A program made the translations under genes and the position numbers. Under the pieces are notes generated by a model. It searched no databases. It was not told the origin of the DNA and saw nothing but the letters and a program-made list of their open reading frames with translations. A DNA stretch of 64,000 nucleotides, from contig OZ251253.1 of NCBI GenBank assembly GCA_965240325.2, forward strand, positions 806,001 through 870,000, in the 5' to 3' direction. Below, piece by piece: positions 1 to 64,000 of this stretch. Positions within the stretch are counted from its first letter, which is position 1. Each line of letters starts with the position of its first letter. The stretch comes from Rebecca billardiae RCC1528 (lineage: Eukaryota > Protista > Haptophyta).

Positions 1-13
1 CGCCGCGCACGTC

Positions 14-3000
14 GTGCGCGGCGCGTGCGCCGCGCTGCGCGACGAGCTGCTGCTCGACGGCGTGCTCACGCCCACGCAGGCGCACCCGAGCCTCGCCGCC
101 GCGCTGCGCGGCGCGGGCGCGGCGCTGCCGGAGGGCGCGGAGGAGGACGTGGACGCGCTGCTCGACGCGCTGCTCGCGCCCGACGAGGCGTGCGCCGCGT
201 ACCAGCGCCTCGCCGCGCACGACGCGCGCCTGGCCGCGCGCGGCGTGGTGTGCGACGAGGGCGCGGGCCCGCCGCCGAGGCACGCGCGCGCGCGCGTCGA
301 CGTCGAGGCGGTGGCCGACGCGCTGGAGGCGGTGCTCGGCCCGGGCGCGGTGCCGCGCGCCGCGCGCGAGCAGCGGTGGGACGACGCCGCCGCGCTCGCC
401 TCGGCCGCGCACGGCGCGCAGGGCGTCGAGCTCGCGAGCGCAGCCGCGTACGCGGCGGCCGCCGCGCGGCTCGCGCGCGACGGCTTTGCCGCGCACGCGC
501 TCGACGCGGCGCTGCGCGGGCTCACGCGGCTCGTGCGCGCGGCGCGCGCGGCGGCGGCGGCGGCGGCGCGCGCGGCGGGGGCGGCGGCGCGCGCGGCGGG
601 GGCGGCGGTGCCGTCGGTGGAGGAGGCGGAGGAGGAGGCGGAGGCGGTGCCGTCGCCGGAGGAGGAGGCGGCGGAGGCGGCGGAGGCGCCGGAGCCGGAG
701 CCGGAGCCGGCGGACGGCGCGCTCGGCAGCGCGCGCGGCGACTTGGCGGTCAAGTACCGGCGCGAGCTGCGCGCGCTGCTGTGGCACGCGGCGCTCGTGT
801 GCGATCGGTACGGCGTGATCCTGCCGAGCCCGCGCGAGTCGCTCTTCGCGCAGTGGGGCGGGCGTCGCACCGTGCGCGCCGCCGCCATCAGGCTTGCTGT
901 GGCGATCGAGGTGGCGGCGCGCGGCGGCGGCGGCGGCGCGGCGGAGGCGGAGGCGGTGGCGGCGGCGGCGCTCGCGCTCGAGGCGGCGCTCGAGGCGGCG
1001 GTCCGCTTGGCAGCCGAGGACCGCGCGCGGCGCGTGGACGCGCTCTGCGACCAGTGCGACCGCGCCGGCGTCCCGCTCGCCGCCGACGTCCGCACCAAGC
1101 TGCGCTTCTGGCTGGACGAGCCCGAGGTGGCGGCCGCGGCGGCTGAGCTCGCGCGGCTGCTGGCGGCGGACGGCGCGCGCGCCGACGCGCCCGCGGCGGC
1201 GCGCGCGCTCGAGGCGGCGCTCGAGGCGGCGGTCCGCTTGGCAGCCGAGGACCGCGCGCGGCGCGTGGACGCGCTCTGCGACCAGTGCGACCGCGCCGGC
1301 GTCCCGCTCGCCGCCGACGTCCGCACCAAGCTGCGCTTCTGGCTGGACGAGCCCGAGGTGGCGGCCGCGGCGGCTGAGCTCGCGCGGCTGCTGGCGGCGG
1401 ACGGCGCGCGCGCCGACGCGCCCGCGGCGGCGCGCGCGCTCGAGGCGGCGCTCGAGGCGGCGGTCCGCTTGGCAGCCGAGGACCGCGCGCGGCGCGTGGA
1501 CGCGCTCTGCGACCAGTGCGACCGCGCCGGCGTCCCGCTCGCCGCCGACGTCCGCACCAAGCTGCGCTTCTGGCTGGACGAGCCCGAGGTGGCGGCCGCG
1601 GCGGCTGAGCTCGCGCGGCTGCTGGCGGCGGACGGCGCGCGCGCCGACGCGCCCGCGGCGGCGCGCGCGCTCGAGGCGGCGCTCGAGGCGGCGGTCCGCT
1701 TGGCAGCCGAGGACCGCGCGCGGCGCGTGGACGCGCTCTGCGACCAGTGCGACCGCGCCGGCGTCCCGCTCGCCGCCGACGTCCGCACCAAGCTGCGCTT
1801 CTGGCTGGACGAGCCCGAGGTGGCGGCCGCGGCGGCTGAGCTCGCGCGGCTGCTGGCGGCGGACGGCGCGCGCGCCGACGCGCCCGCGGCGGCGCGCGCG
1901 CTCGAGGCGGCGGTCGAGGCGGCGGTCCGCTTGGCAGCCGAGGACCGCGCGCGGCGCGTGGACGCGCTCTGCGACCAGTGCGACCGCGCCGGCGTCCCGC
2001 TCGCCGCCGACGTCCGCACCAAGCTGCGCTTCTGGCTGGACGAGCCCGAGGTGGCGGCCGCGGCGGCTGAGCTCGCGCGGCTGCTGGCGGCGGACGGCGC
2101 GCGCGCCGACGCGCCCGCGGCGGCGCGCGCGCTCGAGGCGGCGGTCCGCTTGGCAGCCGAGGACCGCGCGCGGCGCGTGGACGCGCTCTGCGACCAGTGC
2201 GACCGCGCCGGCGTCCCGCTCGCCGCCGACGTCCGCACCAAGCTGCGCTTCTGGCTGGACGAGCCCGAGGTGGCGGCCGCGGCGGCTGAGCTCGCGCGGC
2301 TGCTGGCGGCGGACGGCGCGCGCGCCGACGCGCCCGCGGCGGCGCGCGCGCTCGAGGCGGCGGTCGAGGCGGCGGTCGGCGTGGGCGAGGTGGCGCTGCG
2401 GGAGTCGAACGAGGCGCGCGCGGGGCGCGTGGACAACCTGATCGAGGCGTGCCGCGCGCACGGCGTGCACGAGCTCGACCGCATCGCGTCCAACCTGCGG
2501 CTCGCGCTCGAGTACGGCGACGTGGCGGGCCCCGTCGGCGCGCTGCAGCGCGAGCTCTCGACCGCGACCGCGGAGCGCGTGTGCGAGCTCGCCGGCGCCG
2601 TGCGCGACGCGGCGATGCGCGCGGTGAACCAGCCCCTCGACAGCGAGCTCGCTGAGATGGGGCTGGGCGCGGGCGGCGGCGGCGGCGCGGGCGGCGGCGG
2701 CGGCGCGGGCGGCGGCGGCGGCGCGGGCGGCGGCGGCGGCGCGGGCGGCGGCGGCGGCGCGGGCGGCGGCGGCGGCGCGGGCGGCGGCGGCGGCGCGGGC
2801 GGCGGCGAGCCGCCGCGCAACAACGACTATGGCGGCGCGACCGACGCGACGACCAACACGAGGGGGAAGACGGTCTTCTACGCGAGGCTCAAAGTGCCCG
2901 GACAATCGGACAAGAAGGAGAGGGTCACGCGGCGGGCGGCGGAGGACGCCTTCGACGCCATGGTGCGCGCGAAGAACCGCGAGGAGCAGATCGTGCCCCT

Positions 3001-3623
3001 CTCGGTCCTGTACCGCCCGACGGAGGAGGAGCGCGCCCTCGTCGCCTCCAGGCCCGAGCCGCCGCCGAAGAAGCGGCTGCCGAAGCAGTGCACCCTGAAG
3101 GGCGTGACCGTCCAGCGGCTGAAGGAGGGCGTCGTGTATCGCGCGCAGTACAGGGTCCCCGGCAGCGGCACCAAGACGAAGGCCGGGCCTCCGCACGCGA
3201 CGGAGCTCGCGGCGCACCTGGATTACAAGCACAGGATGGGCGAGGAGCTCAAGCTGGCACGGCCGCTCGCGCCGGGCCAGCGCGCCGGCGGCGGCGGCGG
3301 CGACGGCACGAAGCGCGGCGACTCGGACGCGTGGACGTTCGAGGAGCGGCTCGTGCTCGCGAAGCACATCCCGCAGGGCGGGCCGCTCACGCGGCTTGAC
3401 TACACGGCAGCGCACGCCGCGCTCGCTGCAGCAAGCGGTGCGCGCGCCGCGCCGCGCTGCGCGGCGGCGCGCGCGCCGCTCGCTCACGCTGCGCCCGCGC
3501 CGCGCCGCCCGCCCCCCGACAGGCTCGTCCTCGGCCCCGCAGCGCACCGAGCGTGCGTGCCAGGAGGAGATGAAGTACCTCATCGCGTGCGCCACCGAGG
3601 CCGGCGGGACGACGAAGACCTGA
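14..3623 (+). CDS. Tandem-repeat protein with C-terminal AP2-like DNA-binding domain(s) and a Myb/SANT-like domain; probably 5'-truncated by the window; intron 3438-3522
   Basis: Long ORF with six near-identical 77-aa repeats and a (GGGGGA)n linker. AP2-like segment LKGVTVQRLKEGVVYRAQYRVPG...HATELAAHLDYK. Splicing GT3438..AG3522 (CTCAC branch-like motif near 3483) joins WTFEERLVL... to SSSAPQRTERACQEEMKYL, giving a Myb-like pattern and a stop at 3623. Confidence 0.7.
1001..2375 (+). repeat. Coding tandem repeat, 6 x 231 bp (one unit 219 bp)
   Basis: GTCCGCTTGGCAGCCGAGGA starts at 1001, 1232, 1463, 1694, 1925 and 2144; units are virtually identical at the DNA level. Confidence 0.95.
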
Positions 3624-4414
3624 CGCGCCGAGAGCGCGAGCGCGCCGCTCGCGGCCGGCCGCGGCCGGCCGCGAGCGGCGAGTCGGCAGGCGAGCGCGCG
3701 CTCGGCGCAGGCGTCCATGTATGTACTACCCGACCTGGCGCCGACGCGTCCGGTCACGTGTCGTGACCACCGCGACGGGGCCGGGGCAGCCGCGGCCGGC
3801 GCGGCCGCGCCGGCGCGCGCAGCTCCCGTGGTGCTTGAGGAGTCTGGAACTATAGCTATCCCTCTAAGCATCCCACCCATAAGTACACATACGAGAATGG
3901 GTAGGCACGCGCGCTTCTCCTATTGAGAACGAAAATTCACATGAATTCGAAACTCGAGTGTAACCTCACAAAAATGGGAAGGTTACAGCCACTACAGTCG
4001 AATAAATATTCTACCGAAACAAATTACTTTTACGATCGCATAACTACAATTCCAATAACTACTATTATCAGAAAGGGTAAGACTCGGGACATTTTCCCGG
4101 AAACGCTCAACAAACAAAGACGTTGGTAACCAACGGAAAATTCAACCAGGTTACGACGGGTTACAGCCATTTAACTAACTAGCCCGCACGACTTGACATG
4201 GCCAATAAGAATTGAAATGACCAATAAGAAAAATAGGACGACATCCGTTCATTCTGAAAACAGTATTATAATAAATAATAATCCTCGCGTCTAATTGTAT
4301 CATACGTTATGATTCAATATCCCACGAATTAAAATAAATAAACCGTCTGCTAGATTACTTTTCTGCTGCGCAGTAGCTTGGATAGCAGCATAATCACTTT
4401 CAACAATTAATAAA

Positions 4415-4723
4415 TAACACGTCTGCTACAGTCGTATTGTTTTTAATAATGCGGCTCTTGCTTTTCATGATTAAACTAAACAAACAGCAGCCGTCAACGC
4501 GCTGAAAGAGAGGCGACTCGCCATGTAACCGGTTACAGGGTTACAAGGTTACAACACGTCGACTTTCAATAAATAAAACATCTGCCACATTATTGTTTTA
4601 GAATAATGCGGCGCTTGCTTTTCATATGATTAAAATTTATAAAAAAAACAGCAGCGTCAACTCGCTGAAAGAGAGGCGGCTCGCCATGTAACCGGTTACA
4701 GGGTTACAAGGTTACAACACGTC
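4415..4723. repeat. Two ~160-bp direct repeats ending in TGTAACCGGTTACAGGGTTACAAGGTTACA
   Basis: About 4420-4560 and 4580-4723 share gtctgc..aataatgcggc..gctgaaagagaggcg..catgtaaccggttacagggttacaaggttacaacacgtcg. Confidence 0.85.
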
Positions 4724-7330
4724 GGAAGGCGGGGGCGGAAGGGCGACGACCTCGTACAGTATGGCGCACGACGCGAAGCACGCGAGTTTGCGGACGAAGA
4801 CCGACGGTCACGCAACCGGTGGCGAACACACGCACCGATCTCTCGACACAGTCACGCCTTCGACACTCTGCTCGCGACCCATGACCGCGGCACCGCAACT
4901 CAAGGACTATTCAAGGTAGAGGGCCCCGCAACTGGCACGACGTTGTGGCCATGCTCGCGCACACAGCCAGCATACTCACCACCAATCGTCTTTACGTCAG
5001 GACGTCATCGGGTATGAAACGAGCAGTGCACGCGGTGCAGCGTACATACCGGCACTACGCTCGCATTCGATCGCGCCAGGTGGATCAGCGGCCCGCTCGC
5101 CGCTCGGCGCACTCGGCTGATGGCAGCGGTACCCTTGTGTGCCGCTGTCGTAGTGCGAGACCCGCCGCAGCGCCACTGTGGGCGGTCATAGACGCGCCCT
5201 CCGCAGTGAAGCACGCTGGGTGCACATCTTCACCGCGCCCCACGCCCGCGCGCGCTCGTGCGCCCCCTCATTCTCTCTAACCGCGCGCCGCGTAGCCCAC
5301 CACTGCCAACTAAGCGGCACGCGCGGCCGCGCAGGCCGCAGACCCGCACCGGCCAGCTGTCCGTACGGCGTACGCAGCGCAACCCGCCACTACACCGTGG
5401 CGCGGGGTCGACGTCTGGAAAGTAGCGAGATGCTGGGTGCCGGCGGGCTCGCCGATCCTCCGAGCCTGAGGTCAGTCCGCCGGAGCGGAGAGTCGGGGCC
5501 ATGCCCATGGCCGCCGCGCGGTGCCAATCACTAATCAGTGCGCATACTGACTACTGAGACTGCGGCATCTGACGCCACTCAGACGCCACTGTGCACTGCT
5601 ACGACTAATATTCACAAACACGCGCCACGACTGACCGGACTCGTGCCGTCTGCCCGGAAGCGGATCTACGAGTGACACCCGCACACGGCCCGGCAGAGCC
5701 ACCCGGCGGCCGCTCGGCTCGGTATATCATGTCTGGCAGCCCGGGCGGGCATCGCCACTGTGAGCCACGAGCCACGCCCGCAAGGCGCAAGTCGCAACCA
5801 CCGTCACGTTCGGGCCGGCTCGGTGCGCGGGTCGGCGCCGCCGCCGCCGTCGGGCGCGCGCGGGCGCACGAGGCAAAGGCCGTGCGCGCGCGGGCGCAGC
5901 GCGCAGCAGGCCTGTCAGCCCAGCCTCGGCCTCAGCCGCCGCCCCTGCCTGCTGCGCCCGCCGCCACCGCCGCCGCCGCTCGCTGGGCCGCGCTCCCCTC
6001 GGCGCCGGCGTGCGCGCCCGCGGCGGCGGTGCCGTTCGGCGCGGCGCGCGCGCGCATAGCCGCCGCAGCTCCCGGCGCAGCCACGCGACCCCGGCCGCGT
6101 CCAGCGCCACGCCGAGCCGGCCGCGCACGTGCGCACGCCCGAGGTGCGCGTGGCGCGCCCGGCCGGCCAGCGGCTGTCCCTCCACCACCAGCGGGCGAGC
6201 GCTGCAGCGGACGCGACGTGCGCGGCGCGGACGCGCGCGCCGCGGAGCGGATCGCCCACCACCACGCCGCGCGCCAGGGCCAGCGAGCCCGGCGGCTCGA
6301 GCAGCAGCACTGCGCGCGCGCTCGGTGCGCGCGCCCGCGGTCGGTTGTGGCGATGCCGGCCTTGAGGCGGCGCGCGCGTGCGCGCTGCCCCGAGCCGAGG
6401 CGAAAGAGGCGTGGCGCAGGTCGTGCGGCGGAGGAGGGCGTCAGATGCTCTCCCGCAACAGCCCGTCCGCATGCGCCGGCTCCGCGGGCACACCCGCGCC
6501 CGCAGCGCCGTGCCCCGTGCGCTCGCGCTCGCCCCGCCTGCGGAGCACGCCATCCGCACCTGGGGGCGCGGGCTGTAACCTTGTAACCTGTGTAACCAGG
6601 TAACTGGTTACATCGGAGGCCAGGGACTCTGGAGGCAGGAGCTGGCAGGTGGAGACCGTAACGGCCGGTTGCGAGCTGGGACGGCCGGTGTAACCCTGTA
6701 ACCTGTGTAACCACGGGTAACTGGTTACATCGGACGCCAGGGACTCTGGAGGCAGGAGCAATAGCAGGTACTAGGTAGTGGGGACCGTAACGGCCGGTCG
6801 CGAGCTGTAACGGCCGGTGTAACCTTGTAACCTGTGTAACCAGGTACTGACTGGTTACATCGGACGCCAGGGACTCTGGAGGCAGGAGCAATGGCAGGTA
6901 GTGGGGACCGTAACGGCCGGTCGCGAGCTGTAACGGCCTGGTGTAACCTTGTAACCTGTGTAACCAGGTAACTGGTTACATCGGAGGCCAGGGACTCTGG
7001 AGGCAGGAGCTGGCAGGTGGAGACCGTAACGGCCGGTTGCGAGCTGTAACGGCCGGTGTAACCTTGTAACCTGTGTAACCAGGTAACTGGCCGTTACATC
7101 GGAGGCCAGGGACTCTGGAGGCAGGAGCTGGCAGGTGGGGACCGTAACGGCCGGTCGCGAGCTGGGACGGCCGGTGTAACCCTGTTACCTGTAACCTGTG
7201 TAACCACGGGTAACTGGTTACATCGGACGCCAGGGACTCTGGAGGCAGGAGCAATGGCAGGTACTAGGTAGTGGGGACCGTAACGGCCGGTCGCGAGCTG
7301 TAACGGCCGGTGTAACCTTGTAACCTGTGG

Positions 7331-8188
7331 GACCCGTTGCACGGGTGAGTAACCGTGAGCGTATGAAAAAACGACAAGCGTATGAAATCTCGCGGTTTTG
7401 TCGCTCGCGCTGCCGCATGGCTGACGTCCGCGCCGATCCGAGCGCAATGGTGCATTGCGAAGCCGATTCGCAATGCACCAATCCAATCCGCATGTCAATC
7501 GACCCAACCGTCGCTGAGAACGAACGACAAAACCCAGGGCAGGTGTCCACCACGAAGCCACGCCGCGCGCGCGCTGGCAGCGTGAGCCGGCGCGGTTGCA
7601 AAGGGTTGCCCAAAGGCAGAGAGATCAGCCAATGCGGCTACCTTCGGCAAGCACGCCACCTCAGCGTCAGCATCGGGTGGGGCCGTGAGGATACATGCCC
7701 TTGGATGCGGCTCCAGCCAAACGGCTCTCGACGCGGGGAGCCGCCATCGGCCGCGAGCGCGTACACGGATACACGTGCTGTCCTCGTGAACGAGGATTCA
7801 GGAGACGAGGCGCGGCCCGCGATGCGCAGGCAAGACCTAGGGAGTGGCTCACGCTTTGATCGCGTGTACGGGTACAGAAGGCGTGCGCACGCAACCGCAC
7901 CGCCTTCGTGAAGCGCGTGGGCAAGCTGCTGAAGCTCTCACGATGCGCGCTTACTTCTCATCTCCGTGCGCTCGCCGACCGCTCACGCTGCCTTCCGCGC
8001 GGCGGACCTGGGAAACCTGCCACCTGGCGCGCACGACGCAGCGCGTAACGCGGAAGGTGGTAGATCTGCTGCCACGCTCCCGCTGCCGCCGCCGGCGGCG
8101 GCAGCGGCATGCCCACGATGCGGCGACGGTGCTGATGACTATCACTGCCAAAGTGTCGTTTTTTCGGCGCTCACGCGTGCAACGGGTC
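7331..8188 (+). mobile_element. 858-bp non-autonomous TIR element, copy 1
   Basis: TIR GACCCGTTGCACG(G/C)GTGAG at both ends plus subterminal GAAAAAACGACA. A near-identical inverted copy lies at 34382-35236. Confidence 0.9.
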
Positions 8189-8923
8189 CCAGGGACTCTG
8201 GAGGCAGGAGCAATGGCAGGTAGTGGGGACCGTAACGGCCGGTCGCGAGCTGTAACGGCCGGTGTAACCTTGTAACCTGTGTAACCAGGTAACTGGTTAC
8301 ATCGGAGGGCAGAGTGTCACCTGTGTAACCAGGTAACTGGTTACATCGGAGGTCAGGGACTGGTCGGGCCAGGAGCAATGGCAGGTAGTGGGGACCGTAA
8401 CGGCTGGTCGCGAGCTGTATCGGCCGGTGTAACCTTGTAACCTGTGTAACCAGGTAACTGGTTACATCGGAGGCCAGGGACTCTGGAGGCAGGAGCTGGC
8501 AGCTGGGGACCGTAACGGCCGGTCGCGAGCTGTAACGGCCGGTGTAACCTTGTAACCTGTGTAACCAGGTAACTGGTTACATCGGAGGCCAGGGACTCTG
8601 GAGGCAGGAGCAATGGCAGGTAGTGGGGACTGTAACGGCCGTCGCGAGCTGTAACGGCCGGTGTAACCTTGTAACCTGTGTAACCAGGTAACTGGTTACA
8701 TCGGAGGCCAGGGACTGGCTGGGCCAGGAGCAATGGCAGGTAGTGGAGACCGTAACGGCCGATCGCGAGCTGTAACGGCCGATGTAACCTTGTAACCTGT
8801 GTAGCCAGGTAACTGGTTACATCGGAGGCCAGGGTGTCTGGGGCAGGAGCTGGCAGGTGGGGACCGTAACGGCCAGTCGCGAGCTGTAACGGCCGGTGTA
8901 ACCTTGTAACCTGTGTAACCAGG

Positions 8924-10528
8924 TCTACTCTACTTAATCGTGTAAAGTGAATCTGCGCGGCAGGTGCGCCCGGAATACGAAAATGCCCACAATTCGGAGT
9001 TTTCTCTATGAAAACCATCGGTTCGGCTGTTTTTACTCGTCAAACCAACGGTTCGACGGTGTTTACTCCGAAAAACCATCGGTTCGGCAATTTTTACCCA
9101 AGGTGCTTGCAGTTGGGACAGTCCTCGCACGTATTGGTCTCGATAAACAAGAATCGGAGTACGCGTTTCGAGTGATGGCTTCGCGATGATTGTAACATGA
9201 TGTTTTTCACTCGTAGTTGATCGTTCGAGGGAAAAATCTTCTCGACGAAACATGGAGGGCCAATCAGGGTCCGTCGATCGATTACAGCCGACGCGACTCA
9301 AGTTAATAGGCGGCTCATTATTTGAACAGCACCGCGATGATACTCGCGCGTCAAGACGGGCCCGCTCGGGCCAGGCTGACCGCCGTGACGGGAGGTCGAG
9401 ATGCCACCGCGGGCGCCGCGGGGCTGCGACCGAGGGTGTGGACCGTCGGGGTGATGTGTGAGCAAGATGTTCACGCCCTGTCACCTGCAACTGTCGACGG
9501 CCGTCCTCCACCTGCACTTCGCCTGCACCTCACGACCGGGTGCCCGGATGACCGATCTGTAACACTCGACGAGTGATCCCGACGGCTCGACGAGTGATCG
9601 AGTGATCCGCACGACGGGCGTCGCTTGCAACTGATCACGGCCGCTCTCCTGCCCGGCGCTCAGGAGGCGCACGCTTGATGCGTGTCCTGCGCGGTTGTCA
9701 CCTAACGACCTGCCCCGGCGGTTGCAACTCTCTACATCTCTCGACGGAGTGGCGCGCCGCCGTCCGCGTTGCTCGACTGGATCTGCGCACCGGGCCTCGC
9801 CTGCAACTGTTTTGATGCGTGCCGTGCCCTGCGCGGTTGGCACCTGGCTGCCTGCCCCTGCTGCTGCAACTCTCGACGGCGGCGCGCCGATCAGTGTTGC
9901 TCGACTGGATGTGCGCACCGGGCCTCGCCTGCAAGTGTTTACGGCCGTCCACCAGCCCTTCGGTCCGAGGCTCAGTCGGCGCGCGCGCTTGATGCGTGCC
10001 GTGCCCTGCGCGGTTGGCACCTGGCTGCCTGCCCCTGCTGCTGCCGAACTCTCGACGGCGGTGCGCCGAATCAGTGTTGCTCGACTGGATTACTGCGTCA
10101 CCGGGCGTCGCCTGCAAGTGTTCAGTACGGCCGTCCACCAGCCCTACATACACGGTGCGAGGCTCAGTAGACAGTAGGGGCGCGCGCTTGATGCGTGCCC
10201 TGCGCAGTTGTCAACGCAGGCTGCACCCGCCACCCGCCCCAGCGTCCGCAGCACTCGGGACCGTGGCGGCAGCAGCTCACCTTGACGATGATATGACGAC
10301 CGTCAGCTGTCTTAAGTATGACGCTGCGGCTGCCAGCTAACCATCAATCTGAGCAGTTCATTTAAGACGAAGTCCTCAGGGCTGGCACGTGCGCACGGCG
10401 GCGTCGTCTGCATCAGCGAGTGCCGAGTCTGCAGCGCGCTGTCTGCACCCGGCTATCAACGTCTGAAGGTGGTCGTGATTCGTGAAGCTGCCGCCGGCGT
10501 GCAGCGGCGGCTGCAACTCACTCTCTAG
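8924..10528 (+). mobile_element. Non-autonomous Helitron-like element (1605 bp)
   Basis: Starts TCTACTCTACTTAAT and ends with an imperfect GC hairpin (gccgccg..gcggcggc, ~10489-10511) then CTAG. Removing it restores the satellite unit exactly (taaccagg|taactggttaca), with no TSD. Internal ~140-200-bp direct repeats at ~9675-10200. Confidence 0.85.
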
Positions 10529-10749
10529 TAACTGGTTACATCGGAGGCCAGGGACTCTGGAGGCAGGAGCAATGGCAGGTAGTGGGGACCGTAACGGCCG
10601 GTCGCGAGCTGTAACGGCCGGTGTAACCATGTAACCTGTGTAACCTGTGTAACCAGGTAACTGGTTACATCGGAGGCCAGGGACTCCGGAGGCAGGTGCT
10701 GGCAGGTGAGGACAGTAACGGCCGGTTGCAAGCTGTAACGATGATTCAG

Positions 10750-11590
10750 AGAGCTCAGAATACCTTGCCGACATTCTGTGCGCCAACCCGTGCAGCGGTT
10801 CATAATCTTCCGCCGAAATTCTGGTCGCCAGTACATACAGCGGCTCGGAATCCCTCGCCAAAATTCTGGGCATCAGTACATGACAACTCTCACAGAGTCT
10901 CATGCCGAAATTCTGGTAGTCGCCAGTACATACAGCTGCTCGGAATATTCTGCCAAAATTCTGGGCTCAACCTATGCAGCAGCTCAGAATCTCGCGCCGA
11001 AATTCTGGGCGCCAGCCCATGCAGTCGCCCAGAATCTCCCGCCGAAATTCTGGGCAACCCATGCAGTCGCTCAGAATCTCCAGCCGAAATTCTAGGCGCC
11101 AGTACATACAGCCGCTCGGAATATTCTGCCAAAATTCTGGGCGCAACCCATACCGCCGCTCAGAATCTCCAGCCGAAATTCTGGGCGCCAGTACATACAG
11201 CCGCTCAGAGCCTTCTGCCAAAATTCTGGGCGTCAACCCATACCGCCTCTCAGAATCTCCAGCCGAAATTCTGGGCGCCAGTACATACAGCCGCTCAGAA
11301 TCCTCCCGCCAAAATTCTGGGCGTGAACATATGCAGCCGGTCAGAATCTCCCGCCAAAATCTTGGGCGTCAACCCATGCAGCCGTTCAGAATATCCTGCC
11401 GAAATTCTGGGCGCCTGTACATACAGCCGCTCAGAATCCTCCCGCCAAAATTCTGGGCGTGAACATATGCAGCCGGTCAGAATCTCCCGCCAAAATCTTG
11501 GGCGTCAACCCATGCAGCCGTTCAGAATATCCTGCCGAAATTCTGGGCGCCTGTACACGAATAGCAGCTCAGAATCTCTCGCCAAATTTC
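10750..11590. repeat. ~45-bp minisatellite (about 18 units, partly alternating A/B dimer)
   Basis: GCC(G/A)AAATTCTGGGCG...CAGCCGCTCAGAATC recurs every 44-48 bp. Confidence 0.9.
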
Positions 11591-12453
11591 AGCGAGATAA
11601 GGCGATGTAACCTGTAACCACCGCCATTCGACTTACCCTCGCCAAAAAAAGCGCAACACCTCCATGCTGGGTAACCACTCGAATAATAACAACTAGCAAC
11701 GAATATACCAGCACCAAGACAATAAAACCCGACCACGGCGAGACGACTATAATTCGACTACCGGAGCAGTCTTAAAACATATATTTCAACTACACCGCGA
11801 TATTATAATTAAATAAAGGCCCGAGTAGTCTTAAAACATCGATCTATTTTATTCCGCAGCATTATTAAAATATGTGCGTATCAGTGTACAATAATATATT
11901 TTATTCCGTAGCATTATTAAAATACGTTCGAATTATACACTGATATTTTATTATAAAATTTCGGAGCAGTCTTAAATTGTAAGTACTAGAGCAGTCTTAA
12001 AATTTATTTGAAAACAATTAAATATTTTGAATGGCATATTTTGAATGGCATAAAAATATGCGGCCGTTAAAATTAAAATCCGTTCATGCACCTTTGTAAA
12101 AAATTAACTAATTTATTAAATACGTGTATTATCACTCATATCGATATTGGATTATTGATGTATCATAACACTACACGTACAGGCACATAGGTGTGCATCC
12201 ATATTTAATCGCATGTACCCGTGTGCTACATGTTCCAGGATTTAGTTATCGTAATTCAGGAGATCATAGTAACCTGTGCATGACCCACATAGGGAGATCG
12301 TTTTTCCCCTCACTAGCCCGCCCAGCTCCCATGCCCCGAACGCCCGTGATCCCGGCTCGCCCTGCCCTGTCTCGCACCCCTGTCTCCGCTGTCAGCCTGT
12401 CTGTCAGTCGCACTCACGGCCGCGCGTCGGACCGTCAGGCCGACTCACGGGCC

Positions 12454-15400
12454 TAGGTGGGCCACTGGCGAAATTAGAATTGGAAAAATGTTTTTGAAGC
12501 TTGTTCAGCCGTCGGTTTAGCGCGGCATTTATCGCATTTTCTCGTGCGCCCGGATCACCGCGAGCGCGCGCCCGAGAGCACCGGATTGCCCCGATTGGAG
12601 ACGGCCGTCGAGAGGAGGAGGGCCAGGGCGACCTGGACGTGCGCGTCGTCGGCGGCGCGATGCGCGGGCATGCCGCGCTCGGCCGCCGCCGCGGCTGGGC
12701 CGGACGGGCAGGCTGGTCGTTCTCCCGGACTCCAACCGCCACCGCCGTTCAAATTTTGAACGGTGCCTCTGCGTTGACCAGTACACGACCGACCTCTTTG
12801 AATCGACATGTGCAACTTCCCCCAACCACGTGCTGCCGACGGCCAGAACGCGCTCGCGCAGTCGGCGGGGGCGGTCGCGCAGGATGTACCTGCTATCCCG
12901 GCCACGTCCATCACCTCGGAACCGGCCGCCGGCCCCGGCACCGCCGCCGCGCTGGCGGGCGGCACGGGCAACTCAAACGGGCCTGCCGGCGGCCCGCGCA
13001 CGGATGGAGCCACGCAGGGCTCGGACGACCTCGGCGAGCGCGCGCGCGTGGTGCTGCGCACGGCGCCGCTCCCCCAGCTTCGCTCCGGCGGGCAGCGCCC
13101 GCTCCTCGAGCTCGACTCCTCCTCCGCGCGCACGCTCTTGCAGGTCGTGAAGGGCATCTTCTCGAAGGACGGCTCGGATGAGTTCCTGCACGAGATCCGC
13201 GGGCACCTCGAGAAGCTGGGCGTGAGCTCGGCGCAAGTCGCACTGGCGATGATCGCGGCCGACGCTCTCGGCGCTCCCCTCGACAAGGTCATCGGCACGG
13301 GCGAGCCGGGCCCGTACGGCAAGCTCTGCTCGGTTGGCAAGTCGCTCGAGTCGGCGATCGAGCGGCACGAGCAGAAGCTGTCGGACATCGCGAAGAAGCA
13401 CCGCAAGCGCAAGGGGGCGGACAAGGAGGCGATGGACGCGGATCTCGCGGCGGCAGCCGCGTCCTTCAAGCACCCCTTCACGCGTGAGAAGTACGACGAG
13501 GCGGTGCGCGCGGCCGTCGGCCTCTCGAGCGCAGCGCGGTGCACGCCGCCAATGGCCTGGCTGCCGGCGCAGCAGTCGTCGTCGATCGGGGTCGCACGCG
13601 CTTCCGGGCGCAAGTCGTCGCCGGGCGAGGGCGCCGCGAGCGGGCTGCTCGCGCCGTCCGCCGTGAACAAGGCGCCGACGCCGCTCCCGGCCGTCAAGCG
13701 CGCGTTGACGATCTCCGAGGGCAAGAAGAAGGAGGAGCAGGCCGAGTTCCCGCTGCCGCTCCCCTTGTTCAACTGGGTGGCCGAGCTGGGGCAGGAGAAC
13801 GAGCGCGTGGCGGCCGCGGCGCGCAAGCTGAACGGGCTGCTCGACGAGGAGCGCGCAGCGCGCGCGGCCGAGTCCTCACGGCGGGAGCAGGCGGAGGCGC
13901 GCGTGCAGCGCGCAATGGACGACGCGGCCGCCGCGCGCTCGGCAGAGGCAAAGCGCACGGCGGCCGAGCTCAAGGCGGCGCGCTCGGCGACGAAGAAGGA
14001 GGAGCAGCTGCGAGCGACGGCGGTGGACGAGCGCGACTCGACGATGCTCGCAGCCTTCCGCAGCGACTCCAAGGCCGCCGAGTTCGAGCAGCGCGCCAAG
14101 AAGCTCGAGCAGGAGCTGAAGGACTCGACTGCGCGTGAGGCGGCGCTCGGCGCCGAGGTGAACGCCAAGGCGGAAGCGGAGGACGCGCGGGTCAAGGAGG
14201 TCGACAGGCTGAAGAAGGAGAACGTGGGGCTCCACAAGTTTGCGGCGGAGCAGATCGCGCTGCGTCAGGTCGCGGAGGCCCAGGCGCAGACGGCGACGGC
14301 CGCGTCCGCTTTGCTGACGGCGCGCGCGGAGCAGGCGGAGCGGCGGCTGGCGAGCGTGCGCAGCGAGCTCGCCGCAGCGACGAGCCGCGCCGAGACCGCC
14401 GAGCAGAGCGGGCGCGAGCGCGACCAGAAGGTGTCGGCGCTGACGACTCAGGTGGAGGCGCGTGCCCGGCTCCGCGACCCGAGTACGCAGGCCGCCGCGC
14501 TGCTCGACAAGACCAACCGCCTCGAGATCCAGCTGAGCGCGGCACACGAGCAGGCGGCTCGCGCGGAGACGGCGGCACAGCGCGCGGTCAAGTCGGCGGA
14601 GCACAAGCTCAAGGAGGACAAGCGGCAGAACCGGCTGACCGCCAAGAAGGCGAAGAACGGCGCGAAGGTGCTCGTGCACGCGGCGCAGGCTCTGCAGCGC
14701 GCCGCTGTGAAGGAGAAGAACGACGAGTCGAGTCTCAGCCGAGCCCACGCCGCGACCCTCCAGGCCGAGCTCGAGAAGGGCCGGCTCGCGGTGCGCACGA
14801 TCGTCCAGCTGAGGGCGGAGCTGGCGGAGGCGCGCCGCATCACGCACCCGAACGCGGCCGAGATGCGCCGCAGAGGTGCGTGCGCGTGCGCGTCGCCGGC
14901 GCGCGCCCCGCGGATGGTCCGCACCCGTCGTGCCGAGCCCCGCGCTCGGCGCGCGCTCGCCGCGGCCGAGCGCCGCGGCCGAGCGCGCCGCGAGGCCGCG
15001 CGTGCCGAGCGCGCCGCGCCGCGCGCGCGCGCGCGCGCTTGTGCACAGCCGTCTGACGCCAACCCTGCCCGCCCACGGCGTGCCCACGCCCACTGCCTCG
15101 CGGCTGTGTGCCCGCGTCGCCATCCGCAGCTGCCGAGATCGACGCCGTCTACATGGAGATGCTCACACAGAAGGGCTTCTCTCCTGCGCACTGCGTGTAC
15201 GCGGTCGAGCGCGTCGTCGAGCGGATCGCCAAGGTGACGCTGCCCGTCAAGTACTTCAAGGGGAAGCGGCTCAAGATGGGCCTTCGGCAGCGCACTTCGG
15301 TGCAAAGCCTGCGCAGCGTCGCCGACTCCTTCTGCGACATCAAGAACGGCCTCGAGGCGGCGGACGCCGTCATCCAGGCGAAGCGAGCCCGCCGCCCTGT

Positions 15401-18400
15401 CGCCGTCTCGATCGGCGAGGACGACGGCAGCTGCGCCGGCCGCCACATGAAGGTAGTCGTCGCGGACTTCGGCCAGGGCCCGAGGGTGGTGGACGTGGTA
15501 CCGATCACCGGGCGCGAGACGGCCAAGGAGGCGGCCGTGTTCATCCAGAGCGCCTTCTCCAACCTCAACAAGGCCACGGACACGCTGCTGAAGCACTGCC
15601 GTCTGAGCGAGACGGAGTTCACCGAGGTGCACGGAATCGATCTCGACGCGGCGGAGGAGACCTTCATCGGGCTGTGGGTCGTCACGCAGGCCGTGACCGA
15701 CTCTGCGAGCGTCGCCCAGGCCACCGTGCGTGCGACCGAGGACCTCAAAAGGATCGAGTCGATGGAGATTGAGATGAACTGCATGCGCGAGCGCGTGCTG
15801 AGCGGCGTGCTCGGTGACGACGACGTCGCCGAGGGCAAGAAGCCGTTGGTCCTGCTGGCGGCCAACGTCGCTGACGACGGGCGCGTGCGCATCGACCTGA
15901 AGGCGTTTCAGTTCCCGGAGGCGCCCGAGGCCACCGACGACATGGTGACCGACGATGAGCAGCACGAGCAGCGCCGGGCCGCCGACTCCGCCGCGATCCG
16001 AGTCGAGTATGACGGCGCGTGGGAGAGGACGATCAAGGCGATGACCGAGTGGCAGCGGCACAAGACGCCGAAGCGGTGGCAGCGGGTGCTCGAGTCCATC
16101 GAGTACATCAATTGCCTCCTGCACGCGTGCGTGCACGCCGTCAACGAGGGCTCGGACGCGGTGGAGGAGATGCTCCGCGAGGCGCTGCCCGCTGGCTTCA
16201 TCGACGCGCGCTACACCGAGCTGTCGGGCTCGGCGCCGTCGGCCACCAAGGACGGCAAGGTGAAGAAGGACAGCGGCGGCTACTCCCTCCGCAGCCGGCC
16301 GCTCAACCACCTCATCCACGCGATGACGAAGATGTTCGCGCAGGTGGCGACGAAGGACTGGAGCCAGTACAAGGAGTTCGTGCAGTTCGTCATGAACCGC
16401 TACCCGGAGAAGACGGACAAGGAGATCCGCTCGCTGTGCCGCGGCCTCGGCCGTACGTGTGGAGCGCGCGGCGGCTCGACCACGCTCAACTGCACCGCCG
16501 CCTGCCGCCTCGCGCCGCTTTGGGTCGAGTACACGGAGTGGCTGATGCAGCAGCCGAAGAAGACGCTCTCCGCCACGCACAAGTACATCTACAAGTGCCT
16601 CAAGCAGCCCGAGTACATGGCCGCCATCTACGCCAAGGGCGTGTGCGGCCCGTCGCTCTACGTGCAGACGCTCGCCGCGTTCGAGCGCGTGCAGAAGGAG
16701 CGCACCATGGCGACCGAGCTGCCCAAGATCTGCCAGCGCGTGTACGAGTTCTGCAAGTCTGTCGCCGCGGACCCGATGCCGTTCATGCGCCGCGAGGTGA
16801 CGCTCTTCCCGAACCAGCCGCGCAACAAGCAGGTGGACGAGCTGCTGTACGAGAAGTGCCACCCGTGGCGGCAGGGCGCGCACCGGACCGTCGAGTGCTG
16901 CGACGAGCTGGTCACGAAGATGGTGGGCGCCTTCCACGGCGGCTTCGCCAAGAAGTTCAACCACTTCACCGTGCGCTGGCAGAAGGAGCTCGCGGACCCC
17001 GAGGACCCGCTGCGCGAGCACCTCGGCAAGCTGTGCGACCTCGACAGCACTAGCAAGGATGCGATGAGGAACGGCGTGTGCACGGGCTCGGCCTTCGAGC
17101 GTCCGATGGGCATGGCGGCCGAGAAGCGCAAGCGAGCGCTCACGCTGACGAACGCGAACATCTGCCACCTTGTCAAGGCGTCGGCCAACAAGGTGGGCAC
17201 GTGGGCGCTGGACGAGCTCGAGGCCAAGCTGCTACCGGTGGCGATGCAGGCCGCGAAGGAGCTCAGCGCGTACAAGCGCGCGATCTACCCGACCGAGCTG
17301 AGCCGGTGGCGCGCGGATCTCGCCAAGATCTTGCCCGAGATCGAGGCCGGCATCGAGCGGCGCGACGCGGCGGAGAAGTCGAAGGCCGACCGCGAGACGC
17401 GCATCCGCGAGGAAGTCGCGCCGACGCGCTTCAGCTCGTGGTCGCAGTGCCTCGAGTGCACGACGAAGGAGCTGATCGATCAGATCCAGGTGTTCGTGCT
17501 GATCGACGGGAACAAGTCGGCGCCGACCAGGTGGTCAATGTCGAAGGAGGACGCGATGATCGCGCTGGCGAAGCTGCTCGAGGAGAAGTACGCGCAGCCG
17601 GCGCGCGACTGCCCGTATGAGCAGCTGCTGGCGGCCGCCGAGGTGCGTGTGGACGCGAGCGCGCGCGCGCGCTATCACCGTGCGCGCCGACCGCGCGGCA
17701 GCGCGATACGAGCGATCGACAACTCACGTGCGCGCCGGCCGCGCCACCTGCGCCGACTATGGCTACGTGCGCGCAGGCGAAGGCGAGGCGCAGCCCTGAG
17801 GCTGGGTCCGAGCCGCCGAGCAAGAAGAGGAAGAAGTCCAAGACCAAGACTCGCGTGGCTGCCGAGGATGAGCATGAGGTGCGCGGCCTGCACGGCTCTC
17901 GTGTCGTGAAGCGTGTCGTCGAGTCGACGCGCGAGCGGCTCGTGGTCGAGGCGCTGGTGAGCTGGGTCGCGACGCACGGGGTGCACTGGCCGGCGAGCTG
18001 GGAGCCCATCACGATGTTTCCGTTTGGCCCGGATAACGACGAGATGCTCAACGAGTGTCTCATCGTGGACGAGGAGGATGAGAGCGTTCTCGCGCAGGAC
18101 GACAAGGTGAACAAGCTGATCGCCAAGCCGCCTGCGGTCGGGGAGCGCTTCGTCTTCAACCTCGTCACCGGCGGCTGCTCGGCGGGCGTCGTCCTTGCCG
18201 TCTCGGACGACTCGGTCACGCTGCACATCGCTGCGGGCCCCGAGCCGGTCAAAGTCCCACGCGCCAACATCGTGAGCGCCGCGCCGGGGCGCGCGCTCGC
18301 GGTGAGCAAGGGCAAGTACGTCCGCGCGCTGCTGCACAGCGGGTGCGAGGGCAAGGAGGCCCGGCGGAGCTGGGTCTATGGCACGATCGTGGGCGTGCTC

Positions 18401-18730
18401 ACCGGCGGCGAGATCGCCTCCGTCAGGTTCGAGCGCGAGCGGGCACCGACGGCCATGTGCGTGTACGACCTGCAGGACGCCGAGACGCGCGAATGGCTGG
18501 CGTGACGCGTGTCTCCCGGGAGCCACTCGGCCTCGGGCAGTGCCGTCGAGCGCGCGCGTGTGTCGGGGGGTCAATGTTGGCGGCGGATATCGCTCTAGCA
18601 GCCCTGGGCCACCTCTTAGGACCCCCTGAGACCGAAAGTAGTGAGAAACCGACCGTCAGGCATGTACCTAGGCGTCCGCGGATATAATATATCTGATGGC
18701 CAGGGCCCCGGAGCCAGTGCGGCCCACCTA
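12454..18730 (+). mobile_element. Autonomous-looking hAT-like DDE DNA transposon (6.3 kb)
   Basis: Imperfect TIRs TAGGTGGGCC--ACTGGC (12454) and GCCAGTGCGGCCCACCTA (ends 18730). TCACGG is present at 12445-12450 and 18731-18736. The left flank ccgtcaggccgactcacgg continues as the downstream repeat unit. The element encloses a transposase gene. Confidence 0.8.
12808..18505 (+). CDS. ~1769-aa DDE transposase (hAT-like, CxxH) with N-terminal coiled coil, SAP-like segment, chromodomain and Tudor-like domain; exons 12808-14875, 15130-17642, 17777-18505
   Basis: Introns GT14876..AG15129 and GT17643..AG17776 join three ORFs in frame (5310 nt). Motifs SIGEDDGS, AVTDSASV, NCLLH and FERPMG fit D, D, CxxH, E. 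Chromo-like VKRVV..EALVSW..SWEP. Tudor-like KGKYVRALL..WVYGTIVGV..ASVRFE. Confidence 0.8.
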
Positions 18731-19110
18731 TCACGGCGGCGTCACTCTGGTCGCCGGGTATCGGCCGCGATTAGCTAGTAGTGAGACTACTAGTAGTCTC
18801 ATTACTAGCTGTCTGACTATAGGGGGACCGGTCCCCTCCGGACCCCCTATAGGGGGTCCGTCAGGCCGACTCACGGCGGCGTCACTCTGGTCGCCAGGGT
18901 ATCGGCCGCGACAGCTAGTAGTAGTGAGACTACTAGTAGTCTCATTACTAGCTGTCTGACTATAGGGGGACCGGTCCCCTCCGGACCCCCTATAGGGGGT
19001 CCGTCAGGCCGACTCACGGCGGCGTCACTCTGGTCGCCAGGGTATCGGCCGCGACAGCTAGTAGTAGTGAGACTACTAGTAGTCTCATTACTAGCTGTCT
19101 GACTATACGG
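18731..19110. repeat. ~2.6 tandem copies of a 140-143-bp palindrome-rich unit upstream of the tRNA
   Basis: TCACGGCGGCGTCACTCTGG starts at 18731, 18871 and 19014. Internal palindromes AGCTAGTAGTGAGACTACTAGTAGTCTCATTACTAGCT and GGACCCCCTATAGGGGGTCC. Confidence 0.9.
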
Positions 19111-19136
19111 GACCGGCCCGCCGGCACCCTCCGTGC

Positions 19137-19218
19137 GGTACCATGGCCGAGCGGTCCAAGGCGGCAGGTCCAGGTCCTGTTCTCTTCGGAGTCGCAGGTT
19201 CGAATCCTGCTGGTGCCA
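19137..19218 (+). tRNA. trnL-CAG: tRNA-Leu (anticodon CAG)
   Basis: Acceptor GGTACCA/TGGTGCC plus discriminator A, D arm GCCGAGCGGTCCAAGGC, anticodon arm GCAGG-TCCAGGT-CCTGT, long variable arm, T arm GCAGG-TTCGAAT-CCTGC. Confidence 0.93.
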
Positions 19219-19220
19219 CA

Positions 19221-19226
19221 TTTTTT
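19221..19226 (+). terminator. RNA polymerase III oligo-T terminator
   Basis: TTTTTT beginning 3 nt after the tRNA discriminator base. Confidence 0.8.
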
Positions 19227-20098
19227 CCTCGAGCCCAGGTGCGACTGTGCTGCTCTTTTTGCGCGCGCGCGTGCGCGCGCATGCGCTTTTTGCGCGCGCC
19301 CGCGCTGCTGTGCACTGGTCGCGCGCGCTCTCCGCTCGCTCGTTCAGACGTACGTCGGCGCGGGCACGACGGCCGACGACGCTCCCGTCAATCGTCCCGG
19401 TCGGGAGGCCAGCGTCGCGCGCTCGCCTCATCCGCTCAAAGAGGGCCATGCGGTCCGGGACAAGCCGGCGCGGGGCGGTCGGTCGCCCGCTCGACCGTGC
19501 TACACCTGCATGCTGCGCCATTTGGTTGGGCCCGCTGCCCAGGCTGCTTGCCAACTCGTCTGCGTGCGGGCCCCGCTGCGAAGTGATAGTCGCGGCTGGC
19601 CGACTTGATGCAGTCAGGCGGCTCGGGCGGCGAGTGGCAGCCCGTCCGAGCCCCCCCTGGCGCGGCGCAGGAGCACGCGGGCCATCACGGCCGAGCACGG
19701 TCACGTCGCCCCATGCGTTGCCCTTCAGCAGCTCTTCCTGCCCGGCCAGTCGTCGCCTCCGCAGGCTGCGGCTTGGACCCGTCCGGCGGCGCGACCGGGC
19801 CCGCGCGCCGGGCCGCACCGCTCCGGGGAGTGCACACACAGTCTGAGTCGCGTCGAGACTCGAGTGGGCAGCGGGCGGGCGGGCCGGAGCGGGCGTGACG
19901 CCGAAGAGCTGCCTACGCCATGCGCGCAGCCGCGGCTGCTCCCCAGCTCGCTCGTGCGAACGAATGTCGCGTGCGTGTTGCCGAGGGGGAGGCTTGGCGG
20001 GCTGTGGCGGGAGCAGCGGTCCGGCAGCGGCACTTGTTTGTTGCCGGTCCGGGGCCACCGGCCACGGGCCGACGCGCGCAAGACGTGAGTTTGGAGGG

Positions 20099-22024
20099 AT
20101 GGGCGACGAGGGCGACGCCGCGCTCGTGGTCGACGACGCGCGCGCGTCGGCGCCGCGGTTCGGCGAGGCGTTCGGCGGCGCGCGCGCATGCGCCGCCTCC
20201 GCGCCCGCCGCCTTCTTCGACTGGCTCCTCGCGCCGGCCTCGTCGCGCGAGTTCGAGCGCTCGTGCTACGAGCGGCGGCCGCTGCTCGTGCGCCGCGCCG
20301 ACCGCGGGTACTACGATGGGCTGTTCGCGCCGGCGGACATTGACGCGGCGCTGCGCGCGGGGTCGGTGCGGTACACGCGCGACCTCGACCTCACGCGGTA
20401 CACCGCCGACGGCGGGCGCGAGACGCTCAACCCGCGCGGCGGCGACGGCGACGCCGAGCCGCCGGCGGCGGCGGCGGCGGACGTGTGGGGCGCGCACGCG
20501 CGCGGCTGCTCGGTGCGGCTGTCGTGGCCGCAGCGCATCGCTGAGCCCGTCTGGCGCGCGTGCCACCTGCTCGACGAGCACTGGGGCGGCGTCTCCGGCG
20601 CGAACGCGTACCTGACCCCTTCGGGCTGCCGCGGGTTTGCGCCGCACTGGGACGACGTCGACGCGTTCGTGCTACAGCTGGGCGGGAGCAAGGCGTGGAG
20701 CGTGCACCCGCCGAGGGGGCGGGGTGAGGCGCACCCGCGCGCGTCCTCGCCCAACCTGCGCGAGGCCGCGCTCGCCCCCGCCGCGCTGCGCGTCACGCTG
20801 CGCGCGGGCGAGCTGCTGTACCTGCCGCGCGGCTGGGCGCACCACGCGGCCACGCCGACGCGCGACGCGGCCGGCGGCGGCGGCGGCGGCTCCGCGGCGT
20901 GCGGCGGCGCGTGCGCGGACGTGCGCGCGGCGGAGGGCTCGTCGCTGCACCTCACGCTCTCGGTCGGCCAGCGCGTCGCGTGGGCCGACTTTGCCGACGC
21001 GCTCTTTGCGCGCGCCGTCGAGCGCGCCGCCGCGGCGCGCCCGCGCTGGCGGCGCAACCTGCCGCGCGGCTGGGAGCGCTGCCTCGGCCTCGCGCACGCG
21101 CCGCCGCCCGGGCCCGCCGAGGCCGAGGCGGCGGGCGCGGGCGCGGGCGCGGCGGCCGAGCCGGCGGACGCGGCGGAGGGCGAGGCGGCGGGCGAGGCGG
21201 ACGGCGGCGCGCGCGCCAAGGCGCGCCGCCGCGCGGCGCTCCTCGCGCGCGTGCGCGCGCTGATCGCCGACGTCGCGGCCGCCGCCGCCGACGCGGCCGA
21301 CGACGCGGCCGACGCGCTCGAGGCGGCGCAGCTCGCGGGCAGGCTGCCGCCGCCGCCGCCGCCGGGCGGGCGGGTGGGCGCGTGGCGCGCGCCGGCGGCG
21401 GAGGCGTGGGCCGAGGCGAGCGCGCAGGGCGAGGCCGAGGCGCGGCGCGTCTCCCTCGGCTCGCAGCTCCGGCTGCGCTGCCGCGGCTGCGCGCGGCTGC
21501 TGGTGGCGCCGGGCGCGCCCGCGGCGGACGCGGCGCTCGACGGCGGGGGGCCGGACGGCGCCGGCGCCGAGCCGGCGGCGGTGCTCCTGCACTCGCTGGC
21601 GAACACGCGCGTGCACCGCGCGCTCGACGCGCCCGCGCAGCTCGAGTTTGCGCTGCGCGCCGCGCCCGCGCTCGAGGCGCTGCTCACGCGCTACCCGGCC
21701 GCGCTGGGCGTCGCGCAGCTGCCGCTCGGCGCGGACGAGGACGAGGCCGAGGCCGAGGCTGCGGAGGCGGAGGCGGAGGAGGGGCCGGAGGCGGCGGCGC
21801 GGCGCGCGGCGGACGACGAGGTGCGGCTCGACGTCGCGCGCGCGCTCGTCGAGGCGGGCGTCGCGCTGCACCGCCGCGCGCCGCCCGGCTCGGCCGCGGC
21901 GGCGGCGGCGGCGCCGCCGCCGCGCCGGCCGTCGCAGCCGGCGGCGCAGGCGCAGCAGCAGCCGCTGCAGCCCGCCAGGAAGAAGCGCAAGAAGGCGGCG
22001 GCGGCGCGCCGCGCCGGCCAGTGA
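20099..22024 (+). CDS. RIOX1: JmjC/cupin_4 ribosomal oxygenase (NO66/RIOX1-like)
   Basis: ANAYLTP..GFAPHWDDVDAFVLQLGGSKAW, GELLYLPRGWAHHA and SLHLT (HxD...H Fe(II) triad); C-terminal NLS-like RKKRKK; ATG at 20099. Confidence 0.85.
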   Translation: MGDEGDAALVVDDARASAPRFGEAFGGARACAASAPAAFFDWLLAPASSREFERSCYERRPLLVRRADRGYYDGLFAPADIDAALRAGSVRYTRDLDLTRYTADGGRETLNPRGGDGDAEPPAAAAADVWGAHARGCSVRLSWPQRIAEPVWRACHLLDEHWGGVSGANAYLTPSGCRGFAPHWDDVDAFVLQLGGSKAWSVHPPRGRGEAHPRASSPNLREAALAPAALRVTLRAGELLYLPRGWAHHAATPTRDAAGGGGGGSAACGGACADVRAAEGSSLHLTLSVGQRVAWADFADALFARAVERAAAARPRWRRNLPRGWERCLGLAHAPPPGPAEAEAAGAGAGAAAEPADAAEGEAAGEADGGARAKARRRAALLARVRALIADVAAAAADAADDAADALEAAQLAGRLPPPPPPGGRVGAWRAPAAEAWAEASAQGEAEARRVSLGSQLRLRCRGCARLLVAPGAPAADAALDGGGPDGAGAEPAAVLLHSLANTRVHRALDAPAQLEFALRAAPALEALLTRYPAALGVAQLPLGADEDEAEAEAAEAEAEEGPEAAARRAADDEVRLDVARALVEAGVALHRRAPPGSAAAAAAAPPPRRPSQPAAQAQQQPLQPARKKRKKAAAARRAGQ

Positions 22025-22277
22025 CGCGCCAGTGCTGCTGCTGCCGTCCGCGACGCGTGATGCACATGATACATACATGCAAGTGGCGACAATGCGACTG
22101 ACCATCGTCCGAGGAGTCGTGAACAACGATGACGACGATATGACTAATAGTGAGCGGACAGCAGTGGTGAGACGTGCCTTAGCGCCAATAGTGCCGCGGC
22201 ACCCGCCGCCGTGTCGGGGCACGGTCACGCCTCACGGACGGGCGGCCGGAGAGTGACGACAGCATCGCGGCCCGCCG

Positions 22278-22604
22278 TCAGCTGCTGCTGCCCACCTGCT
22301 CGGCGCGCGCGGCGGCGGTGAGCGCGGCGACGTCGACGACCTCCTCGTCGCCGCCCGCGCGCACCAGCGTCAGCGTGCGCCGGTCGGGCGCGAGCCGGCC
22401 GTCGACGACGCCGTCCGCGCCCGCGCCGCGGCCGTCCGCGCGCGCGAGGTAGCGGCCCGCCCAGCGCGCGACGTCGGCGCCGTCGACGACGAGGCGAAGG
22501 ACGACCGTCACGCGCCGCGCACCGCCCGGCGCGCCGTCCTCGTCCACCTCCTTCCACAGGTCCACGCCGCGGCCGCCCGCCTCGTCGGGCAGCCGCGCCG
22601 CCAT
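22278..22604 (-). CDS. Small hypothetical protein (108 aa)
   Basis: MAARLPDEAGGRGVDLWKEVDEDG... has protein-like composition and GC3-rich codons; divergent from the 22759 gene. Confidence 0.55.
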   Translation of the reverse strand: MAARLPDEAGGRGVDLWKEVDEDGAPGGARRVTVVLRLVVDGADVARWAGRYLARADGRGAGADGVVDGRLAPDRRTLTLVRAGGDEEVVDVAALTAAARAEQVGSSS

Positions 22605-22758
22605 CGTGCCCGCTCGGGCACGAGGGCTGGAGGAAGGCGGACCGTTGCCGGCCCGGGCGGTGTATTGGCGCTTTTGGGGCCGCGCGCAATATTCAAATGG
22701 GCAGCGGCCGCGCGCAAACCGGCGGCGCGAGCGAGCAAGGCAGCACCGAGCTGCAAGC

Positions 22759-23694
22759 ATGCCCCCCCCGCCGCAGCGTCGGGCGGGCGCGGCGGCGCTC
22801 GCGGCGGCGGTGCTGCTCGGCGCGCGCGGCGCGGCGGCGCTCACCACGTCGGCCGCCACGCCCGAGCAGCTCGCCGCCGCGCTCGTCGGCCGCGGCCTCG
22901 CGCTCGTGCCCGGCAGCGCGCGGCTGGAGGCGGGCGACGCGCACCAGCTGGCGCTGTACAACGCGAGCGGCCGCGACGCGCCGTGGGGGCCGTCGGGCGT
23001 GCTGCTCAGCTCGGGGTACGCGGCGGACGCGGCGGGGCCGCCGAAGACGCTCGAGCTCTCGGGCACGCTCGACGCCTTCGGCCCCGCCGACCCGCGCGCG
23101 CCGCGCGACCGCGCGGCACTCTCGTTCCGCGTGCGCACCGCCGACGACGCGGACGCCGAGGCCGGCGGCGGGTGCGCGGGGCGGTGCGCGCGGCTGGGCG
23201 TGGCGTACACGCTCGCGTCGGAGGAGTTTGACGAGGCCGCCGCGCCGCAGCAGCCGCCGTCGCCCGCCGCCGAGGCGGACGGCGGCGGCGGCGACGGGTG
23301 CGCGCTCGAGGTGGGCGGCGTGCCGCTGCTGCGCGCGACCGTCGGCGGCACGGCCGCCGCCTCGGTGACGCGCAACGGCGCGGGCGCGTACGCGATCGGG
23401 TACACGGCGTTCACGCGGCAGGCGGCGGCGTCCGGCCTCGTGCCCCTCCCGCCGCGCCCGCCCTCGCCGCCGCCGCCGCCGCCGCCCGCGCCGCCGCGGC
23501 CGCCGGGCGTCGCGCCCGCCGCGCCGCGCGCGCCGCCGCGCCGCGCGCGCCCGCCGCCGCCCGTCGAGCTGAGCGTGACGCTGAGCGTGTGGGACGGGAA
23601 CGGCGACTCCGTGCTGGACAGCGCGTGCCTCTTCCGCGCGCACTCGCTCGCGCGCGCGCCGCCGCCCTCGGCGCACGGCGAGGCCGGCGGCGGC

Positions 23695-23767
<73 letters not shown>

Positions 23768-23889
23768 ATGGCGACGCAGAGGGCGACAGCGGGGGCGGCC
23801 CGCTGGCGGGGATGCGCGCGGTGGGGCGCGACGCGCTGGCCGGGCTGCGCAGCGCCATCGCCTCGCTCGGCGGCTCCGACGGCGGCTCG

Positions 23890-23927
<38 letters not shown>

Positions 23928-25065
23928 GTCGTCGCAGCCGGCGGCCGCGCGCGTGTTTGTGTTGGGCCTGCTGTGTCTGCTGGCGCTGTGCGTGCTCGGC
24001 GCGGTGCTCGCGCTGTGCTGCTGCCGCGGCAAGGGCGGGGGCAAGGGCGGCGAGCAGAAGGGCGCGCGCAAGCCCGCCGCGCCGCGCCGCCCGCCGCCCG
24101 CGCCGACGACGCGCTCGGCGCCGCCGCCGCGGCGCGACGCGTCGCCGCCGTCGCCGCCGCGCTCGCGCGAGCCCTCGCCCGGCCGTGCGCAGCCGGCGCG
24201 CGCGCCGCGCCGCCCGGGCGGCGCGCCGCCGTCCGCGCGCAGCACGCCGCCGGCGCCGACGTCGCTGCGCCGGCCGGGCTCGCCGCCCTCGTCCCCCGCG
24301 CGCAGCTCCGCCGCCGCCTCGCCGCTGCCGCGCCCGCGCGCGGCGGGCGCGCCGCGGCCGCCGCCGCGCGCGGCGGACGCGCGCGAGGCGGCGGCGCGGC
24401 ACGCGGCGCGCGCGGCCGCGGCGCGCGACGCGCGCGCGGCCGCGCTGCGCGCGGGCGCGCCGCTGCTCGTCTCGGTGGCGGACGGCGTGCTCTTTGAGGT
24501 GGACGTGCGCCTCTCGCCCGACGGCTCCACGCTGCACCTCGACGAGCGCGCGCTCCCCGTCGGCGCGCTCTCGGCCGTGCGGCCGGGCTGGCCGTCCGCG
24601 GGCGGCACCGAGCCGCACCACCCGACGCTGTGCCTCGAGCTGACGGCGTATGAGAATCCGGTGCGGCTGCTGTGCCGCTCGGCGGCGGAGGCGATCCGCT
24701 GGCTGGCGGGGCTGCACGAGGAGCCGCGGCTGCGCCACCTCGAGCCCACGCCCGGCCGCGCGAGCACGCCCTTCGGCCGCCTCGCCTTCGCGCGGCTGCG
24801 GCTGATGTGGCAGCGCGCGGTGCGGCAGCACGCGCACGGCGCGTTTGGCGAAGCGGCGCACGCGCGCGGCCGCGGGGCCGAGGGCGGGCTCGAGGGGATG
24901 CGGCACCGGCTGCTCGCGGGGCAGCTGCGCTCGGTGGTCGTCGCCGCGGACGACGCGGACGAGCGCGGCGCGCTGCCGCTCGGCTCGCCCTCGCCCTCGC
25001 GGCCCTCGCCGCCGCGGCGCGGCGGCGGCGCGGCGCGGAGCCCGCGCCCGTCCGAGCTGTACTGA
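22759..25065 (+). CDS. Type I membrane protein: signal peptide, choice-of-anchor-L-like ectodomain, TM helix, Pro-rich linker, PH-like domain
   Basis: Hydrophobic N-terminus; motifs GVLLSSG, YTLASEEF and VWDGNGDSVLDSA; TM VFVLGLLCLLALCVLGAVLALCCC; C-terminal VRLSPDGSTL..LSAVRPG..CLEL..LLCRSAAEAIRWLAGL. Confidence 0.7.
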
Positions 25066-25785
25066 CCGGGACAGTGACGAGGGACCGCGCGGCGCGCGCA
25101 CGACAAAAATCATCCCCCTCAAAATACTGCTGAATAATCAGAAAAGTCGAATAAATAAAGGCGCGCGAGTCCCAGCCAGGCGGTCCTCCCTCGGCCATGT
25201 CTTCCAGCGCCTCGCGTTCGCGAGGCGTGCCCGAAACAGCTACACACTCACCGGTGCCCTGGGGCACCGGCGCAACCCGCATCCAACACTCCGCATATCG
25301 CAGACACGACATATCCACCCGCGCTTGCACACGCACGCCCCCCCCCCCGCCTGCTTGCTGACCATGCAAGGACTGGCCCGGTGCGGACGCCAAGCGCATG
25401 CTCATCCCGACACGACGGCGAAGTGCGGAGGCACTGGGGAGCGACACGCGGAGTGTGGGCCGCCCTCCTTCCTGAGCAGCGCCCGGCCCTCAGGTGGAGA
25501 CCGCGCCCGTCCCGGCCTCCCCGCGGCGGCCGCGAGCCCCCCCCCCCCCCCTTCCCCATCCTGCCCGTTTCGCGACAAACCCCTCTCCCCCCGAAACGCA
25601 CGACGGGCCGCCGTGGTCCGGGGGACCGGCGGGGCCACTCCGGACCTGGGTTTTGAAATTTGATTTCAACCCCGCGCGCCGAAATGCCTTTGGCACCAGC
25701 ACCGACCTCGCTCGCACCGCAGTGCCCGCACCCGCCCCCCCCCCCCCCCCCCCTCCGCAGCCCCGCGCCCGCCACACCGGCTACC

Positions 25786-26889
25786 ATGCCCCCTTACGAG
25801 TACGGCGTGTTCCGCGACCGTCTCAACAGCAGGAGCGCCTTGACCTTCTTCCCCTCTTCCAGCAACTACGAGCGCGGGCTGCAGCTGGAACGGCCGAGCA
25901 CCCCCACCGCCAGGCGGGATGCGGGCCTGCAGATGTGCACGACGATGATCAAGCTGAGCGCGCGCTGCCTGAGCGACGTGGCGCCCAACTCGCAAGGCGG
26001 GCGACTGCTCGCAGGACTCACCCAGGACCCCAAAGGCAATAAGCACGTTTTCTCCTTCACCGGATCGGTGCTCGAGAACATGGCCATCTGCCGCCGCCTG
26101 GCCACCAGCCTGTGCATGCCGAACATTTTCACGGCGTGCACCACGGAGCTCACGCAGGAGATGCTCGCGCTGTCGGCGGCCGACCTCGCAACCCAGGCGA
26201 AGGACGTGTCCCTCACGCTCCCGGTTAGCCCCACGATGACGCTCGTGCAGTTCCACAGGGCCCTCTACGAGCAGATCGTGCCCGACATCAACAAGTACGT
26301 GACCAACGGTGAGCACGTCGAGACCAACATCTACTCCGGCGGTGTGAACCTGATCTTCCTCCGCCTCCGTTTCATGCCCATCGACCCCGAGCACCCCATC
26401 TTCTTCGCGCCGCTCAAGCCGAGCCGCCGCATCGCCGGCGCCGCCCGCGTCCCACACAACCTGTGGGGCGTGCCGCCCGCGCCGCCTGTGCCGCCCGCGC
26501 CGCCCGCCGCTGCGCGCCGCCCTGCTCCTCAGCCGGCCGACCAACAGGCGGCGGACCCCGCCGGCCCGGAGGCGGAGGAGCCCGAGGGGGAGGGTTCCGA
26601 CGATGCCATCCCGCCACCCCAGCCGCCAACCGCGGCCGCGCCGTCGGACGGGCCCGAGGTGCAACAGGCCAGGCCGGCGCTCGGGGAGTCCAACTACCGC
26701 CTGGTCCTGCCCCCCGGCGCCGCGGCAGCCGGCAAGCGCGCGGCGACCGAGCCGTCCACGCCGGCGGAGGAGGATGGGCCCTCCTCCGCTGGCGGGAGCG
26801 ACGCCAAGCCGGCCAAGCAGGCTCGCACCGCGTCCCTCGCCGACCCCCCCCGTGACCTGGCTGCCGCCGTGCCGCCGTCACTGGCGTAG
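25786..26889 (+). CDS. Orphan 367-aa protein of the 2.2-kb element (globular N-terminal ~215 aa, Pro/Ala-rich disordered tail)
   Basis: ATG in ACCATG context; intact and the same length in both copies; synonymous changes between copies in the central region. Confidence 0.8.
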   Translation: MPPYEYGVFRDRLNSRSALTFFPSSSNYERGLQLERPSTPTARRDAGLQMCTTMIKLSARCLSDVAPNSQGGRLLAGLTQDPKGNKHVFSFTGSVLENMAICRRLATSLCMPNIFTACTTELTQEMLALSAADLATQAKDVSLTLPVSPTMTLVQFHRALYEQIVPDINKYVTNGEHVETNIYSGGVNLIFLRLRFMPIDPEHPIFFAPLKPSRRIAGAARVPHNLWGVPPAPPVPPAPPAAARRPAPQPADQQAADPAGPEAEEPEGEGSDDAIPPPQPPTAAAPSDGPEVQQARPALGESNYRLVLPPGAAAAGKRAATEPSTPAEEDGPSSAGGSDAKPAKQARTASLADPPRDLAAAVPPSLA

Positions 26890-26949
26890 AGCCGCGCGCG
26901 GCGCTGGCGCGCCAGACGCGCCCGGTTGGGCAGCGCAGGCACCCTCAGC

Positions 26950-27080
26950 GGCCAGGACGACGACTTCCTCAACGGCAAGGGCGACGACTTCCTCTGCGGC
27001 CAGGGCGACGACTTCCTCAACGGCAAGGACGACGACTTCCTCAACGGCAAGGGCGACTACTCCCTCAACTCGGCAAGGCC
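26950..27080 (+). repeat. 5 x 24-bp repeat (GACGACTTCCTCAACGGCAAGGGC) in the 3' region of the element
   Basis: Direct repeats visible here and inverted at ~39165-39295. Confidence 0.9.
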
Positions 27081-27467
27081 ACTAGGCCGCGCACACCGGC
27101 CCGGGCGACCACATCCACTACCCGCACTACGGCATCAACTTGAACAGCCTCGGACGACGACGACGCGGGCAACTACATGATGACCAAGGCCGACGACGAC
27201 TGCAAAACAGCGGCATCCCCGGGCGCCTACTACCTCAGTGACCGTGTGATCAGCATCGGTTACGACGACTCCCTCACCCGCGGCCAACGCGCTCCAGCGA
27301 CATCCTCCATTAACTCCATTCAGTACTTCGACAGACGAATCAGGAGAGCTGCGCCCTCGTGCCTGTGTCTTTAAATCATAGAATTAGTCCGGGCGCTCGC
27401 GATCGACATTCTGAATTCGGCGGAGCATCCGCTCGCGAAAGGTCGGCGCCCCGATTCTGCTGCAAGG

Positions 27468-29399
27468 ATGGGCGCCGCCTCCTCCGCCGCCGCCGCCGCC
27501 GACGCGCCCGGCGGCGTCGACCCGCGCGCGGCGCTGCCGCTCGGCGCGCCGCCGCACGACCTCGCCGACGCCGCCGAGCTCGGCGCGCTCCGCGCCATCG
27601 GGCCGGGCGCGCGCGTGGGCGCGGCCGAGCGGCGGTGCGTGAGCCTGGCGCAGCTGGACGCGCTGTGGGCGGTCGTGCAGGCGCGCTGCGCGGCGGGGGG
27701 CTCGTGGTGGCACGTGGTGCGCGACGCGTCGGGCGCGGCGCTGCGGTACGAGCCGCGCACCCTCGACCCGGCCGCCGTCGACTGGTACCACGTGCACCAC
27801 ACGCTGCTGCTGCCCGCGACGCGGCCGCGCGGCTGCTCGGCCGCCGAGCTCTGGGGCGGCGGCGCGGGGCGCGACGGCGCGAGCGCCGAGTGGTACGTGG
27901 CGCACGCGTGGGCCGAGCCGTTCGCGCGCGTGCTCGCGTGCCTCCGCCAGCACGCCGCCGACCGCGGCTACCACGAGCACACGCCGCTCTGGCTCTGCGC
28001 CGCCGCGGCGAGCGCGCACGCGCCCGCCGACGTCGGGCTGCGCGCGCGCGCCGACCCGCGCGACGCGCCGTGGGCGCGCGCGCTCGCCGAGGCGCGCGGG
28101 CTGGTGCTCGTGCTCGGCGAGCCGGCGACGCTGTTCTCGCGCGCGTGGCCCGCGTACGAGCTCGCGCACGCCGTCGCCGCCGCGCCCGGCGGCACGCTCG
28201 TCGACTGCTACGCGCTGCTCGCGCGCGGCGGCGGCGGCGGCGGCGCGGGCGGCGGCGGCGCGGGCGGCGGCGGCGGCGGCGGCTTCGGCGTGGTCGGGCT
28301 GACCGACGGGCCGCTGGGCGCGGAGGGGCTGGACGGGCAGCGCGCGCGGCAGCGCGCGCTGGCGACGGACGTGCTCGGCCCCGCGCTCGCCTTCGACCTC
28401 GACGCCGCCGCCGCCTCCGCGCCCTCCGACGCTGCGCTGCTGCGCGCGGCCCTCTCCGAGTGGGCGGAGGGGCGCGCGCTCGGCGCCACGGTGCGCTCCT
28501 TCTTCGTCGCGGCGGCGCTGTCCGAGCTCGTGCGCACGGCGGGCGGGCGGTACCGGCTGGCGCACGCGCAGCTCGACGAGCTCGCCGCCTCGCAGCTGCG
28601 CGCCCTCCGCGCCGTGCTCGACGGCGCGCCCCCCGGCTGGGCGTGCGAGGCGCTGCTGCCGCGGCTGCCGCGCAGGCTGCAGGCGCTCGCGCTGCGCGGC
28701 GCGCGGCCGGCGCGCAGGCCGCCCGCGCTGCTCGGCGCGGCGGTGGGCGGCGGCGGCGTGGGCGCGGAGGACGTGGGCGCGCGCGTGGCGCGGTGGATCG
28801 GCGGCGCGGCGCGCGGCGGGCGCGGCGCGCCGCCCGCCCCGCCGCTGCGCGCGCTTACGCTCGTCGCGTGCGCCATCGACGACGGCGGCGCGGCCGCGCT
28901 CGCGCGCGCGCTGCCCTCGCTCGACACGTCGCTCGCGCTGCTCGACCTCTCGGGCAACCGGATCGGCGCGGCGGGGGCGGGCGCGCTGGCGGGCGCGGTG
29001 CGCGTGCACCTCTCGCTGCGCACGCTCGCGCTCGCGCGCAACCCGCTCGGCGACGACGGCGTCGCCGCGCTCGGCGCCGCGCTGCGGCTCAACTCGTCGG
29101 TAGCGTCCGCGCGGCTCGGCGGCACCGGCGCGGCCGAGCGCGGCGCGGCCGCGCTCGCCGAGGCGCTGCGCGTGAACGCGAGCCTGCGCGTGCTCGACGT
29201 GTCGCAGAACCGGATCCCCGCGCGCGGCGTGGTCGCGCTCGCCGACGCGCTCGGCGCCAACACCGCGCTCGACGCGTGCTACGTGGGCGCCAACCCCCTG
29301 GGCACGGAGGGGCGGCGCGCGGTGCGCGAGGCGTGGCGCGCCAAGGACGCGCGGCTGCTCAACGTGGTGCCCAGCGCGCTGCACGCCGACGCGGCCTGA
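27468..29399 (+). CDS. HET/TIR-like N-terminal domain plus RNI-type leucine-rich repeats (NLRC3-like LRRs)
   Basis: WYVAHAWAEPF..LWLCA..LFSRAWPAYEL resembles the SHxW...RxWCxxE pattern of HET-like domains. C-terminal repeats LDLSGNRIGAAGAGALA, LALARNPLGDDGVAALG and LDVSQNRIPARGVVALA. MGAASS is a possible myristoylation site. Confidence 0.8.
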   Translation: MGAASSAAAAADAPGGVDPRAALPLGAPPHDLADAAELGALRAIGPGARVGAAERRCVSLAQLDALWAVVQARCAAGGSWWHVVRDASGAALRYEPRTLDPAAVDWYHVHHTLLLPATRPRGCSAAELWGGGAGRDGASAEWYVAHAWAEPFARVLACLRQHAADRGYHEHTPLWLCAAAASAHAPADVGLRARADPRDAPWARALAEARGLVLVLGEPATLFSRAWPAYELAHAVAAAPGGTLVDCYALLARGGGGGGAGGGGAGGGGGGGFGVVGLTDGPLGAEGLDGQRARQRALATDVLGPALAFDLDAAAASAPSDAALLRAALSEWAEGRALGATVRSFFVAAALSELVRTAGGRYRLAHAQLDELAASQLRALRAVLDGAPPGWACEALLPRLPRRLQALALRGARPARRPPALLGAAVGGGGVGAEDVGARVARWIGGAARGGRGAPPAPPLRALTLVACAIDDGGAAALARALPSLDTSLALLDLSGNRIGAAGAGALAGAVRVHLSLRTLALARNPLGDDGVAALGAALRLNSSVASARLGGTGAAERGAAALAEALRVNASLRVLDVSQNRIPARGVVALADALGANTALDACYVGANPLGTEGRRAVREAWRAKDARLLNVVPSALHADAA

Positions 29400-30201
29400 G
29401 CATGCGGGGGCGGGGGCGGGAGGGGCGGGGCGGCGGGAGGGCGGCGGGGCGGCCCCGCCCGCCGCGGGCCGCCGCAGCCCGCGCGCGGCGCCGCGCTCGC
29501 GCCAGCGCGCGCCGCGAGCAGCATCCGCATCGGCACCGTCGCTGTCGCCGCGGCGTCCGCAGCGGCGCAGCGCGCGCAGTGCACGCGCACCGCCGCACGG
29601 CACGAAGCGCCTACGGGGCTTGCGCGGGCGGGCAGCCGGCATGGCTCACGTGCGCCGCCCCCGGGGGCGCTGCGCCCGACAGCCGTCTCGTTAAGGTCTC
29701 GTTGAGGCGACGGCCGGCTGACGACGCGCTGGCTGACGTCTGGCGACGGCGTGGCAGCGCGCCCAGCGCGGGGTGGCGCGCACGCGTCGACGCCGCGGAC
29801 GGTGCGCCGGGCTGTGCTCGGCGATGGAGTGATATGGGGGGAAAGTGCGAGGCGACTGCGCGCTGCGCTTGAGTGCGCTGGCACCGTCCGTCGGATGCAA
29901 TACTTGCATGCGCGGTGTTCGTCCCGCTGACTGTACGCGACGCGACGACTGATAGCGCATGACGATATAGAATTCCACACGCGCCTGCCGTGCATCACTG
30001 CTTATATATAAACTGTGCCCTGGCGGGCGGGGGGGTCGGCGGGCCGTGCCAGTGCTGTCGCAATGTATCCTTTGCGGGTTCGCGTCTTTCCACATTCGCT
30101 CGTGGCCGTGGGTTACGGACAGTCGAGTGCAAGGACCAGTGATGACACGTGAAGTTGGCTCCCCGACGTGTGACACGTCTCAGTCTGTACTCTTATGCGC
30201 A

Positions 30202-30749
30202 TCAGCGAGGCCCACACCCTGACACCCACGAGGGAATGTGCAGCACGCGGGGCGGGGCGGGTAGCCCGTTGCTCCGCGCGAGCGCGGGTACGCACTGTAT
30301 GTGCCGCATCTCGACCGCGATGGCGTAATCGAGCGCCTCGCCGCCGACGAAGCCGCCAGAGTAGATCATGTGCATGTCCTCCTGCCGCCAGCCGAGAGCG
30401 GTCGTCGCGAGGATGCTTGCCGATGTCTGCTCCGGGCATGATGGGCTCGGCGCAGGTCGCGTTGGCGTCGTGCACGGCTGCCACGCTGAGCACGAGCGCG
30501 TTGACGTTCGCGCGGTCGTCGCTCTTCGCCTCGTGCGACAGGTCTGGCGCCTGCGTGTTCGGCGGCACAAGGAGCTGTTGGTTGTGCGCGCGCGCGCACA
30601 GCGACAGCGTGTGCCACTCGCGATCGAGAGTGGGCACGAGCTGCTCGAGCAAACACACGATTCGCAGCGCATCCATCACCGGCGTGACGACGTCCGCCTC
30701 GTCCCGCAGCGCCTGCGCCATGGACGAGGATGGCGCGGCGATATTGCAT
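30202..30749 (-). pseudogene. Degenerate, frameshifted ankyrin-like coding remnant
   Basis: ALDYAIAVEMRHIQCVPALA and NVNALVLSVAA..CAEPIMPGADI lie in different frames; TpG/CpA-rich decayed composition. Confidence 0.3.
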
Positions 30750-31573
30750 GCTCGACGTCCCGTCTCTCTGCAGATGGCATCACGGGCTTGTCTGTGTCGC
30801 GCTGCGGCGAGGGTCGCCAACTCGCGATGACGCGGTTGCTGCCACGGCGACAGACCCGGGAGGTGCGTCCGCTGCGCGTCGTACGCCGTTGGCGCTGCGC
30901 TTCCGTCGCATTGGTCACCGTCGACGCCATGCAGGCCGGACGTGGGCTTCGGCGAGGGACCGGACCGCGAGCAATGACCGAGTCCGGTGCGCGGATTCCG
31001 GCGATCGAGTTCACGGAAGGCCGCGCCAAATCTTGCGTCGCGTGCGATGGCGCTTCCCGCCCGCGAGACGCCTCGTGATGAGGGCTTTCTCGCACCGAGC
31101 CCGACGCGCGACGGTGGATCGCGCGAGGCGGTCATCGTGCGCAGCGCATGATGCTATGGCCGGTGCGAGCTTTCGACGTGCACGTCGGGCGAGGATCGCC
31201 CCAAGTCGCACGATCGTGTCGACGCGCCGAGCGTACCGCATCAAACGGGTCGATTTGGGCCCCGTTCGACCTGCACGCGAGACGACGAGGGCAGCAATCG
31301 CGAATCGGGCGAAAACGCGTCTAGGGAATCCTCGCGCGATGTCCGCGCCGGCGTTGGATTCGGCGCGCGCGGCCCACGCGCTCCGCGCCAGGCGCCATAT
31401 GGTTTTCGGCCGAGCGTCCCCAGTGGGAGCTGCGAGGGCGCCCGGTAGTGAGCGAAGCGACCCGGCAGTGAGCGGGCGATTTTCTTTTCTACTTTGCGAG
31501 GCGATTTTCTTTTTTCCTTTTCTTTTTCTTATCTTTTTCCCGGGCACTACAAGGGGCGGACCTACGGCCCGCC

Positions 31574-31578
<5 letters not shown>

Positions 31579-31643
<65 letters not shown>
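31579..31643. repeat. (TA)n microsatellite
   Basis: About 32 TA units. Confidence 0.98.
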
Positions 31644-31647
<4 letters not shown>

Positions 31648-34322
31648 TAATGTCAGCTGTATTGCCGTTTTGGAAAGTGTGGTCAGGTGTATTGCCAAAC
31701 GCACGTTTTGACTACCGTGGTCAGTTGTATTGCCGTTTTCCATGTTTGGGAATCACGTGTCAATCTTGTTGCCAACGTCGAATACTTGTGTCAGGTGTAT
31801 TGCCGTGGATGATGGCCCAATACTTTGTCCAGCTGTATTGCCGTCGCGTAGTGTGGGTCAGTTGTGTTGCCGTTTGCGCATCTTTGATTCAGGTTTGTTG
31901 CCGCGATCGCCCACGCGCTGATGATGGCGCTGGCGCCCACGCGCCGCCGGCGTGCGCGGCGTGCCCTTGAGCAGGCCTAGCTGATCCCAGGCCAGAAGAG
32001 TGGCGTTCAACGACGACGATCTCTGCCGGGGTAGCGCCGTGTTCCTCCACATCATCAAGCCGAGCGACGAGCTGAACCGTGGACCGGAATCTGCACAAAC
32101 GCTGCCGCATGCGCGCGCAGTGCAACACGCGCGTGCACCTCGGGCTACTCGCCGTCTACGCGGAGACGGGCGAGAATCCGTCGCGACTTCTATCGAATCG
32201 GCGTTGCTCCGTGCTCACTTCGACTCCGGGACCGTCAAGCGCGCAGTCGATGACATTGCGACGGCAGCGCATGCAGGTGCATGCGTGAAGCAGGGTGAGC
32301 GTGTGTTGCTGCGCCCCGATTCGCGGGAGTCGAACGTGCACGACGGGCGTGTGCTCTTCAACGGCCTCAAGGAGCTTGACCAACGCGACGCGCGTCCCTC
32401 TCACTGCCTGCCATCGACTGTCATTCACACCGTGGCGATCAACCAACGCGCGTCGCTCTCGCTCGTGCAACACTGCTGGCGCGTGCCTTTTTGCGATTGT
32501 CATCACTCCAACAGCAGACTGCCCTGTGGCCAACCGTGTGCAGGTGGCTGACCGTGCGCCAGTCGCACTCGTCAACGCAGGCTGATTGGCCCGTGGAGGA
32601 GGAAGTCCAAGGCGTACTGCCAGCTGGGACACAACGCACCGACCGGCGGGCGGTGCGCCGCGCGCGCCTCGACGAGCCAGCAAGCAGGAGGGGCAGGCGA
32701 CGCTTCCTGCTGCTGCTGGAACCCGAGTGGCAGGCTTGGCGAGCGCGGTCGCAGCTTGAGGCGGCGCGTGCAGCGGCATGGGACGCGATGCGGCTCACGT
32801 GGCCGCTGAAGTAGCAGCAGTCCCGATGGCGCTGGCGGCCGGCCGCCGGCGGGCGGCAAGCGCGACGGCGACGGGAAGCGCCGACTGCTACTGGAAGTCA
32901 AGATGAGCTACGCAGGCCGCATGATGATGGCATGTCGGTTGGTTGCTGTCGCGTATCCTGCATGCCGCGCGCAGGCAGTCGCAGCTCTGCACGCACGCGC
33001 ACACGGGCTGCGCGAGTCTCTTGTCTGAGTGCGAGTTGTGCCCCAGCCATGAGCTGCTGGCGGCAATACAACTGACACATAGTTATGGAAAGGGCAATAT
33101 TTCTGAGCAGACTATGTTCAAGCTCGAAAACGGCAATATTCGTGAACCAAGTACTGTGAAAGGGTCATTGGTTTGAAACCAGTATTTGAGGGGCAATATT
33201 GTTGACACACTATCCAAAAGCGGCAATATTCTTGACCCATACTACTGAAAACGGCAATACAACTGATACCTGGTGGATTTTCAGCCACCGGGATTCGGAC
33301 ATTTCGACTTAGGCGAGACGGCGAGCACCGAACCGTTTCCCTTAAGAAGAGCTGTACCCACCTGGTCGCATTGCACTATTCACGCGGCGCCTTCTGGGGC
33401 TTCGTGTCATTTTTGAGACTAGGACTTCTGAGCGGCTGTGAGTACTGTCGTTGTTCAGAGAGCACGAGCAAGGAATCCAAGTTGGAGCCGCCCCATAGTC
33501 AAGGCCCATCGAAAACGGCGCGGCTCGGGCGGAATCTTACCTGTGAAGCGTGTTTCCAATAGTGTCCGCCACGCCGCCGCCGTGATGAAGGTATAAGGAG
33601 AACGGCGCGGCCCGTATTGGGTTTCGGACGGAATCTTACCTGTGAAGCGTATTTGCAATTAGTGTCCGCCACGCCGCCGCCATGAAGAAGGTAAGCTCCT
33701 TACCTTCTTCATGGCGGCGGCGCCACGCCGCCGCCATGAAGAAGGTAAGCTCCTTACCTTCTTCATGGCGGCGGCGTGGCGGACACTAATTGCAAATACG
33801 CTTCACAGGTAAGATTCCGTCCGAAACCCAATACGGGCCGCGCCGTTCTCCTTATACCTTCATCACGGCGGCGGCGTGGCGGACACTATTGGAAACACGC
33901 TTCACAGGTAAGATTCCGCCCGAAACCCAATACGAGCCCCGCCGTTTGCGGCCTAGCGGGGCGCATCTCTTTGCAGCAAAACACGCTTCACGCGCCGTTT
34001 TCGATGGGCCTTGACTATGGGGCGGCTCCAACTTGGATTCCTTGCTCGTGCTCTCTGAACAACGAAAGTACTCACAGCCGCTCAGAAGTCCTAGTCTCAA
34101 AAATGACCCGAAGCCCCAGAAGGCGCCGCGTGAATAGTGCAATGCGACCAGGTGGGTACAGCTCTTCTTAGGGCCAAACGGTTCGGTGCTCGCCGTCTCG
34201 CCTAAGTCGAAATGTCCGAATCCCGGTGGCTGAAAATCCACCAGGTACCACGGTAGTCATAACGTGCTTTTGGCAATACAACTGACCACACTATCCAAAG
34301 CGGCAATACAACTGACGTCGGC

Positions 34323-34324
<2 letters not shown>
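31644..34324. mobile_element. Non-autonomous long-TIR element with GAG...CTC ends (MULE- or Sola-like, superfamily unresolved)
   Basis: Left end gagataatgtcagctgtattgccgttttggaaagtgtggtcaggtgtattgccaaacgcacgttttgactaccgtgg matches the reverse complement of 34248-34324. GTATTGCC is repeated on the left and GGCAATA on the right (33060-33266). The interior is decayed coding-like DNA. Confidence 0.85.
33269..34245. mobile_element. 977-bp foldback (almost entirely palindromic) element inserted in the right TIR of the GAG element
   Basis: CCTGGTGGATTTTCAGCCACCGG... and ...CCGGTGGCTGAAAATCCACCAGG form ~400-bp inverted arms; TA on both sides (33267-33268, 34246-34247). Confidence 0.9.

Positions 34325-34381
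<57 letters not shown>
34325..34381. repeat. (TATC)n microsatellite
   Basis: Seen directly in the sequence. Confidence 0.98.
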
Positions 34382-35236
34382 GACCCGTTGCACGCGTGAG
34401 CGCCGAAAAAACGACACTTTGGCAGTGATAGTCATCACCGTCGCCGCATCGTGGGCATGCCGCTGCCGCCGCCGGCGGCGGCAGCGGGAGCGTAGCAGCA
34501 GATCTACCACCTTCCGCGTTACGCGCTGCGTCGTGCGCGCCAGGTGGCAGGTTTCCCAGGTCCGCCGCGCGGAAGGCAGCGTGAGCGGTCGGCGAGCGCA
34601 CGGAGGTGAGAAGTAAGCGCGCATCGTGAGAGCTTCAGCAGCTTGCCCACGCGCTTCACGAAGGCGGTGCGGTTGCGTGCGCACGCCTTCTGTACCCGTA
34701 CACGCGATCAAAGCGTGAGCCACTCCCTAGGTCTTGCCTGCGCATCGCGGGCCGCGCCTCGTCTCCTGAATCCTCGTTTACGAGGACAGCACGTGTATCT
34801 GTGTACGCGCTCGCGGCCGATGGCGGCTCCCCGCGTCGAGAGCCGTTTGGCTGGAGCCGCATCCAAGGGCATATATCGTCACGGCCCCACCCGATGCTGA
34901 CGCTGAGGTGGCGTGCTTGCCGAAGGTAGCCGCATTGGCTGATCTCTCTGCCTTTGGGCAACCCTTTGCAACCGCGCCGGCTCACGCTGCCAGCGCGCGC
35001 GCGGCGTGGCTTCGTGGTGGACACCTGCCCTGGGTTTTGTCGTTCGTTCTCAGCGACGGTTGGGTCGATTGACATGCGGATTGGATTGGTGCATTGCGAA
35101 TCGGCTTCGCAATGCACCATTGCGCTCGGATCGGCGCGGACGTCAGCCATGCGGCAGCGCGAGCGACAAAACCGCGAGATTTCATACGCTTGTCGTTTTT
35201 TCATACGCTCACGGTTACTCACCCGTGCAACGGGTC
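34382..35236 (-). mobile_element. 858-bp TIR element, copy 2 (855 bp, inverted)
   Basis: Reverse complement of 7331-8188 with a few substitutions and a 3-bp indel; same TIRs. Confidence 0.9.
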
Positions 35237-35711
<475 letters not shown>

Positions 35712-35975
35712 CCGCCGCATCCATAGCGGCTGACCCTACTTGGGGCTCTGTGGAGTGTGGGACACTTCGGGCGTTCATTCGATCGGCCGCAGGAATGCGC
35801 GACGAAGATCGTTTTCGGCACTACGCCCGGTTTCTACATGAGCGGACTGGCAGGGCCAGGGGTCAACCGGAGGCCAGAGCCGCGGCGCGATCACGCCAGC
35901 ACGCAGCCTCCGGGTGGGCACCGCCGCCCCGGCGAGGCAGCAACGCCCGCGCCGTCGTCGAGATCGCGCATGCGG

Positions 35976-37544
35976 TCAGCCGTAGTAGGGTGCGCCCGGG
36001 CCGTACGGCGGAGGCGGCGCGCCCGGCGCGCGCGGCGGCGCGGGCCACGGCGGCGCCCACGGCTGCGGCGGCGGCTGCTGGTGCGCGGGCGGCGCCGCCC
36101 CGTACGGCGCGCGCGGGTGGTGCGCTGCGGGCCACGGAGCGGGGCCGCCGGCCGCGGCCGCCGCGCGCGGGTAGTGCCACTGCGGCGGCGGCTGCGCGTA
36201 CGGCGCGTGCGGCGCCGCGCCCGCCATCGCGCCGGGCGGCGCGCGCGCGTACGGCATCGGCGGCGCCGGGCCGGGGCCGGGCGCGTGCGGCGGCGCGTAC
36301 GGCGGGGGGGCGGCCCCCCAGCACCCAGGGGCGGGCGGCGCGGCGGCGACGTGCCACCCGGGGCCCGGCGGCGGCTGCGGCGCCCACGGCGCGGGCGGGT
36401 AGGGCCGCGCCGGCGGCGCCGCGCCCGGCGGCGGCCGCCAGCCGGCGGCGCAGCACGCGGCCGGCGGCCGGCGCACGCCCGGCGGCGCGCCGAGCGCGGC
36501 GGCCGCGCGCGCGGCGCCGCGCATGCCGCCGCCGCCGCCGCCGCCGCGCGCGCCGCGCGGCGGGCGCTTGTGCACGCCCGGCGGGCCGCCCGCCGCGCCG
36601 CGCCCCGCGCCGCGTGACGGCGGCCCCGCTAGGCCACCGCGCGCGCCGCCGCGTGCCGGGACGGGGCCGTGGCCGCGGCCGCGCCGCGCGCCGCCGCGCG
36701 CGCCGCGGCCGCGCTCCGCGCCGCGCCCGCGCGCCGCGGCGGGCTGCGGCGGCGCGGCCGGCGGCAGCGGCGCGGGCGGCAGGCCGGGGGGCAGCGGCGC
36801 GGGGCCCGCGCGCGGCCCCGCGACGAGCGCGTCGCGCCCCTTGGTCCACGCCGGCGGCGGCGCGCCGCCCGCGTGCGCGCCGCCCGCGGCGTGCGCCGCC
36901 GCCGCCGCCGCCTCCGCCGCCGCCTCCTCCGCGGCCGCGCCCTGCCGCACCGCGCGGCCGCTCGCGCGGAAGCGCTTGATGATGCCGATGAGGAAGCCCG
37001 TCTTGTTCGCCACGTGCGTGAGGTCCTGGTTGGCCATCCGCGCCACGATCTCGCAGCCCGTCGGCGCGTCGAAGTCGTTGAGCGAGCGCAGCGCGCCGTC
37101 GGCCACGTCCGCGCGCGCCACGCGGCCGAGGTTGAAGAGGCCCTCGAGGGCGAGCCGCACGGCGGGCGCGGTGCGCGGCAGGCCGTACGGGTTGGGCTCG
37201 GCGTCGTCGGGCTCGTGCGACGCGGGCGCGGCCGCGGGCGCGGCTGGCGCGTCGTCGCCGGCGGCGCCCTCCGGCTCGTCCTCGTCCTCGTCCTCGTCCG
37301 TGTCGTCATCGTCGTCATCGTCGTCGTCCTCCTCCTCGTCGTCCTCCTCCTCCTCCTCCGCCTCCTCCTCCTCCTCCTCCTCCTCCTCCGCCTCGCCCTC
37401 GCCCTCGTTATGCTCGCCGTCTTCGTTCTCATCACCGCCATCCCAGTCCGCGTCGCCCTCGCCCTCGCCCTCCGCCTCCTCCTCCGCCTCCTCCTCCTCC
37501 TCCTCCTCCTCCTCCTCCGCGTGGCCCTGCTCGCTGGCCGCCAT
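35976..37544 (-). CDS. Acidic N-terminus, hnRNP Q/R NURR (acidic domain)-like domain, RGG and Pro/Tyr low-complexity tail; putative RNA-binding protein
   Basis: [48 protein letters not shown] parallels hnRNP Q DLSHVQNKSAFLCGVMKTYR; ATG at 37544. Confidence 0.8.
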
Positions 37545-37659
37545 CGTGGCTGATGACTCCCAGCCGACGACGGCTTTGCCGCTTTGCACTGGGCCAGTGG
37601 CTGACGAATCTTCGGTGCCGTTCGGAGAGCGGCGGTCGCGGCCTGCTCGCACGGCGCTA

Positions 37660-38322
37660 ATGACGATGACGACGACCACGCTCGCCGTCGCGGCGCTCGC
37701 GCTCGGCGCGCTCTCGGCGGCGGAGGCGTGGCGCGCGGGCGCGCCCGCCCCGGCGGTGCGCGGCTCCGCTCTCGCCCGCCGCCGCGCGGCCCTCCGCCCC
37801 GCGCCGCGCATGGACGAGGGCGCCGAGTGGGTGGGCGCGCAGCAGCACTCGGAGGCGTCCAAGGACACGGACACGGTCTTCGGCATCGAGCGGATCATGG
37901 AGATCCTGCCGCACCGGTATCCGTTCCTGCTGGTGGACAAGGTGATCGAGTTCGAGCCGGGCAAGCGCTGCGTCGGCGTCAAGAAGGTGACGATGAACGA
38001 GCAGTTCTTCACCGGCCATTTCCCGAACCGTCCGATCATGCCGGGCGTGCTGCAGGTCGAGGCGATGGCGCAGGTGGGCGGGCTGGTGGCGCTGCAGGAG
38101 CCGGTGAGCGACGCGGGCGGCGGGAAGGGCGACTTCTTCTTCGCCGGCGTGGACAACATCCGCTGGCGCCGCCCCGTCGTGCCGGGCGACACGCTCGTGA
38201 TGGAGATGGAGCTCGTCTCGTTCAAGGCGCGCTTTGGGATCGTCAAGATGAAGGGCAAGGCGTTCGTCGACGGGAAGCCCGCCGTCGACGGCGACTTCAC
38301 CTTCGCGCTGGTCAAGGAGTAA
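37660..38322 (+). CDS. fabZ: Plastid-targeted 3-hydroxyacyl-ACP dehydratase
   Basis: [37 protein letters not shown] and RRPVVPGD; signal peptide ending AEA-W followed by an Arg/Ala-rich transit peptide. Confidence 0.96.
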
Positions 38323-38855
38323 GGTGGGGGCGTGCTCGGCATGGCGAGCAGCCGCCGCGGCCGCGGCGGTGCCCGTCGCGTCGCGCGCAGCAGTCCGGCC
38401 ATCAGCACTCGGCAGCGCCACGACCCGGCGCGCTGCATCAGTGATCGACTGACGAGTGCAGCAGCCGTGATATGTGTGCAGGCGCGCGCCGTCACTGGCG
38501 TCAGCAGGCTGATCATATATATATAATAAGCAGCACGACGACGCGTACCGTTGATGTTGCTGACTATGATGAGCGCTGCTGATCGGATATATGATATATA
38601 GCGTCGTCATCAGTCAGAATTATATAACTCTGAATTCCGGATGATCGTCAATATATGAAGCAGCGCTGACGAATTATCGTCGTCGCGGACGCGATCAGAC
38701 GGGCGATCCACTCACTGCGATTCGTCAGGCTGTGAGTGTGGATTCAGTCGTCATTCAATTTCATCAGGCAAGCGCTAGCCGAAGTAGCCTGCTACCGCCG
38801 CGTAGTGCCCGACTGATATTAGGGGGTCCAAGCCGCGGAATTAAAAATCGAAAAT

Positions 38856-41076
38856 CCGGACTAATTCTATGATTTAAAGACACAGGCACGAGGGCGCAGC
38901 TCTCCTGATTCGTCTGTCGAAGTACTGAATGGAGTTAATGGAGGATGTCGGAGCGCGTTGGCCGCGGGTGAGGGAGTCGTCGTAACCGATGCTGATCACA
39001 CGGTCACTGAGGTAGTAGGCGCCCGGGGATGCCGCTGTTTTGCAGTCGTCGTCGGCCTTGGTCATCATGTAGTTGCCCGTGTCGTCGTCGTCCGAGGCTG
39101 TTCAAGTTGATGCCGTAGTGCAGGTAGTGGATGTGGTCGCCCGGGCCGGTGTGCGCGGCCTAGTGGCCTTGCCGAGTTGAGGGAGTAGTCGCCCTTGCCG
39201 TTGAGGAAGTCGTCGTCCTTGCCGTTGAGGAAGTCGTCGCCCTGGCCGCAGAGGAAGTCGTCGCCCTTGCCGTTGAGGAAGTCGTCGTCCTGGCCGCTGA
39301 GGGTGCCTGCGCTGCCCAACCGGGCGCGTCTGGCGCGCCAGCGCCGCGCGCGGCTCTACGCCAGCGACTGCGGCGCGGCGGCAGCCAGGTCACGGGGGGG
39401 GTCGCCGAGGGACGCGGTGCGAGCCTGCTTGGCCGGCTTGGCGTCGCTCCCGCCAGCGGAGGAGGGCCCATCCTCCTCCGCCGGCGTGGACGGCTCGGTC
39501 GCCGCGCGCTTGCCGGCTGCCGCGGCGCCGGGGGGCAGGACCAGGCGGTAGTTGGACTCCCCGAGCGCCGGCCTGGCCTGTTGCACCTCGGGCCCGTCCG
39601 ACGGCGCGGCCGCGGTTGGTGGCTGGGGTGGCGGGATGGCATCGTCCGAACCCTCCCCCTCGGGCTCCTCCGCCTCCGGGCCGGCGGGGTCCGCCGCCTG
39701 TTGGTCGGCCGGCTGAGGAGCAGGGCGGCGCGCAGCGGCGGGCGGCGCGGGCGGCACAGGCGGCGCGGGCGGCACGCCCCACAGGTTGTGTGGGACGCGG
39801 GCGGCGCCGGCGATGCGGCGGCTCGGCTTGAGCGGCGCGAAGAAGATGGGGTGCTCGGGGTCGATGGGCATGAAACGCAGGCGGAGGAAGATCAGGTTCA
39901 CACCGCCGGAGTAGATGTTGGTCTCGACGTGCTCACCGTTGGTCACGTACTTGTTGATGTCGGGCACGATCTGCTCGTAGAGGGCCCTGTGAAACTGCAC
40001 GAGCGTCATCGTGGGGCTAACCGGGAGCGTGAGGGACACGTCCTTCGCCTGGGTTGCGAGGTCGGCCGCCGACAGCGCGAGCATCTCCTGCGTGAGCTCC
40101 GTGGTGCACGCCGTGAGAATGTTCGGCATGCACAGGCTGGTGGCCAGGCGGCGGCAGATGGTCATGTTCTCGAGCACCGAGCCGGTGAAGGAGAAAACGT
40201 GCTTATTGCCTTTGGGGTCCTGGGTGAGTCCTGAGAGCAGTCGCCCGCCTTGCGAGTTGGGCGCCACGTCGCTCAGGCAGCGCGCGCTCAGCTTGATCAT
40301 CGTCGTGCACATCTGCTGGCCCGCATCCCGCCTGGCGGTGGGGGTGCTCGGCCGTTCCACCTGCAGCCCGCGCTCGAAGTTGTTGGAAGAGGGGAAGAAG
40401 CTCAAGGCGCTCCTGCTGTTGAGACGGTCGCGGAAAAAGCCGTGCTGGTAAGGGGGCATGGTGGCCGGTGTGGCGGGCGCGGGGCTGCGGAGGGCCGGGG
40501 GGCGGGTGCGGAAGCACTGCGGTGCGAGCGAGGTCGGTGCTGGTGCCAAAGGCATTTCGGCGCGCGGGGTTGAAATCAAATTTCAAAACCCAGGTCCGGA
40601 GTGGCCCCGCCGGTCCCCCGGACCACGGCGGCCCGTCGTGCGTTTCGGGGGGAGAGGGGTTTGTCGCGAAACGGGCAGGATGGGGAAAAGGGGGGGGGGG
40701 GGGGGGGGGGGGGGGGGCTCGCGGCCGCCGCGGGGAGGCCGGGACGGGCGCGGTCTCCACCTGAGGGCCGGGCGCTGCTCAGGAAGGAGGGCGGCCCACA
40801 CTCCGCGTGTCGCTCCCCAGTGCCTCCGCACAGGCACACCGCAGGTGTTCGCCGTCGTGTCGGGATGAGCATGCGCTTGGCGTCCGCACCCGGGGCCAGT
40901 CCTTTCATGGTCAGCAAGCAGGCGGGGGGGGGGCGTGCGTGTGCAAGCGCGGGTGGATATGTCGTGTCTGCGATATGCGGAGTGTTGGATGCGGGTTGCG
41001 CCGGTGCCCCAGGGCACCGGTGAGTGTGTAGCTGTTTCGGGCACGCCTCGCGAACGCGAGGCGCTGGAAGACATGG
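38856..41076 (-). mobile_element. 2.2-kb repeated element, copy B (inverted)
   Basis: Reverse complement of 25195-27392. Confidence 0.85.
39356..40459 (-). CDS. Orphan 367-aa protein, copy B
   Basis: Intact paralog of 25786-26889 with about 14 amino-acid differences. Confidence 0.8.
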   Translation of the reverse strand: MPPYQHGFFRDRLNSRSALSFFPSSNNFERGLQVERPSTPTARRDAGQQMCTTMIKLSARCLSDVAPNSQGGRLLSGLTQDPKGNKHVFSFTGSVLENMTICRRLATSLCMPNILTACTTELTQEMLALSAADLATQAKDVSLTLPVSPTMTLVQFHRALYEQIVPDINKYVTNGEHVETNIYSGGVNLIFLRLRFMPIDPEHPIFFAPLKPSRRIAGAARVPHNLWGVPPAPPVPPAPPAAARRPAPQPADQQAADPAGPEAEEPEGEGSDDAIPPPQPPTAAAPSDGPEVQQARPALGESNYRLVLPPGAAAAGKRAATEPSTPAEEDGPSSAGGSDAKPAKQARTASLGDPPRDLAAAAPQSLA

Positions 41077-43137
41077 AGACCGGGAGGCTACGACCGATTT
41101 CGCGGTGACCATTTCCGAACTACATTGTTGCCTCGAATTGCGGCAGCACGGGCCGCGGCCGTTCAGAGCACGGTCGAGCCCGAGATCGGGCGAGTAGCAC
41201 GCCTGGGCGGTGGACTTCATCGTCGCGTCGGCGCGGCGGAGCGCGCTCTGGCGTCAGAGGCGCGCGGGCGGGCGAGTCAGGGTGGCCACCATGACAGCGG
41301 TCGACCAAATGATCGCTGGCAGCTCGCTCTCACCGGACATCTTGAACCTCACAGCCCCGCTCTGTGCGCCGTTCGAACTCTCATCCGGATGAGCGCGGAC
41401 AACGCAGCCCCGGTTTCAGGTGAAGCGTGCACGCTGCGCGCTGGTTTACACCTGGTCTAGCTTGTCCATGATGAGCATGAACGACCCCCCGGCGCTCGGC
41501 CTGGTGCGTGCAGTGCTCACCTCCCCACGCGCTGCGCATGCACTCGCGCGATCGCTGGCCGCTCGTTCGCAAACGGGAGTGCGCGGCAGTCGTGGGTGGT
41601 AAGCAAGCTCGGCGACCCTGTGTACGTGCGGGGCCTGTCTTCCAGCTCACAGTAGTACCGCCAGAAGCTCCAGCCGGCACGCGTCGGCTTGTTTGTTGTG
41701 CCACTTGGCGTGCCGCTTGGCTGCATGCAGCAGCCGAGCTGCGCTGAGGCGAAGAGCGTGCACGTCACGAACGTCAAGCTTGCTGCGGAGCAAACGCACG
41801 CCGCCAAGCTCCGCTATGACCGCTGCCACATCTGCACACCGTGTCTTCGTCTCGGGAGTGCCTGCGCCACTGTTGGCGGCCGTCTTGGAGCAGCGCGCGG
41901 ACTGCATGATGCTCGGGGCAGGAGTGCTGCTGGGCGCGGCAGTGGAGGCAGAGAGCTCAACGCTCGCCACCGAGCAGCTCGCAGAGTCAGAGGTAAGCTG
42001 GAGCAGCCTCGACGGCAAGCGCTGTAGCCGCAGCAGAGGTGGACCGGCGGCGGCCTCGCGTGGGCTGGGGTACGACGAACGGCGACGGTGCCGGTGACAC
42101 CTGAGTACGGGCAAGGAAGCCGCCCGGCACATGGCGAGCTAGTCTGCGCACACCAGCCTCGACGGCGGAGAGGACTCTCATGCCGGGATGGTGGCGGCAT
42201 GTTCAGTGGCGGAGTTGGCCGTGTGCCGCAGCACGTGCAGCCCGCCACCGGCATCAGGTCCACGTTCGCGGGCCGGCACTCACTGATGTGCTGAGTCCAG
42301 TGGCATGAGCCGTCTCGGCGCCGCCGTACTCCGTATTCGGATGACCCAGCAAGTAGTGAGCAAGGTACCCGCGTATAGGCACTCACTTGAATACATATGG
42401 CAATAAAACTAACCGCATCATTCGATATATAGCGGGTAACATGGCGCTTATATGCGGGTAAATTCCCATAATTAAATGGGTAATGTGCTCGATCTTGGAG
42501 TAATTTTTCATGGACGTCTACGCGCACAGCATTGTGCCCCACTTTTTCGGTATTTTCACCATAAAATCCTTTGGATAGAGGGTAGCGCTTGTCAATAAGT
42601 AAGTCCGACCGCGTATCGCGTCATCTAGCTGCCATGACAAGTAGGTAACATTCGGCTGAATCTCTATGTGACACAGCGGGCGCCGCTGCGTGCGCGCGCG
42701 ACCGCGCGACGACACGCGGAGTCGGTTTTTAGCAGTGCTTCTGGCGGCTGGGCTGGGCTCTGGGACATGCATATTTGAGGGTGACTCCGCAAGCGTCACG
42801 CTCATCAGACGCCTACATGGCATGGTTATTGTCAAATAATATCATCACCAATCGGTGGGCCTGGCCAGACGGTGGGCTGCTGGCTGTTGGACTCCCCCAG
42901 TACTACTAATAATAACTACTGATATATCAGCGCATGCGATGCAGGCGGTCGTCCGATGATACTGCTGCGCCGCGCCCGCTGGTATGCTGCTTAGTTTAAG
43001 CTCGGCGGATGGCGGATCGAATGAAACGGCCCGGCGGCCCGCGGCCCGCGGAGACTCAGTGACGGTGGGGAGGCGTGACGCTCGTGCGCTGCTGCTGCCG
43101 ACTAGGCGACGTACGGCGCGCGGCTCGGCGGCGGGGC

Positions 43138-45002
43138 TCACGCCCAGCCGGTGCCGCAGTCGCCCTCGGCGGGGCAGCGGTTGCACTCGCACCGGCCGCT
43201 GCCGAGCTGCGTGCGGTCGGCGATCAGCGAGTAGGTGCACGCGGCGCCCAGCCGGCCGCCCAGCCCGCACTGCTGGTCGGGGCACTGCGGCAGCGAGCCG
43301 TCGCAGCACGGCCACGTCTTGAGCGGGATGGGCAGCGGGCAGTTCACGCACGGCACCGACGGGTCGAGCGTCGCGCGGTGCGCCTCGAGCGCCTGCGCCC
43401 GCAGGGAGGGGCGAGGGGGCCGCGCGCGGGCTGCGTGAGTGAGCGGGGCGCTCGGCGCCGGCCGGCCGCGGCGCGCGCGCGCGCGCGCGCGCGCGCGCAC
43501 CGCGTTCGCCTCCTGCACGGCGCGCGCGTGGTCGTGCGTGCCCGGCCGCAGCGGCGTCGTCTCGTTTGGGTCGTTGCGCACGTCGAAGACGAGGGGCGGG
43601 TCGTGGCGCTCGAGCGACTTGGCGTCGCACTGGCAGAGCGTCGTGCTGCCGAAGAGGCCGGCCGTGTAGCCCGCGCGCGGGCAGCACTGCGTGCACGTGC
43701 CCTCGTACCCCTCCTGCCACTTCTGCGTGCGCCAGAACACCTTGAAGCCGAGGTAGCGCGCGGCCAGCACGTGGATGCCGCAGTAGTGGAAGTGCACGCG
43801 CCTCGAGGCCAGCCAGCCGTTGTGCGCGTCGGTCGGGCGCTGGAAGAAGCGCGACTGGTCGACGCCGTCGAGCAGCAGCGAGGGCGGCAGCGCCACGCCT
43901 GCAAACGCCGCGATCGTGGGGAGCAGGTCGAGCGCGCGCACGGGCGCGTCCGAGACGGCGCCTGCGGGGACGACGCCCGGCCAGCGCACGATGGCGGGCA
44001 CGCGGATGCCGCCCTCCCAGAGCTGGCCCTTGCCGCCCTTCAGCCCGCCCTTCCGCCCGGACTGCGCCCACCCCTCCTCCTGGTACGGCCCGTTGTCCGA
44101 CGTGAACACCACCAGCGTGTCCTCCGCCGCGCCCACCTCGTCGACCGCGGTGAGCAGCTCGCCCAGCGCCCAGTCGAGCTCCTTCATCACCTGCCCGTAC
44201 TGCCCGTTCGACGAGTGGAACGGGCCGGGCGGGCCGGGGCCGAAGCGCGGGTGGTTGAACAGCACCGTGTGCGGGTGCAGGTCGGCGTAGTAGAGGAACC
44301 ACGGCGAGGCCGCCGCCGCCGCCCTGCGGATGAAGGCGTCCGCGTGCCGCACCATCGCCTCCTGCAGCCTGCGCAGAGCACAGCAGCAAGCGGCGGCAGC
44401 GGCGGCGGCAGTGCACAGCGGCGGCAGTGCACGCGGGAGCGCAGCCGGGTGAGCCGGGCGGCGGGCATGCGCCCGCGCGGTGTGCGTGCAGCGCGCGCGC
44501 GTACCCGAACATGTGCGCGGGCTGCTGGATGATCGTGTTGTTCGCCATCAGGAAGCAGAACATGCCGTTGGACGCCACGCCCGCTGAGCCGCCGCGCCGC
44601 CGCGCGGGGCCGCCGCTCAGCCCGACCTCGCGCGCAAAGGCGTTGGCCGCGCGGCGCGCGAGGTCGGTGTGGTTGTGCCGCGCGGAGCGCCGCTCGGTGC
44701 GCTCCGCCTTGCGCTCGTCCTTGTTGCTCGAGCGCTCGCTCTTGCGCTGCTGCCGGCCGAGCAGCCGCTCGAAGCGGAGCAGCGCGCGGCTCACAGGCCC
44801 GCCCTCCGCCTCCGCCTCCTCCGCCTCCGCCGCCTCCTCCGCCTCCTCCGCCTCGTCCAGCGCGTCGAGCGGGGCCGGCGGGTCGGCGCCCTCCGCGCCC
44901 TCTTCGCGCGCCGAGAGCGCGCGCGCCCGCCGCTCCGCCGCGCGCCTCGTGCGCAGCTCGACGGACCCGCCGCCGCCGCCGCCGGCCGGCGGCCGCGCGG
45001 CC

Positions 45003-45038
<36 letters not shown>

Positions 45039-45586
45039 GGCGCCTCCTCCTCCTCGCCGTCCTCCGAGTACGGGTTGCACTTCTGGAAGTTGGAGAAGGG
45101 CCACACCAGCGAGTCGTCGAAGCCGTGGTGCGCGGGCAGGAAGGTGTTGGTGCCGTTGGTCCCCGCGCCCGACGAGGCGGCGGAGATGCCGAGGTGCCAC
45201 TTGCCGCTGAGGGCGGTGCGGTACCCCGCGGCCTTGAGCGCGCGCGCGATGGTGATCTCGCGCTTGGGCAGCCCGCTCGGCGCGCCGGGCGTGTACACCA
45301 CGCGCTGCGGCAGCACGTCCCCCGTCATGCCGTACCGGTGCGGGTACCGCCCGGTCAGCAGCGCCGCGCGCGCGGGCGTGCAGATGGGCTCTGTGAGGTA
45401 GTGCGTCAGCATCAGCCCCTGCGCGCCCAGCGCGTCCAGGTTGGGCGTCGTGTTGTTGTTGCCCACGCCGAGCACCGCGCGCGAGAAGGCGTGCGGGTCG
45501 GCGTACCCCATGTCGTCCGCCAGGTAGATGAGCACGTTGGGCCGCGCCGCGCGCGTGCGCGTGCCGCCCGAGCCGAGCGGCTCAGA

Positions 45587-45617
<31 letters not shown>

Positions 45618-46387
45618 GCGTCCGCCGCGCCGTCGCCGCGCCGCCGCCTCGAGGCGGCGGCGGCGGCGGCGGCGGTCTCGGCGGGCGCGTCCGCGCCGTC
45701 GTCCTCCTCCGGCCCGAGGATCGGCGCGGGCGCCACCACCGTCGGCAGCGCTGCCACGGGCTCGGTGACCCACGCGGTGAACGCGTCGTCCGCCACGGTC
45801 AGCCCGGTGATGGACGCCAGCACGTCGATCACGAGCGGGACGAGCGGGCCCTTGATCTCGCCGGTGAACGCGACGCAGACGAGGAGCATCGACACCGCGC
45901 ACGTGAGCACGCAGCACGCCGCGGAGCAGAGCAGCACCGTGCGCGAGCGCCCGCAGCGCGCGGCGGCTCGGCTGCGCCGCGCGCTCCGCCGCCCGCCCGC
46001 GGCCGCCGCGCCCGCGGCCGCGCCGAGCAGGCCGGCGGGCGTCACGCGCCGGCTCCACGCGGCGGGGCGGAAGAGCGGTGCAGCCGCGCTGCTGCCGCCG
46101 CCGCCGCTCGAGCTGCTACTGCTCCCGCCGCCGCCGTCGCGCGCGAGCGGGCTCGCGGCGGGCGGCGCGCTCGCCGCCGGCCGCGTCGGCGTCGACGGCG
46201 CGGAGGAGAAGGGCGCGTCCTCCTCGCCGCCGGCCTCGGCGGCCGCGGCGCCGTTGGCGCGGCGGTGCGCGCGCGCCGCCGGCTCCGCCGCGCCCTCGTC
46301 GGGCAGCATGCGCGCGTACCCGCCCCAGCGCGACGCGCGCGCACCGCCGCTCGGCCCGTCGCTCGGCGCCCAGCCGTCGGCGCCCAT
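43138..46387 (-). CDS. Membrane-anchored arylsulfatase-family sulfatase; introns 44369-44504 and 43393-43500
   Basis: RPNVLIYLADDMGYAD, CTPARAALLTGRYP (Cys-type formylglycine motif), GKWHLG, FTSDNGP, GGKGQLWEGGIRVP and FDVRNDPNE; N-terminal hydrophobic segment; GT-AG splicing restores the frame. Confidence 0.9.
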
Positions 46388-46967
46388 GCCGCCGGCGCGC
46401 CGCGCGGCGCTCGGGGGAGGGGGCGCGGGAGGCGCGCTCCGCCGCGCCGGCCCGTCCGCGTGCGCGCGCGCTGCCCGGCCGCGCCCGCGCTGCTGGGCGT
46501 CGGCGCGCCCTCCGGGGCGCGGGGATCTGCAGCGCCGCCGCCTGCTTCTGCGCGCGGAAGGCGATGGGGGTTGGGGCTGGAGAAGAATTCCGGCGAATCG
46601 GCTGCTGGCGGCCTGGCGCACCACACTCAACACGTCGTGCACGTTCCAGGATCCAGGGCTCGCCGGCTCGGCGGCTCGCCGCGGCGGTTTCCTAATTCTC
46701 CATGAGCGACCGGCTCATTAATTCCGCGAATAGGAGGTCGAAGCGGCACGCCTATTGACGAACCGCGGCGGCCTTGATGCCCAAAGCAGAACAGCTCTTG
46801 CGCGCCTCCTCGCTGATTGGCCCGAATTGAAACGCGCCTCTCGCAGTGCTGCAGCTGCTCATTGCGCCCAGCGCAGCACACGGCACACGCTGCTCCGCGC
46901 TCGCGCGCACCGCCGCCGCTCGGCGACTCGCGCGGCGCGCGCGGCTCGGCCGGCCCGCGCACGGAGG

Positions 46968-48562
46968 ATGACGCGCACGTTGCGCCTGCCACTCGCGCTG
47001 CTCGCGCTCGCGCACGCCGTGCTCGCGCACGCCGGCGCGCGCGCGCCGTGCGCGCCGGCGCGCGCGCTCGCGCCGCGCCGAGCGGCGCCGCGCTCGCCGC
47101 GCGCGGCGACCGCGGCGACCGCGACGGCGGACGGCGGCGGCGAGGCGCCGCCCGCGCTGGAGACCGCCGCCGAGCGCGAGGGCGCGCTGCGCGAGCTGCT
47201 CGCCCCCGCCGCCGCCGAGCCCGCCCCCTCGTCCGCGCTCGGGCGCGGCACCTCGCTCGACAAGTCGCTCTCGCGCATGCCCGCCGCGCTGCAGTACAAC
47301 AGCGTGCTGCTCGGCACGCTGGCGAAGGGGCCGAGCGCGTCGGCGCTGGCGGAGGGGCTGCTCCTCGTGCGCGCGCCGCGCCGCGCCGTGCGCGCGGGTG
47401 AGGGTGCGGGTGAGGGTGCGGGTGAGGGTGAGGGTGCGGGTGCGGGTGCGTGTGTTTGCGCCCTCCCGCTGCTGTGCGCCCTCACGCCCATCGGCCCCCC
47501 ACCGCCGCCCCCCACCTTTGCGCGTGCCCTGTGCAGGTGGACGAGATGTCGCGCGCGCGCATCGCGCTCTCCGACGCCGCGATCCAGGCGCTCGTCGACG
47601 CCGCGCCCCCCGCGGACGTGCGCGCGCTCTCGCTCGTGTTCGGCTCTTTGCTGGCCAACCCGGCGTGCAGCGGGTACGCGCGCTGCGTGCGCGCGGGCGC
47701 GGGGCTGGAGCTGCCGCCCGAGCGGAGCGGCGCGCGCGAGCGCACGCTGGGCTCGCTCGCGCCGCCGCCCGCCGACAGTGCCGCGCAGGACTCGCTCGCC
47801 TTCACCGGGCTCCTCGTCGCGGGCGGCGCGCTCGGGCTGGACGAGCTGTGCCACGCAATCTCGACCGATCTCGCGCCGTACGCGCCGCCGCCCGCGCTCG
47901 TGGCGCTCGGGCTGGGCGCGGCGCTCGCGGCCGACCGGTACGCGAACCGCGGCGCGGGCGCCGCGATGCTCGCGCGCGGCGGCGGCCGCGTCGGCGGCGC
48001 CGACGTCGCGCGCGAGGCGCGCGCCGAGGCGGCCGCGTGCACGCTCGGGTACGTGCTCGGGCTGCCGTGGTGCGCGCTCGAGCCGCGCGCGCGGCGCGTG
48101 TGCCGCGCGGACACGCTGGCGCTCGCCGCGGCGGACGAGGACGGGACGCCCGGCGCGGCCGCGCGGGGCGGCGGCGGCGGCGCGCCGGGCCCGCTCGGCG
48201 CGTGGGGCCTCGGCGGCGCCGCGCGCGCGGCGGGCTCGGTCGACCGCTGCCTCGTGTGGCTGCTCGCGCCCGCGGCCGCCGAGTGGGCGGCGCACGGCGA
48301 GCTCAAGTACGCGAGCACCGCGGAGGCGGCCGCGCTGCTCGCCGCGCTGCGCAGCTCGGAGAGCGAGGCCGCGGCGCGCGCGCTCGGCGAGGGCGGCTGG
48401 GCGGCGGAGGAGGACGGCGCGCGCGTCGCGTGGGCGTGGGCGCAGGCGCGCGCGCTGCTCAAGCAGTTTGACGGCGCCACCCAGCGGCTCGCCGACGCGA
48501 TGGCGGCGGGCGGCCTCACCGCGGGCGGCGCCGTGTGCCGCATCGAGGCGGCGCTGCGCTGA
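46968..48562 (+). CDS. Signal/transit-peptide protein with a PPR-like helix pair and a degenerate peptidase M41-like domain; intron 47367-47536
   Basis: Exons are 399 + 1026 nt in frame. REARAEAAACTLGYVLGLP and LVWLLAPAAAE parallel the HEAGH..AYLLGLP and LxAGxAAE motifs of M41-like plastid proteins, but HExxH is absent. Confidence 0.65.
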
Positions 48563-51347
48563 GCGGCTGCGCTGAGCGGCGGCGCGCGCGCGGCGTGCGG
48601 ACGAGAGTGGCGCAGGCCGCGGCGGCGCGCACGGCTGCGCGCCGCTCAGGCTGTCCGTCCCTCAGGCTGTCCCTCAGGCTGTCTGTCCCTCAGGCGGCGC
48701 CGCGCCGGTCGCTGCGTGAGCGGTGACGCGGCCGCGCCACGACGGCCGCCAGTGCGGCGCGATCCGGCCCGAGGACGAGCTCGACGACGAATCATCATAC
48801 GCCGATGAGCGGCGGCGACTACACAGCACTCAGCAGCGCCTAGCTACCATACACACGCAGCGCGCGCCACGCGTAGAGGGCCCAGAGCCCCACTGGGGGG
48901 TGCGTGGCCCAAAATCCGCCCAACCGCAGTCCTGTCGTCTCGCCTACGCTCGGACAGGTCACCGTGCTGCCAGTGAGATCGGACTAGCGGGGCTGGCTCG
49001 GCACCAGCGCGTAATTAGGTATATATGACCGCGTTCCCGGCGCGCAGTCCTCTTCCGTCAGAACCAACGTAGTTGGGGGCCCGCGGTGCAGCTGTGCCAC
49101 CCGCTCCGTCACCGCCACGGCACGGCGTCGCCCGTCGCATATGCCACCTCGCTGCATCAGTCGCGCGGACTCATCCACTCGCCGCTGGCCGCGCAGATCT
49201 GAGCCTGTGGGCTTTCGTGTCAGGCAGTCAGGCATCCGTCGTGCCCATCAGCGCCCGAGAGCTGGCTGGCTCAGTCACTGAGTGAGTGAGAGCCGCCGCT
49301 CTAACAGCGCGCGGTCCGAGCTCGCGCGCCAAACGCCCGCCCATGCGCCAGTCAAGCCGTCGAGACTCGAGACAGCTCGGATGCGGCGGACGAGAGCAAA
49401 ATCCATCACAGCTCGGCCATGGACGGCGCGAGCGAGGGCTTGGGCGAGCGAGATGGCCGTGGTGGCTGCTCCACATCCCGACAAAACGTCCATCAGGCGA
49501 AGCGGCTCCGCACTGCAGATCAGGCTCGGCGCCAGACGGCTGAGCCGGAACGTCCTCGCGAGGCCCCGCGCTTCAACACGCCGAGAATTCAGCTGCGCGG
49601 CGTGCGGCGTGGCGCGCGCGGGCGCGCGCATGGTCAGCTGGAAACACAGCGACGAGAAACTCGCCTCGCCCCCACGCGCCACGCGCATTCGCACCCATAA
49701 TATCACACGCGAGGAGCATCGTCCGATGAGTGAAGCTACTCGGCAGCTTCATTGGCACCGGTGAGTCTAAGCTCACGGCTGCGCAGTCAATAAACGATGA
49801 ACTCGAGGGACACCCCATGCTGCTGTCACCTGCGGAGTAGGCCTGGATTCACGCGTTAGGATGCCCCGCGGTCTCCTCCTCGTACCGTCGCCGACCGCTC
49901 TCCGCGCGCGGGCGTTGACATCGATTCGTCGGTCCGCCGGTCGTGCTCGGTTGGAAGCCGCACTGACTGGGCCGAAGAGGGATCGGCAGGGCGGGGCGCG
50001 CGGGGTGAGCGGGGCACGAAAGCGACGCCGATGACCGTCGGGACCCGCCGCAGCCGCGCGCACCTGCGCTGAGTCCGTCGGATTGAACGCCTCGTGCGCA
50101 GCGCCGCCGGCGCGAGGCACCGGCCTCGGCTTGCTGAATGAGCCCTTCTCAGCGGGCTCAAACCTACCGACCCGGTCGGGATCCGCCGCACAGGCGACGG
50201 GCGGCCAGGGAGATAGTATGAAGATTGCGTTGTGGTGGCGCGATCAACATTTGATCATCAAACGTCGTCGCTCCTTGAATATCATTGGCCGAAAAATTCG
50301 CATCGCTTGTAACGGTTCGTTACGTTAGGGATCCTAAAGGGCGTGAAGTTTTTTGGACGGGCGTCACTCCACGCTTTACTATGAACTTGCCGTGGGCGCG
50401 ACCTTTTTCGACGCTAATGCACCTGTAAGGGAGTCTCAAAATTCGAAACTCGGTCTCCTCCAGCCATGAAAATCGTCCCCCGTCCCTTTTTTCTTGATCA
50501 AATATCTTTTTGAAACGTTGTTCGGGCCCGCTGGTGCGGGCTCCACGCTGCGCGCTCCGCCCTGCACCGCGGGCCATTAATATATAAGTAGTCGCGGCTG
50601 AAAATATAATTATTAACTGCTTCGATCGGGCGGGATGTCGCGTCGTCAATTATTAGTGCCTGATGATGCTGATGCAATCGGCGCGGACCGGAGCTGGGGT
50701 CGACGCTCACAACTGCTAATCGGCGCGACGACGACGCCGTACCGAGCGCGGTGACCGCTATACCGTGCGTCATTAGCGCTCTGACGCGATCGTCACTAGT
50801 AGTATGAGCGGTATAGTATATAGCGCAGTTGTCTGATGATTGATGATATATGCTGTGACGACATCACATCATTATTATATTATAATCTGCCGGCCGGGCG
50901 CGCCGCGCGCGAGTCATCGGCCAGCTGAGCGGCACCGTCGGCTTCGCGGTCGTCGCCATAACTCATAAGTATTAACGACGACATACTATATATCATATAT
51001 ATCAATCGCGCGCGCTCATTGACGCGGATACGCATGATCAGCAACGGCCAGCAGACAGCAGCTAGACCAGATTACATCGTCATCATATATCGTGATCGGA
51101 TCGCGATCGGATTGCGGCGGCGACAGTCAGCAGACGCGACAGACGAGTAGTCAGTCGCGGAGCCGCGCCCGACAGTCGGCAAGCTGCGATGACACTTATT
51201 AGCAGCCAGTCGGGGCGGCTGCCGTGCCATTCCGCCCCCGCGCGCGCGGCGGTCCGCTGCTGAATCGTCCACCCACCTGCTAAGTCCGGCTGCACGACGA
51301 CCACGACTTGACGACTACTGCTGCGTAGCCCGCAGCGCATCAGGCCG

Positions 51348-51774
51348 TCAGAGCAGCGCGGACGCGCTCGTGACCGACGACGTGCGCGAGCGCGCCGCGG
51401 CGGCCGTCGACGGTCGTCGCCTGCTGGCGCTGCCAGCGTGATGCGGCGGCTGCGCCGCGCCGGCGAGCTGCGTCGGCGCCTTGGCGAGCGCTTCGGCCGC
51501 GCGGCCCGCGCCCGGCTCGGCGGCGCCAACCGGCGGCGGCGCGCCGCCCGCCGCCGCCGCGCCGAGCAGCGCGGCCGCGGCGTGTCCCGACAGCAGCGGC
51601 GCGCCAAAGGGCACGCGCACGCCCGCGCTGCCCAGCGCGCCGGCGCGCGGCCCGAGCGCCGCGTCGGCGGCGGCGGCGGCGCGCGCGGCGGCGAGTGCGC
51701 GCAGTGCCTCGACGCGCTCGCCCGCCGTCTGCGCGGCGCGCGCGGACGGCGGGCGCGAGCGGCCTGCAGCGCCG

Positions 51775-51813
<39 letters not shown>

Positions 51814-53274
51814 GCGGAGGCGGTGCCCACGCTCGCGCGCGCGCTCGAGACGACGGCCTCGGCGCGGAGGGCGCCCGGCGCGGGCGGCAGCTCGACCGCC
51901 GTGACCGTCGAGAGCCGGGGGCCCGCAGCGCGCCCGCCGCGCGCGCCGAACGCGCGCGCGGCCGAGAGCGCGCCGCCCGCCGCGCCCGCCTCGCGCGCGC
52001 CGCCTGCCGTGCGCGGCCGCGGCCGCGCGCGCACGCGCGGCGGCGACGGCGCGCGTGGCGGCGCGGCGGGCTCGGCGGCGTGCGCGTGGCGCGAGCCGAG
52101 CGTGGCGAGGTTGCCCTGCCCGCCCGTGTACGCCACCGTGCAGAAGGCCTGCATCGCCACCTGCGCGCGCAGGGCGGGTACGAGTAGGGGTAGGGGTAGG
52201 GGTAGGGGCGGGGGCACGTGAGTGCGCGTAGGCGCGCGCGGCGCGGTGGCGCGGTGCGGTGTGTGCGCACACCTCGAGGTGGCGGCTGCGCTCGTGCCGC
52301 AGCACGGCCAGCCTGTGCTCGAGCGCCGCCACCCTGCGCTCGTGCGCCGCCTCCATCGCCGCCAGGTGCCGCTCGCCCCGCCCCATCCTGCGACGCCCCG
52401 CCGCCCCGCCGCCGCTGCCGCCGCTGCCGCCGCTGCCGCCGCTGCCCTCGGGCTGCGCGCGCGGCACCGTCAGCGCACCGCCCTGAGCGCCCTCCGCGCC
52501 CTCGGGGGCGGGCGCGGCGCGCATGCGGTTGGCGCTGAGCAGCTGCCGGCGCACGTCGGCCAGCTCCTTGCGCGCCGCGTCCGCGTCGGCGTGCGCGCCC
52601 GCCTGCTTGAGCTGCGCGCCGCGCGGCCGGCGGCGCGCGGCGCGTGCGTGCGCGCGTGAGCCGCGTGCGCGCGAGCACGCGCGCAACCCGCGCGCGTGCA
52701 CACGCGCACCTGCATCTTGTGCTCCGCGTGGAGGATGCGCTCGAGCAGCATGCCCACGCGCGGAGACCAGGGCGCGCCGCCCTCGTGGTGCCCCACCGTC
52801 ACCAGCGCCAGCTGCCGCCGCAGCTGCGTGTTCTCCGCGCGCAGCAGCGCGAGCGCCGCGCCTTCGGGCAGCAGCAGCCGCGCGCGGCCCACCGCCGCGT
52901 CCGACTGCGCGGCGTCGGCGCGCGCCGCGTCCGCGTCGGCGCGCGCGTCGTGCGCGGTGAGCCGCGCGCCGGCGAGCTCCACCTCCAGCGCGCGCGCGCG
53001 CTCGGCGAGCGCCTGCGCCGCCTCGAGCTGCGCGCGCGCCGCCGCCGCGTCGGCCGCGCTGCGCACGCGCACGCGCTCGACGGCCACCTCGAGCGAAGCC
53101 TCGAGCGCGCCCAGGCCCGCCTCTACGCGCAGGGCGTGGCGCTCGAAGCCGCCGGGGAGCACGCCCGCGGCGGCGGGGCCGCCGGCGGCGGCGGGGCCGC
53201 CGTCGAAGGAGACGGGCGAGGCGGAGCGCCGCGAGCTGCCGCCCGAGCCGGAGACCGCCAGCGCCTGCGCCCGC

Positions 53275-53311
<37 letters not shown>

Positions 53312-56300
53312 GCTCCGCGGCCACGCCGTCGTCGTCGTCGTCGTCGTCGGTGGGCGCGCCGTCCGCGTACGCGAAGAGGGCGTGCGCGTGCGCGCCCAGC
53401 TCGGCGACGGCGTCGGCCAGCCGCGCCATCCGCCCCTCGTGCTGCGCGAGCACCACCGCCACGCCCTGCATCACGTCGGAGCCGCCCGCGCCGCCGCCCA
53501 CGCTCACGCGGCCGCGCGCGCCCGCCAGCCCGGTGCGCGAGAGCGCGGCGCTGGCGGAGACGGCGGAGGCGGCGGAGGAGCGGCGGGAGTCGAGGCCCGC
53601 GCCGGAGACGCGGCGCGAGGAGGCGGCGCGGGCGGCGGCGGTGTCGAGCGTCGCGCCGAGCGCGTCGGCGCCCTCCTCCTCCTCCTCCGTCCCGCCGCTG
53701 TGCCGGCTGGGCCTGGGGTGCTGCCTGGGGTGCTGCGGCGGTGCGGGGCCGCCAGGCGCCACGGCACCCCGCGCGCCGCCAGCGCCCGCCACGCCGCCGC
53801 CGCCGCCCGGCGAGCGCAGGCGGGACGAGCGGGTGGGCGAGCGGCCCGGCGAGCGGGTGGGCGAGCGGCTCGGCGAGAGCAGCCCGTCGAGCAGCTCGTC
53901 CAGCTCGGCGGAGGCGCCGGTGGCGACGCGCAGCCCCCCGGAGCGCGGCCCACCGGCTGAGGCGGAGGCGGAGGCGGAGGCGGAGGCGGAGGCGGAGGGC
54001 GGCGCGCCGCACCCACACGCGCCGCGCGCGGACGGGCGCGCGCGCGCGGGCGCGGCGGAGGCGGGCCGCGCGCGCCGGCTGGAGTCGGCGTCGGGCGCGG
54101 GCGCGCCCGCCTCCGCGCCGAGCTCGCGCCCCGCCCACGCGCCCGACGCGCTCGGCCGCCGCCCGCCGCTCGCCTCGAGCGCCGCGCCCGCGGCCGCGCT
54201 CAGCCGCCGCCCGCCGCCGGCGCGCGGCCGCGCGGCCGAAGCGCCCGCACCGTCGGGCTCGGCGTCGGAGTCGGCGTCGCTCTCGCTCGAGCGCGACGCG
54301 CCGCCGAGCAGCGCGTCGCTCGAGCCGAGCAGCTGCAGCGTCGCCTGCGCCTCCCGAGCGGCGAGCGCGCCGCCCCAGCGGCGCTGGATGAGCGCGGCCG
54401 CGCGCGCGCGCGTCGCGTGCCGCAGGGCGAGCGCAGTCCGCGCGAGCTCGAGGCGCGCGGCGGCGGCCTCGGCCTCGGCCTCGCCGAGCGCGCCGGCCCA
54501 CACCTGCACCGCCACGCGCCACCGCTCGTCCGAGCCGCGCGCGCGCGCCGCGATCTCCGCGGTGGTGTGCGCCAGCAGCTGCCCCACGTCCGCGCCCTCG
54601 GCCGAGGCGAGCGCGAGCTCGGTGAGGCGTCCGCGCGTGTCTGCGTGCGCGGACGCCTCGGCGGCGAGGGCGGCGCGGGCGGAGGCGGCGTCGGCGGCCG
54701 CGTCGTCGGCGCGCGCGAGCGCCGCCGCCGCCTCGAGCCGCGCGCGCCGCGCCTCGCCCTCCGCCCGCGCCGCCGCGGCCGCGGCCGCGCCGAGCTCGGC
54801 GTCCGCGTCGCCGAGCGCGGCGCGGAGCGCGCGAGACCCGCCCGCCGCGCCCGCCGGGTCGGCGACGGCGCGGAGCGCGTCGGCGGGCTCGCCGTACGGC
54901 GGCGGCGCGGCGGCGGCGGCGGCGGCGGCCCCGCCGCCCCCGCCCCCGCCGGCGGCGGCACCGCCGCCCCCGCCGCCGCCGCCGCCGCCCTCGGCGCGCG
55001 CGCGCGCGAGCGCCTCCGCCGCGTCGAAGAAGAGACGCTGCAGCGCGCCACCGCCGGCGGGCGGCGGCGCGAGCGCGGACGCCACCACCGCCTCGGCGGA
55101 GGCGCCCGGCCCGAGCGGGCCGCCGGCCGGTGGCGCGTCGTACCGGTCGAGGCCGGGGCGCGCCGGCCCGTACACGAGCTCGGCGCGCGCCGCGTCGCCG
55201 CCGCCGGCGGCCGCGCGGCGCGGCGGTGCGCCGCTGTGCCGCTGTGGCTGCGCGTGGGGCTGGGGCTGCGCGTGGGGCGGCGGCGGACGGAGCAGCGGCG
55301 CGAGCAGCGCGGCCGCGCCGGCGAGCGCGGCGTCGACGAGCGCCTTGGCGGCGTCGGCGGAGAAGGGCGCGACGCCGCCGCCGCCCCCGCCGCTCACCAC
55401 CACGCCGCGCCCGCCGCCGCCGCTCGCGCCGACGGCCCACTCGCGCGACACGCGCGGCGGCGCGAGCCGCGCCGCCTCCGCCTCGGCGGCGCGCGCGGCG
55501 GCGCGCGCGTCGGCGAGCTCGGCCGCGGCGCGCTCGGCGGCCTCCTCGGCGGCGTCGAGGCGGCGCTGCAGCGCGGCGAGCTCGCCCGCCGACACGGCCG
55601 CCTTCGCCTTCGCCACCGCCGCCTCGAGCGCCTCCGCGTGCGCCGCCTCGGCGCGCGCGAGCCGGCGCGCCGCGCCGTCCGCGTCGGCGCGCGCGGCGTC
55701 GCGCTCGGCGCGCGCCGCCTCCGCGTCGGCCGCGGCGGCGTTGGCGCGCGCGGCGGCGGTGCGCGCGTGCGCGTGGGCGTTCTCGAGCTGCGACGCCGCG
55801 TGGTCCGCCGCCGCCTTCTCCCCCGCCAGCGCCGCCTCCGCCATCTCGCGCCGCCGCGCCTCCTCCGCCGCCTCGGCCGCGGTCGCCGCGCCGGCCGCGG
55901 CCGCGCGCTCGTCTGCGTCCGCCGCGGCCGCGCGCGCGCGGCGCAGCTCGCGGCCGAGCGCGTCGGCGTCGGCCTCGGCCTCGGCGAGCTCGCGGCGGTG
56001 CACCCGCCCCTCCTCCTCGCCCCGCGCCACCTCCGCCGCGAGCTCGCCCGCCGCGTCCCCCGCGTGCGCCGCGCGCGCCTCGGCCGCGGCCGCGGCCGCG
56101 ACGAGCGCGTCGAGCTGCTCGCGCAGCGCGCCCACCGCCGCGCGGTGCGCGGCGAGCGCGCGCTCGTGCTTGGCGGCGCGCTCGCGGCGCGAGGCGGCGT
56201 GGAGCGCGTCGGCGGACGGCGCGTCCTCCACCTCGAGCAGCTCCCCGTGCGCCCCCTCGCGCTGCCCCGCGTCGAGCAGCGCCTGGCGCTCCGCGCCGTC

Positions 56301-56709
56301 CGTGCCGCCGAGCGCGTCCTCGAGCGAGCGGCAGAGCGCCTCGAGCGCGGCGCCGGCGGCGCCGAGGAGGAAGGCGCGCGACTGCTGCGAGGCGGAGAGC
56401 GTGGTGCCGCCGACGGCGAGCCGGTCGCGCACCTGCGCCACCAGCGCGGCGGACCAGCCCTCCGTCTCCGCCAGCACCGCCAGCGCGCGCTGCAGCTGCG
56501 TCGGCTCGCGCCCGCCGCCCGCCTCGATCTGCGCAATCTCGAACGCAAAGGCCTTGTCGTCGCGCAGCGCGCCGGCGTCCTCCGACTCGGCGTCGTGCTC
56601 GTCGAGCAGCGCGGCGATCCGCCCCTTCGTCGCGTGGTACTCCTCCTCGCGCAGCTTCCGCTTGAACTCCGCCATCGGGTCCGCGTCCGCGACGACCGCG
56701 GGCACGCGA

Positions 56710-56741
<32 letters not shown>

Positions 56742-56901
56742 CCAGTGGGCGCCGGCGTGGCCGGGGAGGGGCGAAGACGGGTTGCTCGCCACGCGGTGCG
56801 CCAGCATACTCGCGCTCACCACGCCGCGCAGCTTCGCCGCCGCGCTCGCCACGCCCTCGCCGCCGCCGGCGGCGGCGGCGGCGGCGCCGCCGCCGCGCCG
56901 C

Positions 56902-56932
<31 letters not shown>

Positions 56933-57134
56933 GCGGCGCGGGCGCGCGGACGGCGGGCGCGGCGGTGCGCGGGCGGGCGCGGCGGGCGGAGCTGCTCGCC
57001 TCCCCCTTTGGCGGCACGCGCGCGTTCGGCGGCGTGCGCACCGGCGTCTCGTCCACCCCGACGTCGCCAGCGTACGTGAGCCCCAGCCAGGCGGGCTCCA
57101 TCGCTGCTGCTCCTTTGGCGCCGCTCGCCAGCAT
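51348..57134 (-). CDS. Very large Ala-rich coiled-coil protein with an IQ-like motif; introns 52612-52709 and 52161-52272
   Basis: 1554-aa ORF with heptad E/R/A/L-rich stretches and AAALIQRRWGG; two GT-AG introns extend the frame to the stop at 51348; poly-Q near the C-terminus. Confidence 0.75.
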
Positions 57135-57346
57135 GTCGTTTCATCACTCATCAGTCGCTCCCGTCCGGTCCGGCAGAAGGCCGGGTCCGGGCGGGCCGCT
57201 CAACTCGAGAGCTCGTCATCACCGCGCGAATAGGAAAAAGCCGCTCGTCGTCGCTCGGCCGACGCGGGCGCTTCGATCGAGACCGCTTGCGCGCGCACGC
57301 CGCACGCCACGCACACGCAGCCACCGCCCGCCGAGCGCACGCGCCG

Positions 57347-60031
57347 ATGCCGCTCTCGACGCGCGCCCGCCGGGGCGCGCGCGCCTCGCCCCGCCCCCTC
57401 GCCGCGCTCGCGCTCGCGCTCGCGTGCGCGCCCGGCGCGCGGTGCGCTCGGCTCGTGTGGGCGCGCGAGGGGCTGTGCCTCGCGCACACGCGCGCGCACG
57501 GCCTCGCGTTCGCGGCGTGCGACGGGCCGGGGACGAGCTGGACGCTGACGCGCGACGAGGGCGACGGCGCCCCGCTGCTCCGCGTCGCCACCGCGCCCGC
57601 CGCCGAGGCTGGCGCGCGCTGCCTCCAGCGCGCGGGGCTGTCGGCGCTGCGGCTCGAGCGCTGCAGGCCGGACGGCGGCGCGCGCGCGCTGGCGGACTAC
57701 GCGTGGAGGCTCGCGCCGGCGCCGGTGCCGCGCGAGCTCGACGGCTTCGTCGCGACGGTGAGCACCGTCACCCTCGCGCTCGCCGGCACCGAGCGCCTCT
57801 GCGCCGCGCGCGGGCGGCGGCCGCTCGGCGGCAGCGGCGCGACGCTGCGGCCGTGCGGCCGCGTCGGGCGCGACGGGCTGGTGATCGCGGCGGCGGAGGC
57901 GCAGGGCGCGCCGCGCGAGTTCGGCACGACGGCCAAGAACCGCGCGCGCGCCGCGCTCGCCGCCGCCATCGCCGTCGGCGCCATCATCTGGCAGCGCGTG
58001 CGCGCCGCCTCGCGCCGCGCGCCCGCCGAGTTTGCTCGGCTCGGGCCGGCGGCGCTCGGGCCGGCGGCGGGCGCGCGCGCGGCCGTGGCGACGGTGAGCT
58101 CGACGGCGGCGCCGACGCCGCAGCCGCCGCCGGAGGCGGCGCCGCGCGCCAAGCCGCCCGCCGAGCCCCCCGCCGCCGCGCCCGCGCGCGCGCGCGCGCC
58201 GCCCGCCGCCGCGCCGCCCGAGCCGGCCGCCGCTGCGCCCGCGCCCGCGCCCGTGCCCGTTGCTGCGCCGGAGCCCACCGCCGCGCCCGCGCCGAGCGCC
58301 GAGCCCGCGGCCGGCCCAAGCGGGCGCGACGCGCTCGAGGCCTCGCTGCGCAAGCTCTCCGTGCGCGACGTGCCGCTCAAGGGTGCGCGCGCGCTGCGCC
58401 GCGGTGCTCCCGCGCGCACTCAGAGCGCTGCGTCCGCGCAGCGCTCTGACTGACACGCGCGTGTGTGCGCGCACACGCGCGCGCAGGCAAGCGGCTGCTG
58501 CTGCGGCTGGACCTGAACGTGCCGCTGCAGCCCGCGGAGCAGGGCGGCGCGGTGCTCGACGACACGCGCCTCCGCGCCGCGCTGCCCACCATCCAGCACG
58601 CGCTGCGCGAGGGCGCACGCGCAGGTGCGCCACGCGCGCACACCCGCGCACACCCGCAGCAGCACCGCCGCAGCACCGTCGCAGCACCGCCGCCGCGTCC
58701 CGACCGCCGCGCCGCGCCCCGCCCGCGCCTCCCTCCGCGCGGTGTGCGCAGTGGTGCTGTGCGCGCACCTGGGCCGTCCGCAGGGCGTGCGCGTGCCTTC
58801 CCTCTCGCTGCGCCCCGTGTGCGCGCGCCTCTCGGAGCTGCTGGGGCTCGAGGTGCGCTGGAGCGAGGTGGCCGTGGGGCCCGCGGCGGAGGGCGCGGTG
58901 GCCGCGCTGCCCGAGGGCGGCGTGCTGCTGCTCGAGAACGTGCGCTTCTACCCCGAGGAGGAGGCGCCCCTGGGCGGGCCCGCCGCGCACCCCTCGGGCT
59001 TGGGCGCCGCGCTGGGCAGGCTAGGCGACGTGTACTGCTGCGACGCGTTCGCGTCCGCGCACCGCGCGCACGCGTCGCTGGTCGGCGTGCCGCTCACGCC
59101 GCGCTGCGCGGGGCTGCTGCTCGCGACCGAGCTCAGCTGGCTCGGCGGCGCGCTCGCCGCGCCGCGCCGGCCGTACCTCGCGGTGGTGGGCGGCGGCTCT
59201 CTGGGCGCGCGGCTGCCGCTGCTGCTCTCGCTGATCGAGACGGGTGCGAGCCGACGCGAGCCGACGCGAGCCGCCCACCCGCGCGCGCGCTCGCCCGGCC
59301 GCGCGCGCGCACGCGCCGCTCACGCCGCCCGGCCCTCCGCCGCGCGCGCGCGCCCGCGCGTGCGTGTGCGCGCCGGTGCGCCGCGCGCCTCTGCGCCGCA
59401 GTGGACGAGCTCGCGCTGGTGGGCGGCGTGGCGCACGCGTTCAAGCGCGGGGCGCTGGGCGTGCAGCTGGGGCGCTCGTCGGGCGAGGGCGCGGAGGCGG
59501 CCGCGCCGCTCGCGCAGCGGCTGATCGCGCGGCTGCAGGCGCGGCGCGTGCGGCTGTGCGTGCCCACCGACTGGATCACCGCCGACGCCTTCGCGCCCGA
59601 CGCGACGATCGGCCTCGCGACCGACGGCGGCGGCGTGCCCGCCCCGTGGCGCGCGCTCGACCTCGGCCCGCGCTCGGCCAAGGAGCTTGGCGCGGCCGTG
59701 CGCCGCGCCAACACGGCGCTGTGGGTGGGCGGCGCGCCCGGCGTCTTCGAGTTTGAGCGCTTCGGCGGGGGCACGCGCACGCTGGTCGGCGCGCTCGCCG
59801 AGGCGAGCGCGCGCGGCGCGACCACGATCGCCGCGGGCGGCGACGTCGGCGCCGCGCTCGCTCGGTTTGGCGCGGAGGGCCGGCTGTCGCACGCCTCCAC
59901 CTCCGAGCACGCGGCGGTGTGCGTGCTCAGCGGCCAGCTGCTGCCCGCGGTGGGCGCGCTCTCGGAGGCGAGCGGCGGCGCGTCCTCGCTGCTGCTCGAG
60001 GCGGTGGCGGCCGCGCACCCCGCCGAGGGCA

Positions 60032-60068
<37 letters not shown>

Positions 60069-61645
60069 GCGCCCCGGCCGCGCGCTGCCCGCCGCGCTGC
60101 TGCGCGCCGCCACCGCCGCGGGCTCGCTCGGCCTCGGCCTGCCGGGCAGCAGCGGCACGCCCGGCGGCTCCAAGGCGCAGCGCGGGGCGAGCACGCCGCC
60201 GCCCTCGCCCGCCACCGCCTCGCCCGCGCCCGCGCGCCCGCCGGCCGGCGCCGCCGGCCCCGCCGCCGCCGTGCGCATCGGCGTCGCCGGGCTCGGCCGC
60301 GTCGGCCGCGCGCTCGTGCGCGCCGCGCTCGAGTCCGCGCAGCAGCCGCAGCAGCCGCAGGGCGGCGGCGCGCGCTGGTGCGTGTGCGCGATCAACGACC
60401 CGGCGCTCTCCGCGCAGCAGATGGCCTACCTGCTGGCGCACGACTCGGCCAGGGCGCAAGGCGAGCAGCTGCTCGCGCACGTGGGCGCGGACGGCAGCAG
60501 CCTCGAGCTGCGCGCGCCCGGCTGCACGGGCGCGCCCGCGGTGGTGCGCGTGGCGCACGCGCTCGACCCGGCGCAGAGCGCGTGGCGCGCGGCGGCCGTC
60601 GACGTCGTCGTCGTGTGCGACGCGCCGCGGCCGCCCTCGCTCGGCGCGCTGCACGGCCACCTGGCAGCGGGCGCCGCGCGCGTCGTCGTGGCGGGCGTGG
60701 CGGAGGCGGAGGTGCCGTGCTTCGTGCTCGGCGCCAACGAGCGCGCCCTCTCGTTCCGCACGCCCGTGCTCGCCACCGGCTGCGCGGGCGGGGGCTGCTG
60801 CGCGCCGCTGCTGCAGCTGCTCGACGAGGGGCCCGGACTCGAGGTGAGGCACAGCGGCGCGCGGCGCGCGGCGCGGCGCGCGCGCACCCACGGCCGCCGC
60901 GCCCCGCGCCCCGCCCTGCCCTCGCGCAGGCCGCCTCCATCGTGCTGGTGAGCGCCCTGGCCCCGGCGCAGAAGACGGTCGACGGGCCGGTCGGCCCCGC
61001 GCAGGGCGGCGCGTGGCGGCTCGGGCGCGGCGGCAGGCAGAACATCGTGCCCGCGCCCGCCACCGCCGCGGCCACGGTCGTGCAGGTGTGCGCGCGCGCA
61101 CACTGCACACGCGCGCGCGCGCGTCCGCGCGCACGCACTCGCCAACCTTACCCCCCGCCCCCTGCCCCCCCCCCGCCCGGTTCGTGCGTCAGGCCGTGCC
61201 GCGGCTGTCCGGCCGCGTGTGCAGCAGCGCGTACCACGTGCCCACCGCGGCCGTGTGCGCGGCCGACATCACGCTGCGCCTCAAGAGCCCCACGCCGCTG
61301 CCCAAGCTGCTCGGCGCACTCGAGCGCGCGGCCGCGGGCCGGCTCGCCTCTGTGCTCGGCGTGAGCGCGCAGCCGCTCGTCTCCGCCGACCACGCGGCCG
61401 AGCGGCGCTCGTGCGTGCTGGACGCAGAGGCGTGCCTCGCGCTGCCCGCGGGAGCCGAGCCGGGCGGCGGCGCGCGCACGCTCAAGCTGGTGTGCTGGTA
61501 CGACGAGCCGACCGCCTCGGCGCACCGCGCGCTCGACCTCGCCGCCGCGGCGCACACCGCCGCGCGCACGCCCTTCGCGGTGCTCATGCGCTCGGCGAGC
61601 GCGCTCGGCGCGGCGGGCGCCAAGCAGCCCGCCGCGCGCGCGTGA
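57347..61645 (+). CDS. Fusion protein: signal peptide, Cys/Trp lectin-like domain, Pro/Ala linker, degenerate phosphoglycerate kinase, degenerate GAPDH; introns 58383-58486, 58625-58751, 59244-59401, 60844-60929, 61086-61192
   Basis: PGK motifs GKRLLLRLDLNVPL, HLGRP, LLENVRF, DAFASAHRAHAS, LDLGP, GVFEFERF and GGD. GAPDH motifs IGVAGLGRVGR, AINDP, QKTVDGP, WRLGRGGRQNIVP and KLVCWYD. All five GT-AG introns preserve the frame, and there is no stop between the domains. Confidence 0.88.
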
Positions 61646-62783
61646 CGTGGCGCGCGCATGTCCGCCGCGCGGCCGGCCGCGTCCGCAGCCGCACCGCCCC
61701 GGCCCAGCATCCTGCCGGCGGATGCGCCGCCGCCGCTCTGCATGTTTGTCCGTCGTGACCGTCGTCGTCACCCCACCACCAGCCGCCCGCGCCGCCCACG
61801 CAACCGGCGCTCTTGCTGCCGTCGCGGAGCGCTGACAGGAGGCGCTCTAACTACTTGTCCACGGCTCAAGTCGCACTCATCAAGTTCCGAGGCGACGCCG
61901 CCCAGTGTCAGCGCGCTGTCGCGTCGTCTACTCACTAGCACCGCAGCGTCGGTAGTGCTGCAGTGATGCCTGCTGCGCGCTGCGCGTCCGGTCGCGTCCG
62001 TATGGACCCTCGGCGCGGGCTGATGCGCATGATGCATATGCGTGCGCGCGATGCGATATGACGAGCGCATCAGCGCGGTGGTACCGCCCGCGGTACTCAG
62101 CCGGTAGCCCGGTAATCTAATCCGGTCGCATATAGTAAAGACTGGCAGCGGGGGGGCTCAGCCCGCCCCTGCGCTCGCGGCCCGCGCCAAGTCACACTAG
62201 TGGCGGCCGCCTGCGCAGGCGTCAGGCGCAGGACCCGTAGCTATATATATATATATAATATATAATATATAAGCATCAGCAGCAGAAACTACTGAGACTC
62301 CGCAGGCGGTCGGGCTACCGAACGGCTATATATAAGAAACCGAGACTAGCCGTGAGATTTCTGACGACTTCTTATTGCCCGCGATTGCCTGTATGCGCTG
62401 CGCTGATGAGGCGGACGTGACGACGGCGACGATGACGACGATGACGCCGCGATGACGACGATGACGTGGTCGCCGCCGCCGCGCTGTACCGTACTGCGGG
62501 CGCCGCGCATCAATAAGCAGCGCGGCTGCTGCCGCTGGCGGGGCGCGTGGGCGGACGGAGGCGGCCGCGGTCGACGCCACCGTCTGGTGACTCGGCCTCC
62601 TGCTGCTGCGAGGCGCCCGCGTGACGACTGCGCGGCGCAGCCTGCCGACACGCGCGCGCCGCGAGGCGGCCGCGGCTCGCGGTCGGACGCGGCCGAGCGC
62701 CGGGGCTCCGGGCGGCGGCGCGTGCGGCGCGGTGGTTGGCGGGTGCGCACGCGTTCGCGGTGGCGTGCGCGCGCGCGCGCCCC

Positions 62784-64000
62784 TCACGAGAGGAACGTGT
62801 CGACCCACTTGAGCAGCGCGAGGTCGGCGAGCGCGCCGTCGCCGTCGCACAGCTCGCTCTCGTCGCCGCCGACGACGGCGGACGGCTCGGCCGCGCGCGC
62901 CGCCTCCCACACGGCGCAGCCGCAGTTGGCGAGCGCGGCGGCGGTGACGCCGGCGGCGCCGGGCGTGGCGGCGGCGGCCTGCGCGGCGGCCTCGCCCGCG
63001 CCCGCCGCCGCCGCGTCCGCGTCGGCGAGGCGCCAGACGTCGTCCCACGGCACAGACGCGGCTGTGCGCAGCGGCAGCAGCAGCCCGGCCGCCACCTCGC
63101 GCTCGAGCCCGCCGGGCGGCCACGCGAGCACGCCCTGCACGGGCAGCAGCTGGGAGGGCTGCGCGCGCCCGTCCTGCAGCGCCTGCGCCGCGCCGTCGCC
63201 GGGGAGCGAGCACACGCCCGAGCGGCCCACCGCCTCGCCGCCGAGCTCGGGCCCCGCGCGGTGCAGCCAGAGCAGCGCCTCGCCGCGCAGCGCGAGGTTG
63301 CCGCCGAACAGCACGTGCCGACGGCCGCCGCCGCCCGCGCCCGCCGCGCCGCCGCTCGGCTTGAAGCGCACGTGCGCGCCGGAGGGGCGGTTGAGCAGCA
63401 CGCCGACGCTGCCGCCGTCGCCCGCCTTGAGCAGCAGCACGAGCCCCTTGTGCAGCCACTGCCGCGAGAGCGTGAAGGCGCTGACCGCGCACGGCGCGCG
63501 CAGCACCACGCCCGCGGACAGCTGCACCGGCGCCTGCGCGCCCGCGCTCGCGGCGGCGGCGGCGGCGACGGCGGCGGCGGTGACGACGGGCGTGAGCGGC
63601 GCGGGGCGCAGGTTGGCGCGCACCCACTCGCCGAGCATGCGGTCGGCGAACGAGCCCGCCGACGCGTCCACCTCGGAGGCGCCGTGGCCCAGCCTGCGCA
63701 TCAGCCGCGCCCACAGCTCCACGCCGTCGCCCAGCCGGTCGCCCACGCCCTCCGCGCCGCCCTCGGCGCCGCCGCCGTCCGAGGCGCGGCCGAAGAGGAG
63801 CTCGCGCACGAGCGTGCCCGAGTCCGCCGCGGCGAGCCGCCACGACGAGCCCGTGGCCCGGTCGAGCTCGGACTGCAGCTGGCCGGGCCCCCAGCCCGCG
63901 TACCCGACGAAGCAGATGAAGTCGGAGGGGGAGGCGACGCCGTCGGCGCAGAGCTGCTTGGCGCACGCGCCCGAGGTGCAGTACACGCCGGGGAGGACGG
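62784..64000 (-). CDS. DUF179 (YqgE/AlgH-like) protein with two tandem domains, 5' end outside the window
   Basis: FVGYAGWGPGQLQSEL; second domain GSVGVLLNRPS..LFGG..GVLAWPPGGLEREV. Confidence 0.85.
   Translation of the reverse strand, partial: VLPGVYCTSGACAKQLCADGVASPSDFICFVGYAGWGPGQLQSELDRATGSSWRLAAADSGTLVRELLFGRASDGGGAEGGAEGVGDRLGDGVELWARLMRRLGHGASEVDASAGSFADRMLGEWVRANLRPAPLTPVVTAAAVAAAAAASAGAQAPVQLSAGVVLRAPCAVSAFTLSRQWLHKGLVLLLKAGDGGSVGVLLNRPSGAHVRFKPSGGAAGAGGGGRRHVLFGGNLALRGEALLWLHRAGPELGGEAVGRSGVCSLPGDGAAQALQDGRAQPSQLLPVQGVLAWPPGGLEREVAAGLLLPLRTAASVPWDDVWRLADADAAAAGAGEAAAQAAAATPGAAGVTAAALANCGCAVWEAARAAEPSAVVGGDESELCDGDGALADLALLKWVDTFLS

What the first reader, a model, noticed from the sequence alone, without database searches (positions are those of the whole stretch)
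12454..18730. Giant hAT-like transposase fused to chromodomain and Tudor-like readers, inserted ~400 bp upstream of a tRNA gene
Seen: an intact 3-exon, ~1769-aa gene between short TAGG-starting TIRs. It has a ~350-aa coiled coil, D/D/CxxH/E motifs, a SAP-like segment, an NLS (KKRKKSK), a chromo-like domain and a Tudor-like domain. Established: hAT transposases are typically 600-900 aa with a BED finger and 8-bp TSDs; chromodomain targeting is classic for chromovirus integrases; tRNA-proximal targeting is known for Ty1/Ty3, TRE and Dada. Here only 6 bp (TCACGG) are duplicated, offset from the left TIR by 3 extra nt (GCC). Inference: a divergent DNA-transposon lineage that may read histone marks to choose targets, possibly near Pol III loci.
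Basis: partly seen in the sequence, partly recalled or inferred. Interest (0 to 1): 0.75.

Follow-up and report, generated by a model that had tools for sequence, protein, structure and literature searches.

The report
Chromatin-reader hAT-like transposon, 7-bp duplications
This is a real, intact cut-and-paste jumping gene of a very divergent hAT-like family whose giant enzyme ends in a chromodomain-like module and two Tudor barrels; it does not aim at tRNA genes, and the odd "6 bp + GCC" junction is a scar of a failed excision of the kind hAT enzymes leave.

Summary
Positions 12454-18730 are a TIR-bounded element with a frame-consistent three-exon, 1769-codon gene. A paralogous empty site on contig 15 proves the insertion.

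- **No sequence-level hAT link:** there is no hAT Pfam signature and no BED finger.
- **Reader tail:** exon 3 is a basic patch, a divergent chromodomain and two Tudor barrels. Relatives carry the same tail in one continuous reading frame.
- **Duplication length:** it is 7 bp, exact in 17 of about 29 insertions, most of them copies of a 1.9-kb non-autonomous family with the same ends.
- **The "6 bp + GCC" junction:** it is TCACGGC with two inserted bases. The same rule fits five other junctions and is what a flank hairpin reopened and rejoined would give, as in Ac/Ds footprints.
- **tRNA targeting:** not supported; only this copy lies near a verified tRNA.

The scan had already reported this family on other DNA of this genome. 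Histone-guided targeting remains inference.

The parts
12445..12453 (+). Left copy of the 7-bp target-site duplication TCACGGC, with two inserted bases (G12451, C12452) between its 6th and 7th base
   Evidence: Sequence. The empty site on contig 15 reads ...GACTCACGGCGGCGTC.... The hairpin rule predicts TCACGGGCC exactly.
12454..12469 (+). Left terminal inverted repeat TAGGTGGGCCACTGGC
   Evidence: The first 10 nt (TAGGKGGGCC) are shared with subfamily B, with the 1.9-kb non-autonomous family and with a metagenomic relative.
12470..12807 (+). 5' subterminal region / leader before the start codon
   Evidence: 68-70% DNA similarity to the same region of the subfamily-B copies.
12808..14876 (+). 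Exon 1 (689 codons + 2 nt). It holds a conserved N-terminal segment (about aa 102-250, nt 13111-13557) and a long helical, coiled-coil-like region (about aa 325-689, nt 13780-14874). It has no zinc finger (3 Cys).
   Evidence: 29% identity to subfamily B over aa 1-607. aa 102-250 are 30% identical to the metagenomic relative L047. No Pfam hit.
14877..15130 (+). Intron 1 (GT..AG), containing a (CG)n-rich tract
   Evidence: Frame arithmetic and splice motifs. Tandem repeat at 14932-15038. No RNA evidence.
15131..17642 (+). Exon 2: transposase core. The RNase H fold plus all-alpha insertion domain spans nt 15393-17219. Conserved residues are D97 (15420-15422), D190 (15699-15701), C328/H331 (16113-16124) and E656 (17097-17099). 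The helix-turn-helix 'SAP-like' tail is at nt 17433-17591.
17643..17776 (+). Intron 2 (GT..AG)
   Evidence: Frame arithmetic. Relatives P0010, P0012, P0013 and P0017 carry core and tail in one uninterrupted frame.
17777..18505 (+). Exon 3 with stop. It holds the basic patch KKRKKSK (17822-17842), a chromo-like domain (17873-18058), Tudor-like barrel 1 (18128-18295) and Tudor-like barrel 2 (18308-18484).
18713..18730 (-). Right terminal inverted repeat (reverse complement TAGGTGGGCCGCACTGGC)
   Evidence: The truncated copy on contig 12 shares this end at 87-97% identity, and similarity stops at ...GGCCCACC.
18731..18737 (+). Right, unmodified copy of the 7-bp target-site duplication TCACGGC

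Best explanation
An autonomous cut-and-paste DNA transposon of a deeply divergent, hAT-like lineage.

**Protein, about 1769 aa from three exons.**
- An N-terminal region without a zinc finger, followed by a long helical (probably oligomerising) region.
- A DDE RNase H core split by a Hermes-type all-alpha insertion domain, with a CxxH motif.
- A basic patch (probable nuclear import signal).
- A divergent chromodomain and two Tudor barrels.

**Shown.**
- The element is an insertion, because an empty site exists.
- The family's ends are TAGGKGGGCC.
- The family makes 7-bp duplications and has moved recently.
- The core has the Hermes fold.

**Inferred from junction scars.** Cleavage follows the hAT route. 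The strand carrying the transposon 5' end is nicked one base into the flank, and a hairpin forms on the flank. When one end is cut and then rejoined to the same element (an open-and-shut joint), two palindromic bases remain. That is the window's 'GCC' anomaly.

**Inferred only.** The chromo/Tudor tail tethers the transposase to methylated histones and biases where it acts. Insertion near the tRNA gene is incidental.
For: **Insertion.** Contig 15 carries the left flank (at least 170 bp) running straight into the right flank.

**Mobility.**
- A 97%-identical truncated copy lies on contig 12.
- Two subfamily-B copies are 97.7% identical and have clean 7-bp TSDs.
- The TIR pattern occurs 40 times against 0 for the control.
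- A 1.9-kb non-autonomous family has copies 92-99.8% identical.
- 17 exact 7-bp TSDs were found.

**Motifs.** D97, D190, CxxH and E656 are conserved across 90 sequences.

**Tail.**
- Profile against chromodomains, E 7e-10.
- Pfam Chromo in 7 family members.
- Tudor fold.
- The tail is present in at least 10 relatives.

**Junction rule.** It was met in 5 of 5 two-base cases and in one one-base case. [quoted passage not shown] Flank hairpins for hAT: PMC6900584 and PMC5499845.
Against: - No sequence-level link to hAT. There are 0 Pfam hits for the window protein, no hAT family among the 90 relatives at E<=1, and no Hermes hit by profile at E<=10.
- No BED finger.
- The TSD is 7 bp, not 8.
- There are no solved structures of Dada, MuDR or Kolobok transposases to compare with, so the match to Hermes cannot exclude them.
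- Splicing and expression were not tested.
- The window's chromodomain has His where the first cage aromatic usually sits, and an insertion near the third, so methyl-lysine binding is uncertain.
- Three of the scar junctions share the same bases (AGT), so they are not fully independent tests of the rule.
Confidence: 0.78

Rival explanations
1. The element belongs to another superfamily of the C/DxxH group (Dada, MuDR, Kolobok or P), or to a superfamily of its own, and resembles Hermes only because Hermes is the only well-matching solved structure of that group.
For: - TSDs of 6-7 bp are the Dada value (PMC3706591; PMC8869645).
- No hAT sequence signature was found.
- Flank hairpins are also made by MULEs and Transib (PMC5499845).
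- ESM Atlas nearest clusters are unnamed eukaryotic families, and hAT-type clusters score only 0.75-0.76.
Against: - Dada has no TIRs, has DxxH, has CCCC and CCHC zinc fingers, a D-to-E spacing of 176 aa, and inserts inside small RNA genes. None of this holds here.
- P element and Transib structures score far below Hermes (6.2 and 5.8 against 13.6).
- The junction scars are centred on the complement of the flank base, as in Ac/Ds.
Confidence: 0.17
2. The element targets Pol III genes: the reader domains or another part steer insertion to the upstream side of tRNA genes.
For: The window copy sits 406 bp upstream of a verified tRNA-Leu.
Against: - No Rfam-verified tRNA lies near the contig-12 fragment, near the two subfamily-B copies, or near the 15 non-autonomous copies with context.
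- The paralogous empty site has none within 1.5 kb.
- TSD sequences are diverse.
Confidence: 0.03
3. The chromo/Tudor tail does not choose targets. It serves something else: keeping the transposase on silent chromatin where its own copies lie, countering or exploiting host silencing, or acting as a plain nuclear or chromatin retention module.
For: - The window's aromatic cage is incomplete.
- Insertion sites show no shared repeat context.
- Flanks are only moderately GC-poor (about 0.6 against 0.72), as any intergenic DNA might be.
Against: - The tail is conserved across distant relatives, with canonical chromodomains in several, so it is under selection for some chromatin contact.
- Chromodomain tethering of integration is established for retrotransposons (Gao et al. 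2008, cited in 10.1101/2021.11.30.470311).
Confidence: 0.3
4. It is a domesticated host gene derived from a transposase and is no longer mobile.
For: There is only one full copy of subfamily A. The protein is very long and carries chromatin domains like many domesticated transposases.
Against: - It has TIRs, a TSD and an empty site.
- A 97%-identical fragment sits at another locus with the same right end.
- Sister subfamily B and the non-autonomous family are recently mobile.
- The left junction scar implies that a transposase has cut this copy.
Confidence: 0.03

Closest known systems
hAT superfamily (Hermes, Ac/Ds, Tol2)
   Same: - A DDE RNase H core interrupted by a large all-alpha insertion domain, with Hermes as the clear best structural match.
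- A CxxH motif after the second Asp.
- An E in an 'ER' motif near the C-terminal end of the core.
- Short TIRs beginning TAGG.
- Junction scars of the Ac/Ds type.
   Different: - 7-bp instead of 8-bp duplications.
- No BED zinc finger.
- No detectable hAT dimerisation-domain signature.
- No HMM-level similarity.
- The protein is two to three times longer, with a roughly 350-aa helical region and a chromo plus double-Tudor tail.
Dada superfamily (Kojima and Jurka 2013, PMC3706591)
   Same: 6-7-bp duplications, membership of the C/DxxH group, large intron-containing transposase genes, and one insertion here near a tRNA-Leu gene.
   Different: Dada lacks TIRs, has DxxH and two zinc fingers, has a short D-to-E spacing, and inserts at fixed sites inside small RNA genes. 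This family has clear TIRs, has CxxH, has no zinc fingers and inserts at dispersed sites.
Chromodomain-bearing mobile elements (chromoviruses and MAGGY; hAT-Chromo fusions in the sponge Ephydatia, 10.1101/2021.11.30.470311; Tudor-bearing Gypsy-10_Ec32 of Ectocarpus, PMC12477816)
   Same: A histone-reader module fused to the C-terminal side of the integrating enzyme.
   Different: Here the enzyme is a DNA transposase, and the module is a chromodomain plus two Tudor barrels. The Ectocarpus authors state that theirs was, to their knowledge, the first TE reported with a Tudor domain, and it is a retrotransposon.
Open-and-shut joints of V(D)J recombination and Ac/Ds excision footprints
   Same: Palindromic (P) bases next to the cleaved border, explained by a hairpin on the flank that is opened off-centre and rejoined.
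   Different: Here the scars sit at junctions where the element is still in place. They occur at about a quarter of the insertions examined.

Membership tests
hAT superfamily | RNase H-like DDE core interrupted by a large all-alpha insertion domain (Hermes architecture) | tested here: met
hAT superfamily | CxxH motif after the second catalytic Asp | tested here: met
   C328 is present in 28 of 30 aligned sequences and H331 in 26 of 27. It lies 138 aa after D190 because of a poorly conserved, low-confidence insert.
hAT superfamily | C-terminal hAT dimerisation domain signature (Pfam PF05699 / IPR008906) | tested here: not met
   No Pfam hit at E<=1. No family member hits it. A genome-wide PF05699 search at E<=10 finds only two other loci. 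The structural alignment does run to Hermes residue 609, so the fold may be kept.
hAT superfamily | N-terminal BED zinc finger | tested here: not met
   Exon 1 has 3 Cys and no Pfam hit.
hAT superfamily | 8-bp target-site duplication | tested here: not met
   17 exact 7-bp TSDs, one 6-bp TSD and no 8-bp TSD among about 29 two-ended insertions.
hAT superfamily | Excision through a hairpin on the flanking DNA, with footprints centred on the complement of the base next to the element | tested here: met
   Indirect evidence from sequence only. Six junctions obey N-[comp(Z) comp(N)]-Z|TIR or its one-base form. The rule is as described for Ac/Ds (PMC5873905). There is no biochemistry.
Dada superfamily | Site-specific insertion inside multicopy small RNA genes | tested here: not met
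   Insertion sites are dispersed and unique. Only one copy is near a verified tRNA, and it lies outside the gene.
Dada superfamily | No TIRs; DxxH; N-terminal CCCC and C-terminal CCHC zinc fingers | tested here: not met
   Clear 16-18-bp TIRs, CxxH and no Cys clusters. Criteria are taken from PMC3706591.
Dada superfamily | 6-7-bp target-site duplication | tested here: met
Chromodomain | Sequence match to chromodomain profiles and a three-strand plus helix fold | tested here: inconclusive
   - The family profile hits CDYL, MPP8 and HP1 chromodomains at E 7e-10 to 1e-7.
- Pfam Chromo passes its threshold in paralog L023 and in 7 relatives.
- The window's own exon 3 has no Pfam hit, but it aligns in that block with the invariant Trp (W63) and is predicted as three strands plus a helix.
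Chromodomain | Aromatic cage for methyl-lysine | tested here: inconclusive
   His34 replaces the first aromatic, W63 is kept, and the third position lies in a lineage-specific HWPxSW insert. Binding was not tested.
Tudor / Agenet (Royal family) tandem domain | Two SH3-like five-strand barrels matching solved Tudor domains | tested here: met
   - Foldseek probability 1.0 to FMRP, FXR, 53BP1 and ADCP1 tandem domains.
- Weak profile hits to KDM4C (E 0.011) and SETDB1 Tudor domains.
- This is fold only; ligand binding was not tested.
SAP domain | Match to the SAP profile | tested here: not met
   No Pfam hit at E<=1. Only a conserved helix-loop-helix is seen.

The most novel reading that the evidence does not exclude
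This is a separate, superfamily-level branch of the C/DxxH transposases with 7-bp duplications, no zinc finger and hAT-type hairpin chemistry. From its origin it has used a chromodomain plus double Tudor to read histone methylation and steer a DNA transposase to marked chromatin. That would be a DNA-transposon counterpart of chromovirus targeting.
Probability: 0.25. Interest if true: 0.8.

Novelty: new variant of a known kind. Interest (0 to 1): 0.55.

Why it matters
Targeting by chromatin readers is established for LTR retrotransposons. For cut-and-paste DNA transposons it is known only from a few domain-fusion surveys.

This family offers a natural DNA transposase with a conserved chromo plus double-Tudor tail, defined ends, a recently active non-autonomous partner family and an intact candidate autonomous copy. 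Histone-guided integration by a DNA transposase therefore becomes directly testable.

The junction scars give a rare sequence-only read-out of cleavage chemistry: a flank hairpin with a one-base offset. They also suggest frequent abortive, one-ended cutting.

The work also shows that a hAT-type core can be invisible to current sequence profiles.

Tried and rejected
**Searches that returned nothing or were closed**
- Pfam on each exon: nothing.
- phmmer of exon 2 against PDB: nothing.
- Word-indexed protein search with exon 2: nothing.
- Profile of the core against PDB sequences: no transposase.
- ESM Atlas on the exon-1 N-terminal part: nothing.
- The window protein alone found no metagenome relative.

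**Ideas rejected**
- tRNA targeting was rejected. ARAGORN hits near other copies were not confirmed by Rfam and are taken as false positives in GC-rich DNA.
- I first read the extra bases as a 9-bp TSD with mismatches, as donor-flank carry-over, or as ordinary P-nucleotides from a border nick. None of these fits all the junctions, whereas the one-base-offset hairpin rule does.

**Not explained or not done**
- The metagenomic relative L047 shows no TSD.
All searches and folds were done exon by exon, by reference.
Full report
**What is there**

The window is very GC-rich (0.72 overall). Earlier notes of this scan call the genome a haptophyte-like alga; I did not test that.

Positions 12454-18730 are bounded by TAGGTGGGCCACTGGC and the reverse complement of TAGGTGGGCCGCACTGGC. 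The proposed gene model is frame-consistent:
- exon 1, 12808-14876
- intron 1, GT..AG
- exon 2, 15131-17642
- intron 2, GT..AG
- exon 3, 17777-18505
- 1769 codons in all

I never submitted the joined protein.

**It is an insertion, and the family is mobile**

Contig 15 holds a paralogous stretch in which at least 170 bp of the window's left flank run straight into the right flank, reading ...GACTCACGGCGGCGTC.... This is an empty site.

In the genome I found the following:
- one full copy, the one in the window;
- a 1.64-kb 5'-truncated copy on contig 12, 97% identical and sharing the right end;
- a sister subfamily B with two 6.8-kb copies on contigs 10 and 11. They are 97.7% identical to each other. 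Their protein is 29-52% identical to the window's over all three exons, including the exon-3 module;
- two more distant paralogs, on contigs 7 and 11.

The terminal pattern TAGGKGGGCC(0-3)CACTG occurs 40 times against 0 for the reversed control. Most hits are ends of a non-coding family of about 1.9 kb. Its copies are 92-99.8% identical and share only the TIR with the autonomous elements.

A complete relative from another organism sits on two metagenome contigs, L047 and L048. Its ends are TAGGGGGGCCAG. The two copies are 99.35% identical and diverge exactly after ...CCCCCCTA.

**Target duplications**

- Subfamily B has clean 7-bp TSDs, CCATCAT and ACGGATT.
- Fifteen non-autonomous copies have exact 7-bp TSDs and one has 6 bp.
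- In total, 17 of about 29 two-ended insertions have an exact 7-bp TSD, and none has 8 bp.
- The TSDs are diverse and 43% GC, with at most a weak C at position 2.

The window has TCACGG+GCC|TIR at the left and TIR|TCACGGC at the right. Five other junctions are odd in the same way.

Read as a 7-bp TSD whose base next to the TIR is Z and whose next base is N, each odd junction is N-[comp(Z) comp(N)]-Z|TIR:
- window: G-[GC]-C
- L036: G-[TC]-A
- L030, L037 and L043: G-[AC]-T on the other strand
- one junction has the one-base form

A script confirmed all six predictions. A seventh junction has the same two bases plus a 2-nt loss.

This product is expected under three conditions:
1. The strand carrying the transposon 5' end is nicked one base into the flank.
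2. The flank 3'-OH makes a hairpin.
3. The hairpin is opened two bases from its tip and rejoined to the same transposon end, which still carries Z.

[quoted passage not shown] Flank hairpins are established for hAT, Transib/RAG and MULEs (PMC6900584; PMC5499845). A nick exactly at the border would give N-Z-[comp(Z) comp(N)], which is not seen.

So the window's duplication is 7 bp, TCACGGC, carrying the scar of an aborted one-ended excision. This is inference from sequence. Three of the cases share the same bases, and all have N = G, so the second inserted base is a weaker test than the first. The one-base offset of Hermes is from my own knowledge and was not read here.

**The core**

- No exon has a Pfam hit at E<=1.
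- The word-indexed search found nothing.
- A profile of exon 2 plus paralog pieces found 84 proteins among 1.84 billion, all unnamed and from metagenomes. In the 90-sequence alignment, D97, D190, C328xxH331 and E656 are conserved.
- The AlphaFold model (pLDDT 82, pTM 0.72) shows three strands, a helix, a fourth strand bearing D190, a long all-helical insert, and a helix bearing E656.
- Foldseek's top hits are all Hermes (probability 0.99).
- An independent search of 48,161 chains gives Hermes 13.6, P element 6.2 and Transib 5.8.

The fold is therefore hAT-like. Sequence profiles do not see it: no hAT Pfam family is hit in any of the 90 members, and Hermes is not hit by profile at E<=10. There is no BED finger. 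No Dada, MuDR or Kolobok structure exists for comparison.

**The tail**

- A profile of exon 3 with relatives hits CDYL, MPP8 and HP1 chromodomains at E 7e-10 to 1e-7. It hits KDM4C and SETDB1 Tudor domains weakly.
- Pfam Chromo passes its threshold in the contig-11 paralog and in seven relatives.
- The exon-3 model (pLDDT 86) has a three-strand-plus-helix unit followed by two five-strand barrels.
- The window's chromodomain is divergent. His replaces the first cage aromatic, the invariant Trp is kept, and there is an insert near the third cage position.
- The tail follows the core within one uninterrupted frame in P0010, P0012, P0013 and P0017. It is present in at least ten relatives. It is therefore an old part of the protein, which argues that exon 3 is joined to exon 2 here.

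**tRNA**

The tRNA-Leu at 19137-19219 is real. No Rfam-verified tRNA lies near any other copy examined, and none lies near the empty site. Pol III targeting is not supported.

**Insertion context**

Flanks average about 0.6 GC and share no repeats. This fits intergenic DNA and says nothing decisive about chromatin.

**Known or new**

- Fusions of hAT transposases with chromodomains have been reported from a sponge in a survey (10.1101/2021.11.30.470311).
- A Tudor domain in a TE was reported as a first in 2025, in a Gypsy element (PMC12477816).
- I found no description of this family in the papers searched.
- This scan had already reported sister copies in the same genome with the same reading.

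- the empty site;
- the 7-bp rule over many insertions;
- the non-autonomous partner family;
- the explanation of the junction anomaly;
- the rejection of tRNA targeting.

Noticed in passing
G000 contigs 21-39, loci L030-L044; junctions L049-L088: A non-coding transposon family of about 1.9 kb. Its ends are TAGGTGGGCCCACTGGCYACTGTG... and ...GGCTGTGGGCCCACCTA. It has at least 20 copies, 92-99.8% identical, with 7-bp TSDs. It shares only the TIR with the autonomous elements, most closely with subfamily B. Longer variants of 3.1, 5.4 and 5.9 kb exist.
   Followed up: partly
window 18731-19116: A 143-bp tandem repeat of 2.7 units starts exactly at the element's right border and runs to the tRNA-Leu gene. 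Each unit contains two long palindromes. Apart from a 45-bp match on contig 15, it is unique to this locus.
   Followed up: partly
G000:C3:4353739 (L053/L054): A junction with a 7-bp TSD (CAATCAG) followed by six extra bases, TACTAG, before the TIR. The two-base hairpin rule does not explain it.
   Followed up: no
L023:6895-9189 (G000 contig 11, about 2.61 Mb) and L022:4997-7213 (contig 7, about 4.09 Mb): Distant paralogs of the transposase (23-27% identity in the core) with the same tail. The contig-11 one has a canonical chromodomain (YYVERV...YLVEWKGY...TWE) that passes Pfam's threshold.
   Followed up: partly
L047 (Ga0181565_10011506) and L048 (Ga0181566_10019676): A complete relative of subfamily A/B from another organism in two metagenome samples. 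It is 6.5 kb and 66% GC, with TIR TAGGGGGGCCAG. No target duplication is visible at the one copy with both flanks.
   Followed up: partly
L019:7669-7762, L024:1215-1297, L022:6959-7035, L039:348-425, L041:5049-5145: ARAGORN tRNA calls in GC-rich DNA that the Rfam tRNA model does not confirm at its gathering score. They are probably false positives.
   Followed up: yes
L045 (G000:C17:765118-765351): The only match in this genome to the canonical hAT dimerisation domain above Pfam's cut-off. It contains a stop codon and is probably a decayed ordinary hAT element.
   Followed up: no
P0004: One metagenomic relative of the core carries an N-terminal GNAT acetyltransferase domain (E 1e-13). This may be another chromatin-related fusion, or a gene-call artefact.
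   Followed up: no

Follow-up and report, generated by a model that had tools for sequence, protein, structure and literature searches.

A probable LINE-dependent retroposon family with an orphan gene in the haptophyte Rebecca billardiae

The window analysed here, a stretch of 64,000 nucleotides of Rebecca billardiae RCC1528 (contig OZ251253.1), contains two copies of a 2.2-kb unit that has an orphan gene and no copying enzyme; the unit represents a new family within a familiar type of genomic parasite. As judged from sequence comparison, the element is probably (roughly 0.85) a young non-autonomous non-LTR retroposon that shares its 3′ tail with a reverse transcriptase (RT)-encoding LINE, termed LINE B. 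The element is probably still active. This reading supports the original prediction of a non-autonomous family mobilised in trans.

The two copies, delimited at first as 25195-27392 (+) and 38856-41076 (−), could be aligned from end to end. Their mean column identity was 96% when indels and 100-nt flanks were counted, and they were 98.4% identical when only substitutions were considered. As had been described, the similarity broke off abruptly at either end; however, these sharp ends are merely the points where two subfamilies begin to align, each lineage having an extra 5′ leader. The leaders add 10-45 nt and differ between lineages; that of copy A is common to the copies L002-L006, and that of copy B, which is divergent, probably reaches ~41095. 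The common 3′ end of the copies is ...AATTRGTC. Note that the CGG at 27390-27392 could belong to either the element or the flank, and that this final CGG differs between copies. Identity within each subfamily was 99.85-99.93%, as compared with the 98.4% between the two. Furthermore, copy A was 99.9-100% identical to L002-L006, and copy B was 100% identical to L012, L014, L015 and L022 (substitutions only), all on other contigs. Given the different subfamilies and the identical twins on other contigs, copies A and B were inserted independently, and by these identities they are separate, very recent insertions.

Table 1. Positions of the element copies and their features in the window
Feature	Position	Strand	Remark
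Copy A, subfamily 1, full length	25172-27389	+	23-nt lineage-specific 5′ leader at 25172-25194
5′ hairpin 1	25208-25227	+	9-bp stem, 2-nt loop
5′ hairpin 2	25251-25270	+	Mark of full-length copies
TTGAAAT/ATTTCAA palindrome			Present in the unit, as originally predicted
Orphan ORF of copy A	25786-26889	+	367 aa plus stop
24-bp repeat array	26919-27066	+	5 repeats, in 3′ untranslated part; repeat family D11
56-nt 3′ tail of copy A	27334-27389	+	Common to family X, deletion-derivative family and LINE B (35/35 nt shown)
Copy B, subfamily 2, full length	38859-41076	−	Divergent 5′ leader probably to ~41095
56-nt 3′ tail of copy B	38859-38914	−	Same tail as copy A
Orphan ORF of copy B	39356-40459	−	Intact; 96% identity with the copy A ORF

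The inverted arrangement of the copies, the 5′ hairpins, the intact 367-aa ORF and the 24-bp array had all been predicted and were confirmed. In one frame, the array reads as 8-residue repeats with G or C at each third position. In agreement with the same prediction, no terminal inverted repeats, long terminal repeats or poly(A) were seen in the unit, and target-site duplications (TSDs) were not detected. Specifically, the longest match between the 5′ and 3′ flanks of 30 copies averaged 4.97 nt, as compared with 4.98 nt in mismatched flank pairs, indicating that there is no TSD signal, since true pairs match no better than mismatched ones. A single copy (L029) had a 10-bp flank match. TSDs are common among LINE-dependent retroposons but not universal, and some LINEs lack them. 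The absence of TSDs is unusual for an endonuclease-type LINE insertion, and this counts against the retroposon reading.

We then examined the element across the 72-Mb genome, where 31 full-length copies carrying 5′ hairpin 2 are dispersed singly; the objection that only two copies with ragged ends might exist was thereby checked and did not hold. The full N-terminal ORF region occurs in at least 33 copies on many contigs, and at least four leader lineages could be distinguished. In addition, 5′-truncated copies start at element positions 229, 700, 905, 975, 1013, 1076, 1109, 1147, 1493, 2032, 2090, 2127 and 2135, that is, at no fewer than 13 positions, and every one of them ends at positions 2195-2198. 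An additional truncation series starts within the ORF, and partial copies in head-to-tail arrangement were found at L017, L004, L020 and C38:442909-445578. Hairpin 2 had 37 matches in the genome, 31 in the element family and 6 in a sister family, with none at LINE B copies. In the comparison with the sister family, which is ~70% identical overall, the stem of hairpin 1 was invariant and its loop variable. A search of Rfam at E ≤ 10 returned no match to the element, ribozymes included, so that an HDV-like or hammerhead ribozyme was ruled out as the source of the 5′ hairpins.

The tail motif occurred 736 times in the genome and never as its reversed control, and it also ends the SINE-like family X (~190 nt) and a ~1.4-kb deletion-derivative family. 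LINE B, which has 10 copies that are ~99% identical, encodes an RVT_1 domain whose top PDB matches are R2 reverse transcriptases, and it is apparently a single-giant-ORF element. In five of five LINE B copies, namely those on contigs covered by the tail matches listed (C5, C8, C10, C11 and C12), the LINE B part examined was followed on its own strand, after 2.77-3.40 kb, by an identical 35 nt of the tail, and the chance expectation for this placement is ~0.001 per copy. This link was drawn from coordinates alone, and identity was shown over 35 nt only, although the homology may run further; other LINEs, such as the family at C10:917465, may have the tail as well. No tail lay within the RT loci examined (RT ± 1.5 kb). 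Among the tail matches listed, none was downstream of the giant LINE family A copies at C1:2203319 or C5:109668; a further family A copy, C5:1899170, is on the same contigs but outside the listed matches. Endonuclease-like and RNase H-like motifs discerned by eye at the LINE B fragment ends were not confirmed by Pfam. The tail had no significant fold (z = 0.84 for the last 100 nt) and 0 compensatory pairs. LINE B is put forward as the candidate driver of the element.

A plausible course of events is as follows. The element would be transcribed into an RNA ending in the 56-nt tail that matches the 3′ end of LINE B, and the LINE B enzyme would recognise or prime on this tail at a nicked chromosomal site, copying the RNA into DNA by target-primed reverse transcription. 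Copying that stopped early would leave 5′-truncated copies, and an enzyme that jumped to another RNA, at its 3′ end, would leave the head-to-tail stubs. The short 5′ leaders, which differ by source copy, resemble read-in from flanking DNA and could reflect 5′ transduction. The element is a chimera in which a borrowed LINE tail follows a 5′ module particular to the element, made up of the leader, the two conserved hairpins and the orphan ORF. LINE B is most likely the actual enzyme donor. The RNA intermediate is something we infer rather than show directly, as is any role of the ORF or the hairpins.

The element was next compared with known classes. It resembles LINE-dependent retroposons in its fixed 3′ end with graded 5′ truncation, in a 3′ tail common to an RT-encoding LINE and in the lack of an RT or endonuclease of its own (Pfam, E ≤ 10), but flanking TSDs were not found. 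It is not a SINE in the strict sense, that is, a short element with a tRNA-, 5S- or 7SL-derived head and an internal pol III promoter, as it is 2.2 kb long, has an ORF and gave no Rfam match. In stringent LINE-SINE pairs, the LINE and its non-autonomous partner have the 3′ tail in common (PMC5786205). Similarly, our element is enzyme-free, ends in a 3′ tail that is matched exactly by a LINE of its genome, is 5′-truncated with tails in high copy number, and has its tail used by the short family X; however, it differs in its 2.2-kb length and its protein-coding capacity, and neither a small-RNA-derived head (Rfam) nor TSDs were detected. Comparable partnerships are known in trypanosomatids, where the LINEs ingi and L1Tc mobilise RIME and NARTc, non-autonomous partners that share terminal sequence with them. 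RIME and NARTc are non-coding and share both ends with the LINE, whereas the present element is coding and, as far as tested, shares the 3′ tail alone.

The earlier suggestion of an ORF1-only, HAL1-like retroelement held in part. HAL1 (half-L1) derives from mammalian L1, retains ORF1 only and is non-autonomous (PMC5753468). Like HAL1, the element is non-autonomous, appears LINE-dependent and has one intact ORF with the RT gene missing. However, the ORF of HAL1 is ORF1 of L1, whereas the ORF and 5′ hairpin module of the element are absent from all LINE B copies, and no six-frame ORF match was found near any of the 10. The retroelement part of the suggestion is therefore upheld by the 5′ truncation, the single 3′ end and the LINE tail, but a HAL1-like origin is not. 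In this comparison the orphan ORF is not ORF1 of LINE B, and no ORF1-type features were recognisable in it. It is improbable that the orphan protein is an RNA-binding or chaperone stand-in for an ORF1p that LINE B apparently lacks, the two forming a split, mutually dependent two-component retrotransposon instead of parasite and host, or that it helps the element RNA to capture the LINE enzyme.

The orphan ORF is the single long sense ORF of the element. In copy A, its product consists of a domain of unremarkable composition (residues 1-215) and a Pro/Ala/Glu-rich tail (residues 216-367). Pfam at E ≤ 10 assigned no family to the element, and no RT, endonuclease or recombinase was found. The protein had no relatives among PDB sequences, in the ESM Atlas or in a word-indexed search of 5.8 billion proteins, and a full HMMER search of 1.84 billion representatives yielded no true relative; its two sole matches were repeat-inflated, at ~25% identity to unrelated proteins. 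AlphaFold2 modelling of residues 1-225 from a 4-row alignment gave a mean pLDDT of 38.

Coding periodicity in the ORF was strong, with GC1/2/3 of 0.56/0.46/0.91, and its codon usage is host-like (GC3 0.91). Neither the comparison between the subfamilies nor that with the sister family revealed purifying selection (dN/dS 0.77 and 1.7, respectively). Together with the near identity of the copies, which few sources would give, these properties would suit a swarm of processed retrocopies that the LINE made from an expressed source gene, or a few of them, ending by chance in the tail, with no self-propagating family. We regard this as unlikely. All 49 of 49 six-frame ORF matches belonged to the element family or its deletion derivative, and a parent gene with introns or divergence was absent from them; the divergent matches (37-44%) constitute the ~1.4-kb derivative family, next to which lay no RT but WD40 and NUDIX host genes. 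Furthermore, the leader lineages and the older derivative family argue that daughter copies propagated repeatedly, and the 5′ hairpins have been kept over ~30% divergence.

Movement at the DNA level had also been proposed, with either a tyrosine recombinase or a Helitron-like rolling-circle (HUH) enzyme as the agent; the missing TSDs, the tight hairpins close to one end and the partial head-to-tail tandems would be compatible with it, but we consider it very unlikely. Helitrons begin with 5′-TC, end in CTRR-3′, carry a hairpin 10-20 nt before their 3′ terminus and insert at AT, whereas the element has other termini, its hairpins are 5′ and its last 100 nt have no significant fold. DIRS, Ngaro and PAT elements, which would point to a tyrosine recombinase, are marked by either split direct repeats or terminal repeats in inverted orientation, together with an internal complementary region; neither type of repeat is present in the unit. 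The hammerhead motifs in terminal repeats that characterise Penelope-like elements and retrozymes had no Rfam match. On the other hand, the truncation series with its fixed 3′ end, and a tail common to the RT-bearing LINE in all five copies, favour reverse transcription of an RNA. Finally, it is scarcely credible that the pair arose as an inverted duplication in place, or that it forms a composite whose giant arms mobilise or flip the intervening 11.5 kb. Homologous recombination between the inverted copies could in principle invert that interval, but the arms are independent insertions that differ in subfamily and in 5′ leader, their flanks are unrelated, each resembles copies elsewhere in the genome, on other contigs, more closely than it resembles the other arm, and the 31 full-length copies are dispersed singly.

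A repeat formerly called unclassifiable can thus be assigned an ordinary mechanism, with its probable LINE driver named. Of modest curiosity value is the orphan ORF, which is well formed as coding sequence and for which neither relatives nor constraint were detected. For the annotation of this haptophyte genome, LINE B, the 2.2-kb coding passenger, the ~1.4-kb derivative and the ~190-nt SINE-like family can be treated as one LINE-tail network. The host genome is GC-rich. The network comprises more than 700 tail-bearing insertions, many of them in AT-richer DNA close to gene starts. The near-identical copies suggest that activity is ongoing and, if so, the insertions would provide polymorphism markers.

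A repeat scan and pairwise alignment confirmed the two inverted units predicted at 25195-27392 (+) and 38856-41076 (-), with an abrupt loss of similarity on either side of both, and found no TIR, LTR or poly(A) in either. Both predicted 5′-end hairpins, each with a 9-bp stem, and the small AT palindrome were present, and the 367-aa ORF was intact in both units, here called copy A (+) and copy B (-). We searched the assembly (72 Mb in 41 contigs, very GC-rich) and found more than 30 full-length places matching the whole unit, spread over many contigs, which speaks against a local inverted duplication. Searched for in six frames, residues 1-215 of the ORF gave 33 complete open-frame matches and a series of partial ones, and hairpin 2 had 37 genome matches, of which 31 belonged to this family and 6 to a sister family. 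The 30 copies compared formed two main subfamilies, with mean pairwise identities of 99.85% and 99.93% within and 98.4% between them. Copy A showed no substitutions relative to L003 of the first subfamily, and copy B none relative to L012, L014, L015 and L022 of the second. Because the two come from different subfamilies and each has a substitution-identical twin elsewhere, they are independent, very recent insertions, and the idea that they act as a unit of giant inverted arms falls; recombination between them may occur. The interval between them also holds a large near-perfect palindrome, a long microsatellite and an (AT)n run. The ATG (27468) of a 643-aa ORF in the same orientation, named as the LRR gene in the original prediction, follows 78 nt after the 3′ end of copy A (window 27389-27470).

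The claim of sharp ends stood for the abrupt similarity loss; the 5′ CCATG... boundary is not a true end, being merely where the subfamilies become alignable. Subfamily 1 has ~23-43 more upstream bases in common (25172-25194 in copy A), most copies of subfamily 2 have a ragged 10-15-nt leader, the first 47 nt are replaced in L028 and L029, and other leader variants occur on L012 and copy B. Such lineage-specific leaders on an otherwise identical body are the pattern to be expected if 5′ transduction had taken place at different source loci. The 3′ end, ...AATTRGTC, is common to all copies and stops at 27389 in copy A, the next 1-3 bases being variable. A paired-versus-mismatched flank test revealed no target-site duplication (flank match 4.97 nt versus 4.98 nt), and a 10-bp match was seen in L029 only. 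Insertion flanks were AT-richer, with 53-61% GC compared with 71% in DNA more than 700 nt away.

Internally starting copies begin at element positions 229, 700, 905, 975, 1013, 1076, 1109, 1147, 1493, 2032, 2090, 2127 and 2135, and all terminate at 2195-2198; the six-frame search added a further series starting inside the ORF. This truncation towards a single 3′ end points to copying by reverse transcription. A 23-nt motif of the 3′ tail occurred 736 times in the genome (two mismatches or fewer), compared with 0 for the reversed control, and tails outnumber full-length copies by more than 20:1, the tail also being used by other families. At L017 a full copy is followed head to tail by two partial ones, consisting of the last 165 nt and the last 70 nt in that order, at L004 the last ~17 nt are repeated, at L020 a stub of another tail-bearing family lies directly upstream of the 5′ end, and C38:442909-445578 contains two truncated copies in series. 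Many 5′ ends are immediately preceded by short GTC-containing bits that resemble minimal head-to-tail stubs. End-to-end template jumping is established for non-LTR reverse transcriptases, and such jumping would account for the head-to-tail partial copies.

The tail showed no significant fold (z = 0.84) and no compensatory pairs. The 5′ hairpin stems are conserved and never vary, so that a structural role is neither proved nor disproved. A ~1.4-kb sister family is without element positions 932-1651; its match to the element is 66-78% over positions 3-931 and 83% over 1652-2195. Both hairpin stems are unchanged in it, while loops and surroundings differ. It keeps a 110-residue ORF remnant (43-45% identical), and its 5′ hairpin module is tandemly duplicated. 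In the SINE-like family X (~190 nt, 422 candidate places, no Rfam match), all 39 matches listed began at a fixed 5′ end; the family has the last 56 nt alone in common with the element, at 89% identity.

Several RT-bearing families occur in the genome, and the tail was linked to LINEs through genome coordinates of matches. Among RT matches on contigs with tails listed, a same-strand downstream tail was found only at C5:284276-285079 (+). This RT belongs to LINE B, a family of exactly 10 genomic copies (counted with a 400-nt probe taken at the L043 end), of which L042-L045 are 99.2-99.8% identical. Its 3.8-kb fragment is a single open frame (listed open frame 2170 aa). The family has an RVT_1 domain, and its best matches among solved structures are R2 reverse transcriptases; an endonuclease-like end motif at the start of the fragment and an RNase H-like stretch were seen by eye, without Pfam confirmation. 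With a 35-place tail pattern (16 extra upstream bases printed; matches listed through contig C12), all five LINE B copies on the contigs listed had a tail on the LINE's strand, identical to the element's at 35 of 35 nt. Such tails number 257 in 72 Mb on two strands, giving an expectation of ~0.001 per copy for a ~700-nt window, so that five of five is not chance. LINE B is the candidate driver of the element. From the open-frame length, at least ~430 nt separate the LINE B stop from the tail downstream. Probe-to-tail distances vary, showing length polymorphism in the 3′ part, with differences of up to 630 nt. LINE family A, a separate giant LINE, had no such tail at C1:2203319 or C5:109668, the copies within the listed region (a third, C5:1899170, lies outside).

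Coordinates of the features described
Feature	Location	Coordinates	Strand	Remark
Copy A	window	25172-27389	+	
Copy B	window	38859-41076	-	
24-bp repeats	window	26919-27066		n = 5
Coding-like pieces	window	26890-27372		3′ untranslated part
(AT)n run	window	31574-31643		
Palindrome	window	33340-34173		
Palindrome arms	window	33525-33722 / 33726-33923		98% complementary, 3-nt spacer
Outer pair	window	33340-33522 / 33991-34173		
(ATCT)n/(AGAT)n	window	35117-35708		palindromic block
Sister family	L031	7594-9020		
Sister family	L032	7656-8979		
Sister family	L033	4861-6584		
Sister family	L034	7549-8306		
Family X	L023	4063-4250		G000:C16:88478-88665
Family X	L020	3729-3919		
Family X	L034	2172-2317		
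LINE B tail	C5	289716 (289682-289716)	+	3137 nt downstream of probe
Inverted second tail	C5	290757-290791	-	1 kb past LINE B 3′ end
LINE B tail	C8	3460587		2927 nt downstream of probe
LINE B tail	C10	3305760		2770 nt downstream of probe
LINE B tail	C11	2351741		2940 nt downstream of probe
LINE B tail	C12	2232403		3401 nt downstream of probe

For this genome, the GC1/2/3 values of ORF residues 1-215 (0.56/0.46/0.91) are a strong coding signature, which matters because such GC-rich DNA yields spurious long ORFs, e.g., a 332-aa antisense ORF in the element. The protein had no relative in Pfam, PDB sequences, the Atlas or a word search, nor by HMMER against 1.84 billion representatives (two weak matches were repeat artefacts); its structure model was unusable (pLDDT 38). 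The frame is kept in 25 of 30 copies, in line with their youth. Selection tests gave no sign of constraint, with small numbers and an extreme GC3 bias that depresses dS: 6.5 synonymous and 14.5 non-synonymous changes between subfamilies (ratio 0.77), 3 synonymous versus 11 non-synonymous private changes, and dN/dS of 1.7 over 108 codons against the sister family. On this evidence the ORF is real coding sequence, its present usefulness to the element being unproven. Coding-like pieces in shifting frames occur in the 3′ untranslated part, namely 8-residue repeats with G/C third positions and then a ~73-codon frame stopping at a TAA inside the tail; they may be what is left of an ORF, possibly one that came from a LINE.

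LINE B copies lack the element's ORF (six-frame search) and hairpin 2 (genome matches), and an origin of the element as an internally deleted LINE was rejected on these absences. The predicted ORF1-only, HAL1-like nature fails likewise, as the ORF is absent from LINE B: like HAL1 (PMC5753468), the element keeps one ORF, but this ORF is not the partner LINE's, and the element does not belong with HAL1. The suggested HUH/rolling-circle and tyrosine-recombinase mobilisation, and a Penelope/retrozyme reading, were each rejected for want of a defining feature. Since LINE B is without the ORF and hairpin 2, the element is a chimera, joining a private 5′ module to a borrowed tail (35 nt compared with LINE B), and would work in the manner of LINE-tail retroposons in stringent LINE-SINE pairs (PMC5786205).
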